DNA from: FCB group bacterium
GTDB lineage: Bacteria; Zixibacteria; MSB-5A5; GN15; JAAZOE01
NCBI GenBank assembly: GCA_024231695.1
Contig: JAAEQF010000083.1
Coordinates: 588-64,587 of the forward strand
DNA: 64,000 bases
Reading direction: 5' to 3'
Positions 1-64,000 of this stretch are shown here, piece after piece. The notes under the pieces are model-generated. The model was given only the letters and a program-made list of their open reading frames with translations, did not search any database and had not been told where the DNA came from. Position numbers and translations under genes: made by a program. Position 1 is the first letter of the stretch. Every line of letters starts with the position of its first letter.

Positions 1-591
1 TCCTCCCAGTAATCTGATTTCGGTCACCCACAGGAGGGGGGAATTATTGAGTAGTGGCTTGGCGATAACAATTCCGACGGCAGTGGTCGCCATTGCCAGC
101 GCACCATAGAACAATCCCAGCCATAAATCGCGGCGTGACAAATGGCCGCTACCCTTACGATGAGTCGCAGTTAAAACTGCCGACAGAATTAACAAAACGC
201 CGATAATCTGTAAAAACGTCAGCCTTTCGCCCAGCCAGATCATCGACATGCCGATGACAAAAGGACTATACAGACAATCTACCACTGCCGAGAGACCTGC
301 GCCAAGAAGATTAAGGCTTTTGAAAAACAGCGTGTCGGCAATCCCAATTCCCAAAGCACCACTAATTAATAGTAAAAGATAATCGTTGGTCGACGCCGAC
401 CGGGTGAGCGATTCGCCCATAATCATCACGGTTGGAATTACCAAAATGACGGCCAAGAGGTTCTTGAACAGGTTCAGGCTTAGGGGATGAACTGTTTCGC
501 CGCTTTTTTTGAAAAAAATGACTCCGATGGCCCACGTAACCGCTGTTAAGAGCGCCAGAAATTCACCGAGATTGGACGACCAGATGTTCAT
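1..591 (-). CDS. DMT/EamA family transporter (runs off the window start; partial)
   Basis: Not in the ORF track. Manual translation from ATG at 591: MNIWSSNLGEFLALLTAVTWAIGVIFFKK...SGALGIGIADTLFFKSLNLLGAG...WLGERLT..., the typical EamA pattern; open to position 1. Confidence 0.85.
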   Translation of the reverse strand, partial: MNIWSSNLGEFLALLTAVTWAIGVIFFKKSGETVHPLSLNLFKNLLAVILVIPTVMIMGESLTRSASTNDYLLLLISGALGIGIADTLFFKSLNLLGAGLSAVVDCLYSPFVIGMSMIWLGERLTFLQIIGVLLILSAVLTATHRKGSGHLSRRDLWLGLFYGALAMATTAVGIVIAKPLLNNSPLLWVTEIRLLGG

Positions 592-719
592 GATTTAAAA
601 GTACATTCTCCCCATAACCGGTGTTATTTTGATTTTGCTCAATGCATATAAGATATAAAATGTGTCGATGTCAATAACGGTGGATGATAATATGAATTTC
701 TGGGAATGGTCTTCTATAA

Positions 720-2675
720 TTATTTCTCGCGACCGTAGGATTCCATTTGTTGCCGGTCCCAATCGGATAGAGGGCGGCCTCGCAAGAAATCCTCGATCCC
801 TTCCACGATGCTTTGGGCGATTTTCCTTTGGAATTTGGCCGTTCTAAGCAGTGCCTCTTGTTCCGGGATCATCATAAAGGCGCATTCCACCAAAATGGCT
901 GGGTATTGTGTCGGCCGATTGACGGCCAGATTGCCGTAATATGAGCCAAAATCGTTCAATCCCAGATTGCGGGCCATAGCCCCTTGCACGGCATTGGCCA
1001 GCGGCTGGGAGTGAGGATGATAATAATAGGTCGAAACACCATTGTTGACAAAAGGATTTCTTCCATCGGGAAGCGCATTGTTGTGGATAGAAATAAAAAT
1101 ATCGGCCTTCTCGCGCACCGCTATTTTGGGACGGTCGTACAACGGCAGCGTCGTATCGTTTCCTCGAGTAAGGACAACCTCGGCGCCATACCCTTCAAGC
1201 TCCTCTTTCAGGCGAAGGGCAATGGCCAGATTGGCTTCTTTCTCGGTCAATCCGGTTGGACCCACGGCGCCCAGGTCGGGTGCATGCCCCGCGTCAATCA
1301 CAAAGCGAATTTCCGAAATTTCCGTATCATACCGAGGGGCTTTCTTGATATCAAGTCGAAATTGGTTATCAACGTAATAGCCGTCGTAGCCCCAAATATT
1401 TTCCTCGTTAAGATAGATCTTTAAACCATACACACCCGGCTCATCTTGAAACCAGACTATATGATCAATCAGGTCATCGCTGCTATCATACCGTATCCAA
1501 TCGGTATCCGAATCGGCGCCATACAGATACACTGTAATTGACTTTTCACGAATATTTTCCACCACCCGGAAAGCGTGCCTGTCAGAAGTGGATGCGGTAA
1601 CCCGGACATGATCCTGATAGTTTTCGGTGGCCAACCGGCTGATATACGAGTGCGGCGGAGTTTCTTCCGGCAATTCATGAATTACTACTGACGTGTCTCG
1701 AACCCAACCCTGCTGAAATTCAGAAAGCTGAAGTTTTATCCATTGTCCATCACGACCGATTATCGGGGCTTTGATTCCGGCTGGCTGATGGATGCACAAG
1801 TATCCCTTCCCCGGTCCGGTTCTAATAATGGTCAGGCTGTCTTTCGTTTCCGCAAACAAATGCCCATTAGGATCGAGGACCATGATATCGACTTGTGAAG
1901 TATCAACCAGCATCGGCCTGAGGCTGTCTGGAAAAGTGTAATTTATGGGGAAGTTGCCGGTTTCGAAAAACCGCATTAAATAGCCGGGGTCGCCAAATAA
2001 TGGCGGATGCATATGATGAATCAGTTTCAGGCTATCTGCTTCTGCTTCAGGAATAATATAGAAGCCTCGATATAGACCGCGATAAAGCATGGAATCCGGG
2101 ATCAGGCGGAGGCCAAGAGAGTCTTTCTTAAAAGCGTTAGCTTCACCATAATATGCCTTGGGAGTACCAGGTCTCATAAAGACAGTGTCGCCGACCGGCT
2201 CAATTACACAGAAAGCGCCGTTATAAAGCGCTCCCCGTAAGGAAATTTCAATTTCATCACCGGGTCTGACCCATAGAGTTCTGGAGGGATGAAATGAACC
2301 CGGCACAAAATAGAGACTATCGATTGAAATAAAAGGGAGCGGCGGTAGATTGACCGGTACTGTCACAGAATCGATCAGCCCATCTTTCTCAGCCCGAACT
2401 TCAAATTCGAATGATCCCGGATTAATCGGCACGAAAGCCAGCCATCCTCCGCCTTTATGGACATCAACCGGATGACCGTTAACCGATAAATGCGCTCCCG
2501 GTTCAACCGAACCGAAAATAAAAGTTGAATCGACGGGCGGAAGGTTTTGATCCGATTTAGGATAGACGACATTGAGATTCAGTTCACCAGCTTCCACGAC
2601 AACACCAAGCAGGAGAAATACAACCAGACCCATAAAATGTCTATGCCAGCGATACACCATGACCATACCCATCAA
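720..2675 (-). CDS. N-acetylmuramoyl-L-alanine amidase (Amidase_3) with N-terminal Ig/SH3/AMIN-like regions, exported
   Basis: C-terminal motifs VIDAGH, EKEANL, ISIHNNA, ILVEC; hydrophobic N-terminus. True start may be ATG at 2633. Confidence 0.9.
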   Translation of the reverse strand: MMGMVMVYRWHRHFMGLVVFLLLGVVVEAGELNLNVVYPKSDQNLPPVDSTFIFGSVEPGAHLSVNGHPVDVHKGGGWLAFVPINPGSFEFEVRAEKDGLIDSVTVPVNLPPLPFISIDSLYFVPGSFHPSRTLWVRPGDEIEISLRGALYNGAFCVIEPVGDTVFMRPGTPKAYYGEANAFKKDSLGLRLIPDSMLYRGLYRGFYIIPEAEADSLKLIHHMHPPLFGDPGYLMRFFETGNFPINYTFPDSLRPMLVDTSQVDIMVLDPNGHLFAETKDSLTIIRTGPGKGYLCIHQPAGIKAPIIGRDGQWIKLQLSEFQQGWVRDTSVVIHELPEETPPHSYISRLATENYQDHVRVTASTSDRHAFRVVENIREKSITVYLYGADSDTDWIRYDSSDDLIDHIVWFQDEPGVYGLKIYLNEENIWGYDGYYVDNQFRLDIKKAPRYDTEISEIRFVIDAGHAPDLGAVGPTGLTEKEANLAIALRLKEELEGYGAEVVLTRGNDTTLPLYDRPKIAVREKADIFISIHNNALPDGRNPFVNNGVSTYYYHPHSQPLANAVQGAMARNLGLNDFGSYYGNLAVNRPTQYPAILVECAFMMIPEQEALLRTAKFQRKIAQSIVEGIEDFLRGRPLSDWDRQQMESYGREK

Positions 2676-3642
2676 TAGTATTCAATAACCCATCGGAGTA
2701 TTCAAGTCCGGTAAACGGATCACCCTCGACCAACAGCCTGCCATCGAGATCTATGTAATCAACCGGGCCCGAAAGATTATATGCGGCGGCGATGCCCACC
2801 GAAGATTCAATCATACAGCCGAGCATTATTCTTAGATTCAATTTCAGGGCCGTCCTCATCGCCTCCACTGCCGTTTCCAGTCGCCCCGATTTTTGAATCT
2901 TGATATTCACTCCGTCTATATAATTGGATGCCTTTTCCATATCATCGGCTGTTACAATCGATTCATCCATAAAAAGCGGTATGTCAGACATTTCTCTTAA
3001 TTTCAGCCAGGCCTTCTTGTCATCGGCGGCAAAAGGCTGTTCGATCAGTTCGATTCTATCGACAGGCAATTGGTCGATAATCTTTTTAGCATCGTCAGTT
3101 GTCCAACTTCCATTGGCGTCGATACGAAACCTTGTATCTTCGCTTGATGAAATAAGCCTGATTACTTCCCGGCAATCATCCGTATCAGCATCCATCTTGA
3201 CTTTGACAATTCCGTACTCGGCTGCAATCAGTCTTTCCAGTTCAAGCCGGTCCCCGACCGAAGCCGTAATTGAAGTCTTTTTCGGATAGGGCCGAGGTAA
3301 ACCCAAATCTGCATAAAGCCCCTGGCCATGAGATTTGCATTTATAGTCATGCCAGGCGGTGGATAAGGCGCACATGGCCGGTGGGCAAATTTCTTTTTCA
3401 ATGTCCGATAAATATTTGTCTAAATCGCTCGATTCCATATTTTTCGATATGCCCGAAATTGCCTTGATCAAATCGCTTTCGATCTTCTCGGCCGAAGCCC
3501 CATAATGCACCGATCCGGCCGCTTCACCCAGTCCGAGATCATTAAGAATGACTACATAATTTCTCTTTTGCCGGGTCCGGCCTCCGGCCACGACAAATTC
3601 ACGGATAAGCGTCAGGTCGATAGGCATCAGCTTGCAGGTCAT
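2641..3642 (-). CDS. L-Ala-D/L-Glu dipeptide epimerase (enolase superfamily, YkfB/YcjG-like)
   Basis: KVK, RIDAN, IEQP, DES, NIK, GCM and the DLD motif typical of dipeptide epimerases; adjacent to an NlpC/P60 gene. Confidence 0.85.
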   Translation of the reverse strand: MTCKLMPIDLTLIREFVVAGGRTRQKRNYVVILNDLGLGEAAGSVHYGASAEKIESDLIKAISGISKNMESSDLDKYLSDIEKEICPPAMCALSTAWHDYKCKSHGQGLYADLGLPRPYPKKTSITASVGDRLELERLIAAEYGIVKVKMDADTDDCREVIRLISSSEDTRFRIDANGSWTTDDAKKIIDQLPVDRIELIEQPFAADDKKAWLKLREMSDIPLFMDESIVTADDMEKASNYIDGVNIKIQKSGRLETAVEAMRTALKLNLRIMLGCMIESSVGIAAAYNLSGPVDYIDLDGRLLVEGDPFTGLEYSDGLLNTIDGYGHGVSLA

Positions 3643-4430
3643 GGAATTATCCTGCGGGCGAATTCGAAGCCACGGTCCAAATCGGGACGATAATTCGGCG
3701 CTTCGGAATCGAAGGAATCGATGACTGTCATACCTCTCTGAGCCGAGGCATGAATAAATCTATTTCCGCCGCAGGAGAGGGCCACATGACCGGGGAAAAA
3801 GAGTAAATCACCGGCTCTAACTGAATCGCGTTTCACGGCAATGCCCTCCCGTCGCTGATCACGGCTATCGCGAGCCAGTTCCAATCCATGAAAACGGTAA
3901 ACCATCTGCACCAATCCGCTGCAATCGATACCGGCCGGACTGATTCCACCCCATAGATATGGTGTTCCAAGGAAAATCCGACTTGTATTTATTATTATTC
4001 TTCCGCTGATTTTCCGGTTTTTGCCTACCTGCATTTTCAGGGCACTTTGGCTGATCCTGACCATGCCTCCGCCGGGCATCTCAAAACGAGTTTCTCCCGC
4101 GCTGGAGCTGACAATCAGTTCCGTCCCCAAATAAAGCAGGAATTGATCCTTCGGGCCGTAAACCGGGCCGCGTACCCGGACGGATGCAGCCTTAACGCGA
4201 ATTTTCCGTCGTTTGGCATATTGGGCCAATCGATTTTTTGTTACCGGCTCAATATGTCCACTGCGGCACCAGCCCCTGTAACCTTCCGGCAGAACAACTC
4301 GGGAAAAGCCTTTTTGTGTCGAACCGATCTTCACCGGAGTCCCGAAAAGAGCTTGACTTAATCTTTCTTGGGCTGAATCGGGACCGGATCTCAAATCGGT
4401 GACCGGAATTTTGATAATACCATATTGCAT
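3639..4430 (-). CDS. SH3 + NlpC/P60 peptidase (YkfC-like gamma-D-glutamyl-diamino acid peptidase)
   Basis: TPYLWGG, DCSG, GHV, IHAS catalytic motifs; N-terminal SQALFG SH3-like segment. Start moved to ATG 4430 behind AAGGGG; no signal peptide. Confidence 0.85.
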   Translation of the reverse strand: MQYGIIKIPVTDLRSGPDSAQERLSQALFGTPVKIGSTQKGFSRVVLPEGYRGWCRSGHIEPVTKNRLAQYAKRRKIRVKAASVRVRGPVYGPKDQFLLYLGTELIVSSSAGETRFEMPGGGMVRISQSALKMQVGKNRKISGRIIINTSRIFLGTPYLWGGISPAGIDCSGLVQMVYRFHGLELARDSRDQRREGIAVKRDSVRAGDLLFFPGHVALSCGGNRFIHASAQRGMTVIDSFDSEAPNYRPDLDRGFEFARRIIP

Positions 4431-4610
4431 ATCTGATCTATACCCCTTAACCTGGTTCAGGGCAATAAAAAACCGATCTGAGGAAGTACTGATATTGGTC
4501 ACTTTTTCTGAACAGTAACGCCGATTTCTGTTGAATTTCTCGAATTTCGTATTATATTTACTCGGTTGTGAAAATATTCACAAATGACGATTGTGAAAGT
4601 GAGGTTATAG

Positions 4611-5855
4611 ATGGCAACAGTTCGACCTTTCCGAGGACTTCGGCCACGGCCGGAAGCGGCCGCCGAAGTGGCCTCACCTCCATACGATGTCTTAAGCGCA
4701 CAGGAAGCGCGAATGATAGCCCTGAACAATCCCAATTCCTTTCTGCGCGTAAATAAGGCCGAACTCGAATTTGATGAAAGCACCGATCCTTACGGCGAAG
4801 AAGTTTATCGCCGGGGCAAGGAAAACCTGAATCGCCTGCATACGGAAGGCATGATGTTGCGCGAGGAAAAACCGGCTTTTTATCTGTATCGTCTGACTAT
4901 GAACGGCAAAAGTCAGACCGGGCTGGCCACGCTGACCTCGGTCGAAGAATATAATCAGGGGTTGATTAAAAAGCATGAACATACCCGTCCGGAGAAGGTT
5001 AGTGATCGAGCCAACCATATCTCCTTTCTCGAGGCGCAAGTAGGACCCGTGTTTTCCACTTTCAAACACAATGATCAAATTGACAGCCAGTTCAAAAAGA
5101 TCATGGGCAGTTCCCCGACCACAGATTTTGTGGCCGACGATGGCATTCGCCATGAATTTTGGGTGATCGACCGGGATGATGCGATAAAGGAAATTATCGA
5201 CGCCTTCGCGGCCATGAAAGAATTATACATCGCTGACGGTCATCATCGCAGTGCCGCGGCGGCCGAAATCTGTCGCCGCCAACGCGCAAGTAATCCCGAT
5301 CATACCGGCGAAGAACCGTATAACTTTTTCCTCAATGTCCTGTTCGCCGACCGCGAACTGAACATCCTCCCCTATAATCGAGTGATCACCGAATTGAATA
5401 ATATGTCGCTCGATCAGGTATTGGAAAAAGCGGCCGAGAAATTTGAAATTACACCGGTTGAAGGCGAGATTACCCCCGACACAATTCATCATTTTGGCCT
5501 GTATGCTGAGGGCAAATGGTACAAACTGGTTGCTCGCCCGGATAGTTTCGATTCGGCCAGTGTTACCGGATCAATTGATACCTCGGTTTTGGCCGACAAT
5601 CTGATCTCTCCGATTCTGGGTATCGACAATCCCAAAACCGACAAACGGATTGACTTCATCGGAGGAATTCGCGGTACCAAGGAATTGGTCAAACTGGTTG
5701 ATTCCAAGAAATTTAGAATTGCTTTTTCACTATATCCAACCTCAATACAACAGCTTCTTGACGTAGCCGATGCCGGCGAGGTAATGCCGCCGAAATCGAC
5801 GTGGTTTGAGCCGAAACTTAGAAGTGGCATGGTTGTAAACATGTTAACCGAATAA
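4611..5855 (+). CDS. DUF1015 family protein (serine-pathway associated)
   Basis: PFRGLRP, SPPYDV, IKKHEHT, YIADGHHR, MPPKSTWFEPKL motifs; first gene of a run with serA and serC. Confidence 0.9.
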   Translation: MATVRPFRGLRPRPEAAAEVASPPYDVLSAQEARMIALNNPNSFLRVNKAELEFDESTDPYGEEVYRRGKENLNRLHTEGMMLREEKPAFYLYRLTMNGKSQTGLATLTSVEEYNQGLIKKHEHTRPEKVSDRANHISFLEAQVGPVFSTFKHNDQIDSQFKKIMGSSPTTDFVADDGIRHEFWVIDRDDAIKEIIDAFAAMKELYIADGHHRSAAAAEICRRQRASNPDHTGEEPYNFFLNVLFADRELNILPYNRVITELNNMSLDQVLEKAAEKFEITPVEGEITPDTIHHFGLYAEGKWYKLVARPDSFDSASVTGSIDTSVLADNLISPILGIDNPKTDKRIDFIGGIRGTKELVKLVDSKKFRIAFSLYPTSIQQLLDVADAGEVMPPKSTWFEPKLRSGMVVNMLTE

Positions 5856-5875
5856 CAGAGACAAGGTGGTATAAT

Positions 5876-6763
5876 ATGTTGATATTACTTTCCGATGCGT
5901 TCGACGCCGGTCTTCCCGGTAAGTTGAAAAAGTATGGTGAGGTCACCGACGACAAGAGCCGTCTGGCTGATGTCGAAGTCGTTTTGATCCGCAGTAAGAC
6001 CAAAGTTACCAGAGAATACATCGATTCCGCACCCAAGCTGAAACTGGTTATCCGCGGCGGTGTTGGACTGGACAATGTGGACCTCGACTACGCCAAGGAA
6101 AAAGGGATCATCGTTCACAATACAGCAGCAGCTTCTTCCATCGCCGTGGCCGAACTGGCATTTGCCCTTATGATCGCCTTGCCCAATCATCTACCTAAGG
6201 CCGACCATACCATGCATGACGGCAAATGGATGAAAAAGGAGCTCAAGCGCACTGAACTTTATGGCAAAAAACTGGGTATTCTGGGCATGGGCCGAATCGG
6301 AACCGAAATTGGCCAGCGAGCCAAGGCCTTCGGCATGTCCGTTATCGCTTACGATCCTTTCGTGGAAAAATCAAATGTGGCCGAAATGAAAAGCGATATC
6401 AAGGAACTATTGGGTGAGTCTGACTATATTTCCCTGAATATGCCCTTGACCGAAGAGACTAACGGGTTAATCAATAAAGAATCTCTGGCCGGTTGCAAAG
6501 ACGGCGCTTTTGTGATCAACAGCGGGCGTGGTAAATGCGTAGTTGAGGAAGATGTTGTTGAAGCGCTTAAAAGTGGAAAACTGGCCGGGTTCGCCACCGA
6601 TGTCTGGTATAGCGATCCCCCGGAAAACTCGCCGCTTTTGAATGCGCCCAATGTCATCATGGCCCCGCATATCGGCGCCTCGACCAAGGAAAACCTGTTA
6701 CGCATTGGCGAGATTATCGACGATTTAATCGGGAAATATGTCGCCGAGTTCCACGGCAAGTAA
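5876..6763 (+). CDS. serA: Short (ACT-less) D-3-phosphoglycerate dehydrogenase / D-2-hydroxyacid dehydrogenase
   Basis: RGGVGLDNVD, GMGRIG Rossmann motif, INSGRG, APHIGAST; lies between DUF1015 and serC. Confidence 0.8.
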   Translation: MLILLSDAFDAGLPGKLKKYGEVTDDKSRLADVEVVLIRSKTKVTREYIDSAPKLKLVIRGGVGLDNVDLDYAKEKGIIVHNTAAASSIAVAELAFALMIALPNHLPKADHTMHDGKWMKKELKRTELYGKKLGILGMGRIGTEIGQRAKAFGMSVIAYDPFVEKSNVAEMKSDIKELLGESDYISLNMPLTEETNGLINKESLAGCKDGAFVINSGRGKCVVEEDVVEALKSGKLAGFATDVWYSDPPENSPLLNAPNVIMAPHIGASTKENLLRIGEIIDDLIGKYVAEFHGK

Positions 6764-6788
6764 ACGCAAACAAGGAGATATAAATAGA

Positions 6789-7877
6789 ATGACCCATAGA
6801 GTCTTCAACTTCAACGCCGGTCCCTCGACTCTGCCTCTGGACGTACTCAAAATCGTCCATGAGGAATTACTCGACTATCGCGGCTCCGGCATGTCGATCA
6901 TGGAAAGCTCGCACCGCTCTCCCGAATTCGATGCCATCAACAATGAGGCTATGTCTCTGGTTAAGGAACTTTTGGGCCTGGGTGATAATTTCCAGGTAAT
7001 GTTCCTGACCGGCGGGGCATCATCACAATTCGCCATGATCCCGATGAATTTCCTCGGTCCCGATCAGGTGGGAGCCTATGTCGATACCGGCACCTGGTCA
7101 ACCAAGGCCATCAAGGAATGTGAGATACAAGGCAAGATGCATCTGGCTGCCTCTTCCAAAGACGCCGGCTTTACCCATATACCCGCTCCGGCTGAAATCA
7201 CCTATCCTGACAACGCCGCTTACCTGCATATCACTTCCAACAACACCATTAAGGGCACACAGTATCATCAGTTTCCTGATACCGGTAATGTTCCTTTAAT
7301 CTGTGACATGTCTTCCGATATAGCCTCGCGCAGAATCGATTACAGCAAATTCTCCTACATCTACGCCGGGGCCCAGAAGAACCTCGGCCCGTCAGGCGTC
7401 ACTTTGGGTGTTATCCGTGACGACTTGTTGGCTCGATGCAAAACTGGCCTGCCGACTATGCATTCCTACAAAACCCATGTCGAGAAGAAATCACTTTTCA
7501 ATACTCCTCCCTCTTTCGGTATTTACATCATGAAACTGGTTTTGGAGTGGATTAAGGGTCAGGGCGGTCTGGAAGCGGTGGAAAAGATCAATCGGACCAA
7601 GAAGGATATCATTTATGGCCTGATGGACGAGCATCCCGATTTCTTCAAAGGCACCGCCGAAACTGCCAGTCGTAGCTGGATGAACGTCACCATGCGTCTC
7701 CCTAACGAAGATATGGAAAAGGCATTTATCGCCGAAGCCAAAGAATCCGGCTTTGTCGGTATCAAAGGTCATCGTTCTGTCGGTGGTGTCCGTTTTTCCA
7801 TGTACAACGCTATGCCGCTTGAAGGTGTTAAAAAGGCTGGCGAGTTTATGGAAACCTTCCGTAAAGCCAACCAGTAA
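6789..7877 (+). CDS. serC: Phosphoserine aminotransferase
   Basis: FNFNAGPSTLP, SHRS, CDMSS, AGAQKNLGP, GHRSVGG; RBS AAGGAG before ATG 6789. Confidence 0.97.
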   Translation: MTHRVFNFNAGPSTLPLDVLKIVHEELLDYRGSGMSIMESSHRSPEFDAINNEAMSLVKELLGLGDNFQVMFLTGGASSQFAMIPMNFLGPDQVGAYVDTGTWSTKAIKECEIQGKMHLAASSKDAGFTHIPAPAEITYPDNAAYLHITSNNTIKGTQYHQFPDTGNVPLICDMSSDIASRRIDYSKFSYIYAGAQKNLGPSGVTLGVIRDDLLARCKTGLPTMHSYKTHVEKKSLFNTPPSFGIYIMKLVLEWIKGQGGLEAVEKINRTKKDIIYGLMDEHPDFFKGTAETASRSWMNVTMRLPNEDMEKAFIAEAKESGFVGIKGHRSVGGVRFSMYNAMPLEGVKKAGEFMETFRKANQ

Positions 7878-7900
7878 TTCGATTATAGAATATGATGAAT

Positions 7901-7940
7901 AAAAAAAGTCGGGACCGGTTAAAACCGGTTCCGACTTTTC
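7901..7940. terminator. Bidirectional intrinsic terminator between convergent serC and aminotransferase genes
   Basis: AAAAGTCGGGACCGGTT-AA-AACCGGTTCCGACTTTT inverted repeat with A/T tracts on both sides. Confidence 0.85.
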
Positions 7941-7962
7941 TATTTATGGCTTATGCGACCGC

Positions 7963-9153
7963 TTAGTTGCTTTTAACCGGCGCCTTAAGCAGGGCAGGCA
8001 TCGCCTCTTTGAGTCGATTGATAGCTTTGTAAATGTTTTCGATCGAGTTGGCGTAGGAGAAACGTAGATAACCCTCGCCCTCTGCCCCAAATGCTGTCCC
8101 GGATAACCCGGCTATACCCAGTTCATTAAGCAGATATTCGGACAACTCGAGTGATTTCCAGCCTGTTTTTTTGATATTTGGCCAGACATAGAATGCGCCA
8201 TGCGGTTTGGTACAGCAGAAGCCCTCAATCTGATTGAGTCCTTCGATGAAGACATCGCGCCGTTTACGGAATTCCGTGACCATTTTCCCGGGATCGGTTT
8301 GATCACCACTCAACGCCTCAATCGTCGCCTTTTGGACAAAAGAAGTGGCACAGGATGTTATATTGGTCTGCATACGGATGACGCCCTGGGCCAATGCTTT
8401 GGGCATTAGGCCCCAACCCAACCGCCAGCCACACATGGCATAGACTTTGGAGAGACCGTCCATAACGATCACCCGTTCCTGCTTACCGTCGAATTGTGAA
8501 ATCGAAGCGTATTCAACGTCATAGATGATGCGCGAATAGATCTCGTCGGTCATAATCAGGAAATCATGATCGCAGGCCAGTCTATAAATACGCTCGACGT
8601 CATCGTGGGTTAAGACGCCTCCAGTCGGATTCTGAGGACTGTTGATAATCAGAATCCTGGTTTTGGAGGTAATCAGTTTCTCCAATTCGGAAATATCCAG
8701 CCGGAATTCATTTTCCTCGCGCAGCGGAATAGGTACGGCTTTGGCGCCGGAATAGTCGATAACCGATTTGTAGATAGGGTACCCAGGATCGGGATAGATC
8801 ACTTCGTCGCCATCTTCGACCAGCATCATTATAAGCGAGTACATGATTTCTTTGCTTCCGGGCGTAACCACGATCTGATCGGGATCATAAGTCACTCCGC
8901 GGAGTTTGGCGTAGTACTCCGAGATGGCCGCACGGACATCCGGCATGCCGGCCGGAGCGGTGTAATGAGTGAATCCATCGTTGATAGCAGCGATGGCAGC
9001 ATCTCGTATATTCCTGGGCGTATCAAAATCTGGTTCACCGATTTGCAGATGAACCACCTCAATCCCCTTCTCTCTTTCCAGCCTTTGAGCTCGAGCCAGG
9101 ATTTCGAAAGCGGATTCAGTGCCCAAGCGAGACATTCTTTTTGCAAACTTCAT
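7963..9153 (-). CDS. PLP-dependent aminotransferase class I/II (aspartate aminotransferase-like)
   Basis: IGEPDF, NSPQNPTG, TDEIY, SKVYAMCGWRLG, YLRFSYA. Confidence 0.92.
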   Translation of the reverse strand: MKFAKRMSRLGTESAFEILARAQRLEREKGIEVVHLQIGEPDFDTPRNIRDAAIAAINDGFTHYTAPAGMPDVRAAISEYYAKLRGVTYDPDQIVVTPGSKEIMYSLIMMLVEDGDEVIYPDPGYPIYKSVIDYSGAKAVPIPLREENEFRLDISELEKLITSKTRILIINSPQNPTGGVLTHDDVERIYRLACDHDFLIMTDEIYSRIIYDVEYASISQFDGKQERVIVMDGLSKVYAMCGWRLGWGLMPKALAQGVIRMQTNITSCATSFVQKATIEALSGDQTDPGKMVTEFRKRRDVFIEGLNQIEGFCCTKPHGAFYVWPNIKKTGWKSLELSEYLLNELGIAGLSGTAFGAEGEGYLRFSYANSIENIYKAINRLKEAMPALLKAPVKSN

Positions 9154-9174
9154 GCCTTGAACCCTTTATTCTAT

Positions 9175-11202
9175 CTACCGGTTATCTACAAGTTTCTTGG
9201 CCTTTTCGGCGATATGTTCTGCCGACAGTCCAAATTCTTTTATTAATTGCCACGATTTTCCAGATTCGCCAAAGCGATCCTGAACGCCAAGCATATCAAA
9301 ATGGATTCTCTTTCCGGCCAGAGCCGTGTCGCAAAGCACGGTTGAGGCTATCCAGTTGCCCATACCGCCGACCTGATGCTCTTCACAAGTAAGAATGGCC
9401 CCGGTTTCCACTGCAGCCCGGATAATGGCTTGACGGTCAAGAGGTTTGATCGTGTGCAGGTTGACAACTCGTGTTTCCAGCCCGAATTCCTCCTTCAGAA
9501 TCCAAGCCGCCCGGCAGGCTTCGGCCGTTTCCGGACCGCAAGCGATAAGCGTCAAATCTTCTTTTTCATCTTTATAGTTTTCGGCCAGACAGACATCAAA
9601 GGCGTCGATGAAATTTTCCTTTTCACCCCGATAACGGAATATATTTGCTTTACCGAAAATATAAGGAGTTTCCTCGGTTGTGATAATCGGTGTGGCTTCG
9701 CGGGCAAAACGGAGATACTTCGGTCCAACGACTTCAAAGAGCAGTCCCCGGGTCGCCTTCTTGACCTCGACCGAGTCGCAGGGAGCGCTGACATTCATAT
9801 TCGGCATACCACACATCTGGAACAGAGATTCCAGTTCCTGATGAGTCGCCCCGTCAGGTCCAACCGATACACCGCCATGAGCTCCGACAATAAGCACGTT
9901 CAATTTGGCATAGGCCACGGAAACCCGCAGCTGATCGAGGTTTCGGGCCGAGGAGAAAACGCCGTAAGTACCGAAAACCGGAATTTTCCCTTCCCGGGCC
10001 AGTCCGGCGGCTACAGTCGTGCCACCCTGTTCGGCAATCCCGACCGAGAACCAGCGGTTCAGCCGTTCCGGGTGCTTGTCGTAAAAATTGGAAATGGTGA
10101 TCGAGCCGGAGATGTCGGCCCCTATACAGCAGATGCGTTCGTCATCGCCGTATTCGTCGAGAGCACGGCCCATCCCTTTACGGGTCGGATCCATCTCGGC
10201 TTTCATATTATCACCTGTGTTCCACCAGTAATCGCGGGAATATTTCGGCATCTTGGTGGTTAGCCCGGTCTCGACTTTAACTTGATAGTCATTGATTGAT
10301 TTAAAATATTTCTGCACATCAAAAGTATCGGTAAGGCCAAGCTCAACCAGACTTTTGTCCAGCTCTTCGCGATTCGGCGACTTGCCGTGCCAGCCGGCGA
10401 CATCTTCCATAAAACTGATGCCTTTGCCCTTGATGGTCGTGGCCAGAATACAGATCGGCTTGTCGCCGGTGTTATCGCGAGCTTTTTCCAAAGCCGGGAC
10501 AATCTGTTCCATATCATGACCATCTATTTCAATAACTTCCCAGCCAAAGGCACGATATTTGTCAGCCAGCGGCTCAAGTTTCATCACATCCTCGGTGCGT
10601 CCGTCAATCTGCAGATGGTTGCGGTCCAGAATCATTATCAAGTTGTTAAGTTTGAAATTGGACGCGCACATGGCTGCTTCCCACATAGAGCCTTCCTGTT
10701 GCTCGCCGTCGGAAGAGATGATATATATTTTGTGGTCTTTCTTGTCCAGCTTGGCTGCCAGAGCCATGCCTATTCCAACCGAAAATCCCTGCCCCAGCGA
10801 TCCGGCGGACATTTCCACACCAGGTAAATCGCGCCAATGTGGATGGCCCTGATAGGGCGCTCCGAGAGCCCGTAATTTGGCCAGTTCCTCTTCCGGGAAA
10901 TAACCGGAGACAGCCAGCGAAACATAAAGAGCCGGAGCTTTGTGACCGGCCGACCAGACGATACGATCACGATCATCCCAATCCGGTTTTTTGGGATCGT
11001 GTTTGGCTACTCTCAGATAGAGGGCGGCCAGTAGATCCATCATCGACAGAGTACCACCGGAATGTCCTGATCCGGCACAGCATAAAGACACCAGGTTTAG
11101 TCCGCGCATGTAGTTGGCGCGCTTTTTTAATTGCTCTATGGTCATATCAGTTCCTGCCATTATGGTTCCTGTATTCACTGAGTTCATTAATCCTCCCGAC
11201 AT
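9175..11202 (-). CDS. tkt: Transketolase (N- and C-terminal halves of the split-type enzyme fused)
   Basis: SGHSGG, GHKAP, GSLGQG, SDGE...N TPP-binding region, GIAEQ, DGATHQ. Confidence 0.88.
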   Translation of the reverse strand: MSGGLMNSVNTGTIMAGTDMTIEQLKKRANYMRGLNLVSLCCAGSGHSGGTLSMMDLLAALYLRVAKHDPKKPDWDDRDRIVWSAGHKAPALYVSLAVSGYFPEEELAKLRALGAPYQGHPHWRDLPGVEMSAGSLGQGFSVGIGMALAAKLDKKDHKIYIISSDGEQQEGSMWEAAMCASNFKLNNLIMILDRNHLQIDGRTEDVMKLEPLADKYRAFGWEVIEIDGHDMEQIVPALEKARDNTGDKPICILATTIKGKGISFMEDVAGWHGKSPNREELDKSLVELGLTDTFDVQKYFKSINDYQVKVETGLTTKMPKYSRDYWWNTGDNMKAEMDPTRKGMGRALDEYGDDERICCIGADISGSITISNFYDKHPERLNRWFSVGIAEQGGTTVAAGLAREGKIPVFGTYGVFSSARNLDQLRVSVAYAKLNVLIVGAHGGVSVGPDGATHQELESLFQMCGMPNMNVSAPCDSVEVKKATRGLLFEVVGPKYLRFAREATPIITTEETPYIFGKANIFRYRGEKENFIDAFDVCLAENYKDEKEDLTLIACGPETAEACRAAWILKEEFGLETRVVNLHTIKPLDRQAIIRAAVETGAILTCEEHQVGGMGNWIASTVLCDTALAGKRIHFDMLGVQDRFGESGKSWQLIKEFGLSAEHIAEKAKKLVDNR

Positions 11203-11251
11203 TGTAAATTCAGGGTTCTATGGATGAATCTGGCATATTACAAGGTTGATG

Positions 11252-11842
11252 TCAACCCCTTTTGATGAGGCCAAGGTACATTTTTTCAGCTTTTTTCCTC
11301 AGGTCGGCCAAGTCTTTATTATTTGTGATTATCAAGTTCGATTCCCGGCGCAAAACGGCCAGACTGAGTTGGGATTTGGTTCTTCGCCTGATTTCTTCTT
11401 CAGTCAAACCTCGCGCCAGAAGACGCTCCTGGCGAAGACGTGATATGGAATTGACCAGAATAGTGTAATCCATTTTCCGGTTATAATTCCACGCAATCAA
11501 TAGCGCCGCATCGACCACGGCATGGCCGCCTCGTGCCCTTACTCGCGCTATTCGCTGGTCAAGTCTATTGAGAAGTCCCGGATGGACTATCTCGTTGAGG
11601 ATTTCCGTTTTTTCGGCCGAAGCAAAGGCCAGAAGACCCAGAGCACGGCGATTTAGAGTTCGGTTGGGGTTTAATATTGTCGGCCCGAATTCAACTACTA
11701 GACGATAAAAAGCCACCGAATCGTGTTCGATCACTTCCCGTCCGAGATCATCACCACTGATAATTTCCGCTCCCAGTCTGCCAAACACCGCAGCCACTTC
11801 CGACTTGCCGGACCCGATCAAACCGGTCAGCCCCAGAATCAT
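11252..11842 (-). CDS. coaE: Dephospho-CoA kinase
   Basis: GLTGLIGSGKS P-loop, LNEIVHP; directly follows polA. Confidence 0.92.
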   Translation of the reverse strand: MILGLTGLIGSGKSEVAAVFGRLGAEIISGDDLGREVIEHDSVAFYRLVVEFGPTILNPNRTLNRRALGLLAFASAEKTEILNEIVHPGLLNRLDQRIARVRARGGHAVVDAALLIAWNYNRKMDYTILVNSISRLRQERLLARGLTEEEIRRRTKSQLSLAVLRRESNLIITNNKDLADLRKKAEKMYLGLIKRG

Positions 11843-14578
11843 CTATTTGGCCTCCAACCAGTTCGTCCCTATGCCGATATCTACTACCAGTGGCGCTTTC
11901 AACTTAAGGGCACTGGTCATTTTATCGCGCACAATCTCGGTCAGCTTTTTTAACTCCTCTTTGGGCGCGTCAAAAACAAGTTCATCGTGAACCTGTAAAA
12001 CCATCTTTGATTTCATGGAAATCAGCGTCCGGTCGATTTTTATCATAGCCAATTTAATCATGTCGGCCGCTGTCCCCTGAATCGGAGTATTTATGGCCAT
12101 GCGTTCGGAGAACTGACGGCGCTGGAAATTCTTGCTGTTTATCTCCGGTAAATACCGACGTCGACCTGACAGAGTGGTCACATATCCTTTTTTGCGAGCC
12201 ATGGCAATGGTTTCATCCATATAGGTGCGGATACCCGGATAACGTTCAAAATAGGTGTCGATGAAATCTTTCGATTCGCTGAGATTCAATTCTGTCTGCC
12301 GGGCTAACCCAAAGGCCGATACGCCATAGACGACTGCGAAATTTGCTGTCTTGGCTGCCCGCCGCATCTCCGGCGTGATGTCCTCAACCGAAACGCCATA
12401 CACTTCGGCCGCCGTTCGCGAATGAATATCCTCGCCCGAATTAAAAGCCTCAATCAACCCGGGATCGTTTGAGAAATGGGCCAGTATCCGCAGTTCCACC
12501 TGTGAATAGTCGGCCACCAGAAGCGCATGATTTTCATCGGTCGGGATAAAAGCTTTTCGAATCTCGCGACCGGTTTCGGTCCGTACCGGAATATTCTGTA
12601 AATTGGGATCTGAGGAGGATAACCGCCCGGTAGCCGCCACCGCCTGATTATAAGACGTATGTACGCGCCCTGTTTCCGGATTAACCAGTTCCGGCAGCGC
12701 ATCAACATAAGTGGATTTCAATTTGTTCAACTGCCGATATTCGAGAATTGATTTGGGAAGCGGATGAACGGCCGAAAGCTCTTCCAACACCCGCACATCA
12801 GTCGAATAACCTGTTTTCTTGGCCGTCTTTCGTTTGGTGGGAAGCTTCAATTCTTCGAATAAGATTTTTGACAACTGCTGAGTCGAATTGATATTAAACT
12901 CAGACCCGGACATTTCGTAAATCGCGCTGGTAATTGAGTATATTTCTTCCTGCATCTGATCGGAGAGCCGCCCAAGAAAATCAGTATCTATTCGGATGCC
13001 ATGCTGTTCCATCCGCGACAGGACGCCGACCAGCGGCAGTTCCATGTCATAATAGAGCCGGGCAAGTTTCAATTCTTCGATTTTAGGAGCAAAAATGCCC
13101 CGGAGACGAAAAGTATAATCGGCATCCTCAGCCGCGTAACGAGCAGCCGTTTCCGGATCTACAGTGGCGAAAGATTTCTGTTTCTTTCCGCTTCCGATCA
13201 AATCACTGATGGTGATCATTTGATGATTAAAATGTTCAATAGCCAGATTATCCAGATTGTGTCCGCGCGCCGAAGGATTGAGAACATAGGAGGCCAGCAT
13301 CGTATCGAATGATATCGGCGTAACCGTATATCCCGCACGTTCCATTATTTGCAGGTCATATTTAAAGTTCTGGGCAATCTTCTGCACATTTTGCTTTTTC
13401 ATCAATGGCGAAAGAATTTTGAAGACATCATCGGCTGGTAAATTCAATTCCGGCTTTTCGGTATGACCGATTGGAATATAATAGGCTTCCCCCGCCTTGG
13501 CCGATATTGATATTCCCACCAGATTGGCAATTAGCGGATCAAGCGAGTCGGTCTCGGTATCAAAAGCAAATTCTCGAACTTTGGTCAGCCTGTTAACAAA
13601 CTTTTTCAAGTCTGCCAGAGATTCCACCCGATGATAGGCGGATTTGTCTTCGGCTTCTTTTTCCGATGGGAGCTGCTTCTGCTCACCAAACAATTCATTC
13701 AGCAGATTGAAAAATTCCAAATCGGTGAAAAGAACTTTGCATTTATCGAGATCGGGTTCCTGGTGGGCAATATCATCCAAAGATATTGTCAGCGGGACTT
13801 GGCGGTCAATTGTCACCAATTGGCGCGATAACCGGGCCAGGTCTTTATTGCCAGAGACCTTGGCGCGCACGCCTTTGGCCTTGATTTGTTCGGCGTTTTC
13901 AAGGATAGTATCGAAATTACCGAATTGATCCATCAGCGCCAAAGCCGTCTTGGGCCCAACGCCGGGAATTCCGGGGATATTGTCGGAACTGTCGCCGGTC
14001 AGGGCCATCAAATCAATAATCTGCTCAGGATAAACGCCCACCTTTGCTTTGACCGCGTCGCGATCCATCTTGAGCGCCGGCAAGACCCCCTTCTGCGGGA
14101 TATACATTTGTATTCGTTCGCCGACAAGCTGAAAAAAATCTTTATCCGCCGAGACGAGTTTGACTTCCAGGTCTTTCTTCGCACCCATGTCGGCCAAAGT
14201 GGCAATAATGTCGTCGGCCTCAAATCCCTCTAAGGCTAAATGGGGAACGTTCAAGGCCTCAATCGCCTCATTGATGCGAGGAAGCTGTGACACCATATCA
14301 TCCGGCATCGGGGCTCGATTCGATTTATACTGGTCATACATCTCATGACGGAATGTCGGCGCCTTGGTATCAAAAATCACGGCCAGGTAATCAGGTCTTT
14401 CCTCACGAATTATTTTGATCAACGAATTTATAAAACCGTAAACGGCCGATGTATTTTCGCCTTTGGAATTTATGAGCGGATTGCGAATAAAAGCGTAATA
14501 AGCCCGGTAGGCCATGGCTGACCCATCGATAAGAAACAAACTTTTAGATTTGCCGGACGATTCCTTATCCTTTGACAT
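11843..14578 (-). CDS. polA: DNA polymerase I
   Basis: LIDG 5'-3' exonuclease, FDTET 3'-5' exonuclease, ADYSQVELR, KTANF, QVHDEL. Confidence 0.98.
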   Translation of the reverse strand: MSKDKESSGKSKSLFLIDGSAMAYRAYYAFIRNPLINSKGENTSAVYGFINSLIKIIREERPDYLAVIFDTKAPTFRHEMYDQYKSNRAPMPDDMVSQLPRINEAIEALNVPHLALEGFEADDIIATLADMGAKKDLEVKLVSADKDFFQLVGERIQMYIPQKGVLPALKMDRDAVKAKVGVYPEQIIDLMALTGDSSDNIPGIPGVGPKTALALMDQFGNFDTILENAEQIKAKGVRAKVSGNKDLARLSRQLVTIDRQVPLTISLDDIAHQEPDLDKCKVLFTDLEFFNLLNELFGEQKQLPSEKEAEDKSAYHRVESLADLKKFVNRLTKVREFAFDTETDSLDPLIANLVGISISAKAGEAYYIPIGHTEKPELNLPADDVFKILSPLMKKQNVQKIAQNFKYDLQIMERAGYTVTPISFDTMLASYVLNPSARGHNLDNLAIEHFNHQMITISDLIGSGKKQKSFATVDPETAARYAAEDADYTFRLRGIFAPKIEELKLARLYYDMELPLVGVLSRMEQHGIRIDTDFLGRLSDQMQEEIYSITSAIYEMSGSEFNINSTQQLSKILFEELKLPTKRKTAKKTGYSTDVRVLEELSAVHPLPKSILEYRQLNKLKSTYVDALPELVNPETGRVHTSYNQAVAATGRLSSSDPNLQNIPVRTETGREIRKAFIPTDENHALLVADYSQVELRILAHFSNDPGLIEAFNSGEDIHSRTAAEVYGVSVEDITPEMRRAAKTANFAVVYGVSAFGLARQTELNLSESKDFIDTYFERYPGIRTYMDETIAMARKKGYVTTLSGRRRYLPEINSKNFQRRQFSERMAINTPIQGTAADMIKLAMIKIDRTLISMKSKMVLQVHDELVFDAPKEELKKLTEIVRDKMTSALKLKAPLVVDIGIGTNWLEAK

Positions 14579-15245
14579 ACAACCCCTCTTGATAGATTAT
14601 CTTTTCCACTTCCGCCGGAACCATATACTTGATGGACATGCGCGACCGCACGCGCTCTCTGATATCGCACGAGGAGACATCATATTGAGGAATCATGATC
14701 CGCTCGGCTCCTTTCAGGACATCATTGCCGGCCGTGTTAAAACTGTATCCCGGACGGGCGGCTATGACGATCTTGATCCTATCCACAATCTCTTCGTATT
14801 TATGCCAGCTTTCAAATTCTTCAACCAAATCCGATCCGATAATTAGTAACAGTTCCACAGCGGTGTATTTGCCTTGCAGATAGTCGATCAAATCGATGGT
14901 ATATTGCAAATCAGGAGGAGAATCCTCGAGTACGAATCGGTGGTTACTGGACAACGCCGCCCGTACCATTTCCCGCCGCTGATCATAGTTGTTGACATGA
15001 TTGTCCGGCTTGAAGGGATGCAATCGGGCCGGGATAAATATCATCCCATCGGCCTCGACTGAATGCATGACCGCTTCGGCCATCACCAGATGTCCCATAT
15101 GGACGGGGTTGAAAGTCCCCCCCATTATTCCCCAGCGGCCGCCCTGTGAAGGACTACTCTTTTTCTGTTGTTTCGGCAAGTTTTTTGTTTGTTTTGCCCA
15201 CCATTTGCCGGGCCTTATCCACCAACTCATGCCCGGGATAGACAA
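14565..15245 (-). CDS. nadD: Nicotinate-nucleotide adenylyltransferase
   Basis: GGTFNPVHMGH, YTID, IIGSD, VSSCDIR. True start is probably downstream, near 15180. Confidence 0.92.
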   Translation of the reverse strand: MSIPGMSWWIRPGKWWAKQTKNLPKQQKKSSPSQGGRWGIMGGTFNPVHMGHLVMAEAVMHSVEADGMIFIPARLHPFKPDNHVNNYDQRREMVRAALSSNHRFVLEDSPPDLQYTIDLIDYLQGKYTAVELLLIIGSDLVEEFESWHKYEEIVDRIKIVIAARPGYSFNTAGNDVLKGAERIMIPQYDVSSCDIRERVRSRMSIKYMVPAEVEKIIYQEGLYVKG

Positions 15246-15948
15246 CCATAAAATTGTTGAATTTTTGAAGAGCTTCTTCGAATTTACCCCGTTTGAAATT
15301 CAGCTCTCCCTGGTAGAATAACGCCCGCGCCGACCATTCGCTGTCGGTATGTTCGTCAATAACGGTTTGAAAGTAGATATCGGCGGAATCGTAATAACTC
15401 AGACGCAAATAGGTCCGCCCACTTTCGAAGCGCTTTTTAGCCAACCTTTCGCGAGCTGCGTCCAACGCGGCTCGGGCATCTTCGTTGGCATCCGATTCCG
15501 GATAATCGGTGATGAAATCTTCCAGGGCCTTGATTGCCCGTAAAAGTTCAGTTTGATCGAGTCCATAATTACCCGGCGATGATTTGAAATAACAAAGACC
15601 AGTCATGTATTGAGAATTGTCCACAAAGGGCGATCCGGGATAAGTATTGACCAGCCGTTCAAACTCGGCGGCGGCCATGTAATAATCTTTCTGAGAGTAA
15701 TAGGATTGAGCCAGATAAAACTGGGCCGAGTCAACCATCGCGGCGCCACTGAAGTTATATATCAACTTTTGAAAACCATCGATCGCTTTTAGATAATGCC
15801 GTTTGCCATATTCATTCATCGAATAACTGTACTGCTCATCAGCGGTTGGGTATATTTTCATTGTTGTGCCACCGCACCCGGCCAGGAGGCCGAGAAGTAT
15901 AGTGGTGATTATCAATCCGGAAGTGAACTCGGTGCGCTTAAATGTCAT
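15154..15948 (-). CDS. bamD: Outer membrane protein assembly lipoprotein BamD
   Basis: Lipobox LAGC, TPR repeats, LDQT and DYPES motifs typical of BamD/YfiO. Confidence 0.85.
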   Translation of the reverse strand: MTFKRTEFTSGLIITTILLGLLAGCGGTTMKIYPTADEQYSYSMNEYGKRHYLKAIDGFQKLIYNFSGAAMVDSAQFYLAQSYYSQKDYYMAAAEFERLVNTYPGSPFVDNSQYMTGLCYFKSSPGNYGLDQTELLRAIKALEDFITDYPESDANEDARAALDAARERLAKKRFESGRTYLRLSYYDSADIYFQTVIDEHTDSEWSARALFYQGELNFKRGKFEEALQKFNNFMVVYPGHELVDKARQMVGKTNKKLAETTEKE

Positions 15949-16591
15949 ATTTTTCTTTCAGCATGTTGAAGTTTTCCCATATCCTGCGGAAGTATTCACG
16001 CGGCAACGGCTGATTTTGCCGCAACCGCCCTCGCAGGCGACTCTCTCCAAAATTATATGCTATTATACCCTTTTTGACATCTTTAAATTTAAGAATTTGT
16101 TCAAAAAGATGCAAAGTTCCCAGCCGGACATTGGTCACCGGGTCGAAAAGCTGATCAGAACCTCTCCAGCCAAGGCCGCTTCGCTCGGCCAGATCCGCTC
16201 CGGTGCGGGGCATCACCTGCATAATTCCGCGGGCGCCGACATTCGACACCTGTCCTTTTTTAAAGGTCGATTCGGTCAGGATTACGGCCATAACCAGAAG
16301 CGGGTCATAGTTGTAACGATTGCTTTCCTCAAAAACAACTGCCGCCAGCTGCTGCTTTTCCTCTTCGTTAAAGCCAATCTGAAAATCCTCAATTACCTGA
16401 AAGATTTTCAGTTTCTCCTCCATTTCGGTGAGGCGCTGGCGTTGATAATCTATAATCCGGTGCAGATCGTATTTGTCCTTAATCAAGAAAACCAACAGAG
16501 TAGACTGCAGTAAATAGATCAGGACTAAAAGCAAGGCAATTGTTTTGGAAAAAAAGATGCCGGTTTTTTCGAAATTAACTCCGGGACTCAT
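15938..16591 (-). CDS. Membrane-anchored lytic transglycosylase (SLT domain)
   Basis: N-terminal TM helix and coiled coil; ILTES, GARGIMQVMP, AYN motifs. Confidence 0.88.
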   Translation of the reverse strand: MSPGVNFEKTGIFFSKTIALLLVLIYLLQSTLLVFLIKDKYDLHRIIDYQRQRLTEMEEKLKIFQVIEDFQIGFNEEEKQQLAAVVFEESNRYNYDPLLVMAVILTESTFKKGQVSNVGARGIMQVMPRTGADLAERSGLGWRGSDQLFDPVTNVRLGTLHLFEQILKFKDVKKGIIAYNFGESRLRGRLRQNQPLPREYFRRIWENFNMLKEKYDI

Positions 16592-16595
16592 GAGA

Positions 16596-17915
16596 CTATC
16601 CCTTTCTTCCCAGAAGGTCGTAGCCGTCGCAACCGGTGATTAGCGCAGGGACAATGCTGCCGGGAGCTGCATCGACAAAATCCAGCCGTACCGATTGATC
16701 AATTTCGGGTGCATCGTATCGCGTGCGCCCGATTGAGAATCCGTTCTCTTTATCGACTGTTTCAACCAGGACTTCCAGTTGGCGTCCTTTCTCTTCCACG
16801 TTCAATTCGAAAGCTATATCCTGTTGCATCATCATCAACTGGCTGTACCGATCCTGAGCCGTTTCCTCGTCGATACCGCGATCAAGTGTACTTGCCGGAG
16901 TATCCTCTTCGGCCGAATACACAAATGCACCCATTCGATCAAAACGTTGTTCGGCGGCAAAAGCGGCAAGTTCGTCGAATTCCTTGTCCGTTTCTCCCGG
17001 AAAACCAACTATAAAGGTCGTGCGCACGGCAACTCGGTCACCATGTAATCGTATCCGTTCCAAAAGTTTTTCGATCTGCAACCGAGTAACTCGCCGATTC
17101 ATCCGTTTCAGAATCCGGTCGCTGATATGTTGTAACGGTAAATCAAAGTAGGAACATATGCGCGAATTGTCAATCATATACTCGATCAGTTCGGGTTGCA
17201 ATCTGGCCGGGTGCAAGTACATAATTCTCAGCCAAAAGTCGCCGGGAATGGCGCCAAGTGCATCCAGCAGTTTCAACAATTGAGGCCGGTTATATAGATC
17301 ACGGCCATAGGCGGAGGATTCCTGGGATACCAGAATTAATTCGCTTTTGCCACTATCGACAAGCATCCGGGCTTCATCGACGATATTTTCAATCTTACGG
17401 CTTCGAAACGGGCCACGGATGTCAGGTATAGCACAATAACTGCATCTATTGTCGCAGCCGTCAGAAATTTTTAAATAGCCGTAAACCTCGTCCGGGTTGA
17501 CGGTTCGCCTGAAATCGTATTCCGGGAAATGCCTAAGATTCTCACTACGGGCAATCACTCGGCCCTTTTTACCTTCAAAAATTAAAGGAATATCGGTGAT
17601 ATTATTGAGGCCGAAAATACCGTCCAGTTCGGGCATTTGCTTTTGCAAATCCTCGGCGTAGCGCTGGCTGAGGCATCCGGTCAGAATCAGTTTTTTTTCG
17701 CTCCCGATTTCTTTGAGCTGAGCCAGTTTCAGGGCTGCCTCAATTGATTCCTCTTTGGCCGATTGGATAAAAGCGCAACTGTTGATGATCAAGAGATCGG
17801 CCTGATCGGGATTATCGGTGGGTAGCATTTGTTGTTGTTGCAGAAAGCCGGAGATATAATCGGCATCGACGTCGTTTTTGGGACAACCCAGCTTGTGTAT
17901 GTAAAATGTCTTCAT
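16596..17915 (-). CDS. rimO: Ribosomal protein S12 methylthiotransferase
   Basis: LGCPKN, NSCAFI, GC, radical SAM CDNRCSYC, C-terminal TRAM domain with APEID. Confidence 0.95.
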   Translation of the reverse strand: MKTFYIHKLGCPKNDVDADYISGFLQQQQMLPTDNPDQADLLIINSCAFIQSAKEESIEAALKLAQLKEIGSEKKLILTGCLSQRYAEDLQKQMPELDGIFGLNNITDIPLIFEGKKGRVIARSENLRHFPEYDFRRTVNPDEVYGYLKISDGCDNRCSYCAIPDIRGPFRSRKIENIVDEARMLVDSGKSELILVSQESSAYGRDLYNRPQLLKLLDALGAIPGDFWLRIMYLHPARLQPELIEYMIDNSRICSYFDLPLQHISDRILKRMNRRVTRLQIEKLLERIRLHGDRVAVRTTFIVGFPGETDKEFDELAAFAAEQRFDRMGAFVYSAEEDTPASTLDRGIDEETAQDRYSQLMMMQQDIAFELNVEEKGRQLEVLVETVDKENGFSIGRTRYDAPEIDQSVRLDFVDAAPGSIVPALITGCDGYDLLGRKG

Positions 17916-18532
17916 GGCATCAGGATGATTTCCACCTTTGGCCCCGGTTTGAATTCGAACAGGGAGTCTGGCAGATTTTCCAGCCGGGAATAGCCCTCCA
18001 GCCGCACTTCGATCCGCGAGTCATTATCATCAAAATAAACCACTTGCAACGGCCTGTAATCCTTATTCGAAACCAACAGAGAAAAAGTTTGAGGTTCTGT
18101 CAGGCTATCGAGCGCTATCATGCTGAATTCCAGTTGAGCCGAGTCCTGTGACTGGCCCTGACAGCGATAAACTCCTTCCGGGTCATAAAGCAAGGTCAGC
18201 GGATTCCATGCTCCCATCTTGACTACCGAATCAACCATGACCTGTTGATTCTCTTCCGAATAACTCCAGTAGAGGGTGCCATTGGAGACAATAATCTGCC
18301 CCGGCATATCCAAACGGAAACGGCCGTTCCCGCCGGCCCAGAGAGACCCGCTCAAAGTATCGACCGATTGGAAAATCTCGGAATGAGTTGTTTGAATAAA
18401 ATCGACAGTAATATACTTATGAGCCTGAAGATTTTGCCGCAGATCGGAAATTTCAGGGCAATCATCGGCAGCCGTCGGAACAGACAGATTGATCATCAAT
18501 CCCAGGACAGCTATATATTGAATTAATCTCAT
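17912..18532 (-). CDS. lolA: Outer-membrane lipoprotein carrier LolA family protein
   Basis: Signal peptide, DFIQT, FRLD, IVSNG..W.Y, final F.F.P; downstream of ftsK as in many bacteria. Confidence 0.8.
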   Translation of the reverse strand: MRLIQYIAVLGLMINLSVPTAADDCPEISDLRQNLQAHKYITVDFIQTTHSEIFQSVDTLSGSLWAGGNGRFRLDMPGQIIVSNGTLYWSYSEENQQVMVDSVVKMGAWNPLTLLYDPEGVYRCQGQSQDSAQLEFSMIALDSLTEPQTFSLLVSNKDYRPLQVVYFDDNDSRIEVRLEGYSRLENLPDSLFEFKPGPKVEIILMP

Positions 18533-18556
18533 ATTGCTTATACAGAAGAGGTCGGT

Positions 18557-20899
18557 TTATGTTTTGCCGATTTTTCCGTTTTTAATATCATCAAGAAAAG
18601 ACTTGTCCACCAGCACATCGCGCGCTTTTGATTCATTGTATTGGCCGATAATTTTCATATCTTCCAGATCATCAATCAATCGCGCGGCCCGCTGATAACC
18701 GATACCCAATTTTCGCTGGAGAAGCGATACCGAAGCCTGCCCTTGCCTGACCACGGTTTCGACTGCCTCCAGAAGTACCGGGTCGTTGAATTGGCGCATC
18801 TGGGCTTTCTCCTCGGCCACCACTATTGACTCCTCTTCCCGTTCCTTACTGAACGTCTGTTCGGTCATAAAGGCCACCAACCGTTCAGTATCTTCGGAAG
18901 AGACATAGGCACCGTGAAGCCGTACCGCTTCGGGTGAGCCTGATTCAAGATAGAGTAAATCGCCGTTGCCCAAAAGCCGTTCGGCTCCATTACCGTCGAG
19001 AATCGTTCGCGAATCGGTTTTGGTAGCTACCTGAAACGCCACCCGGGATGGGAAATTGGCCTTGATCAATCCGGTTATGACATCAACCGACGGCCGCTGA
19101 GTAGCCAGGATCAGATGAATGCCAACCGCCCTGGCCATCTGAGCCAGACGGGTAATCAATAGTTCTACCCGGCTGGAATGAGTGGACATCATCAGATCGG
19201 CCAACTCATCAATTATGATAACAATATAGGGCAGCATATCGTTTTCTGATTCTTGCTTGTTGTTGTAGTCGACTATACTGCGCACCGCCGCCGCGGCCAA
19301 AAGCCGATAGCGTTTTTCCATTTCAGTAACGGCATCAGCCAATACTCGTTCAGCCTGCTTGGGGTGCGTGACCACCTTTTCGTCAAGATAAGGAATACCC
19401 TTGTATATTGAAAGTTCCAGCATTTTGGGATCAATGAAAATAAACCGCAGCCGATTGGGATGCAGAGCATACATCAGCGAAGTAATCATTATATTAATGC
19501 CGACCGATTTTCCCGACCCGGTCGTACCGGCAATCAACAAATGGGGCATATCAGCCAGATCGGTGACGAACGGTTTACCAGCAATATCTTTGCCTAAAAT
19601 TAGCGGCAATTGATATTTGTTCTGTTGAAAAGCATTGGAAGTGATTAACTCCCGCAAATGAACTATTTCCGGATGACGATTTGGAATTTCAATCCCAACC
19701 GCAGCCTTACCCGGAATCGGAGCAACAATCCGAATACTCTTGGCCCGCAGGTTTAAGGCCAAATCTTCGGACAAATTAGCAATCTGATTGACTTTAATCC
19801 CGGCCGCCGGTTTTATTTCAAAACGGGTTATAACCGGGCCCGGAAACATTTCAATATTACCACTGAGCTTTACGCCAAAAGTCTCTAATGTATCCCGTAG
19901 CGATCCGGCTGTATCAGCCAATTCCTTTTCATCATAAACCGGCGCAGTCGGGCCGTGATCGGTTAAAAGGTCAACCGTCGGTGGCACGAACTCTCTTGCG
20001 AGGGTTCCGTCTTCTTCACCTTTCGCTCCTGAGGTCTCGGCCGTTCGGGACATGACCACTTTTCGTTTGGAGCCGGTATCAATTTTAGCTTTGGAGTTGG
20101 CCGGCGGCGTCATGATTCTATCAGGTGCCGGTTTGGCCGGTGTCGAGGCAGCGGCATCGGTGAAGTCGGCGCCTTTTTTGCGCGTTTTTCTTTCGGCCTT
20201 CTTCAGTTCTTTTTTAAATTGTGGTTTTCTGAGAACTGCCCGGTTTTTAAGATTCAATCGACCGAATACGGTCTGCAACTGCGGGCGAACCTGCTCGTAA
20301 AGTCTTTTCAATATATCCAGAAGCGCGTTTCCGGTAACTGAGGCGCTGTTGCGAAAACGATGTGAAATTGAGGCGTAATAAAATAGTGTACAGGTTATTG
20401 TCGCCAGCAATAATATGTAAGCGCCAGGGACGCCGATAAGCTTCAGGATCAGTTCGATGGCTACATGCCCCAGGGAGCCGACGCCGTCGGGGACATTGAC
20501 TATTTCCAACCTCCCCCCGGCAACTTTGGAAATATCCAGAATAAACAGCAGCTGAAAAACCAAAACCCAGGCCATTAGCGCATGCTTGAAAAGGCGGCGG
20601 CCAAAACTAAAGCCAATTGTCAACAGGGCCACAACGGCCAAAAACGGCGCCATCAAAAACGCCGACCAGCCCAGGAAAAACAGCGTTACATAACTCAGAT
20701 AAGCGCCCATCATTCCACCCGGATTAACATAACCGAGTCGGAAGGGGTTGCCGAAGACAGCTTCATCCGAAGTTATTTGTACATCGTCGATGGCTGCATG
20801 CCCTACCAGACTGATAAAGTACATCAGGGCAAACGCCAGAAGCAGGACGCCGATAATCTGTATTTTTCGTTTCTGATTCATACCGTCATATACCGCCAA
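18557..20899 (-). CDS. ftsK: DNA translocase FtsK
   Basis: N-terminal TM region, PHLLIAGTTGSGKS, IDELADL, ATQRPS, gamma domain SLLQRKLGIGY.RAARL. Confidence 0.97.
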   Translation of the reverse strand: MAVYDGMNQKRKIQIIGVLLLAFALMYFISLVGHAAIDDVQITSDEAVFGNPFRLGYVNPGGMMGAYLSYVTLFFLGWSAFLMAPFLAVVALLTIGFSFGRRLFKHALMAWVLVFQLLFILDISKVAGGRLEIVNVPDGVGSLGHVAIELILKLIGVPGAYILLLATITCTLFYYASISHRFRNSASVTGNALLDILKRLYEQVRPQLQTVFGRLNLKNRAVLRKPQFKKELKKAERKTRKKGADFTDAAASTPAKPAPDRIMTPPANSKAKIDTGSKRKVVMSRTAETSGAKGEEDGTLAREFVPPTVDLLTDHGPTAPVYDEKELADTAGSLRDTLETFGVKLSGNIEMFPGPVITRFEIKPAAGIKVNQIANLSEDLALNLRAKSIRIVAPIPGKAAVGIEIPNRHPEIVHLRELITSNAFQQNKYQLPLILGKDIAGKPFVTDLADMPHLLIAGTTGSGKSVGINIMITSLMYALHPNRLRFIFIDPKMLELSIYKGIPYLDEKVVTHPKQAERVLADAVTEMEKRYRLLAAAAVRSIVDYNNKQESENDMLPYIVIIIDELADLMMSTHSSRVELLITRLAQMARAVGIHLILATQRPSVDVITGLIKANFPSRVAFQVATKTDSRTILDGNGAERLLGNGDLLYLESGSPEAVRLHGAYVSSEDTERLVAFMTEQTFSKEREEESIVVAEEKAQMRQFNDPVLLEAVETVVRQGQASVSLLQRKLGIGYQRAARLIDDLEDMKIIGQYNESKARDVLVDKSFLDDIKNGKIGKT

Positions 20900-20934
20900 T
20901 TTAAAAATACTGGGCCATTGGCTTGCCGGTCAAC

Positions 20935-20965
20935 AAAAAAAGGCAGGACGATCTTCGCCCTGCCC
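20935..20965 (-). terminator. Intrinsic terminator after the HU gene
   Basis: Minus strand GGGCAGGGCG-AAGAT-CGTCCTGCCT followed by a T tract. Confidence 0.75.
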
Positions 20966-20986
20966 ATTAATCACACATAAATCTAA

Positions 20987-21262
20987 TTAGCGTTTGACTG
21001 CGTCGCGCAGCGATTTTCCGGCTTTGAATTTGGGTACGCGAGCCGCGGGAATCTTGAGAGCTTCGCCGGTCTGAGGGTTGCGACCGGTGCGGGCTTTTCT
21101 CTTGGTTGTCGAGAAAGTGCCAAAGCCGACAAAGCTGACTTTCTGCCCCTTTTTCAGTGCGGTTGTAACCGATCCGATAAACGTCTTGACGGCGTCATTG
21201 GCCTGCCGCTTACTGAGGTTACAATCCTTGGCGATCTTGGTTACCAATTGTTCCTTGGTCAT
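20987..21262 (-). CDS. hup: HU family DNA-binding protein
   Basis: GFGTF, RKARTGRNPQTG, PKFKAGKSL; RBS GGAGG. Confidence 0.97.
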   Translation of the reverse strand: MTKEQLVTKIAKDCNLSKRQANDAVKTFIGSVTTALKKGQKVSFVGFGTFSTTKRKARTGRNPQTGEALKIPAARVPKFKAGKSLRDAVKR

Positions 21263-21452
21263 GATCGTTCCTCCATGAGAATAATGTTGTGTAACCTTTG
21301 TCTGTCGTAAAAATTTAGGCCGTTTTTAAAACCTTTGTCAACTTAAAAACTACCTCAAAACACCAAAATAATGCATAAAATAGGGCTTTTTCGAGGTATC
21401 TATCCCGTAAACACCCTATTTTAGCCATTTTATGGAGAGGGTGGCGTGTAGA

Positions 21453-24400
21453 TCAGCGATTAAAAAGGGCTCCCCGCAATCCCGATTCAGATTTTTCCAG
21501 CTTAATATCGGGGATAGCCACGACGCTCAATTTGAAATAAAATCCCTGCCGGGACCCGTCCGGTATCCAATAAAAGTGTCCTTCCCAGCAATGAAGTTTA
21601 CGCATGATATCGATTACTTTTTCCGTGGAGCGATGGTGTATAAAATCATAGTTTTGCTGATACTTGATCTTCCAGTTGTCGGTCAGATCGACATTAAAAG
21701 TAATTTTAGCCCAATGAGTCCGCTGGACGCTCCCGGTCAAAAGTCCGGACTCGCTGTACCGATGGGATACATTCAGATTCCAGTTGGTGGAGGAAGAAGA
21801 CGATTGTGGTTTGGTGATATCGTGATTGAGCGGCGATTCAGTATCGGCTTCAAGGCTGTCGGCCTCGGTATCACCACTTAGTCCCTGACGAACATAATCA
21901 TCGGCCACGGACCCTCTCAATTGGAATGATGAAGCAACTGAAAACGATTCCATCCGTGGCGACAATAACTGCAGTTGATCTTCATCGTCATAGAGGTCAT
22001 GGCGCATGTTGCCGCTGAGGTTAATTTTGCTCAAAGAGGTGGACATAGTCGTGGTCAAATCGGAAAACTTCCGCCCCGTTGCTTCAAAATTGTATCCCGT
22101 CGAGGAATTCAGGTTAAGCAAGTCGATTTTCTTGTCCTCTTCTCCCCGCTTGACCCTGGCCTGAAATAACTGCGACAGACCAAACGACATTGATCTTCGC
22201 TTGTTTCCGCTGCCGCCACCCATGCCGACATAAATCTTGACCGGATCGTTCTTGGTAATCGCCGGGGTCATGCTGAAGCCGACGGTCGGAGTCAAAACAT
22301 GCCGCAAGGCCATCAGTCCGAAAAGATTGATCGGGAATGTTCCATACAATTTGGTATTGAGGCCGATACTGCCCGTAACCGACCCGCGGCGGTAAAAATC
22401 TTCAGGAACGCCGGCTGCCTGAGATTGATCGGTTTCTCTGACGGCATACCAGGTCTCGGTGAACGATACCCGTGGGCTGATGCTGAAATACTGCAAAATC
22501 TTTTGCGAAGCCGTCAGCGACATGGAATGATCGAGATAGGCATATTCCTTTAATGTCGCTGCCGTATCACCCAGATTCTTTCGATCAAAATAAACCGAAA
22601 AGCTGTTCCGATAACTGACATAAATTTGATTATACCATTTTTTGATCGTTTTCCCATCAACCTCCCGCCCACTCCCAAATGGTTGAAATGACTTCACGGA
22701 AAAACGGCCCGAAGGCAACTTACTATTTTTTGAATCGGTGTCGAGATTATTGGTATGATTGAACGATAAAGCCAGAGACGATCTCCCAAATTTTTTACTA
22801 AAGTTCGCTTTGGAGATAATATTCCGGTTTAATCGCTCATCCTGATCGGTCGAGTATTCGGTATAATAATCCTTACTGGAAACATAGGTCCCATTGGCGG
22901 AAAATTTGATATCATATGGCAAGGTTTGACTATGATTGCCACTCAAAGTCCATTTGTCGCTTTTAGATTCCTGGTTGTATGATTCCTGCCGATTGCGAGC
23001 AAAGGTCCCCCGCACACTGCCTGTATAGCCATACCGCTTGTTATATCGAAACTGCCCGCTGAGATTCCAGCCGCTGTTTTCGAAGTAATCCAGAGCTGCC
23101 TGCATATCCCAATATTCCGAAGCGGCCCAGTAATAGCCGAGATTGCCGAGATAGCGGTTCCCCTGTTCGAAATTCCCCAGTTTGATCGGCAGGATTCCGG
23201 AATGCCGACCTCGTTTGAGGGGAAAAACATAATATGGGATATACATGACCGGCAGAGTTTCAATATATAAAATCACCGGTCGGGCCACGGCCTTTTCATT
23301 ATGAATTAGTTTCATCCGCTGCGATTGAAAATGGAAATGAGGTTCGTCTAAGTTGCAGGAACTGAGTGTTCCGTCATCGACATAAAATATCTTTTCCTCT
23401 TCCTTATAGATATCCTCACCGGTATAATAAGCTCGTTCGTATTGGGTGGTGGCATCCTCAACCAATCCTCGCTTGGTATCAACATTGAAAACCAGCCGCG
23501 ATCCAAAAATTTCCTCCGATCCGTCCTTGAGCGATAATGGTCGAATCACCGTACTGTCGCCGATTGAATCGGCCCGGGCCTGAGCCAGCACTACCCGCTG
23601 CCGGATATTATAATCAATGGTGTCGGCGTGCAGGATCACAGCCTCCTGCCGAACGACTGAATTGCCGGAGATGCGAATGACCCGGTTAGCAACGAAAAAC
23701 TCGAGATATTCGCCTTGATAGTGAATGGAATCCTCAGGCACAGTCGACGGCAATGAATCGTTTACCATTGTCGAATCAATCCCGGCCATCAAAGTATCAT
23801 CTACAACCATAATTGAATCAGGAACAGAAGCGAAGTCGGTTGTATCGGCCAATGAAAGGGAATCGCCCGGCAAAGGTTCGGGACTTGTCTTCTCGGTTAT
23901 ATAAACGCCCTCAGCCCCTCCTTTAATTTCGATCTTATTCGATTTGCGATTCTTGACATAGATAAAGATTGAGTCACCGGAAACAATATTCTTGCCAGCG
24001 CCGGTCGTATCGTCCGCCGCAGGATAATACTCGGAGCGAGCCGCGCCATTGGCTTCGATCTTGCGGATTTCATCATCAACGAAAATGAAACTGATATCCT
24101 TGCCGATCAGATGCGATTCGCCTGAAAACTCGCTGGAAGAGCTGTCCGACTCTTCATGAAAAAAGGCCTGGGCATCTTCGAAAACATCGATCCGGTCAAT
24201 ATCGCCTTCGGAAAAGAGAATTTCCATCTCTTGTCCCGTAATCTCTGATTCACCCTGTTCGGCCAGAGGATTACCGATTAGGGTCAAACGGTTCTCATCC
24301 ATAAAAAACTCGGCACAGCGGCATTTAGCCCGCGTATCGCGATGTTCTATTATGACACTGTCCTCGGCTTCACCGTACTTTAACTCCGAGAAAAAAGTCA

Positions 24401-24890
24401 GGTAATCACCATTGATAGTCAACAGATCGGCCGTGTCCGGGTAATTGAGGAATAATATCGGTTCACCTTCAAGATACAGAATTTCATCCGCCTGATCGAA
24501 CTCGGCCTTCTGAGATTCGGTGCGGATCGAATCGAGCCGGTTGACCATTATTACATTACCCTCAGCCAGAAAAAGTGAATCGCGCTGAAAGAACGATACT
24601 TTATCAGCCTCGATATGACGTGAGGAATCATATACTTCCACCTGATCAAAAAACTCGATCAGATCGCGGTGAACATACCAGATAACTGAATCGCAGATGA
24701 TATGAGTAGAATCGATACGAATGTGAACATTGCCGTATCCATACCATATTTCGGTTGAATCGCTGCGGATGGTGCGCATGCTGTCGAAATTATCAAACAC
24801 CACCGACCTTTTCCCTTCGGCCGATAGAGCCTGACTGCCGCCAGCCAACCCGGCGATCAATACGATAATTAAGAATACCCGCCAATGCAT
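21453..24890 (-). CDS. lptD: LPS-assembly protein LptD with an extended OstA-like N-terminal region
   Basis: Signal peptide, repeated beta-jellyroll segments, SSC..PHFHF, K.RHSG-like motif, C-terminal LHCW and PDIKLEK as in FCB-type LptD. Confidence 0.85.
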   Translation of the reverse strand: MHWRVFLIIVLIAGLAGGSQALSAEGKRSVVFDNFDSMRTIRSDSTEIWYGYGNVHIRIDSTHIICDSVIWYVHRDLIEFFDQVEVYDSSRHIEADKVSFFQRDSLFLAEGNVIMVNRLDSIRTESQKAEFDQADEILYLEGEPILFLNYPDTADLLTINGDYLTFFSELKYGEAEDSVIIEHRDTRAKCRCAEFFMDENRLTLIGNPLAEQGESEITGQEMEILFSEGDIDRIDVFEDAQAFFHEESDSSSSEFSGESHLIGKDISFIFVDDEIRKIEANGAARSEYYPAADDTTGAGKNIVSGDSIFIYVKNRKSNKIEIKGGAEGVYITEKTSPEPLPGDSLSLADTTDFASVPDSIMVVDDTLMAGIDSTMVNDSLPSTVPEDSIHYQGEYLEFFVANRVIRISGNSVVRQEAVILHADTIDYNIRQRVVLAQARADSIGDSTVIRPLSLKDGSEEIFGSRLVFNVDTKRGLVEDATTQYERAYYTGEDIYKEEEKIFYVDDGTLSSCNLDEPHFHFQSQRMKLIHNEKAVARPVILYIETLPVMYIPYYVFPLKRGRHSGILPIKLGNFEQGNRYLGNLGYYWAASEYWDMQAALDYFENSGWNLSGQFRYNKRYGYTGSVRGTFARNRQESYNQESKSDKWTLSGNHSQTLPYDIKFSANGTYVSSKDYYTEYSTDQDERLNRNIISKANFSKKFGRSSLALSFNHTNNLDTDSKNSKLPSGRFSVKSFQPFGSGREVDGKTIKKWYNQIYVSYRNSFSVYFDRKNLGDTAATLKEYAYLDHSMSLTASQKILQYFSISPRVSFTETWYAVRETDQSQAAGVPEDFYRRGSVTGSIGLNTKLYGTFPINLFGLMALRHVLTPTVGFSMTPAITKNDPVKIYVGMGGGSGNKRRSMSFGLSQLFQARVKRGEEDKKIDLLNLNSSTGYNFEATGRKFSDLTTTMSTSLSKINLSGNMRHDLYDDEDQLQLLSPRMESFSVASSFQLRGSVADDYVRQGLSGDTEADSLEADTESPLNHDITKPQSSSSSTNWNLNVSHRYSESGLLTGSVQRTHWAKITFNVDLTDNWKIKYQQNYDFIHHRSTEKVIDIMRKLHCWEGHFYWIPDGSRQGFYFKLSVVAIPDIKLEKSESGLRGALFNR

Positions 24891-24896
24891 AATCTA

Positions 24897-26105
24897 TTAT
24901 TTCAAAACTGCCGACGGATCGGCAAGTAAAATTTTGATATCCTCTGGTTTGAATCCTCCACCCTGAGCAATTTGAGTCGATCCGCCTCCTCGGCCATTAA
25001 ATAATTTTGCGGATTTCTTGATGATTTCGGAAGCTGATAACTTGATGTCGGGTGAAACGGCGACCAGCAGTTTATCGTCACAGCCGATCAGAACGATCAA
25101 TTCATGGGCGCTAATCAACGCCAGCGCCGTCTGTTTGACATCCTTGAAATCATCGCCGGACATATCAAGAGTCACGATTTTTCGGCCTTCCCAGGTAGCC
25201 GCCTCGTTATACCACTTTTCCATCAGGGACGGCAACATTTCCTTTTTCAACTCGGTGACTTTTCTGCGTAAACGATTGCGGTCTTCTATCAAAGCCTCGA
25301 CCGCGGAAAGAGATTCTTTTCCGTGTCGGGTGAACGTATTTGATATTGCTTCAATCTGATCAAGTCGCCAGCGATAATCTTCCAAAGCCAACAGGCCGGT
25401 CAAAAAATGAATCCGCAAGAGCCCCCGGATTTTCTCAGTTCTGCTGATTTTAATTATTCCCACTCCGCCGCTGGCTGAACAATGAGTACCACCGCAGGTC
25501 GACCAATCGAAATCCTCGATAGTAATAATTCGAAACTCTCCATCGCGCCGTTCCGGCATTTTACGCAAAGGTAAATCCTGTAATTCATCGAATAATAAAA
25601 AAGAAATCGACACCGGTCGGTTCTTGAAAATAACAAGATTTGCCAGATCTTCAACTCGCTGGATATCATTGTCGTTGATTTCATCACCCTTAATGTCGAT
25701 TGTGCTGTCCTCTTCGCCTAAACGGGCGCTGATTGTCGCCGCGCCGCAGACGTCAACCAGAGCGGCCGAAAGAATATGCTGACCGGTATGTTTCTGCATA
25801 TTATCCCGCCGGCGCTTTTCATCTATGATACAGGACACTTTTTCACCTATGGCAAAATCAGGCTCTTCGTTTAGGATATGAATTATTTCGCCGTTATCCT
25901 CGGCAACTTCATGGACCACGTATCTACCCATTCGACCGGTATCATAAAGCTGTCCACCGGAAGTGGGATAAAAAGCGCTACGGTCAAGCCAAACCCTGAA
26001 TCCTTCATCGCCCTTTTCCACGGCGGTCACGGCGGCATCGAATTCAAGTTGATAGCTGTCCTGATAATACAATCGTTCAGTCATTTCATTCCTCATACAC
26101 GCCAC
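24897..26105 (-). CDS. Alanyl-tRNA editing protein (AlaX-L type, with DHHA1 domain)
   Basis: FYPTSGGQ..D.G, HTGQH, CGGTH zinc motifs, C-terminal GRGGG..AQGG. Confidence 0.9.
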   Translation of the reverse strand: MACMRNEMTERLYYQDSYQLEFDAAVTAVEKGDEGFRVWLDRSAFYPTSGGQLYDTGRMGRYVVHEVAEDNGEIIHILNEEPDFAIGEKVSCIIDEKRRRDNMQKHTGQHILSAALVDVCGAATISARLGEEDSTIDIKGDEINDNDIQRVEDLANLVIFKNRPVSISFLLFDELQDLPLRKMPERRDGEFRIITIEDFDWSTCGGTHCSASGGVGIIKISRTEKIRGLLRIHFLTGLLALEDYRWRLDQIEAISNTFTRHGKESLSAVEALIEDRNRLRRKVTELKKEMLPSLMEKWYNEAATWEGRKIVTLDMSGDDFKDVKQTALALISAHELIVLIGCDDKLLVAVSPDIKLSASEIIKKSAKLFNGRGGGSTQIAQGGGFKPEDIKILLADPSAVLK

Positions 26106-26117
26106 GGATTCCGAGGT

Positions 26118-26879
26118 TCAAACTATCGTATTAAAAAGCGAACCTATGTTCTCTACGCGCACTTCAACTCGGTCCCCTTTTTGCATTGGATCTATCCCCT
26201 GAGGCGTACCAGTGGAGATGATATCGCCTGACTCCAGGGTCATCACCGAGGAAATATAATTGATCAAAAACGGGATCGAAAAAATAAGATCGGAAGTTCG
26301 ACCATACTGTTTGCGTTCGCCATTCAGATAGGCCTCGACCGAAAGATCGGAGGCATCTATACCAGCCACAACGTGGGGGCCTACCGGACAGAACGTATCG
26401 AACCCCTTGCCCCGCGTCCATTGGCCATCAGCCTTTTGTACCTTGCGGGCGGTAACATCATTGAGACAGGTATAGCCGAATATATATTGATCCGCCTCGG
26501 ATTCTGGAATTTTAACACCTCGCCGCCCGATCACTACCGCCAGTTCGGCCTCATAGTCAACCCGGTCGATTCCCTCGGGATAGACAACGCCACCTTCAGG
26601 TTCAAGAACGGAAGTCGGCGGTTTGAAAAACAGCACCGGGTTTTTAGGAGCCTCCTTTGCCGATTGGGACTCTTTGACATGTGCATGATAATTGAGACCC
26701 ACACAGATTATTTTCGACGGCTTTACCGGAGCCAACAACTTGACTTCGCTTAAAGGCACCATCTTTCCCGTTGGTCGAATCGAATCCCAGTAAGGACCAT
26801 CAAGAATTTCAATAAGATCATCATCCAAGCGCCCATATAAGGCGATTCCGGATATTTCAAAGCGTACGTATTTTTCCAT
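26118..26879 (-). CDS. Fumarylacetoacetate hydrolase family protein
   Basis: CVGLNY, DYEAEL, NDVTAR, GKGFDTF.P.GP, STGTP. Confidence 0.93.
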   Translation of the reverse strand: MEKYVRFEISGIALYGRLDDDLIEILDGPYWDSIRPTGKMVPLSEVKLLAPVKPSKIICVGLNYHAHVKESQSAKEAPKNPVLFFKPPTSVLEPEGGVVYPEGIDRVDYEAELAVVIGRRGVKIPESEADQYIFGYTCLNDVTARKVQKADGQWTRGKGFDTFCPVGPHVVAGIDASDLSVEAYLNGERKQYGRTSDLIFSIPFLINYISSVMTLESGDIISTGTPQGIDPMQKGDRVEVRVENIGSLFNTIV

Positions 26880-26897
26880 GATGCTTTCCTTTCAAAT

Positions 26898-28259
26898 CTA
26901 AGCTTGTATCATTCCCGTTTTTTTCCAGCGGCCCAGACTGAACCAATAAACGACGACAATCGCCTTCAGCCAGGTGGTAATCGTCAACGTCCACCACATG
27001 CCGGAAATACCCCAGTCGAGGGTAAAGCAAAGATAATAAGCCATTGGCAGTCTGAGTATCGATCCGGGAATGGATACAGCCATCGGCGGGATCGTATCCC
27101 CGGCCCCGTTGAAGGCCCCCTCGAGAACGATCTCGGCGGCCATGAATATCTGGGACAAAGCCAGAATGCGCAAATACTCGATAGCAATGACGATAACCTG
27201 TTCATCATTGATAAAAAAGGCCGACAGCTGTCGGGGGAAAACCATAAATATTATCGAAATAACGGTCGTGAAAACAACCGTAATACCCAGCGATACCCAG
27301 GCCGATTTGGCCGCCCGTGCGGGTTTGCCTGCGCCCAGATTTTGCCCAACCACTGTCGAGGCAGCCATCGAAAAACCGAAACAGGTCAAATACGAAAGCG
27401 ACTCCATCCGGTTTCCGACCATAAGCGCCGCAATCGAAACTGTACCGAATTCGGCCACGATTCGATTAAGGAATATATATATCACCGAAAAGGTGATAGA
27501 TGCTATTGCCGGCGGATAGCCGATTTTTATAATCGTCCGGATCAGTCCGAGATCTATTTTATCCAGTAGTCTAAAATCAAGCGCAAAACCCAGTCTCCCT
27601 CGGCGCAGCATTATTATATAAACCAGCGTGCCGCAAGCAAAGGCGATGACGGTGGCGACCGAGGCTCCATCCGTTTCCCACCGAGGAAACGGTCCCCAGC
27701 CGAAAATTAACAACGGATCGAGGATAATATTTACACCCACGGCGGTTGAAGAGGCGATCAGGAACGCTTTGGCGTCGCCCAAAGCACGAAATATCCCTGA
27801 AAATGCATCGTTGATAAACAAAAACACGACGCCAATGAAAAATATCCTGAGATAACTGACGCCTAAGCGGCTGACAGTTTCGTCCGTGCGCATGAAGTCA
27901 AAAATATGCGGGACAAAGTAATATCCCAGCAGGCTGAAAGCCAGACCAACCCAAATGGAAAAACTGATCGATTGCCTGGAAATGCGGCTGACTTCGGATG
28001 TGTTACCGGCTCCGACGGCTCGAGAAATTATAGCCACCAGCCCGGTGGGAATAATGATCAGGACCGAGAACACGCACCACATGGTAAACATGCTCGACGT
28101 GACTGCGGCCATTTCCTCAGTCCCCAGTTTGCCGACCCAGAAAGCATCGGTGATCGACAGAAAGGTCTCGAAAAACATCGAAGTAACCGCCGGCCAGGCC
28201 AGCCGCCAGACAGCCCTCAGTATCGAACCTTCGGTATATTTTTGTTCGTCATTTTTCAT
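26898..28259 (-). CDS. MATE family efflux transporter
   Basis: About 12 TM segments, D.FWVGKLG, NIILDPLLIFG, GQNLGA. Start set at ATG 28259 because the ORF-track TTG lies inside a hairpin. Confidence 0.92.
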   Translation of the reverse strand: MKNDEQKYTEGSILRAVWRLAWPAVTSMFFETFLSITDAFWVGKLGTEEMAAVTSSMFTMWCVFSVLIIIPTGLVAIISRAVGAGNTSEVSRISRQSISFSIWVGLAFSLLGYYFVPHIFDFMRTDETVSRLGVSYLRIFFIGVVFLFINDAFSGIFRALGDAKAFLIASSTAVGVNIILDPLLIFGWGPFPRWETDGASVATVIAFACGTLVYIIMLRRGRLGFALDFRLLDKIDLGLIRTIIKIGYPPAIASITFSVIYIFLNRIVAEFGTVSIAALMVGNRMESLSYLTCFGFSMAASTVVGQNLGAGKPARAAKSAWVSLGITVVFTTVISIIFMVFPRQLSAFFINDEQVIVIAIEYLRILALSQIFMAAEIVLEGAFNGAGDTIPPMAVSIPGSILRLPMAYYLCFTLDWGISGMWWTLTITTWLKAIVVVYWFSLGRWKKTGMIQA

Positions 28260-28262
28260 AAC

Positions 28263-28292
28263 AAAAAGGGGAGGCAATTAATTGCCTCCCCT
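28263..28292 (-). terminator. Perfect hairpin with T tract between the M2/M3-like gene and the MATE gene
   Basis: AGGGGAGGCAAT-TA-ATTGCCTCCCCT followed by TTTTGTT on the minus strand. Confidence 0.75.
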
Positions 28293-28319
28293 GCTATATA
28301 CTATAATCTTGAGTGTGGG

Positions 28320-29906
28320 TCAAATGCCGCCGTATTCCAGGTAATACTCTGCCCGTAATTTTTCTCCAGTGCCCCGCTCTAAAAGCGTTGTCCAATCTTC
28401 AAGGCACCCGAAGCGGTAGAAATTCTGGACCAGAAATTCCCGGGTATGCTGATTATCCAGAATCGAACCGTATTTCACTACCAGATAGTTGTAAGTTTGG
28501 GCTGCTATGCAGGAAGCAATCAGCCGGTTTTGAAGTCCGACCGGGTCAGAAATATACTCCGTTTGCAGCGCCCAGGGTTTCTGTTCTACCGAGCAGGGAA
28601 ACATCATCAGTTCCTGGAATATTTGGCCATAAATCCGGTCCAGATCAGAGAAAGGTTTTCTATATAATTCCCGTTCAAAACGAAGCTGAACCAGCATCAA
28701 CCGCAGATAATAGAGGCGGAAAAATTCACGAGCCGTTGCCAACTCCGACACCGCCGGTGCCGGTAATCCACCGTATTTCTGCTTCCAGCCATCCAAATCA
28801 ATCAGACCGGAGAAGATATGAGCCATTGCCTCATCAAAACAAGGAGCCGGTGGCCCAGAAAACAGAAATTCCCGTTGGTCGATATTCGCCAAATATATCG
28901 CCCGCCCGGTTTTCCGGAATAACCGATCCATTGAATTACGACCGTTTTTAAGCTCGATTACGACCCTGATATCATTAGGCGTATGAATGTCAAAGACGCT
29001 CGCCGTGCTGCCCTCTGACAACATGTTAACGGTATAATATATCGGTGTGGCATCAAGGCTTACGCCTATACCCTTAAAGGTATTCTTTAATGCTCGCAAC
29101 TGACGATCGGCACCATAATACGGCTCGTACTGAAGCTTCAATTGTTGCTCGGCATAATCGATATCCCCAATATGCATCTCGGTCAGATTAAGCGAGCCTC
29201 TTAGGGAATCAAGGCCTTTCCGATAGGCACCGGCGGATAATTCTTCCAAATCATCAAGCAATCCCCAGTAAGCCTCCCGGTCAATACCGTCCGCCTTCAA
29301 CATTAAATCATAATAGGAATTATAGCCGAGCCTGACCGCCGCTTGATTTCGCATTCGCGCCAGTGTTCCCAGACCATCGGCTACATCCTGCCCCATTCCC
29401 GTCAAGACGTTGTAGATTTCCTCGCGACGAAAACGGTTCGGCTCGGAACCAAGCGTTTCAGTTAACTCAAGTCGAGTTAATTGTCGTCCGTTATAATCAA
29501 ATCTTTGGCCATCAACCACCGCCGCCAGTGAATCAGTCATTTTCTTGATTGGGCGGCTGTAATCAATCACTGTTCGCAAATGTTTCCGCTGAATCAATTC
29601 CAGTTTTCGTTGATAACGTCCATCATCGACCGCGACTGCGTACCTTTGCAATTTCGAAAATCGCTCAGGGTCACCCAAGAAAGCTGTCTGGGCCTTTTGA
29701 TAAAAATCCAGAGAATCAGCTAGGCTGGAACTCATATTTTTCCAGCCCTGTAGAGCCAACTGCCTTTTCAGGAATTCGGCTCGGGATTCATAATCATCGA
29801 CAAAAGCGGTGATTTCAGATTGTGTTACCTGCTGAGTTCGGCATGATAACGTTCCCAACAGAACAAGCAGGATAATTGAACATAAGATGTGGATTTTCAT
29901 CGCCAC
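28320..29906 (-). CDS. M2/M3-family (zincin) peptidase-like lipoprotein, probably catalytically inactive
   Basis: Lipobox TLSC; RN..A..LGY.SYY, DIRV, EAMA, TGEKL motifs of M2/M3 peptidases; HExxH position reads RKTGR. Confidence 0.7.
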   Translation of the reverse strand: MAMKIHILCSIILLVLLGTLSCRTQQVTQSEITAFVDDYESRAEFLKRQLALQGWKNMSSSLADSLDFYQKAQTAFLGDPERFSKLQRYAVAVDDGRYQRKLELIQRKHLRTVIDYSRPIKKMTDSLAAVVDGQRFDYNGRQLTRLELTETLGSEPNRFRREEIYNVLTGMGQDVADGLGTLARMRNQAAVRLGYNSYYDLMLKADGIDREAYWGLLDDLEELSAGAYRKGLDSLRGSLNLTEMHIGDIDYAEQQLKLQYEPYYGADRQLRALKNTFKGIGVSLDATPIYYTVNMLSEGSTASVFDIHTPNDIRVVIELKNGRNSMDRLFRKTGRAIYLANIDQREFLFSGPPAPCFDEAMAHIFSGLIDLDGWKQKYGGLPAPAVSELATAREFFRLYYLRLMLVQLRFERELYRKPFSDLDRIYGQIFQELMMFPCSVEQKPWALQTEYISDPVGLQNRLIASCIAAQTYNYLVVKYGSILDNQHTREFLVQNFYRFGCLEDWTTLLERGTGEKLRAEYYLEYGGI

Positions 29907-29907
29907 C

Positions 29908-30336
29908 TCACTTGTCGATAAAATACTCCAGCGCCAGCAGATAACCGTCTATACCGAGCCCGCTGATCAGGCCGATGCATACTTCGGTCATAACCGATTT
30001 GCGCCGCCACTCTTCCCTTTGCTGGAGATTCGATATATGCACCTCAACTACCGGCCTGTCTACTGCGGCCAGACAATCGCGCAGGGCATAACTATAATGA
30101 GTAAAGGCTCCGGGATTGATAATTATTCCATCCGCGGTTTGGTATTCGGCATGAATGAAGTCGATCAGGCCGCCCTCATGATTGCTCTGGAAAGATTTGA
30201 TTTCAAGGCCCAGTTTTTGACCCTTTTCTTTCATCATCGCTTCGATTTCCGGCAATGTCGTCCGTCCATAAACGTCCGGTTCGCGTCGGCCCAAAAGATT
30301 GAGATTGGGTCCATTTATAACCAGTATCGTTTTCAT
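29908..30336 (-). CDS. aroQ: Type II 3-dehydroquinate dehydratase
   Basis: INGPNLNLLGRREP.VYG, QSNHEG, INPGAFTHYS, EVHISN. Confidence 0.97.
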   Translation of the reverse strand: MKTILVINGPNLNLLGRREPDVYGRTTLPEIEAMMKEKGQKLGLEIKSFQSNHEGGLIDFIHAEYQTADGIIINPGAFTHYSYALRDCLAAVDRPVVEVHISNLQQREEWRRKSVMTEVCIGLISGLGIDGYLLALEYFIDK

Positions 30337-31439
30337 CGAATGCTCCGGTTGTTGACAAACTCTTTCATAAAACCAATCGCTTCCAGAACCGCCCTCTCCG
30401 ACTTGACTGTCTTCACGGTTGGCCGTCCGATTCGATCCAGGAGTACAAATCGCAAACAGCCATTGTTACTTTTCTTATCGACAAACATGGGAGAGAAATA
30501 ATCATTCAACTCTTTTTTAAGCGGTGGCAATTCGGCCACCAAGCTCTCTAATAATCCAAGATAGCGCTTCATGGCAGGGAGGGAAAGCTTTCCGACGGTT
30601 TGCGACAGGTGCAGAGCTCCGATCATTCCGGCCAGTACAGCGGCTCCGTGGCGGTAACGCCGAAGGCCTTCGGCCTTCTCAATTGAATGCCCGAATGTAT
30701 GACCGAAATTCAATATTGCCCGTACGCCGTGATCGCACGTATCTCGCGAGACAATGTCGGCCTTGAACCGGGCCGCCTCGCGCACGAGATACTGCAGTCG
30801 TTTTGGATGACGGAAAAGTGATTCTGGATCGCATTCAACCGCCTCGGTCAAGAATTTCCGTGAGGAGAGAAAACCAACTTTGATGATTTCCCCCAGTCCT
30901 TCCAGCATTTCCCGGTGGCCAAGAGTACCCAGCCAAAATGGATCAATCAGCACTGCCCGGGGCTGATAGAAAGCGCCCAGCAGGTTTTTGCCCAGTTTGT
31001 GATTTACACCGACTTTACCCCCGATGGACGAATCGACCATGGCCAGAAGCGTCGTCGGTACCTGGATGAAATTAACCCCGCGCATATAGGTCGCGGCCAC
31101 CATCCCGGCCGTATCGCCGACAACGCCCCCACCGAAAGCAATAATGGTATCGCGTCGCCCCATCCGAATATCGAACAGGTGATCATAAAGGCGGTTTACG
31201 GTCAGTTGCGACTTGTACTTCTCCCCGTCACCGATCATAATCGGAATAGTTTCCAGGCGACCGGGCAAAAGCCTATTGATCAAAGCCCGGCCGTGTAAAG
31301 CATACACATTGGGATTAGAAATAATAACCGCCCGCCCGGTGTCGCTGACAATCCGGGCCACTTGCCTTTTATGATCGGAAAAGACAATCGGGTAATTGTT
31401 CGACCCGGTCTTGACCAATATATCTTTTTTGTTAGCCAT
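30333..31439 (-). CDS. aroB: 3-dehydroquinate synthase
   Basis: GGGVVGD, YMRG, PTTLLAMVDSSIGGK, LNFGHTFGH. Confidence 0.96.
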   Translation of the reverse strand: MANKKDILVKTGSNNYPIVFSDHKRQVARIVSDTGRAVIISNPNVYALHGRALINRLLPGRLETIPIMIGDGEKYKSQLTVNRLYDHLFDIRMGRRDTIIAFGGGVVGDTAGMVAATYMRGVNFIQVPTTLLAMVDSSIGGKVGVNHKLGKNLLGAFYQPRAVLIDPFWLGTLGHREMLEGLGEIIKVGFLSSRKFLTEAVECDPESLFRHPKRLQYLVREAARFKADIVSRDTCDHGVRAILNFGHTFGHSIEKAEGLRRYRHGAAVLAGMIGALHLSQTVGKLSLPAMKRYLGLLESLVAELPPLKKELNDYFSPMFVDKKSNNGCLRFVLLDRIGRPTVKTVKSERAVLEAIGFMKEFVNNRSIR

Positions 31440-31980
31440 CCCTGCTTAGACTATCCCTAATTTCCTCGGCCACTTCGGTTGGCGTCTTACTATCGGTATC
31501 GATAGTATCGTCAGCCTCCAGATAAAACGGCGTGCGCGTTTCTAGAAGCGATTTGATCCGAGACATGGCTGCCTCTTTCTCGTCGCCTTTGGTGCCACTC
31601 AGGGCTTTCAGCATCGGCCGCATATCGCTGTCCTGCAAACGCTCATAGACCGTTTCCGGCGATACTTTCAGATAAATCAAATGACCACAGCTTTTCAAGT
31701 AGGCCACAGCATGCTCATCTCCCATGGTGCCGCCGCCCAAAGCAATCACTATTTTTGACTGCTTGGCGGCCATGCGAACGACATCCGATTCGGCAAATCG
31801 AAACTTGCCTTCGCCCAACTGCATGAATATTTCTGGTATTGTTTTCCCGAAATGATCCTCGACTACCTTATCGGTATCGACGAATTCATATCCTATTTGC
31901 TCAGCCAGAATTTTTCCGGTTTCGGTTTTTCCCGAACCTGAAAAACCGCATAGAAGTAAAACCGCCGGCATATCTTTCAT
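31432..31980 (-). CDS. aroK: Shikimate kinase
   Basis: GFSGSGKT, DTD, GE..FR..E, ALGGG, RP.L. Confidence 0.93.
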   Translation of the reverse strand: MKDMPAVLLLCGFSGSGKTETGKILAEQIGYEFVDTDKVVEDHFGKTIPEIFMQLGEGKFRFAESDVVRMAAKQSKIVIALGGGTMGDEHAVAYLKSCGHLIYLKVSPETVYERLQDSDMRPMLKALSGTKGDEKEAAMSRIKSLLETRTPFYLEADDTIDTDSKTPTEVAEEIRDSLSRDG

Positions 31981-31982
31981 TG

Positions 31983-32831
31983 CTAATCCTCACTTATTGA
32001 CAATTGTTTACAGATATTCTGCCCCAGGCCATCAATGTCTATTTCCCTCTCCGTCCAGACATTATACGATGTCAGGGCCTGTATCACCAGCATTGAAATC
32101 CCATTTATCGTCCGGCATTCACTTTTTTTAGCCCGGTTTAAAAAAACAGTTTCCCGGGGCCGGTACACTAAATCATAACATAATGGTTTTCCGGCAAAGC
32201 GAAACGATTCCGGCATGGGCGATATATCACGATATTCAAAACCGCCCAAAGGAGTACAGTTTATTATCAGATCGAATTTATCGTTGTCGATTATATCATC
32301 ATAACAACCGCCCTGCAATTGGGCCGCCTCGGAATACTCGTTTACCTCCGAGGCAAAGCGGGTCGATTTTTCCCGGTCTCGCCCGATAATTTTAATTTCG
32401 GTTTGAGGATATTCTCGAAGAAGAGCCCAGATAACCGCCCGCGCTGCACCGCCGTGCCCCATAACCATAATCTTTTTCAATTCCTGGGTCAGACGGCGTA
32501 TAGGATAAATAAATCCGGCCGTATCGGTATTCAAACCGAACAAGGAACCATCGCGTGTCTTGATCGAGTTGACCGCACCGATTTGCCGGGCCTCATAACT
32601 GGAAAAGTCAAGATATGGCATGATTGCCCGCTTGTGCGGAATAGTGACCGAGATTCCGTCGAGTTTTTTCAAGTCTTCCTTAAGCTCAGGTAGCCTGCTA
32701 ATAGGTTGGTCAAATATTGTAAACTCGATCGCGATTCCTTCCAGTTTGGCTATTTGTGAAAATATTTCTGGCGAAAGCGAATAAGATATCCCCTGCCCCA
32801 CCAGTCCAAAATGAAAAGGGCCTTCGCTCAC
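31983..32831 (-). CDS. aroE: Shikimate dehydrogenase
   Basis: SLSP, VTIPHK, GAVN, NTD..GF, G.GGAA, NCTPLG, DLVYRP. Confidence 0.93.
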   Translation of the reverse strand: MSEGPFHFGLVGQGISYSLSPEIFSQIAKLEGIAIEFTIFDQPISRLPELKEDLKKLDGISVTIPHKRAIMPYLDFSSYEARQIGAVNSIKTRDGSLFGLNTDTAGFIYPIRRLTQELKKIMVMGHGGAARAVIWALLREYPQTEIKIIGRDREKSTRFASEVNEYSEAAQLQGGCYDDIIDNDKFDLIINCTPLGGFEYRDISPMPESFRFAGKPLCYDLVYRPRETVFLNRAKKSECRTINGISMLVIQALTSYNVWTEREIDIDGLGQNICKQLSISED

Positions 32832-34180
32832 AACCTCAAGCCTTCCAGCATAGTAAAGAAATTCGGGCAGGAAGTCTCCACCGCCTCACTGTTGGTGATA
32901 ACCGTTTTGCCATGAGCGGCCATGCCGGCAACGGCGAAGGCCATGGCAATACGATGATCGCCGAACGAATCAAGCTCAGCCCCGCTAAGATCCTCGACGC
33001 CCTCAATGATAAAACCGTCGGGCAGTTCCCCAACTTTGACACCCATCAAGCTCAAATTTGCCACAACCGCCCTGATCCGATCAGTTTCCTTGACGCGCAG
33101 TTCCGACGCATCCCGAAATATGGTTGTGCCCTCCGTCTGCGCCGCCAGAACGGCCAGAATGGGTATTTCGTCGATCAGGTTGGGAACAACATCGCCGGAT
33201 ACTTTGCGAGACCTCAATTTTGCATAGGATATTTCGATATCCCCTACCGGCTCGCCCGACAATTCCCGCCTGTTTTTTATTATTAAATTCGCGCCCATTC
33301 TTTTCAAAATGGTCAAAAAGGCGCTGCGCGTCGGATTCAGTCCGACATCCTTGATTATCAGATGGCTATTGCGAACCATCAAGGCCAGCGCAATAAAATA
33401 CGATGCTGTCGATAAGTCGCCGGGGATTTCCACCGTTCCTCCAGCCAATGCTGTCCCGCCATTCAGGATTATTGCGCGTTTATATTCTTCGGTGTCCAAT
33501 ACCCGTTTCTTTTTGCGAGGATCATCAGGATCGGGAACAATTCTGGACTTGACATCCTCTACCTTAATACTGCCGCCAAAATGAGCAATCATTCGTTCTG
33601 TATGATCGCGAGTCAGGTTCTTTTCCCGGATTGTAACGGCATTACCCGAGGCCAGTCCGGCCAATAGCAAGGACGATTTAATCTGAGCCGAAGCTAATGG
33701 CATCGTATAATCGATCGGTATCAGCAATCCCGGAGCGATGTTCAACGGAGCGATATCATGTTCACCAGCATCAATAGCGGCATTCATCTGCCGCAATGGA
33801 TCGACAATTCGCTTCATTGGTCTTTGCGAAAGCGAATCATCGCCGATCAGTCGTGCGGTCACGCCGGCTCCGGCTAATAGACCGGCCAGCAGTCTCATCG
33901 TTGTCCCGGAATTGCCGCATTCAATTGGTCCATCGGGATCGGCAATTCTGTTCGGCGGTGTCAGCTGCACCGTGCCGTTGTCTTTTTCTACCTGCGCCCC
34001 CAAGGCACGCACAGCTTCAAGCGAGTGATTGCAGTCGGCTCCATCGGCGTAATTGACCGCCACCACTTTTTCCTGACATAACAATGACATAAGGGCGACT
34101 CGATGTGAGATAGACTTGTCTCCGGGTAGGGTTAGACAGCCCTGGATTTTCTTGCAGCGTTCTATTTTTATTTCGCTCAC
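32828..34180 (-). CDS. aroA: 3-phosphoshikimate 1-carboxyvinyltransferase (class II EPSP synthase)
   Basis: PGDKSISHR, GNSGTT, SAQIKS, RDHTERM, LRVKETDR, DHRIAM. Confidence 0.97.
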   Translation of the reverse strand: MSEIKIERCKKIQGCLTLPGDKSISHRVALMSLLCQEKVVAVNYADGADCNHSLEAVRALGAQVEKDNGTVQLTPPNRIADPDGPIECGNSGTTMRLLAGLLAGAGVTARLIGDDSLSQRPMKRIVDPLRQMNAAIDAGEHDIAPLNIAPGLLIPIDYTMPLASAQIKSSLLLAGLASGNAVTIREKNLTRDHTERMIAHFGGSIKVEDVKSRIVPDPDDPRKKKRVLDTEEYKRAIILNGGTALAGGTVEIPGDLSTASYFIALALMVRNSHLIIKDVGLNPTRSAFLTILKRMGANLIIKNRRELSGEPVGDIEISYAKLRSRKVSGDVVPNLIDEIPILAVLAAQTEGTTIFRDASELRVKETDRIRAVVANLSLMGVKVGELPDGFIIEGVEDLSGAELDSFGDHRIAMAFAVAGMAAHGKTVITNSEAVETSCPNFFTMLEGLRL

Positions 34181-34215
34181 TGATTACTCCGTCAAAATCA
34201 CAATATGTTCGAAAG

Positions 34216-35982
34216 CTACATTTCTTCCGGCGCTTCGATCCCCAAAAGATATAAGCCCTCTTTTAAAACCGTCTGCACCGCCGCTATCAAAAGCATACGC
34301 GCCCGTGTCGCCTTTTCGTCATCGGAAATAATTTTTATCAGCCGGCCCTCGGCATCCTTACGCTGATAAAAACGATTGAAAACCGCTGCCAACTCCAAAA
34401 GATATTCGGCCATCATACTGGGTTCATATTTCTTGGCCGCCGATTCGACGACCTGACCGAAACGATAGAGTTGGAGCAGAAGTTCCTTCTCCTCAAACGA
34501 CTCATACTGATCGAAATCGACGTCAGGCTTTACAGAACCTCCGAATTTGCGCAGCAAGGCCGACAAACGCGCATGAGTATATTGCAGGTACGGCCCGGTT
34601 TCACCTTCGAAATTGAGCACTTCTTCCCAGGAAAAATTGACATCTTTATGTTTCTTCACTCCCAGGTCGGCGAATATTATCGCCCCCAGGGCTACCGTCC
34701 GAGCCGTCTTATCCAGATCGGGAAGATTCGGGTTTTTGCTTTTAATAATTTGTGTGGCCTTTTCCACGGCCGTGTTGATAACGTCATCGAGGAAAACGAT
34801 ATTTCCCTTGCGAGTGGACATGGCCTGATCTTTAAATCGTATCCAACCGAATTCGACATGCACCAGCCGGTCGGCGTAATCCTCTCCCAGCAGTTCGACT
34901 ACTTTGAAAACCTGTTTGAAATGTTCGCGCTGAGCTGATCCGACGACATAAATCGCCTTGTCAAAATGAAATTGCTCGTGACGGAAAAATATCCCGGCCA
35001 GATCGCGTGTGGCATATAGAGTAGCACCATCCGCCTTTTTCAATAGGCAGGGCGTCATATCGAAATCATCCAGCTTGACTACCAACGCGCCCTCGGATTC
35101 GACGGCCAGCCCGGCCTCTTTAAGTCTATTTACCGCCGGCTCTGTTTTGTCATTATAAAATGACTCACCAGTATAATGATCAAACCTGACTCCAAGGGTG
35201 TCGTAAATACGCTGAAATTCTTCCAGTGAATATTCCTTGAACAGGTTCCAAAGGGCAGTCGCCTCTTTATCGCCCTCCTCTAATCCCTTGAATGCGGTTC
35301 GAGCCTCATCGCCAAGCGCTGGATTTTCTTCCTCTTCGCTATGAAAACGAACATAGAGATCGAAAAGCGTATCAATCGGTTTCTTTTTCAGTTCCGCCTC
35401 ATCGCCCCACTTTTGAAAGGCGACGATCATCTTGCCGAATTGAGTGCCCCAATCGCCCAGATGATTGATCCCGATAGTGTTGTAACCCAGTTTATGGTAA
35501 AGGCGATAGAGAGAATTACCCAGCGCGGTTGAGCGCAGATGCCCGACTCCGAATGGCTTGGCGATATTCGGTGAGGAAAAGTCGATAACGATATTTTTTT
35601 CCTGACCGACTTTTTGACTGCCATAAGCATTTCCCTCGCGGTGAATACCGGGCAGAACTTCTTTGGCCAAATCAGGTACGGTAACGGTAAAGTTGATATA
35701 TGGTCCGGTAATTGAATAGCCGCTCACCTCAAGCTTTTCCGCTATATTGGCGGCAATTACGGGCGGCTTTTCTTTGAGTACACCCGCCAGGAAAAAAGCC
35801 GGAAAGGCAAAATCGCCCATTTTATGATCCCGCGGCCTTTCAATTTTGCCGTAGAGAAAATCTTCCAGTTTCTCCGGCTCTACTTTGAAAAATGCGGCGA
35901 TATCCTCAAATCTATCCTTATAAGCCGCCTCAACAGCCTGGATTAAATGGCGGGCGATATCTCTTTTAAATACGTTTTCCAT
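34216..35982 (-). CDS. argS: Arginine--tRNA ligase
   Basis: DFSSPNIAKPFGVGHLRS, GDWGTQFG, MSTRKG, GETGPYLQY, C-terminal PEEM. Confidence 0.97.
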   Translation of the reverse strand: MENVFKRDIARHLIQAVEAAYKDRFEDIAAFFKVEPEKLEDFLYGKIERPRDHKMGDFAFPAFFLAGVLKEKPPVIAANIAEKLEVSGYSITGPYINFTVTVPDLAKEVLPGIHREGNAYGSQKVGQEKNIVIDFSSPNIAKPFGVGHLRSTALGNSLYRLYHKLGYNTIGINHLGDWGTQFGKMIVAFQKWGDEAELKKKPIDTLFDLYVRFHSEEEENPALGDEARTAFKGLEEGDKEATALWNLFKEYSLEEFQRIYDTLGVRFDHYTGESFYNDKTEPAVNRLKEAGLAVESEGALVVKLDDFDMTPCLLKKADGATLYATRDLAGIFFRHEQFHFDKAIYVVGSAQREHFKQVFKVVELLGEDYADRLVHVEFGWIRFKDQAMSTRKGNIVFLDDVINTAVEKATQIIKSKNPNLPDLDKTARTVALGAIIFADLGVKKHKDVNFSWEEVLNFEGETGPYLQYTHARLSALLRKFGGSVKPDVDFDQYESFEEKELLLQLYRFGQVVESAAKKYEPSMMAEYLLELAAVFNRFYQRKDAEGRLIKIISDDEKATRARMLLIAAVQTVLKEGLYLLGIEAPEEM

Positions 35983-36084
35983 CTATCCACTTTCCCGTTC
36001 GTCAATCTGTTAATGTAATTACGAGCGATCCGAAGCGCAACTTTATATTTGGGACGTTTTGTAAGCCTCGCCGGCCAACTGGCA

Positions 36085-37365
36085 TCAACCGGTCATTTTA
36101 TAATCGGTTTTAATAATAAATCCTTCGGGTGTGAACTTCTCCGCTTTACGAAAAGCAACGTAGTAGATCACCGCCGAAATAATATATAGAATTATCGCCA
36201 CTACCAATGAAACGGTGTATCCGTGCTTTTCGATAACATATCCCCCGATCTGAGTGGATATCATCCATGAGGATGTCCAGGCGAACATCAGGAAAGCATT
36301 GACCAGGGCATGCATTGATTTGGGGACCATCTCCATGGCAAAATTAGTTCCGATCGGATGGCCCATATTCATGAGAGCGCCCCGCAGAAGAAAAGCGAGG
36401 AAGACCAGCGGAAAGTTGTAGCTGAAAGCCAATATCAGCATGAACGGTATCGAAGCCAATTCGGTAAAAACCATGGTCCGCACCATTCCCAATTTTCGCA
36501 CCAGAATCGGCCCGGCCATAATCCCGATAAACATGGTCAGGTTCACCAGACCAAAGTACAGGCCGATCTCATCCGGCTCCCGACCGAACCGATCACGAAA
36601 GAACAGGTTGAGAAACGGGATGATCATCCCGGCTCCGGTACCGACGACGAAATACGGCAGACTGAGTTTGAACAGAAGCCCTTTCAAAGGCGCTAATGAG
36701 CGAAAACTCATTTCGAGGCGATCCTCGTCCGCCAGACGTTTCGGCATCTCGATCAAGCTGAAAGGGAAAAGCGCCAATAGTGAAAAAAGTATGCCGACGG
36801 TCATGGCCAGTCGATGGGCTCCGATCATATCATAGCCGGCCGTACCTGCAAAATATTCAACCATTTCGCCGAAAACAAGTGATCCGATCACACCGGCAAC
36901 AACGGCAATCCCGAATGAAAGCGAAAACAGATAGGGTCTTTCCGTTGGCGACGAATTACGCATAAAAAACGGCGCCGCAGCGATGCGATAAAAGGTCATC
37001 ATCGCTCCGGTGAGAAAATACGCTGCCCAGATCAGTTCCTTGACATCGGTATAGATGGTAAACAGGCCGAAAACCACAAACAGCAGGGTGGAGATAATCA
37101 ACACCGGCTTGAGACGCACCCGGGATAAGAGCACGGCTCCGGGGATAGATACCAGGGTCATACCGATTGCCCCGGCGGATAAAACCGAGCCGATAAATCC
37201 TTCGCCATATCCCTTTTCGCGAAGATAGAGATTAAGCAGCAGCATAAACGAGGAGAAAGTCATCCCGATAAAAAAGGCGCCCAGAAGATACTTGCGCGCG
37301 TTCGGCGTAAGCTTTTTCAAATCGCCGATGTAAGTTGTTATTCCAACTCTGATGCGGTCAATCAT
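36085..37365 (-). CDS. MFS transporter
   Basis: About 12 hydrophobic segments in two halves; ATG 37365 overlaps the TGA of the upstream trpD-like gene (ATGA). Confidence 0.88.
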   Translation of the reverse strand: MIDRIRVGITTYIGDLKKLTPNARKYLLGAFFIGMTFSSFMLLLNLYLREKGYGEGFIGSVLSAGAIGMTLVSIPGAVLLSRVRLKPVLIISTLLFVVFGLFTIYTDVKELIWAAYFLTGAMMTFYRIAAAPFFMRNSSPTERPYLFSLSFGIAVVAGVIGSLVFGEMVEYFAGTAGYDMIGAHRLAMTVGILFSLLALFPFSLIEMPKRLADEDRLEMSFRSLAPLKGLLFKLSLPYFVVGTGAGMIIPFLNLFFRDRFGREPDEIGLYFGLVNLTMFIGIMAGPILVRKLGMVRTMVFTELASIPFMLILAFSYNFPLVFLAFLLRGALMNMGHPIGTNFAMEMVPKSMHALVNAFLMFAWTSSWMISTQIGGYVIEKHGYTVSLVVAIILYIISAVIYYVAFRKAEKFTPEGFIIKTDYKMTG

Positions 37366-38381
37366 TTTACGCCCAAGCGTTTGGAAAACGCTTTCCACTC
37401 TCCCAGCTTTTCTTTGGCCTTACCTGATTTGATTGTCTCCACAGCCGCGTCAACGCCCTCCTTGATCGAAGCCGCTTGTCCGGCGGCATAAATCGCCGCT
37501 CCGGCATTAAAAGCGGCTATGTCGAAACAAGCACCCGTTCTGCCTTTTAATATATCGTTAATAATGACCGCATTATGATCGGCGTCGCTTCCTCTAATTT
37601 CGCTAATATCGGCTGCGGCCAAACCGACATCCTCCGCCGTCAGATCATACTTTTTCATATTCACGCCGTCAATTTCAACCAGATGATTAACAGCCGACAA
37701 AGACAATTCATCCAATCCATCTTCGGAAGAAAAGGCCACAACTCTTCCCGTATCGAGTCGCGCCAAAGCCTCGGTTAAAAGCTCCAGTCGTGCGGTCGGA
37801 TGAACGCCCATAACCAAAGCTCCGGATCCGGCCGGTCCGACCAACGGCGTTAATAGATCAAAGGCGGTCATAAACCCCAATTCCCTGCGCGCGCCCAATG
37901 TCCAGGTCAGGGTTGGGTTGAATATCGGTCCAAACATACAACCAATACCGGTTTCCTCAATCGAGGCCACCACTGATTTCGGTCCGCAATCTACTTTAAT
38001 TCCCAAGGCCATCAAAACGTCGGCCGATCCGCATGGCGATGACACAGCCCGGTTGATATGCTTGGCGATTTTCACTCCGGCCGCCGCGGCCACAATTGAT
38101 GCCACCGTGGAAATATTAAAGGTCCGGCCGCCATCCCCTCCGGTGCCACAGATATCAACAAGATCAGCCGAATGGATTCCGGTTGCCAAAGATCTTTCCC
38201 GAACGGCTTTGATCATCCCGGCGATCTCGTCCACCGTCTCCCCTTTGGCCTTCAAGGCCGCCAGGAAGCCACCCAGTTGCGCCGGAGTTGCTTTACCCGA
38301 CAATATCTTATGCATGGCCCGTTCGGATTCTTCGAACCCGATATCATTACCAGCCGTAAGTTGTTCAAGAATTTTCTTCAT
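37362..38381 (-). CDS. trpD: Anthranilate phosphoribosyltransferase-like protein (divergent)
   Basis: KGET..E, CGTGGD, FNIST, GSAD, GLDE; KHGNR reads KHINR and FNxxGPLxNP reads FDLLTPLVGP. Confidence 0.75.
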   Translation of the reverse strand: MKKILEQLTAGNDIGFEESERAMHKILSGKATPAQLGGFLAALKAKGETVDEIAGMIKAVRERSLATGIHSADLVDICGTGGDGGRTFNISTVASIVAAAAGVKIAKHINRAVSSPCGSADVLMALGIKVDCGPKSVVASIEETGIGCMFGPIFNPTLTWTLGARRELGFMTAFDLLTPLVGPAGSGALVMGVHPTARLELLTEALARLDTGRVVAFSSEDGLDELSLSAVNHLVEIDGVNMKKYDLTAEDVGLAAADISEIRGSDADHNAVIINDILKGRTGACFDIAAFNAGAAIYAAGQAASIKEGVDAAVETIKSGKAKEKLGEWKAFSKRLGVK

Positions 38382-38387
38382 ATCATC

Positions 38388-39230
38388 TTAGCGTTTGAGG
38401 TATTCCCCTGAAAAAACAAACTCCACCGGTCCCTTGATGATTATCTCATCGGTTTGCACCGCCCATTCAACCTGCAATGTTCCAGCCGGGCTGAGGACAT
38501 CCACTTTCCGACCGGTAAAACCTCGCATAATCGATATCGCCGCTGCGGCGGCGGCTCCGGTACCCGAAGAACGGGTTGGTCCAACTCCTCGTTCCCAATC
38601 ACGGACCTCAATGTTTTTATTGTCACGGACGATCACAAAACCAACATTGATCCTATCCGGAAACATACTATTGAATTCAAGCTGTTCGCCGATGCTCTCC
38701 CAGTCGAAATCGAAATCATCGCAAAAAAGAATTAAATGAGGATTGCCGACCGACACCGCTGAAGCGACAAACGACCGTCCGCCCAAATCAATCTTCTGAT
38801 TGACGAAGTAACGATTCTTGCTTTTGACAGGGATATCAGGTGCGTCAAAAATTGGCTTGCCCAGCGAGCCGGATACTATCTGCCGGTTGACGCCGCCCCG
38901 ATGAAATGTTATTCGTGAAGGTCCGGAAGCAGTGCTCAATTCGGTCGAGCGAGCGGAAATCAGTTTATTGCGCAGCAAGTGCATCGCCGCAATACGGAGA
39001 CCGTTGCCCGATTTTTCGGCCCAGCTTCCATCGGCATTGAATATTTCGACATGAAAGGAACCGCCCCGATCGAAGATCACCATCAATCCATCGGCTCCAA
39101 CACCATCGGGGCCAGCGCATATTTTTTCAGCCAGCAGACCGAACTTCTTGCGGTCGTTTCGGGATTGAATCTTTTCCAGGACAATAAAATTATTGCCCAA
39201 CGCGTGGTATTTGGAAAACGGTATCATCAT
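38388..39230 (-). CDS. dapF: Diaminopimelate epimerase-like protein with both catalytic Cys replaced by Ser
   Basis: KYHALGNNF, GVGADG, NADGS, VGNPH, WERGVG; EKSGNG and SSGTG at the CGNG and CGTG positions. Confidence 0.75.
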   Translation of the reverse strand: MMIPFSKYHALGNNFIVLEKIQSRNDRKKFGLLAEKICAGPDGVGADGLMVIFDRGGSFHVEIFNADGSWAEKSGNGLRIAAMHLLRNKLISARSTELSTASGPSRITFHRGGVNRQIVSGSLGKPIFDAPDIPVKSKNRYFVNQKIDLGGRSFVASAVSVGNPHLILFCDDFDFDWESIGEQLEFNSMFPDRINVGFVIVRDNKNIEVRDWERGVGPTRSSGTGAAAAAAISIMRGFTGRKVDVLSPAGTLQVEWAVQTDEIIIKGPVEFVFSGEYLKR

Positions 39231-39270
39231 AATGACAATTAATCTACGCGAATAGAAAGGTCAAACCAAC

Positions 39271-39298
39271 GAAAAACCCGCCACTTGGCGGGTTTTTC
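39271..39298. terminator. Intrinsic terminator hairpin downstream of the aminotransferase gene
   Basis: GAAAAACCCGCCA-CT-TGGCGGGTTTTTC perfect inverted repeat. Confidence 0.8.
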
Positions 39299-39385
39299 AA
39301 AAAAAAGCTCATCCCGTCCTCCCCAGGAACTCGGGGAGGGAAAATCAAGATGTGTCTCCACAGATGAAATATCTTATTAAAACCG

Positions 39386-40615
39386 CTATTGCGGCATGTT
39401 TTCCTTAATAATGCGGCCCAGCCGTTTGATCCCCTCGACGATATTCTCATCGTTGGCGTTGGAAAAGTTTAACCTCAGGGTCTCTTCCCCTCCACCATTG
39501 GGGAAGAACGGTGAACCATAAACGTAGGCAACCTTGGAATCGACCGCTTTGGGCAATAGATCCTTACCTGACATACCATTTGGAAGAGTCACCCACAGGA
39601 ACAAACCGCCATTAGGTTTGATAACTTTAACTTCGGACGGGAAATGTTCGCTGATCGTCTTGAGCATCAAATCTCTGCGCGGACGATAGAGCTTACAGAT
39701 ACTTTTAATCTGATCGTCAAGTTTGTCCATCAAAAGATATTCAAGCAAAACCATCTGACCAAAAGTGCTTGTATGCAGATCGCCGCACTGTTTAACTTTT
39801 TCGAAAACGCCCATCATATTCTCTGGCGCAATCAACCAGGCAATCCTGAAGCCGGGAGCGCAAATTTTGGAGAAAGTTGAAAGCGAAATAACTGTATCAC
39901 CGCCCAATGCCCGAAGCGAATCCACCGGCTCGCCTTCAAAACGAAGATCGCCGTAAGGATTATCATCGATAATCGGCAGATGGTAACGATTGGCTATATC
40001 GATCAACTGCAGGCGGCGTTTGAGAGACATCGTGATGCCTGACGGGTTTTGGAAATTGGGTACGACGTAGATAAATTTCGGCTTGTGTTTCTTTACCGCC
40101 GCTTCAACTTCATCTACAATCATCCCTTCCTTATCCATACCTACCGTGGCATAACGAGCCTGATAGAAATTAAACGCCTGCAAGGCGCCGACATATGTAG
40201 GAGCTTCGCAAACTACATAATCGCCAGGATCGAGGAAAGCACGCCCGACCAAATCCAGTCCCTGTTGGGAACCGGAGGTGATGATAATGTTTTCGGCCCT
40301 GAGTTCCGGAATCCGCCGCCGACCATAATCGGCGATGGCTTCGCGAAATTCGCGCACTCCCATCGACAGCGAATACTGCAATGCCTGATGATGATATTTG
40401 TCATAAACCCTGATGGTGGCTTCTCGGAGATCATCTTCGGGAAACGATTCAGGCGCCGGCAACCCGCCGGCAAAGGATATCACCCCCGGCTTGGAAGATA
40501 ACTTGAGAATCTCGCGGATAATCGAAGTTTCCAGATCCAGCACGTGGGGGACAACACCCCATTTTTCTGGTGTAGTCATTTTGGTTAAATCCGATTTTAT
40601 AGTATTTGTGTCCAT
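39386..40615 (-). CDS. PLP-dependent aminotransferase (LysN/Aro8-like, class I)
   Basis: ISFAGGLP, TSGSQQGLD, PNFQNPSG, DNPYGDL, TFSKI.APG.R, LRLNFS. Confidence 0.92.
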   Translation of the reverse strand: MDTNTIKSDLTKMTTPEKWGVVPHVLDLETSIIREILKLSSKPGVISFAGGLPAPESFPEDDLREATIRVYDKYHHQALQYSLSMGVREFREAIADYGRRRIPELRAENIIITSGSQQGLDLVGRAFLDPGDYVVCEAPTYVGALQAFNFYQARYATVGMDKEGMIVDEVEAAVKKHKPKFIYVVPNFQNPSGITMSLKRRLQLIDIANRYHLPIIDDNPYGDLRFEGEPVDSLRALGGDTVISLSTFSKICAPGFRIAWLIAPENMMGVFEKVKQCGDLHTSTFGQMVLLEYLLMDKLDDQIKSICKLYRPRRDLMLKTISEHFPSEVKVIKPNGGLFLWVTLPNGMSGKDLLPKAVDSKVAYVYGSPFFPNGGGEETLRLNFSNANDENIVEGIKRLGRIIKENMPQ

Positions 40616-40620
40616 GCTTA

Positions 40621-40648
40621 ATTATAATAAACAATAGCAGAAAGTCAA
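40621..40648 (-). promoter_or_regulatory. Sigma70-type promoter of the aminotransferase gene
   Basis: TTGACT-16 nt-TATAAT, ending 5 nt before ATG 40615. Confidence 0.7.
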
Positions 40649-40690
40649 GCCACGGGAGGTGAAAATATTCACAAAACTTGACCAGAAAGG

Positions 40691-41920
40691 TCAGGATAGC
40701 AACGTTCCTGCCAGCTTGATGCTCTTCTCTCCATAACGATCACGGATGGCATCCACCGCCTCGGTCAACCGACCGATTTCCTCTTCCTGAGGATTAACCA
40801 TTAATTCCAGTTGGACGCTTTCTCCGGTCTTGTGGTTCAAAGTCTCGTCCCCCTGATCATTGAAGCGGATTTTTATTAACTGGGACATTCGCACCCCCAA
40901 AAGCCGAACCGGAATTTTCATGCCGTATTCCTTGGGAATTAATCGCATTGCCTGCTGAAAAACAACATCACAGCGATCGGTCGGATGGTTGATTGTATGA
41001 GAGCGAGTGATGGTCTGGAAATCATGGGAACGGATTTTAACCGATATGGTGCGTCCGATATAGCCGCGCCGTCTCAACCTCCGGGCCACTTTATCGGCCA
41101 GCCACAACACCGTGGCCTTGATCCGAGTGGGGTCCTGAAGATCTTTGCCCAGGGTTGTTTCATGCGACATCGACTTGTCATGCGGCCTCTCCCGGTAGGG
41201 AACGGCCTTGGTTCGATCTATCCCCTGCGAAATGACCGACAATCCCTCGCCGTTTTTCCCGAGTATTCCTTTAAGCAATTTTGAATCGGTCGACGCCAGA
41301 TCAGCAACGGTATGTATCCCTTTACCGGCCAGAACCTTTTTGGTGCTTTCCCCCACGCCCCACAAAGCATCAACCGGCCGAGGATAATATATACGCTTGA
41401 ATTCATCGCGATCCAAAACCGTCAACCCATCCGGCTTGTTTAAACCGGAAGCCAGCTTAGCCAGATACTTGCTCGGGGCGATCCCCACCGAACAACTCAA
41501 TTGCAACTGATCTCTGATTTCCTGTTTCAATGCTTCGACCAGTTCTATCGGCCCGCCGAATAACTTCTCGGTCCCGGTGATGTCCATCGAAGCCTCATCC
41601 ACACTGAACGGTTCGACAATGGGTGTGTATTTTTCAAATATCTGCTGAAGGCGAGCCGAAACATAGACGTAGCCACGCAGGCCTGATGATATAAACACAC
41701 CCTGGGGACACAAACGCCGCGCTTTCACCGCCGACATTCCCGAATGCACACCGAATTTCCTGGCCTCGTATGAACAGGTCGAAACCACCCCTCTCTGCCC
41801 CGCACCACCGCCGACAATAACCGGCTTGCCTTTCAGATGCGGGTTATTGCGAACCTCCACCGCAGCAAAGAAAGCATCCATGTCAACATGGACTATGACC
41901 GGACTGAATTCAATCATCAT
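40691..41920 (-). CDS. dinB: Y-family DNA polymerase (DinB / Pol IV-like)
   Basis: HVDMDAFFA, CSYEARKFG, SVDEA, KLAS..NKP.G, clamp-binding-like QLELM, C-terminal D.IR.RYG tail. Confidence 0.93.
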   Translation of the reverse strand: MMIEFSPVIVHVDMDAFFAAVEVRNNPHLKGKPVIVGGGAGQRGVVSTCSYEARKFGVHSGMSAVKARRLCPQGVFISSGLRGYVYVSARLQQIFEKYTPIVEPFSVDEASMDITGTEKLFGGPIELVEALKQEIRDQLQLSCSVGIAPSKYLAKLASGLNKPDGLTVLDRDEFKRIYYPRPVDALWGVGESTKKVLAGKGIHTVADLASTDSKLLKGILGKNGEGLSVISQGIDRTKAVPYRERPHDKSMSHETTLGKDLQDPTRIKATVLWLADKVARRLRRRGYIGRTISVKIRSHDFQTITRSHTINHPTDRCDVVFQQAMRLIPKEYGMKIPVRLLGVRMSQLIKIRFNDQGDETLNHKTGESVQLELMVNPQEEEIGRLTEAVDAIRDRYGEKSIKLAGTLLS

Positions 41921-42165
41921 TCAACCCATATCTTGCTTATTACCCAGTGCGTCTTGCGCTCGTCGTATGAAAGCTGAAAAAAATTGGAAGAACTGTCAAC
42001 TACGGCAAAATGTCTGATTCGATATGCCCCTACATCGGTTTTCCAGTCGCCGGTCACTTCCGATATTTTGTACACCTGTCCATTCCAGCGAAACCGTGAC
42101 GGCCGCATACTGTTGTTCTGGAACAACACTACGACCTCGACTGATTCATCCATATCCTGATACAT
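41917..42165 (-). CDS. Small beta-rich protein, DUF6504/ImuB C-terminal-domain-like, coupled to dinB
   Basis: P..FRWNG..Y.I..V...W ... F.L.YD....W pattern; its stop overlaps the dinB start (ATGA). Confidence 0.7.
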   Translation of the reverse strand: MYQDMDESVEVVVLFQNNSMRPSRFRWNGQVYKISEVTGDWKTDVGAYRIRHFAVVDSSSNFFQLSYDERKTHWVISKIWVE

Positions 42166-42166
42166 A

Positions 42167-42253
42167 TCACCATTTCACCATAAAGAAATACTTTATTATA
42201 TCAGCCATACTTGTTAGTAACAATAGAGTTGCGACACCCGCAATATACCGCAT
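42167..42253 (-). CDS. Putative 28-aa hydrophobic small protein (unannotated)
   Basis: MRYIAGVATLLLLTSMADIIKYFFMVKW* behind AAAGGGGA; stop is 1 nt before the next ATG. Overlaps a good promoter, so it could be spurious. Confidence 0.3.
   Translation of the reverse strand: MRYIAGVATLLLLTSMADIIKYFFMVKW
42195..42223 (-). promoter_or_regulatory. Promoter for the small gene-dinB pair, with a palindrome over the -35 box
   Basis: TTGTTA-17 nt-TATAAT with extended TG; perfect inverted repeat TTGTTA-C-TAACAA at 42211-42223. Confidence 0.55.
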
Positions 42254-42296
42254 ATATCCCCTTTCTGATCATTTCATTCCCTTAAATTCGTCCCGA

Positions 42297-42917
42297 TCAG
42301 CGCATCCTGCGCATCAAACCGACCACTCTCCCGGCGATATAAAACCCCGGCGTATCCTCCTCGACAATAATCGGACCGAAAGCATCATTCTGCGGCTCCA
42401 GCCTTACCCGGTGTTTCTCCGGATAAAATTTCTTGACCGTCGCCTCTTCTCCGATAACGGCCACCACAATATCACCTCGAATCGGCTGTGCCTCCCGATG
42501 AACAAGAACGAAATCACCATCGAAAATACCGGCATTGATCATCGATTCCCCTTTGACTCGAAGACAGAACACATCCTCCGTCGGCAAAAAAGTGGTATCG
42601 ACGGCAATCTCGCCTTCCCGATTTTCGATCGCCGTAATCGGCAAACCGGCCGGAACCGATCCGACCAATGGGACTGTATGGTACCGAACCAGCGTCTGCC
42701 GGACCAGTTCGATTCCCCGCGACACCAATTTTTGGCGGCGAATATATCCTTTGGTCTCCAGAGCATCCAGAATCGAACGAACGCCGTTGGTCGAAGATAT
42801 ACTAAATTGCTCGCCGATCTCCCTGATTGTCGGCGGCATACCCGAACCGCGAATCTTATCCTCGATAAACGATAAAATTTGCTTTTGCCGTTCGGTCAGT
42901 TTTATTATGGGACTCAT
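42297..42917 (-). CDS. lexA: SOS repressor LexA
   Basis: LTERQ..IL, PPTIREIG wHTH, VPAG Ala-Gly cleavage site, GESM Ser, TVKK Lys; RBS GGAGGAG before ATG 42917. Confidence 0.96.
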   Translation of the reverse strand: MSPIIKLTERQKQILSFIEDKIRGSGMPPTIREIGEQFSISSTNGVRSILDALETKGYIRRQKLVSRGIELVRQTLVRYHTVPLVGSVPAGLPITAIENREGEIAVDTTFLPTEDVFCLRVKGESMINAGIFDGDFVLVHREAQPIRGDIVVAVIGEEATVKKFYPEKHRVRLEPQNDAFGPIIVEEDTPGFYIAGRVVGLMRRMR

Positions 42918-42945
42918 GTCTCCTCCATTGAGAACACCGTTAAAC

Positions 42946-42982
42946 TGCACATAAAGTTACTGCCCAAATGTTCAGGCGTCAA
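42946..42982 (-). promoter_or_regulatory. lexA promoter with candidate SOS box
   Basis: TTGACG-17 nt-TAACTT; imperfect palindrome TGCCC-AAAT-GTTCA (42961-42974) in the spacer and a second half-site TGCAC at 42946. Confidence 0.6.
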
Positions 42983-43039
42983 TCATAAAATCGGCATTAT
43001 TTCGATAAAAATGAGATAAGTGACAGGGAAAATTAACTG

Positions 43040-44026
43040 CTAATAACGGCAGCTGAGACCGAAAATGAGTCCGAAATCGACTGAATTGCGGAATTTGAAA
43101 AGGTTTTCAACTATTCCATATTCCAGCATGAGATGCGGTGAAACAACATGTTTAACGCCAAGGATCAACTCATGAGTCGGGTCAGAAAATCCCTCAAAAG
43201 TAGCCGCTACGCCTGAATTCGACAATTGCTGAGCAATCAGAGATATCTTTTTGCTGACTGAATATTCAACCGCGGCAAAAAAGGTCCATTGGTACGGTCT
43301 TAATTCTATATCAAAGAGGCTTCCCGAACCGTACTCCCCGTAGCCCAGTGTAGTATAAAGATAAAATGGTCCTGACCGGTGAGTGCTGGCCAGCGAAAAA
43401 GCGCCATCGACCCCTCCGGAACCGTAATACTCACGCTGAGTGGCAGTCGGTAATCGCAACAGAGCCGTCCAAACCAGCGATCTAAGCCACCCCTGCCCCC
43501 CGTATAGCCTATGGCGAGCCAGGAGGCTTACATCGCCCATGATCGTGCCCTTATCGGTGTTATCGAATACAACTACTTCCTTACCGCTATTGTTGACAAA
43601 ACTTACCTGTATGGCATTTACCGGAAATTCGCCCCGGTCAGCTTGTCCCAGCCCAAAACGGTCATGAAATCTCATTATCATCGGATCGAGAACCCCTCCG
43701 GAACGGCTGATTAGCGGAGCCATAACAGCGAATTCAATATCTTTCCCGATCCCTATGGAAAAACCAATAATATTTTGCAGGATTTCCACATCAAGCAAAT
43801 AACGGTCAGTCTTGTTCCAGCGGTTGGTCAAGCTGTTGAAAAGCGTCAGTTCCCATCTTCCCCGCTCCAATATTTCCGGGCGAATGGGCACCAGATCGAG
43901 TCGCAGAGTCTGAAGCGGTGTTTGCCCGGTTATGGGCAATGGCCCTTTGGGCGGATTCTGCCCGGCCGCGACCAATTGGCCCCAGATGAGCATCATCAGC
44001 AGAAAGGCTATCCTGGTTGTTTTCAT
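43040..44026 (-). CDS. Exported beta-barrel-like protein (DUF3187-like)
   Basis: Signal peptide, SGGVLD..I..FH..FGL motif, LRLPT, amphipathic strands, C-terminal aromatic residue. Confidence 0.6.
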   Translation of the reverse strand: MKTTRIAFLLMMLIWGQLVAAGQNPPKGPLPITGQTPLQTLRLDLVPIRPEILERGRWELTLFNSLTNRWNKTDRYLLDVEILQNIIGFSIGIGKDIEFAVMAPLISRSGGVLDPMIMRFHDRFGLGQADRGEFPVNAIQVSFVNNSGKEVVVFDNTDKGTIMGDVSLLARHRLYGGQGWLRSLVWTALLRLPTATQREYYGSGGVDGAFSLASTHRSGPFYLYTTLGYGEYGSGSLFDIELRPYQWTFFAAVEYSVSKKISLIAQQLSNSGVAATFEGFSDPTHELILGVKHVVSPHLMLEYGIVENLFKFRNSVDFGLIFGLSCRY

Positions 44027-44124
44027 CTAAAGAGACCCGTTCCCGTTCAATGTCTTCACCCCAATATTCATTGATATCGGAACAATCTCTTTTAATTTCA
44101 GTTCCCGCAAGACGGTTAATCCAC

Positions 44125-44152
44125 TTGACTTGCGTGATAAATACATTAAATT
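44125..44152 (+). promoter_or_regulatory. Sigma70-type promoter upstream of the DUF1573-type selenoprotein gene
   Basis: TTGACT-16 nt-TAAATT. Confidence 0.5.
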
Positions 44153-44243
44153 GACCGTATATTTGGCTGGAAGACCTCTATCGGGAACCTTTCCGGTCGA
44201 TTATGTATATAACAGTTAGGAATTGCATATACTTGGAGGATTG

Positions 44244-45029
44244 ATGCGAAACGTATGGCTAACGGCCGTTTCAGTTATTATTATAACTCTTCTTTTGGCA
44301 GCGACGGTAATGGCTTTGCCGAAAATGTATTTGCCCGAAGAAGTGTTTGATTTCGGATATACGCCCCAAAACAGCAAAATATCTCATGTCTTTTGGATAA
44401 AATCGGTCGGCGAGGATTCGCTCAAAATTGTCAGCGTAAAACCTGGCTGAGGATGCACCAAGGCTCCAATTAAGAAGTCGGAGCTTGCTGTCGGTGACAG
44501 CACTGAGCTTGAAATTATTTTCTCCACCGGTAAACGGGTCGGCAAAACGAGTAAACGTCCGACTATCACGACCAACGAGGGACCTCCCTCGCGCCGGGTA
44601 ACAGTCAAGGCGGATATTATCCGCCAACCCGATTCTACTTACCCTATTGTCATCAATCCTTATCGTATTTATGTTTCCAAGGCAGGCGATACGGAAGTTG
44701 ATGAGGCGAAGTTCACCATTACCAACGTTTCCGACATAGATCTTGAACTCGAAATTCTCAGCGAACCGTATGGTTACTTTGTACTGGATATTCCCAAGAC
44801 GATCAAGGCCGGCGAGGCTATTGACTGTGAGCTTAAAGTTAATTATATGCAGTTGGGTCACTCTTTCAACAAATCGATAACGATCGGATTAAATGACCCG
44901 ATTAATTCGCGGTTTACAATTCCGATAGTCAGAAGATTGATTGGCCACCAGGCTACTGCCAACAAAACCAACAAAGCCAATAAGCCTAAAGCCCAGCCGC
45001 AACAGGATAAAAAGCCTGGCGGCAAATAA
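44244..45029 (+). CDS. Exported DUF1573-type (Ig-like) protein, predicted selenoprotein (Sec69, U-G-C motif), 261 aa
   Basis: RBS GGAGGA, signal peptide, FDFG...HVF.IK..G.D.LKI..VKPG-TGA-GCT matching the family CGCT motif. Frame stays open from 44451 to TAA at 45029, joining ORF-track fragments 44223..44450 and 44847..45029. Confidence 0.85.
44459..44502 (+). promoter_or_regulatory. Candidate SECIS element(s) after TGA 44448-44450
   Basis: Hairpin CAAGGCTCC-AATTAAGAAGTC-GGAGCTTG starting 8 nt after the TGA; alternative perfect stem TGCTGTC-GGT-GACAGCA at 44486-44502. Confidence 0.55.
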
Positions 45030-45050
45030 GACTCCTTACAAGCGATTTTT

Positions 45051-45088
45051 TACGGCCCCTCGAAGATTAATTCGGCGGGCCGTTTTTT
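45051..45088 (+). terminator. Intrinsic terminator after the DUF1573-type gene
   Basis: ACGGCCC...GGGCCGT stem followed by TTTTT. Confidence 0.7.
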
Positions 45089-45229
45089 ATATGATTTTGT
45101 TCTTTGCGTTTGCCGATCTTTTATTATAATAACAGGAGACTGGGAACAAACGCGGCCAATCGATGGTTGAATTTGAAGACGATTAACGCGGTTTCAGCCC
45201 ATGTATTGTAGATGAGGAGAAACAACTCG

Positions 45230-45583
45230 ATGGTAGATATATCCAACACCGCCAGCCAGGAACTGACCAAGGTTCTTGGAGCTGAACAACATAAAGGCAA
45301 AGAGCTCTTTGTCAATTTTATGGGTTTTGGCTGAAGCGGTCCCGTTCTGGGATTGGCTCTGGATGAGCCAAAAGACACTCATAGCCGGTTTAACTCAAAC
45401 GGTATTGACGTTTATTTGCATACCGACATGGTCGGCCAGCTCGATCAGTTGGGCGGGGTTTTTATAGATTTTGTGGATCGTGGCCCGCAGGAGCGGGGTT
45501 TTATGATCACGACCAAAAAGAAACCAGATGGCGCCGATTGCAGTGGGTGCTCCAGTGCCAGCGACAGTTGCAGTACCGATTAA
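45230..45583 (+). CDS. HesB/IscA-like selenoprotein (Sec35), 117 aa
   Basis: RBS GAGGAG; MVDISNTASQEL...FMGFG-TGA-SGPVLGLALDEP... with C-terminal CSGC...C. TGA 45332-45334 sits at the conserved Cys/Sec of HesB-like proteins; in frame with ORF-track fragment 45353..45583. Confidence 0.92.
45353..45371 (+). promoter_or_regulatory. Bacterial SECIS-like hairpin of the HesB-like gene
   Basis: Perfect stem TTGGCTC-TGGAT-GAGCCAA; G-containing apical loop begins 25 nt after the TGA. Confidence 0.7.
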
Positions 45584-45603
45584 ACCGAAATTTCTGATCA
45601 AAT

Positions 45604-45641
45604 AAAAAAACCGGTCTCCTTAAGGGATCGGTTTCTTTTTT
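45604..45641. terminator. Bidirectional terminator between convergent HesB-like and GWxTD genes
   Basis: AAAAAAACCGGTCTC...GGGATCGGTTTCTTTTTT imperfect stem with A/T tracts. Confidence 0.7.
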
Positions 45642-45663
45642 GACCATTATCTTTTCAAATAGA

Positions 45664-47073
45664 TCAATCATCGCCGTGCTTCCAGGATTCCTCGGGCGCT
45701 TCTTCACTCATTTTCGTTTCCCAAGAGGGGTCATATTTCTCGCGGGGATGGGTCGAATGAACCAGCCGATAGTCAATACCTCCGGCCATCGGATCGCTGG
45801 CAAAGATAAATATCACACCACCTTCAAGTTTATAATATTCCCATTTGATCATGGGATAATTCATACCCTGCATGGCCAGATCGACTTCACTATCATAGGG
45901 TCCGTAAGTAATATAAACTCTTCCCCGATCCGTATGCCATCCGTCATGAAGGGAACTATGGGTGGAGAATTTATCAATGGCAAACATATATCGCTGCACG
46001 ACCTGGTTATAGAACGGATTTTCCGGCGTGGTTGGATCATCATCCATGCGTCGCCAAAATTGCAGGAGCATATTTTTCTGAGCCAGGGGATCCAACTTTC
46101 TAATCTGGATTTTGTCCGCTTCACTTAGATGATACCAGGCGATATTAACCATTAATTCAGCGTCGGCGGCACTTATAGCTGTCGTGTCCTCCAAAGGCGC
46201 CACAACGGTAAATGGCTTGACTGTCAGCGTATGTCGGTCGGTACTCGGATCATTTATTTCAAGCGACAGAAAATAATCCCCGGCGTTGACCCCTTCAATC
46301 CCCAGCGCATTAGATAGAACGGCCGACGCTCCCGGTTTATCATACTTGATCTCGCCGAAGTCATGAACCACTGTGCCCAATTCATCTTTGATTTTATAAT
46401 TGACAACAAACCCTTCATCATCCGTGCCCGAGCGTTCAAGACCGTAAAGCTCGCTGTACACATAGATAACGCTGTCGATCCCCAGCTGGTAAGCGGCTGA
46501 TGGGTTGGGTACAACCAGACGATTCTCCTTGACCAAACGAGGATTGATAGTCTTCCCGGGATTTTCATCTATGTCGCGGATATAATAAGCCAGTTCCATA
46601 CCGCTAAGCATCATGCTATGCTGGTCAAACGGGGGCACAGTCACTTTCAGTTCCGCTCTGCCGGACGCCTTGGACACATCATCAATAACGCTTATTTCCG
46701 CTCGATAACTACCGGGTGCGGCATTCACCAGCAGATAATCAAACAGGCGTTGGTTAGTTTGTGCCACCTCAACCGTATCCTCAATTTTCGACAAGAAGTA
46801 AGTTGAACTCGAATCGATCAGACCGCCTTCATCGTCATATAGGCCGACCGAGACATAAACGCCGGCAAACCTGTAATCCAAAGTATCGGCGCCGATAAAT
46901 CCGAGTTGATTCTGATACAAACCATAGTAGAACTCAATATTGGCCGACCGGTTATCCGGATTATAGAAAACGGCATAGTCGGCTTGTATGGTCAGATCCT
47001 CGACAGCCAATGCTGCCGGATTCAGTGCCGCAATCATAATCAATAAAGCCAAGTAAATCGCTGTATTTTTCAT
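45664..47073 (-). CDS. GWxTD domain-containing exported protein
   Basis: Signal peptide; FW...DDDPTTPEN and DGWHTDRGRVYITYGP motifs. Confidence 0.88.
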   Translation of the reverse strand: MKNTAIYLALLIMIAALNPAALAVEDLTIQADYAVFYNPDNRSANIEFYYGLYQNQLGFIGADTLDYRFAGVYVSVGLYDDEGGLIDSSSTYFLSKIEDTVEVAQTNQRLFDYLLVNAAPGSYRAEISVIDDVSKASGRAELKVTVPPFDQHSMMLSGMELAYYIRDIDENPGKTINPRLVKENRLVVPNPSAAYQLGIDSVIYVYSELYGLERSGTDDEGFVVNYKIKDELGTVVHDFGEIKYDKPGASAVLSNALGIEGVNAGDYFLSLEINDPSTDRHTLTVKPFTVVAPLEDTTAISAADAELMVNIAWYHLSEADKIQIRKLDPLAQKNMLLQFWRRMDDDPTTPENPFYNQVVQRYMFAIDKFSTHSSLHDGWHTDRGRVYITYGPYDSEVDLAMQGMNYPMIKWEYYKLEGGVIFIFASDPMAGGIDYRLVHSTHPREKYDPSWETKMSEEAPEESWKHGDD

Positions 47074-47081
47074 AAACTCCC

Positions 47082-48398
47082 TTAAAAAGACAATCCATTG
47101 AAAGGCGGCTGCAATTCATAATCTCCATCCCCCCACTCATCAATGAACAGAAACCGGCGAGGAGGCGTGGAACGGTAGTAATGCCAATACTGATAAGGTT
47201 TGGTCGCCAACTCAAACGGATAATCTTCCACCTCGTCTGGTTCGCCGTGTGTAATATAAACCATCCCCCGGCCGGTTTTCCAGCCTTCTTTTTTCATAAA
47301 TGAAAAATAACGATTTGAATGTCGTACCCGCCGAAAATACTCTTTCTTGTTGGGATTTTCCCGCCCACGGGCATTATCGTCGCGTAAACTCCAAAAATCA
47401 TCCCAGAGTTGTCGTCTTTCCCCTGGCTGCTTGGCCTTTTCCAGTTTCTTTAGTTCTTCCCGCGTTGCCAGATATTTCAGCATCTTTATGGCTGTCTTGT
47501 AATCATTGCGGAACATGGTCTCGGCGGTCAACTCCAGTTCAAACGGCTCAATTAGTTTATTATATACTTTTCCCCGCCGCCCTTCCAATCGCAATTCCAG
47601 TTCATAATCACCGGGCAGGATATTGGCCACGTTGACGGTATGAAGTTCGCGTTTAATTTCATCGACGACACCATAAAAAATAGTATCCTGATACACGAAT
47701 CCCTTGGTCTTATGGTATATCCGATTTATTAATTTGATCTGTTTTTCCTGGGAGCGCCCCGGATAGACTTCGACATAATAATGCAGAAGGCTGTCGTTGT
47801 CACCACCATACAATCGGCTTACGCTGGGGATAACCCGAAAATCGCCTTTATTGAATTTGGAGTCCCTTGAGCCGGTGTCGAATTCGCGGGCAAACTCAAC
47901 CCGTGAGACATTTGGGTACTTACGCCAATAGTCTCGTTTCTTGAGCTTGCGAGTTATTTCACGGGCCGTCTGAGCATGCTTGTCGATTAGTGAGGCCCGA
48001 ATATTCACATCCTGCTGATCCAAAGGAATGCGAAACATGTTAATCACAAAATCTTTCGATCGCCTGGTTTCTGGATAAGTCTTGACAAAAATGCGGCTTT
48101 CCTTGATCTCGCCATAGATCTGAACGTCATTCTTGCCGTCCACGACCAACGCGATTTCATAAAGCGCCTCGTAACCATCTTCCAACTTCTGATAACTCAG
48201 GGCATCGTAGAATATTTTATAATATATTTCAAGAACAGCAGTCTTTTCCTGCTCGCCCCTGAAGTCTGCCGCTTCAATGGCAAATCGAGCCTCTCCAAAC
48301 TCATTAGCGGGTCGATAGCCGGTTTGCCCGAGGACGATACCTGCCAGCAATATCAGCAATAAGCCGCGTGCGATAGAATGTAAAGAATTTATTTTCAT
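47082..48398 (-). CDS. GWxTD domain-containing exported protein (variant motif GWKTG)
   Basis: Signal peptide; FW...N...EYFRRV..SN..F and EGWKTGRGMVYITHGEPD. Confidence 0.85.
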   Translation of the reverse strand: MKINSLHSIARGLLLILLAGIVLGQTGYRPANEFGEARFAIEAADFRGEQEKTAVLEIYYKIFYDALSYQKLEDGYEALYEIALVVDGKNDVQIYGEIKESRIFVKTYPETRRSKDFVINMFRIPLDQQDVNIRASLIDKHAQTAREITRKLKKRDYWRKYPNVSRVEFAREFDTGSRDSKFNKGDFRVIPSVSRLYGGDNDSLLHYYVEVYPGRSQEKQIKLINRIYHKTKGFVYQDTIFYGVVDEIKRELHTVNVANILPGDYELELRLEGRRGKVYNKLIEPFELELTAETMFRNDYKTAIKMLKYLATREELKKLEKAKQPGERRQLWDDFWSLRDDNARGRENPNKKEYFRRVRHSNRYFSFMKKEGWKTGRGMVYITHGEPDEVEDYPFELATKPYQYWHYYRSTPPRRFLFIDEWGDGDYELQPPFNGLSF

Positions 48399-48470
48399 GC
48401 GTCACCACCGTCTCTCAATGGAATTTACGCTAATCTAACTCCATGATGTTATACGAAGCAAGCGAATATT

Positions 48471-49718
48471 TTATTCGTACCGAAGCGATATGATCGGATC
48501 GACCTTGGCCGCTTTGTAGGCCGGGTAAATGCCGGCCGCCAGGCCGACAAAGACCGAAACGAAGAATCCTAGACTCATCCATAATATTGAGACGGTGAAA
48601 GGCATCGAAAAGAGCAATTTTACGATAAAAGCAAGTGTAATTCCGGCCATAATGCCCAATACCCCTCCCGTTCCGGACAAAGTCATGGCTTCGGTAAGAA
48701 ATTGTATCAATATATTCATCCGCCGGGCTCCAATAGCCTTGCGTACACCAATTTCCCGTGTCCGCTCGGTTACCGAGACCAGCATAATATTCATAACCCC
48801 CACGCCGCCAACCATCAGTCCTACCGACGAGATGACGATCATGGCAATATAGATCACGTCCGTGATATTGTTAACCATTTCCTTGAGGTTATCCTGCGTC
48901 CATATGGCAAAATCATTCGGTTTATGATAAGGGACACCTCGCTGGTTGCGCAATGCAGCCGTGACTTCCTCTATCGCCTGGGGGATAGCTTGACTACTGA
49001 CGGCACTGACCTGCAAAAACAGCGCTTTCTCCCAAGGGTGTAATTTGGCGAAAGTAGTGTAAGGCAGGATGACAAAATTATTGTCTGATTCACCCAAAAA
49101 CGGCTCTTTTTCTTCCATCACGCCGATCACCCGAAGGAGCCTCGAATTGACCCGGATATTCTGATTTATTACCTGATCGTTTTTTTCAAAAAGCGCATTG
49201 GCTACATCGGTGCCAATGACGCAAACCATGGCCCGTCGCTCCATGTCGAATTCATTGAAGAACCGACCTCGATCGACATAACGCTTGTTGACTCTGGAAT
49301 AGTCGGGGGGCGTGCCAAATAGATTGGGTCGATTAGCCTGCTTGCTCTTGTATTTGACAATATTGCCACCGGGAGCAAAATAATAATTCTGTGGCGACAC
49401 GGCCGTAACCGAGGGGCACATTTCCCGAATCACCTGGGCCGCTTCATAATCGATCGGCTTGCGATTGCGCTCTTCCTCGGTCAACTTATCATAATCAACA
49501 TCGGGGGCAAATTTGGTCACAAATAAAACATTCGACCCCATGTTTTCGATCTCGCTCTGGACCATCTTGTCCAGACCGGAAATTATTGAAGCCATACCAA
49601 TGACTGCAGCCACACCAATAAGGACGCCCAAGATGGTCAAAAATGATCGCAATTTGTTTTCCCGAAGCGAGCTCATGGCCAGCAAAATACCTTCTTTTAT
49701 TTCAATCGTACTTATCAT
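48471..49718 (-). CDS. MacB/FtsX-type ABC transporter permease
   Basis: [52 protein letters not shown]. Confidence 0.95.
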   Translation of the reverse strand: MISTIEIKEGILLAMSSLRENKLRSFLTILGVLIGVAAVIGMASIISGLDKMVQSEIENMGSNVLFVTKFAPDVDYDKLTEEERNRKPIDYEAAQVIREMCPSVTAVSPQNYYFAPGGNIVKYKSKQANRPNLFGTPPDYSRVNKRYVDRGRFFNEFDMERRAMVCVIGTDVANALFEKNDQVINQNIRVNSRLLRVIGVMEEKEPFLGESDNNFVILPYTTFAKLHPWEKALFLQVSAVSSQAIPQAIEEVTAALRNQRGVPYHKPNDFAIWTQDNLKEMVNNITDVIYIAMIVISSVGLMVGGVGVMNIMLVSVTERTREIGVRKAIGARRMNILIQFLTEAMTLSGTGGVLGIMAGITLAFIVKLLFSMPFTVSILWMSLGFFVSVFVGLAAGIYPAYKAAKVDPIISLRYE

Positions 49719-50999
49719 TTAAGTCTCAAATCGCAGGGCTTCAATGGGGTTCATATTGGATGCTTTCACCGCTGGGTAAAGGCCGAAAAACACACCCACT
49801 CCGGTTGAAATCGATAAGCCGGCCGATATGGCAAACAATGATGGTTCCACTGGCAGAGATATTTGCCCGCCGAGTATTATAGCGATTACAATTCCCAATG
49901 CGGTACCGATCATGCCCCCGCCCATCGACAGGATCAAAGCCTCGAATAAAAATTGAGTTAAAACGTTTTTTCGCCGGGCACCGATTGATTTACGAATGCC
50001 GATCTCGCGCGTTCGTTCGGTTACCGACACCATCATAATATTCATGATTACTATACCACCGACGACAAGGGCGATCGAAGATATGCCCACCAGAGCGACT
50101 CGCACCATGCGAGTTGTATTTTCAACAAAACCCAGAATATTCTCCGCCGTCAGAATATCAAAATCATCCTCCTCTTTATAATCAACTCCCCGTCTCGCCC
50201 GCAAAATAACCCGGGCCTGATCCATTGTGTCTTCAATCCCCTCAATCGTATTCGATTTTATGGCCAGATTGAAATTATGGCGCGGTTTCCCAAACAGCTT
50301 GATATGCGTCGTCAATGGAATAAAGGCAAAATTATCCTGATTATTCCCCAGCATTGAGCCCCTCTTTTTGGCCACACCGACAATAGTGAATTTACGGCCT
50401 TTGATCTTGATCGTCCTGCCGATCGGATCAACTCCGTCGCACAGTTCCTCGACAATAGTCGGCCCAACGAATGCGACCTGGTTTTTATGTTCATATTCAG
50501 CCTGTGTGAAATACCGCCCCTCGGCTACTTCAAAATCGATAACATCGATAAAATTGGCCGGTGAACCACCAATGGGTACTCGGCGAAGGCCCTGATTCCC
50601 TCGTTTGATAGATGATCGGGAATAAGTACGCCCGGAGACTTCCAGGCAATCGGGACATCCTTCGGCCACAGCATCCATGTCCCTGATGGACAAATCTTTG
50701 CGCTTAAGGGCCTTGAAATAATCTTCCTCGGAAGTGATAATACCGAATTTGGTTACGATAAACGTTGCCGGTCCAAGGGCACTCAGCGAATCCTCGATAC
50801 TACCCATCAATCCCTCCAGGGCGGAAATAATGGTGATCACCGAGGTCACGCCGACAATGACTCCGAAGAGAGTCAAGATCGACCGCAAACGGTTGGCCCA
50901 GATAGCAGCCAAAGCCATCTTTAAAGATTCATACAGAGACATGATATATAGCCGCCTACGCCGACTGCTTGAATTCCTCTTTTTCCACCTTACCGTCAA
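49719..50999 (-). CDS. MacB/FtsX-type ABC transporter permease
   Basis: [45 protein letters not shown]; true start likely MSLYES. Confidence 0.95.
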
Positions 51000-51645
51000 T
51001 GATATGAACTATCCGGTCGGCGTGCTGAGCCACGCTGTATTCATGCGTGACCACGATCAGAGTATTGCCCTGCCGATGAAGATCGGCCATCAACTGCATA
51101 ATCTCGGCGCCGGTAGTAGTGTCCAGATTACCGGTCGGTTCATCGGCCAGAATAATCGACGGGTTGTTGACCAGCGCCCGGGCTATAGCCACCCTCTGCC
51201 TCTGTCCCCCGGAAAGCTCGCTCGGCTTATGGGTCATCCGATCGCCCAAACCGACGATTTCCATCGCCTTGATGGCGTTCTCCCGCCGCGCATCGCTTGA
51301 GGTGCCATTGTAAATCAAAGGCAACTCCACGTTGTGCAGGGCCGTGGCCCGCGGTAAAAGATTGAATGTCTGGAAGACAAACCCGATTTCCTTGTTACGA
51401 ATCCGGGCCAGGTCGTCGTCGCTGAGATCGGCTACTGACTGGGTATTCAGGTGATAGACTCCCTCAGACGGCGTATCCAGGCATCCGATCAGATTCATCA
51501 GTGTCGATTTGCCCGATCCAGACGGCCCCATGATCGCCACATATTCGCCCTTGGCAATCGACAGAGTGATACCGCGTAGAGCATGAACCTTTTCCTGCCC
51601 CATCACATATGTTTTCCATAGTCCTTCGACTTCGATCAGACTCAT
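50956..51645 (-). CDS. ABC transporter ATP-binding protein (LolD/MacB-like)
   Basis: [32 protein letters not shown]. Confidence 0.97.
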
Positions 51646-52973
51646 CGCCCATCTTCCTTTTTTGCTTTACTGTTGTCCACTTCTATTTCGTCGCCATTCT
51701 TGATCGTTCGCAGAATACGGAAACTGCCGGTAATGATCTCGTCGTCTTCCTGCAAACCGGAAATGATTTCGATATTCTGCCGGTCGGCTATGCCGGTTTC
51801 CACTTCAACGAACTCGGCCACTCCGTCCCGGTTGACGAAAACACCCTTGCGGTCTTCCTCTTCCTCCGCCTCATCGCCTTCGTCGGCCTCTTCAACTTCA
51901 TCCACTGTCGAAGCCACAGCGACATTGCCGTCGTCATCGACGTTCTCGTCCGAATCAACCTCGGTCGAATCTTTCTCAGGGCCGCGCATTACGATTGCCT
52001 GAATCAGAGTCGCCAAAACATCATTGTGCTCGTTGGTAGTTATATCCACAGTAGCCGACATTCCCGGCTTGATTTTGCCATACACATCCAAAAGAGTAAC
52101 TTTGACCTTGAAATTGATCTGTTGATCGTTGGAACCCAACCCGGTGATCGTCGCCGTGTTACCGATTTCAATGACTTCGCCATCGAAAGTCGTATCCGGG
52201 AAAGCATCGATTTCAACTCCCGATTTCTGACCCACCGCAAGGTCGGCGATATCGGTTTCGTCAATTTCGACTTCGACTTCAAACTCAGAAAGATCGGCTA
52301 CGATCATCAGCGTCCGGCCCTGAGAATATGGCGTTTGAGCCTGGGCGATTTCGCCCACTTCGACGTCCACCCAGGTCACGACCCCATCCATCGGCGATTC
52401 TATCGTCGTTTTGTTCAGTAGATCACGAGCCTTTTCCAAGCGCGAAGACGCCGCCCGTTTCTGCTCCACCATGGCCTTATAACCGGCCTCTTGATTCCGG
52501 AAGGCATAGTGCGCATCCTTATAGGCCTGCTCCGAAGTCAGCTTCTTATTGTAAAGCTCCATCTGGCGGTTGTATTCCTCGCGGCGCTGATCCAGAAGAA
52601 TCTGTGCGCCGTCCAGACGGGCTTCGGTTTCGTTGGCCGAATAGAGAGCCGATTCCATATCGGATTTCAACTGAATCGTATCCAGTTGAATCAAGATCTG
52701 GCCTTTATTGACCCAGTCGCCTTCCTTAACCGGCAGGCTGATCACTTCGGCTGAAGCTTCTGAAACGATATTCACCTTGGTCTTGGGCTGAATCCGTCCC
52801 GAACCGGAGACAATCGATGTTACATCGGTGGTGAAGACCTTTTTGGTCTGTACGGTAATTAAACCCCGTTTACCCTGATTCATGTTAACGGCCACCAGAA
52901 CGGCCACCAGAATCACTACACCCAGAATAATAAACAGCTTCTTTTTACTTTTTTTCTTTCCCATCACGCTCAC
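51642..52973 (-). CDS. Periplasmic adaptor / membrane fusion protein (MacA/YknX-like)
   Basis: N-terminal TM, VKEGD.V.KGQ lipoyl half, coiled coil, SPMDG.V, KPGMSA.V.I; acidic insert. Confidence 0.92.
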
Positions 52974-52997
52974 CCTTAATTATACGCCAAAAAGCGC

Positions 52998-54374
52998 TTA
53001 CTCCCCCATCGCATTCTGTAATTTTGCCAAAGCCAGATTATAATCAAACTCAGCCCTGACTTTGTTGAACTGAGCCGATTTCAAGCTCACCTGCGCATCC
53101 AAAAGTTCCCACAACGCGGCCGCGCCGAGATTATACTTGGCCTGAACCAGATCCATATCTTCACTGGCCGCTCGTTCGCTTTCCTCGGTCACGCTGAGGG
53201 TCTTGTCTGCAACTGTTATATCCAGATGGGCATCCCGAATATCACGGATTACCTGATGTCGAGTATTCAGCTGCGAAGCCCGGGCATTATTAAGACTGGC
53301 CTTGGCCCGACTCATGTTATACTCACGACTGAAACCATCGAATACGTTGTAACTAAGTGTTACACTCAAACGGCTCGAATGATCAAACGATCCGAACTTG
53401 ATAATATCGCTGAATCGATCTTTTGACCAGCTATAAGAATACCCGACCGACAGGTTGGGCATATAGCTGCCCCAAGCCGATCGGACATCATAATTAGCCA
53501 CGTCTATATTGGCTTGAGAGCCTAAAACCGAAGGATGCCCCTGAGTCGCCTTGGCAATTAAATCATTGATATTGCTGATCTGCGCCTTACGTAGATCCAG
53601 ATCTGCGATGTCATACTCGGTTTGCGGATCAAGGCCGATATCGACGGCCAAATCGTCCAAATAAAATTCCAGGTTTTTTTCGGCCTGCAGGAGGGTAAGC
53701 TGATCGTTGCCGTATTGAACCTTTTGCTTGAGGACTTCGGATAGAGAAGCTGAACCGAGTTCATATTTTTCCTCAAACAATTTTAACAGTTCTTCCGAAC
53801 GCCCAACCGTCTGCTTGGCCACTTCCAGGTCATTCTTGGCCTTGAGCACCAGGTAGTACTCGGCCTTGATGCCAAATGTCACATCAGACAGCGCATTGGC
53901 ATAATTATAATCCGTGCCCTTTTTATACGCTTTACTTCCGAGATAATTCCAAACGTTCTGCAGACCGTTGAACAATGTGTAATTGAGCGAGATCCCAGCC
54001 GTATGCGATTTGTATTTCACGTCGTTGGGATTGCCCGACAACAATAGTGTGTCGCGAAAGACCGGCATAAAAATGACTGTATCGGCCTCAACTCTTCCGG
54101 ATAATTCGGTAATTGTGGTCTCCCGGAGCTGTGGAGATTCCGGTCCTGAGGTGATTTCGGTGGAATTGTACGATACTGATGCCGAAGGTAAAAACCCACC
54201 AGCCGACTGCCAGACACCCGCACCGGCCGTCTTGACCGAATTCCGGAAACTGACCAGATTCGGGTCGGTTGCGACCGCCATCTGAACACACTCTTCCAGC
54301 GTGTATGTTTCGGCGGCGACGCTACCCCACGCCACTACCAGGAAAGCTGTGAAAATCAAAAAGGCCTTTTTCAT
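52998..54374 (-). CDS. TolC family outer membrane efflux protein
   Basis: Signal peptide, TLEECV..A, two OEP repeats (Y.LG.AS..E.L), P.L/A.V-type strand starts. Confidence 0.9.
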   Translation of the reverse strand: MKKAFLIFTAFLVVAWGSVAAETYTLEECVQMAVATDPNLVSFRNSVKTAGAGVWQSAGGFLPSASVSYNSTEITSGPESPQLRETTITELSGRVEADTVIFMPVFRDTLLLSGNPNDVKYKSHTAGISLNYTLFNGLQNVWNYLGSKAYKKGTDYNYANALSDVTFGIKAEYYLVLKAKNDLEVAKQTVGRSEELLKLFEEKYELGSASLSEVLKQKVQYGNDQLTLLQAEKNLEFYLDDLAVDIGLDPQTEYDIADLDLRKAQISNINDLIAKATQGHPSVLGSQANIDVANYDVRSAWGSYMPNLSVGYSYSWSKDRFSDIIKFGSFDHSSRLSVTLSYNVFDGFSREYNMSRAKASLNNARASQLNTRHQVIRDIRDAHLDITVADKTLSVTEESERAASEDMDLVQAKYNLGAAALWELLDAQVSLKSAQFNKVRAEFDYNLALAKLQNAMGE

Positions 54375-54392
54375 ACTTACCTCAAAATAAAA

Positions 54393-55148
54393 TTAAAAGA
54401 AACTCATTTCCACACCGGCGAAACTCATCCCAAAGGCCATCATACCGATGGCACCGAGGATAAACAATAGTCCGGTGATGACCGACACGGCGATACCCTT
54501 GCCGCGCGATATGCCCAGAACCGCCGCATATCCGAATCCGGTGATGATCAGCGACCAGATCATAAATCCGTCCAGATAGAAAAGCAGCGAATAAAATATC
54601 GAAGTAAAATCCTTATCCGGGAAAAAGGCCGCCAGACCCAGAGTAACGTACCCGCTGTCCTGAGCTATAGCCAAAGGCGCTCGAACCAACGCTCCCAGCT
54701 GCATAATCAAGCTACCCAAAAGCCCTGCTCCCCAAATGGCCTTGAATTTAGCCGTACCGCCGAAAACAAAGCTGCCCAGAAACCAGGCTACCAATGCCCC
54801 TAAGACACTAAAGACCACGATCATTACCGGTGCAAAGATTACTCCCATAATCATTTTTGGGTTCTCTGCATCGGCTTTCATCTGTTCCAAAGCCTGGGCC
54901 GGTAATACCGTGGAGTTTTTCATCAGATCATACTGCATGCTGGCATTGGGACCGGTCATCAGCCCGGCAACTACGGCCCCAAGGACGAGAACCACTACCA
55001 GTGGGATAATTATTGATGGTGATTTTTTGTAATTGTCGAATGCCTGAGTAGGTGAAGTAAATACACCGATCATGATCGACCAAATGCTTGCGCCGCCGGG
55101 GGCGGGTGCGTTTGTTCCGGTCTGTGCGGATTCGAAATTTGACTCCAT
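54393..55148 (-). CDS. Yip1/YknW-like membrane protein
   Basis: VFTSPTQAF start motif, five hydrophobic segments, F.IW motif; first gene of the ABC exporter operon. Confidence 0.8.
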   Translation of the reverse strand: MESNFESAQTGTNAPAPGGASIWSIMIGVFTSPTQAFDNYKKSPSIIIPLVVVLVLGAVVAGLMTGPNASMQYDLMKNSTVLPAQALEQMKADAENPKMIMGVIFAPVMIVVFSVLGALVAWFLGSFVFGGTAKFKAIWGAGLLGSLIMQLGALVRAPLAIAQDSGYVTLGLAAFFPDKDFTSIFYSLLFYLDGFMIWSLIITGFGYAAVLGISRGKGIAVSVITGLLFILGAIGMMAFGMSFAGVEMSFF

Positions 55149-55186
55149 GTCTTAACCTCCAACCAATTGCCGTTCACTAATTCTGA

Positions 55187-55214
55187 TAGACGGTTTATTC
55201 AAGTTTTTGTTTCA
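55187..55214 (-). promoter_or_regulatory. ECF-sigma-type promoter of the Yip1-TolC-ABC operon
   Basis: TGAAAC-16 nt-CGTCTA, about 40 nt upstream of the Yip1 start. Confidence 0.6.
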
Positions 55215-55278
55215 AAAAACAGGGATTCGTATTTCACATGTTTTTCAATATACTCAACGGCAACCAGAATATTCACAC

Positions 55279-55318
55279 AAAAAAAGCAGGTCTAACATAT
55301 TTGTTAGACCTGCTTTTT
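55279..55318 (-). terminator. Intrinsic terminator after hppA
   Basis: AAAAAGCAGGTCTAACA-TATT-TGTTAGACCTGCTTTTT perfect stem. Confidence 0.88.
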
Positions 55319-55333
55319 GAACAAAAGACCAAA

Positions 55334-57322
55334 TTAAATGAACATCGGAGCCAAAACCAAAGACACAATGGCCATCAGTTTGATGAGGATATTCATCGAG
55401 GGTCCCGAAGTATCTTTAAAGGGATCACCGACGGTATCGCCAACTACGGCCGCTTTATGGGCATCCGAGCCCTTACCGCCGTGTGCTCCGCCTTCAATTA
55501 ATTTCTTCGCATTATCCCAGGCACCGCCGCCATTAGACATCATCAGGGCCATAAGAACGCCAGTCAGAGTCGCACCGGCCAGCATACCGCCGAGAGCTTC
55601 CTTACCCAGCACTGTTCCGACAATGATCGGAGCCAGAATGGCGAAAACGCCGGGAGCAATCATCTGCTGCAATGCTCCGACAGTGGCAATATCAACACAC
55701 TTGGCGCTGTCCGGTTTGGCTGTGCCTTCCATGAGACCGGGGATCTCTTTAAACTGACGGCGCACTTCCTGCACCATCTTGAAAGCCGCCTTGCCCACCG
55801 CGCTCATGGTCAGTGAAGCGACCAGGAAGGGTAGGATACCGCCGATGAACAACCCGACGATAACGCGGACATTCATCAGATCGATCTTGTCCAGGTTAAC
55901 TGCCGAGCTGTAAGCCGAGAACAGGGCCAGTGCGGTTAACGCCGCCGAACCAATGGCAAAACCTTTGCCGATGGCTGCCGTGGTGTTGCCCAGTGCATCC
56001 AGTTTATCAGTAATTTTTCTGACATTTTCACCCAAACCGGCCATTTCCGTAATACCACCGGCGTTATCAGCCACCGGGCCATAGGCGTCAACCGACATGG
56101 TTACGCCGATTGTTCCCAGCATACCAACTGCCGCAATACCGATACCGTACAAGCCAGCCATCATATGGGCGATATAAATGGCCGCTGCGATAACGAGAAC
56201 CGGCAAAGCCACCGACTGCATTCCGACATCGAGACCGGCGATAATACAGGTCGCCGGGCCGGTTTTGCAGTTTTCGGCAATCTTGCGCACCGGACCCGCT
56301 GCCGTGTAATATTCGGTCAGAAGGCCAAGAATAATACCAGCTATATTACCGGCAACCACCGCCCAGAAAACGCCCATGGCAACATCGGTTTTGATAACCA
56401 GTATATATGTGGCAACCAACATCAATACCGAACCGACATAGGTGACGACACGCAGCACTGCGGCCGGATTCATTTTGGAAAAAACGTGTACGGACAAAAT
56501 GCCGATCATCGAGGCCACGATACCAACCGTGACGATCAGAAGCGGCAACTGCATATAATCCATACGCGCAGCCGGGATATTGCCCCACATTGAAGTTGCT
56601 GCAATAGTGATGGCGGCAATGATTGAACCGACATAAGATTCGAACAAATCGGCACCCATACCGGCCGTATCACCGACGTTATCACCAACATTGTCGGCAA
56701 TCACAGCGGGGTTACGCGGATCGTCTTCAGGAATACCGGCTTCCACTTTACCCACCAGATCGGCGCCGACATCGGCTGCCTTGGTGAAAATTCCACCACC
56801 GACACGAGCAAACAACGCAATCGAGGAAGCGCCCATGGCAAATCCGGTCACGTACGTAATTTGGTCGGGATTACCCCAGAAATAGAAGAATATGCCTATG
56901 CCGACCAATCCCAGACTGGCCACCGACATGCCCATAACGGCACCGCCGGTGAAAGCGATTTTAAGTGCCGCTGCCTGGCCCGAATCATTGGCCGCCGCCG
57001 CCGTGCGGACGTTGGCCTTGGTCGCTGCCTTCATACCAAATACACCGGCCAGCATGGAACAACTGGCTCCGGATATGAATGCTATGGCTGTGTTAAGACT
57101 AATTTTCCACATTAGCATCAAAAAGACGATGGCGATGAATATGGCCAGAATTGAGTATTCCCGTTTGAGGAATACCATGGCTCCGTCGTGAATGGTGTTG
57201 GCCAACTCGTTCATCAAATCGTTGCCGGTTGGCTTCCTCTTGATGTTCAGAAAAAGCATAAGTGCAAATAGAAGTCCTACCGCACCCAGTACCAACGCCC
57301 CAATGCCTGCATCGAAATTCAT
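55334..57322 (-). CDS. hppA: Membrane-bound cation-translocating pyrophosphatase (K+-dependent type, probably Na+-pumping)
   Basis: [34 protein letters not shown] (Ala form, K+-dependent), [10 protein letters not shown]. Confidence 0.96.
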
Positions 57323-57385
57323 TAATTGCCCTCCGGTCTATAAACCACTATCGGTTCGTGAAATTTTTCTCAAACTTCAGGTCGA

Positions 57386-57414
57386 ATTATAATATGCTGG
57401 AAATAAAAAGGCAA
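57386..57414 (-). promoter_or_regulatory. Sigma70-type promoter of hppA
   Basis: TTGCCT-17 nt-TATAAT. Confidence 0.65.
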
Positions 57415-57449
57415 GTAGATACAATAATATATTTGCGACTTTTGGCAAT

Positions 57450-57481
57450 AAAAAAGGCCGACATAACTTCATGTCGGCCTT
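57450..57481 (-). terminator. Intrinsic terminator after the lipoprotein gene
   Basis: AAGGCCGACAT-6 nt-ATGTCGGCCTT with a T tract on the minus strand. Confidence 0.8.
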
Positions 57482-57498
57482 AATAATAAGTATTTTTT

Positions 57499-58932
57499 CT
57501 ATTCGTGAACGTTGACAATCACGTCGATTTCCGGAAGGAATTGACTCCAATTATGAAGGGCCGGCACCACACCGGTACCTTCCTCATAATATGGCAGAAA
57601 GTCGATCATGAATACCATCGGGAAATTACGATTCTCGTCAATCGTCATATTCGCGCTCGGTATAGGCTCCATGCCGATTACAATACTACCAAATTCACCG
57701 CCGGTAGCGTCGTCACCAATATGCAATTCCAGATCCAGATTATCATACGCCGGTGAGGCATCGACGATGAAATCCTCTCCAGGATAATCCGGTACTTCCA
57801 TGAAGGAGATGTGCGGATTGGACAAATCGGCTGAGTCAGGACGATAGAAAGCGCCCAGCGAAAGAACAGTCCAGTTCGTATCGCCCGAATAATTCTGCTG
57901 CCCTTCAAAACCGAATGGAGACATCCGATCTAAATTCAAACCGGAATTCTCGCCTGAAGGCTGGTCTTCCAGAAGAACCCAGGCGTTATATCTCCAACCG
58001 TATGGCTGTACGTCAGGAAGCTCTTCCAGAGGGGAAGTATAGTTCCAATAACCGAATTGCCCCAGATGACTGCAATCCTGACCTGAGGAACAGGCACTCT
58101 TGATTTCAAAATCCACTTCCAAAAGATAATCTTCTTCGGGTACTGTATCGATAATCCACTCCAGGTTCAGCCGTCGATGGAACAAAGTATCATAGCCAAA
58201 AACGACAATAGTGTCGATCACTGACCAAATACTGTCAACCGGCCAGACAATACCAACCGTATCCGGTCTGATGGAATCTTCCGGCTCCGGATCGGCAATA
58301 GGATAGACTATCAAATTGGTGCTGTTTACGCCCAAAGTATCATGATTATTAAACTGACTCGGTGCCCGGGAACAGATCCATAAGCCCTTTTCCTCGTTGG
58401 TCCTATCGGACATATCGTCGGTCGGAGTGGCCACAAAATAATATCCCAAAACATCAAACATATTGGCCGGGAATTTCATGACAATAGGACGGCTGATTGG
58501 ATCGACCACTTCGTCCGCCATCATATAGGTTCCCGACGGCGTGGACGCATCCCCATTCCGGTTTTCCACGGAAAGAACTATATAATCATACGACAGCCAC
58601 GGTTCAGGAACCTCATAGACGCTGTCGATTACGTTGCCATCCAGATCCTTGAACGCATAAGCATAATTATCCCAGACAAACCTACCCAGAGAAGTAAAGG
58701 TTGAATCATGGGTGCTCTCGTCCACGGAAACCATCCATAGTTCATAGACATATAAAGCGGTATCCAGATTCGGCAGATTCTGCGGCCTCAGAGTAATGGA
58801 CGCCATTTCTTGCGGCTGCACGACATCATCATGCTGGGAGCAACCGAAGGCGATCAAGAAAACGCCGCCAAGCACAAGTGAAATTAAAAGATACCTAAAT
58901 CTGATTCTCATCCTAATCTTCCTCCCGGACAA
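57499..58932 (-). CDS. Uncharacterised acidic lipoprotein with two related Y-x-x-W / S-L-G-x-F units
   Basis: Lipobox AFGC; LP.L...YELW...SLGRF and LP.V..GWRYNAW...SLGAF...YPGEDF, resembling a Bacteroidota lipoprotein family often loosely labelled anti-sigma factor. Confidence 0.6.
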   Translation of the reverse strand: MSGRKIRMRIRFRYLLISLVLGGVFLIAFGCSQHDDVVQPQEMASITLRPQNLPNLDTALYVYELWMVSVDESTHDSTFTSLGRFVWDNYAYAFKDLDGNVIDSVYEVPEPWLSYDYIVLSVENRNGDASTPSGTYMMADEVVDPISRPIVMKFPANMFDVLGYYFVATPTDDMSDRTNEEKGLWICSRAPSQFNNHDTLGVNSTNLIVYPIADPEPEDSIRPDTVGIVWPVDSIWSVIDTIVVFGYDTLFHRRLNLEWIIDTVPEEDYLLEVDFEIKSACSSGQDCSHLGQFGYWNYTSPLEELPDVQPYGWRYNAWVLLEDQPSGENSGLNLDRMSPFGFEGQQNYSGDTNWTVLSLGAFYRPDSADLSNPHISFMEVPDYPGEDFIVDASPAYDNLDLELHIGDDATGGEFGSIVIGMEPIPSANMTIDENRNFPMVFMIDFLPYYEEGTGVVPALHNWSQFLPEIDVIVNVHE

Positions 58933-58953
58933 CGGGTGCTAAAATACCAAAGG

Positions 58954-58985
58954 CAAAATTTATTCAATCCGCATGCGGATGTCAA
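58954..58985 (-). promoter_or_regulatory. Sigma70-type promoter with an internal perfect palindrome
   Basis: TTGACA-17 nt-TAAATT; ATCCGCATGCGGAT at 58967-58980. Confidence 0.55.
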
Positions 58986-59122
58986 GCCGTTTTTGGCAAT
59001 AAATGCCTTAAGCCATTGATGATCAGGGCGCTTCTGCACCCGACGCCCGCAATTTAACAGTCAAGAATATGACTAATTCGCCGATAAATTGTTTAGCAGA
59101 AAATCGCGGAAAAGGAGAATTT

Positions 59123-61219
59123 TTGTCTTTTTGTAATGTCTGTAAATACCAGCTGGCCGATGATTCCGTTAAGGCCTGTCCTAATTGCGGGGCCGTGATC
59201 GAAATCGTCGCCAAAGAGGCTCAAGACCAGGCGACCAAAGAAGATACGCCAAATGAGAACCTCCCTGAAGGCAGTCCGTCACCAGACAACATCGAAATCT
59301 GCGATCCGGGTACTTTCATCGGAGCAGCCGAAGAGGAGGACGATCTCTCGGCCAAAGAAGATCACCAACCTATAGGCCAAACGACCCCTCCCCTACCGCC
59401 TCAGGTTGATTCCGAATTACCGTTTGAAGACCAGGACGATTCTGCCCATATTGATTCCGACCAGCTTAAAAAGCTTTCTCCTGAGCAGGCCGCAAAAATC
59501 CGATCGGCGTTCAACACCGAGCCGGCCGAAAGCGACAGCTTGACCCCCGAGGACGCCTCCTCCATTATGAATCAGATGGCCTCTGGTCCGGAGAAGGAAG
59601 ATAAGGAGCCTTCTGACAAAAGCCGGCCCGATCTTGATCGGATTATTCAAAATTCCGATGAAGCCACCATCAGACAAAAGAAAAACAAACCGGAAAAAAT
59701 GACATCTGAACCAGTACCGGAAATGGAACCGATTCCTTCGGTTCGAAGAGTAGCTTATTTTCATAAGAGTTTTATCCAGCTGACCGGTCCGCAAATTCCT
59801 AAAACCGGCGAAGAATTAATCCTTGAAGATCGTCACTATCTGCTCAAACCAAAAAAAATCAAACAGCAATATACCATTGCCACCTTTGTTGTCGCCCTGG
59901 CCATTCTTCTCTTTTACGCGGGCAGTCAGTTTATTTCTCCAACACTACCCGGAGCCGGTTCCATAGTAGGCGTTCTGCTTGATGTGGAAGGTCGCCCGTT
60001 CGCCTCTTCTGCCGAAATCACTCTTCCTGAAGCCGGCCAAAAGTCCCATACCGACGCCATGGGGTTTTTCCGTTTTAATGATGTGGCTACTGGATCTTAT
60101 GTCATCCGCTACCAATTCCCCGACGGCACAGTCGGAACCGAAAATATTTCTGTCGTCAGCAGTCAAATTACCACTCTCTCCCTTGGCCTTGACGACTACG
60201 AACAAGTCGAAAATGTCCGGGTAGATACGGGAAACCGGAGATCGACTAAGCAAAGCAAGGGGACCACGAAGAAGATCGAATCGACGTCTCCCACACCAAA
60301 ACAGGGAGCCAACAAAAAATCTCAAAAATCATATTCCTCGCTCAAGCTAAAAGCCAACGTGGATGACGCCAGGTTAACCGCCTCGGGATCGGTTCTCGGT
60401 TCGGGCAACCTGACTTATAAAAAGTTGATGCCGGGCAAACATCAGGTTATGGTCTCCAAAAACGGCTATAAAGCCTGGAAGGGAACCGTGACCCTAAAGG
60501 CCGATAAGACTTACACCCTGTCTGTCAACTTGGAAAAGATCGAATCCCCGGTAGTCGAGGAAACGACTTATTCGGCCATGGATTTCTATCAATCCGGTAA
60601 GACCCAACTGGCCGAGGGCAACATGAACGCGGCCGTCGATGATTTTACCGAAGCAATTAAAATTGATCCGCAACTGGCCGATGCCTATCGCCAGCGCGGT
60701 GACGCCTACCGTATTGCCGGCAACAATTCCTCCGCCGAAAAGGATTTGATCCGCGGTGCGGAATTAATGGCATCTCAAAACCGGATAGAAACCGCTCATG
60801 AAATGTATGCTCAAGTCCTGAGTATCAACAAGAAATCGACGCAGGCCTATCTTGGTCAGGCTTCGCTTTACATGAAACGGAATAACCTCGACAAAGCGAT
60901 CTCCTCCTATAAATCAGCTATTCAATACGACAAGAAGAACTTCAAAGCCAATTTCGCTCTCGGCAAAACCTATTTCTCGATAAATAAAAATAAATACGCC
61001 GACAAATGGCTGACCAAAGCCCGGAATATAAATCCTGACGTGCCCGAGGTGTATCATTACCTGATGCTGAATTATTTCGCCCGAGATGATTTCGGTAAAG
61101 TCAAAAATGTTTACACCAAGTTCAAAAGCAAAATGAGTTCCGATCAAGTGGCCGCCTTCAAGGCTAATCCCAAATTCGAACCGATTATCCGTGTCGTCGG
61201 CGAATACGAACGACCCTGA
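59123..61219 (+). CDS. Bitopic protein: zinc ribbon, acidic linker, TM, carboxypeptidase-regulatory-like domain, PEGA domain, TPR repeats
   Basis: CNVC...CPNCG, acidic/Pro-rich stretch, one TM helix, TD..G.F.F..V..G.Y, L.PG.H.V.VSK.GYK, multiple TPRs. Start moved to TTG 59123 behind AAGGAG. Confidence 0.8.
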   Translation: MSFCNVCKYQLADDSVKACPNCGAVIEIVAKEAQDQATKEDTPNENLPEGSPSPDNIEICDPGTFIGAAEEEDDLSAKEDHQPIGQTTPPLPPQVDSELPFEDQDDSAHIDSDQLKKLSPEQAAKIRSAFNTEPAESDSLTPEDASSIMNQMASGPEKEDKEPSDKSRPDLDRIIQNSDEATIRQKKNKPEKMTSEPVPEMEPIPSVRRVAYFHKSFIQLTGPQIPKTGEELILEDRHYLLKPKKIKQQYTIATFVVALAILLFYAGSQFISPTLPGAGSIVGVLLDVEGRPFASSAEITLPEAGQKSHTDAMGFFRFNDVATGSYVIRYQFPDGTVGTENISVVSSQITTLSLGLDDYEQVENVRVDTGNRRSTKQSKGTTKKIESTSPTPKQGANKKSQKSYSSLKLKANVDDARLTASGSVLGSGNLTYKKLMPGKHQVMVSKNGYKAWKGTVTLKADKTYTLSVNLEKIESPVVEETTYSAMDFYQSGKTQLAEGNMNAAVDDFTEAIKIDPQLADAYRQRGDAYRIAGNNSSAEKDLIRGAELMASQNRIETAHEMYAQVLSINKKSTQAYLGQASLYMKRNNLDKAISSYKSAIQYDKKNFKANFALGKTYFSINKNKYADKWLTKARNINPDVPEVYHYLMLNYFARDDFGKVKNVYTKFKSKMSSDQVAAFKANPKFEPIIRVVGEYERP

Positions 61220-61243
61220 TCGAAGACCTCCAAAGCTGCCTGT

Positions 61244-61283
61244 AAAAGGGTCTTAACGCATAAGTGCGTAAAAAGACCCTTTT
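61244..61283 (+). terminator. Intrinsic terminator after the TPR/PEGA gene
   Basis: AAAAGGGTCTT...ACGCA-TAAG-TGCGT...AAGACCCTTTT. Confidence 0.75.
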
Positions 61284-61325
61284 CTTCTTCAACTATGGAT
61301 GGACAAGCGATGGCAGCCTCTCCCC

Positions 61326-61354
61326 TTGACACCCTTCCCCCAATATTATACATT
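61326..61354 (+). promoter_or_regulatory. Sigma70-type promoter of the S9 peptidase gene
   Basis: TTGACA-17 nt-TACATT. Confidence 0.6.
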
Positions 61355-61395
61355 GCCCTCCAAAGCGACTATCTTTTAATCACAAGGGAGGTTCC

Positions 61396-63315
61396 TTGAA
61401 ACGCTCTATTTTTCTTTTGGCTGTCACAATCCTTCTCTCAATTGTTGTCGGCTGTAACATTGAAAAAGAGGTTGACTTCGCGGCAGGAGAAACCTCGACC
61501 GATCTGTCGGCCTGGTTCGGCAAGGACACATATATTCCCGATATTGAAACATTCATGAAAATCGGCTGGACGTCCGGCCCTGGAATATCAGATGACGGGC
61601 AACAGGTCTTCTTTCAAACCGGTTTCAGCGGTGTCAGCCAGCTTTACCGCCTGACCAAAGAAGGCTGGCCGTCGCAGATAACGTTTTTCCCCGACGGTAT
61701 TGACTGGTATGTCTTGTCGCATAGCAGTGACATGGCCATTGTCGGAGCTTCGGTCGGTGGTTCCGAACAATCCCAGCTAAATCTGGTGGATACCCGCAGT
61801 GGGCGTACCCGCCAGTTGACCGACACACCCAAAATTCAGTATGGTTCAGTCATTTGGGATTTGGAAGACAAAACCATATTCTTCCGTTCAAACATGGATA
61901 ACTTGCGTGATTTCAAACTGTACCGGATGGATGTCGCTTCGGGCGAATACGAAAAACTGGTTGACGCCGAGGGTTATCACGGTTGGGGCGATCTTTCGTT
62001 AGACGGCAAAAAACTCCTTTATTACCGTTTTGATTCCAATGTCAACGACGAACTTTTCCTTTTCGAATTGGAAAGCGGCGAAAGCACTCATCTGACCCCG
62101 CACGAAGGCGACATTCTATATGATAACTTCTTCTTCTCGGCCGACGGCAACGCTATCTATCTAACCTGCGACGATAACGACATGGGTTTCAATCTGCGGG
62201 CTAAGATGGATCTGGCTACCAAGGAAATCACCTATCTTGACGCGGACGCCCAGTGGAATGTGGAAGGGGTCAGCTATTCACCTGATCGCGACATCATGGC
62301 CTGGATTCTCAATGAGGACGGTTATGGTCGGATGAAACTGGCTGAAATTGAATCCGGCCTTGAGCTTCCCGCCCCCGACTTCGATGGTATCATGGGTAGC
62401 GCTACGTTGTCAAAAACTTCGCGGATGCTATTCAGTTTCAGTTCGCCTCAGCAGACAGCTGATATCTGGAGTTGGAATTGGCAGACCAAGAAAGCCAAAA
62501 AGCTTACCAATTCGGTTTATGCAGGAATCGACCCGACCATTTTCACGGCTCCAAAGCTGATCAAATACAAATCATTCGATGGCATGGAAATCCCGGCCTT
62601 TATTTATCTACCGGCCGATTATGACGGCAGCCCGATACCGTTCATCCTCGATATTCACGGCGGCCCGGAAGGTCAATTCCGGCCCTATTTCAATCGCCAT
62701 TTCCAATACCTGATGCTAAACGGCTTCGGTTTGCTGGCACCCAATGTCCGAGGTAGTGATGGTTACGGCAAGGAATACCTGGCATTGGACAATTACAGGA
62801 ATCGTCTCAAATCGGTCAAAGATATGAAAGCCGGCGCTGACTGGCTGATCGAACAGGGCTATTCCCAACAAGGAATGATCGGCGTTAAGGGTGGAAGTTA
62901 CGGCGGATACATGACCATGGCCGCCGTTACCGAATACCCCGGCTTCTTCTCCGCCGCCTGCAACAATGTCGGTATCGTCAATTTCGTCAGCTTCCTGGAG
63001 AATACTTCCGCCTATCGCCGGCACCTACGTGAATCCGAATACGGGCCTCTGACGGACAAACCGTTCCTGAAATCTATCTCCCCCGTCCACAAGGCTAACC
63101 TGATCACCACGCCGCTGATGATCGTCCATGGCGAGAACGATCCTCGCGTTCCAGTCGATGAAGCGCGCCAGATCATCCGGGCCATTGAAAGGAGAGGCGG
63201 CATTGTCGAACCGTTGATATTCCCCGACGAAGGTCACGGGATCGGCAAATTAGCCAATCGCCTGACTTTCTACCGCCAGATGGCAGATTTCTTCAAGAGA
63301 CATTTGCAGAAATAA
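61396..63315 (+). CDS. S9 family (prolyl oligopeptidase / acylaminoacyl peptidase) lipoprotein
   Basis: Lipobox VVGC, beta-propeller region, IHGGP, GGSYGG (Ser), HGENDPRV (Asp), DEGHG (His). Confidence 0.93.
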   Translation: MKRSIFLLAVTILLSIVVGCNIEKEVDFAAGETSTDLSAWFGKDTYIPDIETFMKIGWTSGPGISDDGQQVFFQTGFSGVSQLYRLTKEGWPSQITFFPDGIDWYVLSHSSDMAIVGASVGGSEQSQLNLVDTRSGRTRQLTDTPKIQYGSVIWDLEDKTIFFRSNMDNLRDFKLYRMDVASGEYEKLVDAEGYHGWGDLSLDGKKLLYYRFDSNVNDELFLFELESGESTHLTPHEGDILYDNFFFSADGNAIYLTCDDNDMGFNLRAKMDLATKEITYLDADAQWNVEGVSYSPDRDIMAWILNEDGYGRMKLAEIESGLELPAPDFDGIMGSATLSKTSRMLFSFSSPQQTADIWSWNWQTKKAKKLTNSVYAGIDPTIFTAPKLIKYKSFDGMEIPAFIYLPADYDGSPIPFILDIHGGPEGQFRPYFNRHFQYLMLNGFGLLAPNVRGSDGYGKEYLALDNYRNRLKSVKDMKAGADWLIEQGYSQQGMIGVKGGSYGGYMTMAAVTEYPGFFSAACNNVGIVNFVSFLENTSAYRRHLRESEYGPLTDKPFLKSISPVHKANLITTPLMIVHGENDPRVPVDEARQIIRAIERRGGIVEPLIFPDEGHGIGKLANRLTFYRQMADFFKRHLQK

Positions 63316-63331
63316 CCGTCGTAAAATATAG

Positions 63332-63363
63332 AAAAAAAGGCCCGTCATATAACGGGCCTTTTT
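63332..63363. terminator. Bidirectional terminator
   Basis: AAAAAGGCCCGT-CATATA-ACGGGCCTTTTT. Confidence 0.82.
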
Positions 63364-63440
63364 AATTTCAAATTTTGGATGCAGGAAAATGCGCACCCCA
63401 CCCGGAAGTTCAAATCGAAATCAGATAACTGACGAAAACC

Positions 63441-63920
63441 TTATCTATTGGAGTCAACCCAATATTCCGCCGTATACCTGTCTTTGAGCAGTTCACCGAT
63501 CTGCTTGGCTTCCTCCATCGTCTCATAGACACCAACCCGAAGTCGATAGAAAGTCTCGCCGCCGATATCGGCCGTAACCACAAAGGCCGGATATTCTCGC
63601 TGACGATATTTCTCAGCCATCATTTCGGCAAATTCATAGCTGGAATAACTACCTATCTGGACTACAAAGCCCTCAAGACCGGAATAGTCTTCGCTTGCCG
63701 GAGTCACTTCCGGTTCAACCGGTTGGGTTTCGACTACCTCGGCAATAAACTGGCCAGTGCTGTCGGCTTCGGTGCTTCCTTCAAGCAGAGAATCCATTAC
63801 CGCCGCCGTCTCGTCCTGAGAGGCTTCCTGTTCAATGGCCGCGATATCCTCATCCTTATTACTACATCCTGTCGCCACAAGCCCCGCAATCAAGAGTACT
63901 GTAAGCACTGTACGAAACAT
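63441..63920 (-). CDS. SPOR domain lipoprotein
   Basis: Lipobox ATGC, acidic linker, FVVQIGSY...A and YRLRVG.Y....EA. Confidence 0.9.
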   Translation of the reverse strand: MFRTVLTVLLIAGLVATGCSNKDEDIAAIEQEASQDETAAVMDSLLEGSTEADSTGQFIAEVVETQPVEPEVTPASEDYSGLEGFVVQIGSYSSYEFAEMMAEKYRQREYPAFVVTADIGGETFYRLRVGVYETMEEAKQIGELLKDRYTAEYWVDSNR

Positions 63921-63953
63921 TGAACCTCCTTAATTGTCCATCATTATCTGTTC

Positions 63954-63982
63954 ATTGTAGAGTTGTAAAAATCCTTTGTCAA
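63954..63982 (-). promoter_or_regulatory. Sigma70-type promoter of the SPOR gene
   Basis: TTGACA-17 nt-TACAAT. Confidence 0.65.
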
Positions 63983-64000
63983 GAAGATAAAGAAGGCCAA

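What the first reader, a model, noticed from the sequence alone, without database searches (positions are those of the whole stretch)
44244..45029. Hidden exported selenoprotein: DUF1573-type Ig-fold protein with a U-G-C motif
Seen: the ORF track stops at TGA 44448-44450, but the frame continues for 192 sense codons to TAA at 45029. The TGA falls exactly at the first Cys of the family motif (VKPG-U-GCT versus V..SCGCT), is followed by stable hairpins, and the gene has an RBS, signal peptide, promoter and terminator. Established: Sec is encoded by UGA plus a downstream SECIS and usually replaces a redox-active or metal-binding Cys. Inference: a 261-aa periplasmic or secreted selenoprotein with two Ig-like domains; Sec in a UxC motif implies the CGC motif of DUF1573 is catalytic or metal-binding rather than structural. 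I do not recognise this as a classical selenoprotein family and cannot check whether it has been reported.
Basis: partly seen in the sequence, partly recalled or inferred. Interest (0 to 1): 0.9.

Follow-up and report, generated by a model that had tools for sequence, protein, structure and literature searches.

The report
Known-type DUF1573 selenoprotein, mis-annotated
This gene really does encode an exported protein with a selenocysteine where its relatives have a cysteine, but selenoproteins of this family have been in print since 2007, so it is a mis-annotated new member and not a new kind.

Summary
ORF 44244-45029 (+) has one in-frame TGA (44448-44450) and then 192 sense codons. The read-through protein is a DUF1573 / HYDIN-type Ig protein.

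Evidence for selenocysteine:
- Of the 20 best homologous loci (the window's own copy and 19 from related genomes), 18 have TGA at this column and 2 have Cys.
- Two hairpins just after the TGA are kept at synonymous sites in 24 TGA forms and lost in 10 Cys forms.
- The genome has selA, selB and a selD that itself contains a TGA.
- tRNA-Sec is missing from this fragmented assembly but present in 5 of 5 relatives tested.

The family is already published as a selenoprotein. It appears as OS_HP2 = pfam07610 with a UxC/UGC motif in 2007 and 2008 papers and in 2022 and 2026 reviews, and as NCBIfam NF041425.

Three things are new:
- This is a two-domain branch in Zixibacteria that gene callers truncate.
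- The GG-loop hairpin sits unusually far from the UGA.
- An IscA/HesB-type selenoprotein gene lies directly downstream.

The protein's function is still unknown.

The parts
44235..44239 (+). Shine-Dalgarno-like GGAGG, 4 nt before the ATG
   Evidence: Read from the sequence.
44244..45029 (+). Full selenoprotein gene: 261 codons plus TAA, with U69 encoded by TGA
   Evidence: Pfam DUF1573 84.2 bits against a cut-off of 26.1, and PF22544 65.3 bits. Orthologues align over the full length across the TGA.
44244..44315 (+). Predicted Sec-type signal peptide (residues 1-24, cleavage after V-M-A)
   Evidence: Inspection of the sequence. AF2 places a helix at residues 2-19. Orthologues keep A-x-A followed by [LVQ]PK. 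No predictor was run.
44322..44624 (+). Ig-like domain 1 (DUF1573 / HYDIN-VesB type), carrying the U-G-C motif
   Evidence: Pfam match to residues 32-125. AF2 beta-sandwich with pLDDT 89-98.
44448..44450 (+). Sec codon TGA (U69); C71 two residues later is invariant
44462..44485 (+). Hairpin 1 (nt 15-38 counted from the U of UGA): GGCUCC / GGAGCU stem with a variable 12-nt loop
   Evidence: Paired in 20-24 of 24 U-forms per pair and in 3-10 of 10 Cys-forms per pair. Present in the MFE of 16 of 24 U-forms and 1 of 10 Cys-forms. RNAalifold did not choose it.
44487..44501 (+). Hairpin 2 (nt 40-54): GCUGUC-GGU-GACAGC, the candidate SelB-binding apex
   Evidence: 99.3% of cells paired in 24 U-forms and 60% in 10 Cys-forms. 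The codons for A-V-G-D-S are fixed at synonymous sites only in U-forms. RNAalifold consensus. A second DUF1573 subfamily has a hairpin at the same place with a different stem.
44637..44948 (+). Ig-like domain 2
   Evidence: AF2 beta-sandwich over residues ~132-235 with pLDDT 92-98. Weak DUF5001 Ig-like hit.
44949..45026 (+). Lys/Pro/Gln-rich tail: a predicted short helix (236-245), then no regular structure; low model confidence
   Evidence: pLDDT 50-80 and DSSP helix at 236-245. Poorly conserved among orthologues.
45052..45089 (+). Intrinsic-terminator-like hairpin plus U-run
   Evidence: dG -19.7, z -2.29.
45230..45583 (+). Neighbouring second selenoprotein gene (IscA/HesB family, U35 at TGA 45332-45334); not part of the DUF1573 protein but syntenic with it

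Best explanation
The gene at 44244-45029 is a functional selenoprotein gene of a Candidatus Zixiibacteriota genome. UGA 44448-44450 is decoded as selenocysteine by SelB and Sec-tRNA(Sec). Decoding is directed by mRNA structure immediately downstream: hairpin 1 at nt 15-38 and hairpin 2 at nt 40-54, the second with a C-GGU-G apex like the selD SECIS of the same genome. The 261-residue product has an N-terminal signal peptide. After export, two PapD/ASH/HYDIN-type Ig-like beta-sandwich domains and a low-confidence tail remain. Sec69 replaces the first Cys of the DUF1573 hallmark C-G-C, giving U-G-C in the loop after strand C of domain 1. Shown here: the conserved TGA/Cys column, conserved read-through, U-form-specific RNA constraint, Sec machinery genes, and the fold. 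Inferred: that export occurs; which hairpin binds SelB; and that U69 and C71 form a redox-active selenenylsulfide (my preferred reading, about 0.5) or a soft-metal/chalcogen binding site (about 0.35). It belongs to the already published DUF1573/OS_HP2 selenoprotein kind.
For: TGA column:
- Of the 20 best loci (the window's own plus 19 from relatives), 18 have U and 2 have C at PG-x-[GS]CT, and the sequence downstream is alignable over the full length.
- One search lists a TGA inside the best match in 35 of 41 genomes of the order. At least one TGA-bearing match is listed for 40 of 41, among the 150 matches shown (29 more were not listed).
- Among 96 aligned database homologues plus the query, column 69 is C in 91. 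It is W in 5, which fits gene callers having read TGA as Trp. C71 is invariant.

RNA constraint:
- The top-codon fraction at conserved residues is 0.77 for codons +1 to +18, against 0.53-0.60 in the rest of the gene. Ala, Val, Asp and Ser of AVGDS are fixed at 0.96-1.0.
- The named two-hairpin structure is paired in 96.5% of cells in 24 U-forms and 59.2% in 10 Cys-forms.
- A second DUF1573 U-subfamily (10 sequences) keeps a hairpin at nt 38-54 with a different stem, UUCCCC/GGGGAA, and a hairpin 1 in which 2 pairs have changed on both sides and still pair.
- This genome's selD has a GCCCAGC-GGC-GCUGGGC hairpin after its own TGA. A BSepDB example of a canonical SECIS also has a GGC triloop (passage).

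Sec machinery:
- selA scores 505 bits and selB 316 bits, and the two are adjacent. selD scores 373 bits and has 1 in-frame TGA.
- tRNA-Sec is found in 5 of 5 relatives.

TGA is normally a stop here: 13 of 44 long ORFs in the window end in TGA.

Fold and family:
- The AF2 model has pLDDT 92 and pTM 0.82. Foldseek hits are HYDIN/ASH-type tandem Ig proteins and 2qsv.
- The family is in print as a selenoprotein and has an NCBIfam model, NF041425.
Against: - No tRNA-Sec was found in this assembly. Rfam's best hits are tRNA-Ser and tRNA-Leu, and ARAGORN found none among 43 tRNAs. The MAG has 1001 contigs and 7.9% estimated contamination, so selA, selB and selD could in principle sit on foreign contigs.
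- The hairpins in the 24 U-forms show no compensatory change: 0 pairs changed on both sides, and shuffles equal the observed value. Within this subfamily the support is sequence conservation, not covariation. The U-forms are also closer kin to each other than the Cys-forms are.
- RNAalifold did not pick hairpin 1. In single-sequence MFEs of nt 1-60, hairpin 2 appears in only 9 of 24, because nt 5-11 compete for the same 3' arm.
- The 91-nt stretch is not more stable than shuffles.
- The NF041425 score is 72.7 bits, below the curated cut-off of 100.
- There is no RNA, proteomic or selenium-labelling evidence, and nothing tests the redox or metal idea.
Confidence: 0.93

Rival explanations
1. Nonsense pseudogene or assembly error. 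The TGA is a real stop or a miscalled base, and the downstream frame is a decaying remnant.
For: Public gene calls treat it this way: the window's gene is on record only as a 186-residue C-terminal fragment. No tRNA-Sec was found in the assembly.
Against: The same TGA is present in 18 of the 20 best loci at 46-65% protein identity, with full-length conservation after it. Synonymous sites after the TGA are more constrained, not less. A ~93%-identical strain in marine metagenome contigs spans the gene, and no change at 44448-44450 appears among the 40 difference rows shown; 81 further rows were not shown.
Confidence: 0.02
2. TGA is read as an ordinary amino acid (Trp or Gly) under an alternative genetic code, or by near-cognate read-through, rather than as Sec.
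For: Five database homologues carry W at this column, which shows that some pipelines translated TGA as Trp.
Against: 13 of 44 long ORFs in the window end at TGA, and several orthologues themselves terminate at TGA. The aligned residue in homologues is Cys, not Trp or Gly. selA, selB, selD and (in relatives) tRNA-Sec are present. The U-form-specific hairpins have no role under a plain recoding.
Confidence: 0.02
3. Real selenoprotein, but U-G-C is a soft-metal or chalcogen-binding site (a periplasmic chaperone or scavenger) rather than a redox-cycling selenenylsulfide.
For: Reviews list several metal-handling selenoprotein families in which Sec replaces the first Cys of a Cys pair, including a cation-transporting ATPase, CobW-like, MerT-like and YHS proteins (tables). 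Periplasmic Ig-like metal chaperones exist (recalled, not tested). No thioredoxin-like fold is present, and no thiol-redox partner gene was found among the ORFs of 150 aa or more between 36085 and 54374 that were scanned.
Against: There is no conserved His/Met/Cys cluster beyond U69 and C71, except the near-invariant H48. No metal transporter or regulator is adjacent. Most Sec residues of known function are redox-catalytic, as the reviews state.
Confidence: 0.35

Closest known systems
OS_HP2 / 'DUF1573 domain-containing' selenoprotein family (pfam07610, UxC/UGC; NCBIfam NF041425)
   Same: The same Pfam domain passes gathering. Sec sits at the first Cys of the C-G-C hallmark, giving U-G-C, as tabulated for OS_HP2. 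Cys homologues far outnumber Sec forms: 354 Cys against 2 Sec in the GOS table, and here 91 C in 96. NF041425 is the best NCBIfam hit.
   Different: It scores 72.7 bits, below the NF041425 cut-off of 100, so it is a diverged branch. It comes from Zixibacteria, whereas the first reports were from Olavius deltaproteobacterial symbionts and ocean samples. It has a second Ig-like domain, and it occurs as U and C paralogues in tandem arrays in relatives. I could not see the published alignments or SECIS figure for OS_HP2; Figure 5 of the 2007 paper does not include OS_HP2, and supplements are closed.
HYDIN / CFA65 / VesB-type (ASH, PapD-like) Ig domains; PDB 2qsv (P. gingivalis protein of unknown function)
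   Same: PF22544 scores 65.3 bits. Foldseek top hits are tandem ASH-type Ig domains of ciliary central-apparatus proteins (E down to 2e-13) and 2qsv (E 3.7e-9, 17% identity).
   Different: The resemblance is in fold only. No PDB chain is detectable by sequence or by profile. TM-scores are low (about 0.3) because the domain orientation differs. None of these proteins has a known Sec or CxC active site.
Exported thiol-disulfide oxidoreductase selenoproteins (DsbA-like, DsbG-like; UxxC)
   Same: They are a working analogy: Sec replaces the N-terminal Cys of a Cys pair in a protein that acts outside the cytoplasm (families listed).
   Different: Those proteins have a thioredoxin fold and UxxC spacing. 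This one has an Ig fold and UxC spacing, so it is not a member.
Canonical bacterial SECIS (for example selD of this genome and the BSepDB selD example)
   Same: A G+C-rich hairpin with a GGY triloop closed by C-G matches hairpin 2 of this gene.
   Different: In selD the hairpin starts 13 nt after the UGA (nt 17-33). Here the matching hairpin starts 36 nt after it (nt 40-54), and another conserved hairpin fills the gap. From memory, the published bSECIS model expects the apical loop about 16-37 nt from the UGA. That figure is recalled and was not checked in any call.

Membership tests
DUF1573 (Pfam PF07610) | Domain match above Pfam's gathering score | tested here: met
   84.2 bits against a cut-off of 26.1, residues 32-125.
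DUF1573/OS_HP2 selenoprotein | In-frame TGA at the first Cys of the C-G-C motif (U-x-C / U-G-C) | tested here: met
   VKPG-U-GCT. The motif is given as UxC or UGC in the literature tables.
DUF1573/OS_HP2 selenoprotein | Cys-containing homologues aligned at the Sec column | tested here: met
   2 of the 20 best loci, 10 paralogues in the held loci, and 91 of 96 database sequences have Cys.
DUF1573/OS_HP2 selenoprotein | NCBIfam NF041425 score above the curated cut-off | tested here: not met
   72.7 bits against 100. In the six-frame search of the genome it scores 45.7 bits. It is filed as a diverged branch of the Pfam-level kind, not as an NF041425 member.
Bacterial selenoprotein gene (general) | SECIS-like stem-loop immediately downstream of the UGA | tested here: inconclusive
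   Two hairpins are specific to U-forms and conserved at synonymous sites, and they recur with a different stem in a second subfamily. However, there is no covariation within the subfamily, the GG-loop hairpin is unusually distal, and bSECISearch was not available.
Bacterial selenoprotein gene (general) | selA, selB and selD in the genome | tested here: met
   505, 316 and 373 bits, all above their cut-offs.
Bacterial selenoprotein gene (general) | selC (tRNA-Sec) in the genome | tested here: not met
   None in G000 by Rfam, ARAGORN or blastn with relatives' tRNA-Sec. The assembly has a median contig of 1154 nt and also lacks tRNA-Ile and tRNA-Phe. 5 of 5 relatives tested have tRNA-Sec at 66-74 bits with anticodon TCA.
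Bacterial selenoprotein gene (general) | Selenium actually incorporated into the protein | not testable with these tools
   Needs 75Se labelling or mass spectrometry.

The most novel reading that the evidence does not exclude
The DUF1573 selenoprotein genes of Zixibacteria use a bipartite SECIS. The hairpin with the canonical C-GGY-G apex lies 36 nt after the UGA, about 20 nt further than in selD of the same genome. A second conserved hairpin fills the gap, so only about 12 unpaired nucleotides separate the UGA from structured RNA. The arrangement is kept in two diverged DUF1573 subfamilies with different stem sequences, and the adjacent HesB-like selenoprotein gene also has tandem hairpins. 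If hairpin 2 is the SelB site, this widens the accepted spacing rule for bacterial SECIS elements. It would also help explain why about one in eight database selenoprotein genes lack a 'canonical' SECIS.
Probability: 0.3. Interest if true: 0.5.

Novelty: new member of a known kind. Interest (0 to 1): 0.3.

Why it matters
1. It is a concrete annotation error. The gene and its orthologues are on record only as about 175-190-residue C-terminal fragments, or with Trp at the Sec position. Zixibacterial selenoproteomes are therefore undercounted.
2. The lineage offers a natural experiment. TGA and Cys paralogues of one exported Ig-fold protein sit side by side in many genomes. That would suit a study of why Sec is kept at a CxC site of unknown function.
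3. The distal GG-loop hairpin, with an intervening hairpin, is a testable exception to the usual SECIS spacing.

None of this changes the fact that the selenoprotein family itself was described in 2007.

Tried and rejected
- Pseudogene or sequencing error: rejected on the conserved TGA column.
- Alternative genetic code: rejected on stop-codon usage (13 of 44 long ORFs end in TGA) and on Cys at the aligned column.
- A long single stem-loop, with nt 4-12 pairing with nt 46-56 and enclosing hairpin 1, appears in many single-sequence MFEs. I ranked it below the tandem-hairpin model for three reasons. Gly-codon position 6 varies (C, A, U or G) with no compensating change in its invariant partner G53. 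The second subfamily cannot form it. By inference from the known ribosome footprint, nt 4-12 lie inside the ribosome when the UGA is in the A site.
- Other read-through candidates in the window were screened (54 TGA-split frames). The three longest were checked by Pfam. One is two adjacent in-frame genes (an FAA hydrolase and an AlaX-like gene). One is a YfiO/BamD-like gene whose real start lies after the TGA. One had no hit. None is a selenoprotein.
- The neighbourhood was searched for a thiol-redox or metal partner among the ORFs of 150 aa or more between 36085 and 54374. None was found. The neighbours are SOS genes, DUF3187, a MacAB-TolC-like operon ending in two GWxTD genes, and housekeeping genes.
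- PDB by sequence and by profile gave no relative.
- Sequencing runs: no RNA holder was listed, and only four DNA runs from one study held small shares (0.06-0.08) of the sampled words. Laid as contigs, they show a ~93% related strain spanning the gene.
- Complex prediction, the search of protein representatives and the metagenome scan were not used, because no claim here depended on them.
- Supplements of the cited papers are closed. They may already list Zixibacterial DUF1573 selenoproteins and OS_HP2 SECIS models, and I could not see them.
- Literature searches: 'OS_HP2'/'selenoprotein', 'DUF1573' (4 papers) and 'Zixibacteria'+'selenocysteine' (3 papers). In the one of those three papers that I opened, the two passages naming Zixibacteria do not concern this protein. 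I therefore found no printed statement about this Zixibacterial branch, but that rests on these three searches only.

Full report
**What is in the sequence**

On the + strand an ATG at 44244 follows GGAGG (44235-44239). The frame runs to TAA at 45027-45029 and has a single internal stop, TGA at 44448-44450, which is codon 69. Standard ORF listing ends at that TGA. Read through, the product is 261 residues with the motif VKPG-U-GCT.

It matches Pfam DUF1573 (PF07610) at 84.2 bits against a cut-off of 26.1, and the HYDIN/CFA65/VesB Ig-like domain (PF22544) at 65.3 bits. The N-terminus is a hydrophobic helix ending V-M-A|L-P. A hairpin plus U-run follows the stop (45052-45089; dG -19.7, z -2.29).

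**Is the TGA meaningful?**

The window is contig C83 of a 1001-contig MAG. Record titles of close relatives name Candidatus Zixiibacteriota.

- A six-frame search of 41 genomes of the same order found homologues in 41 of 41. The best match contains a TGA in 35 of 41. At least one TGA-bearing match is listed for 40 of 41, among the 150 matches shown; 29 were not listed.
- For the 20 best loci (the window's own copy plus 19 from relatives) I extracted the frames and aligned them. 18 have TGA at exactly this column and 2 have Cys (PGCSCT, PGCGCT). Full-length conservation continues after it, at 46-65% identity to the window protein.
- Scanning all loci held at that point for the motif gave 24 distinct TGA forms and 10 distinct Cys forms. 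Duplicates, and hits too close to a locus end, were dropped.
- In the public protein collection, full-length homologues are Cys forms. The window's own gene is on record only as a 186-residue fragment starting after the TGA, as are several orthologues. Five sequences carry W at the column, which fits TGA having been read as Trp by a gene caller.
- TGA is an ordinary stop in this genome: 13 of 44 long non-overlapping ORFs in the window end with it.

**Sec machinery**

- selA (505 bits) and selB (316 bits) are adjacent on contig C865.
- selD (373 bits) on C555 itself contains one in-frame TGA.
- No tRNA-Sec was found in this assembly by Rfam, ARAGORN or blastn with relatives' genes.
- The assembly has a median contig of 1154 nt and also lacks tRNA-Ile and tRNA-Phe.
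- 5 of 5 relatives tested have a tRNA-Sec at 66-74 bits with anticodon TCA.

I treat the missing selC as an assembly gap, but it is a formal miss.

**RNA signal after the UGA**

Counting from the U of UGA, the 24 TGA forms share two adjacent hairpins.

- Hairpin 1 is at nt 15-38 (GGCUCC / GGAGCU, with a variable loop).
- Hairpin 2 is at nt 40-54 (GCUGUC-GGY-GACAGC).
- In the named structure 96.5% of cells pair in the TGA forms and 59.2% in the 10 Cys forms. Pairs 42-52 and 44-50 hold in 24 and 23 of 24 TGA forms, against 1 and 2 of 10 Cys forms.
- Codon-level analysis shows a local peak of synonymous constraint. The top-codon fraction is 0.77 for codons +1 to +18, against 0.53-0.60 elsewhere. 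The Ala, Val, Asp and Ser codons of AVGDS are fixed at 0.96-1.0 in TGA forms only.

Points against:

- There is no compensatory change within this subfamily (0 pairs).
- RNAalifold recovers hairpin 2 but not hairpin 1.
- In single-sequence MFEs hairpin 2 appears in only 9 of 24, because nt 5-11 compete for its 3' arm.
- The region is not more stable than shuffles.

Independent support comes from a second, diverged DUF1573 TGA subfamily in the same genomes (motif KAKGS-U-GCTAAV...IPPGGEGE). I looked at 10 of its sequences (listed open frames about 370-430 aa).

- It has a hairpin at the same place (nt 38-54) with a wholly different stem, UUCCCC-CGGGY-GGGGAA.
- It also has a hairpin 1 in which 2 pairs have changed on both sides and still pair.

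This genome's selD carries GCCCAGC-GGC-GCUGGGC at nt 17-33 after its TGA. A BSepDB example of a canonical SECIS also has a GGC triloop (passage). Hairpin 2 thus has the canonical apex but sits about 20 nt further downstream than in selD, with hairpin 1 filling the gap. Which hairpin binds SelB is not settled.

Contigs from four marine metagenome runs match only the short stretches 44439-44528 and 45347-45378 at 85% or more. This fits strong nucleotide conservation right after both TGAs. A ~93% related strain spans the whole gene.

**The protein**

AlphaFold2 with a 96-sequence alignment gives pLDDT 92 and pTM 0.82. The model has a signal helix, two beta-sandwich domains (about residues 27-127 and 132-235), a short helix at 236-245, and a low-confidence tail.

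Foldseek finds tandem ASH/PapD-like Ig domains of HYDIN-type ciliary proteins, and 2qsv, a P. gingivalis protein of unknown function. No PDB relative is found by sequence or by profile.

U69-G-C71 lies in the loop after the strand at residues 60-66. C71, T72 and P75 are invariant, and H48 is nearly so. I could not inspect coordinates, so the local geometry is not described.

**Context**

- The gene appears to stand alone, with its own RBS and a terminator-like hairpin. The terminator is a fold prediction and no transcript data were available.
- Upstream and divergent lie a DUF3187 protein, LexA, DUF6504 and a Y-family polymerase.
- Downstream is a second selenoprotein gene at 45230-45583. It is IscA/HesB-like with the motif GFG-U-SGP. 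Its best NCBIfam hits are NF038090 and TIGR01911, both below their cut-offs. All 11 distinct orthologues found carry TGA, and all have tandem hairpins after it.
- Convergent with these genes is the tail of a TolC-HlyD-ABC-MacB/FtsX operon, ending in two GWxTD-domain genes.
- The order DUF1573 - HesB-like - GWxTD recurs in relatives. The HesB-like gene is present in 10 of 19 loci and GWxTD in 12 of 19. More distant relatives have tandem arrays of TGA and Cys DUF1573 paralogues.
- No thiol-redox or metal partner was found among the ORFs of 150 aa or more between 36085 and 54374.

**Comparison with what is known**

- NCBIfam's best hit is NF041425, 'OS_HP2 family (seleno)protein', at 72.7 bits, below its cut-off of 100.
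- OS_HP2 was introduced as a new selenoprotein family from Olavius symbionts in 2007 (PMC1976440; Table 2 and section 12 read).
- It was tabulated in 2008 as 'OS_HP2, pfam07610, UxC', with 2 Sec and 354 Cys sequences (PMC2398784, passage).

The kind is therefore known. This gene is a diverged, two-domain Zixibacterial member that standard annotation misses. No function has been assigned to the family in the passages I saw.

**Mechanism, with odds**

- That UGA-69 is decoded as Sec: 0.93.
- That the product is exported: about 0.85, based on signal-peptide features only.
- That U69 and C71 cycle as a selenenylsulfide acting on extracytoplasmic thiols or oxidants: about 0.5.
- That they bind a soft metal or chalcogen: about 0.35.
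- Purely structural: about 0.1. This is unlikely, because Sec is costly and is kept across an order.

**Verdict**

I rate it as a new member of a known kind, interest 0.3. The only part with some reach is the unusual SECIS geometry.

Noticed in passing
window 45230-45583 (+), TGA at 45332-45334: A second unannotated selenoprotein gene lies directly downstream. It is an IscA/HesB-family protein with GFG-U-SGP. Its best NCBIfam hits are NF038090 (63 bits, cut-off 85) and TIGR01911 HesB_rel_seleno. All 11 distinct orthologues in relatives' loci carry TGA, followed by two tandem hairpins (GGUCCC..GGGAC, then GGCUC-UGGAY-GAGCC).
   Followed up: partly
G000:C118:26517-27125 (locus L023); G000:C813:5666-6340; G000:C118:6273-6932; G000:C83:65773-66036 (just past the window end): The same genome holds further DUF1573 paralogues. 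One carries TGA at the same motif (NPG-U-GCT) with the same hairpin 2, and three have no TGA.
   Followed up: partly
loci L059-L068 (relatives G003, G005, G008, G012, G018, G019, G022, G025): A second DUF1573 selenoprotein subfamily has listed open frames of about 370-430 aa and the motif KAKGS-U-GCTAAV. Its SECIS-like hairpin (UUCCCC-CGGGY-GGGGAA) lies at the same distance from the UGA. Its C-terminal part was not examined.
   Followed up: partly
G000:C555:11328-12251 (locus L018): selD of this genome is itself a selenoprotein (ACAG-U-ASKLGP). A GCCCAGC-GGC-GCUGGGC hairpin lies at nt 17-33 after the UGA.
   Followed up: partly
window 45664-54374 (-): An operon-like run on the minus strand reads TolC-like OEP, HlyD, ABC ATPase, two MacB/FtsX permeases, then two GWxTD-domain proteins. 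GWxTD genes stay next to the DUF1573 genes across the order, in 12 of 19 loci.
   Followed up: partly
window 40691-42950 (-): An SOS-type cluster sits upstream of the DUF3187 gene: LexA, a small DUF6504 protein and a Y-family (ImpB/MucB) polymerase. LexA and DUF6504 are 76-91% identical in family-level relatives.
   Followed up: no
relatives G002:C1:2434048-2437425 and similar arrays in G021, G028, G037, G039: There are tandem arrays of three to four DUF1573 paralogues mixing TGA and Cys forms. This looks like repeated duplication with Sec/Cys switching. No tree was built.
   Followed up: no
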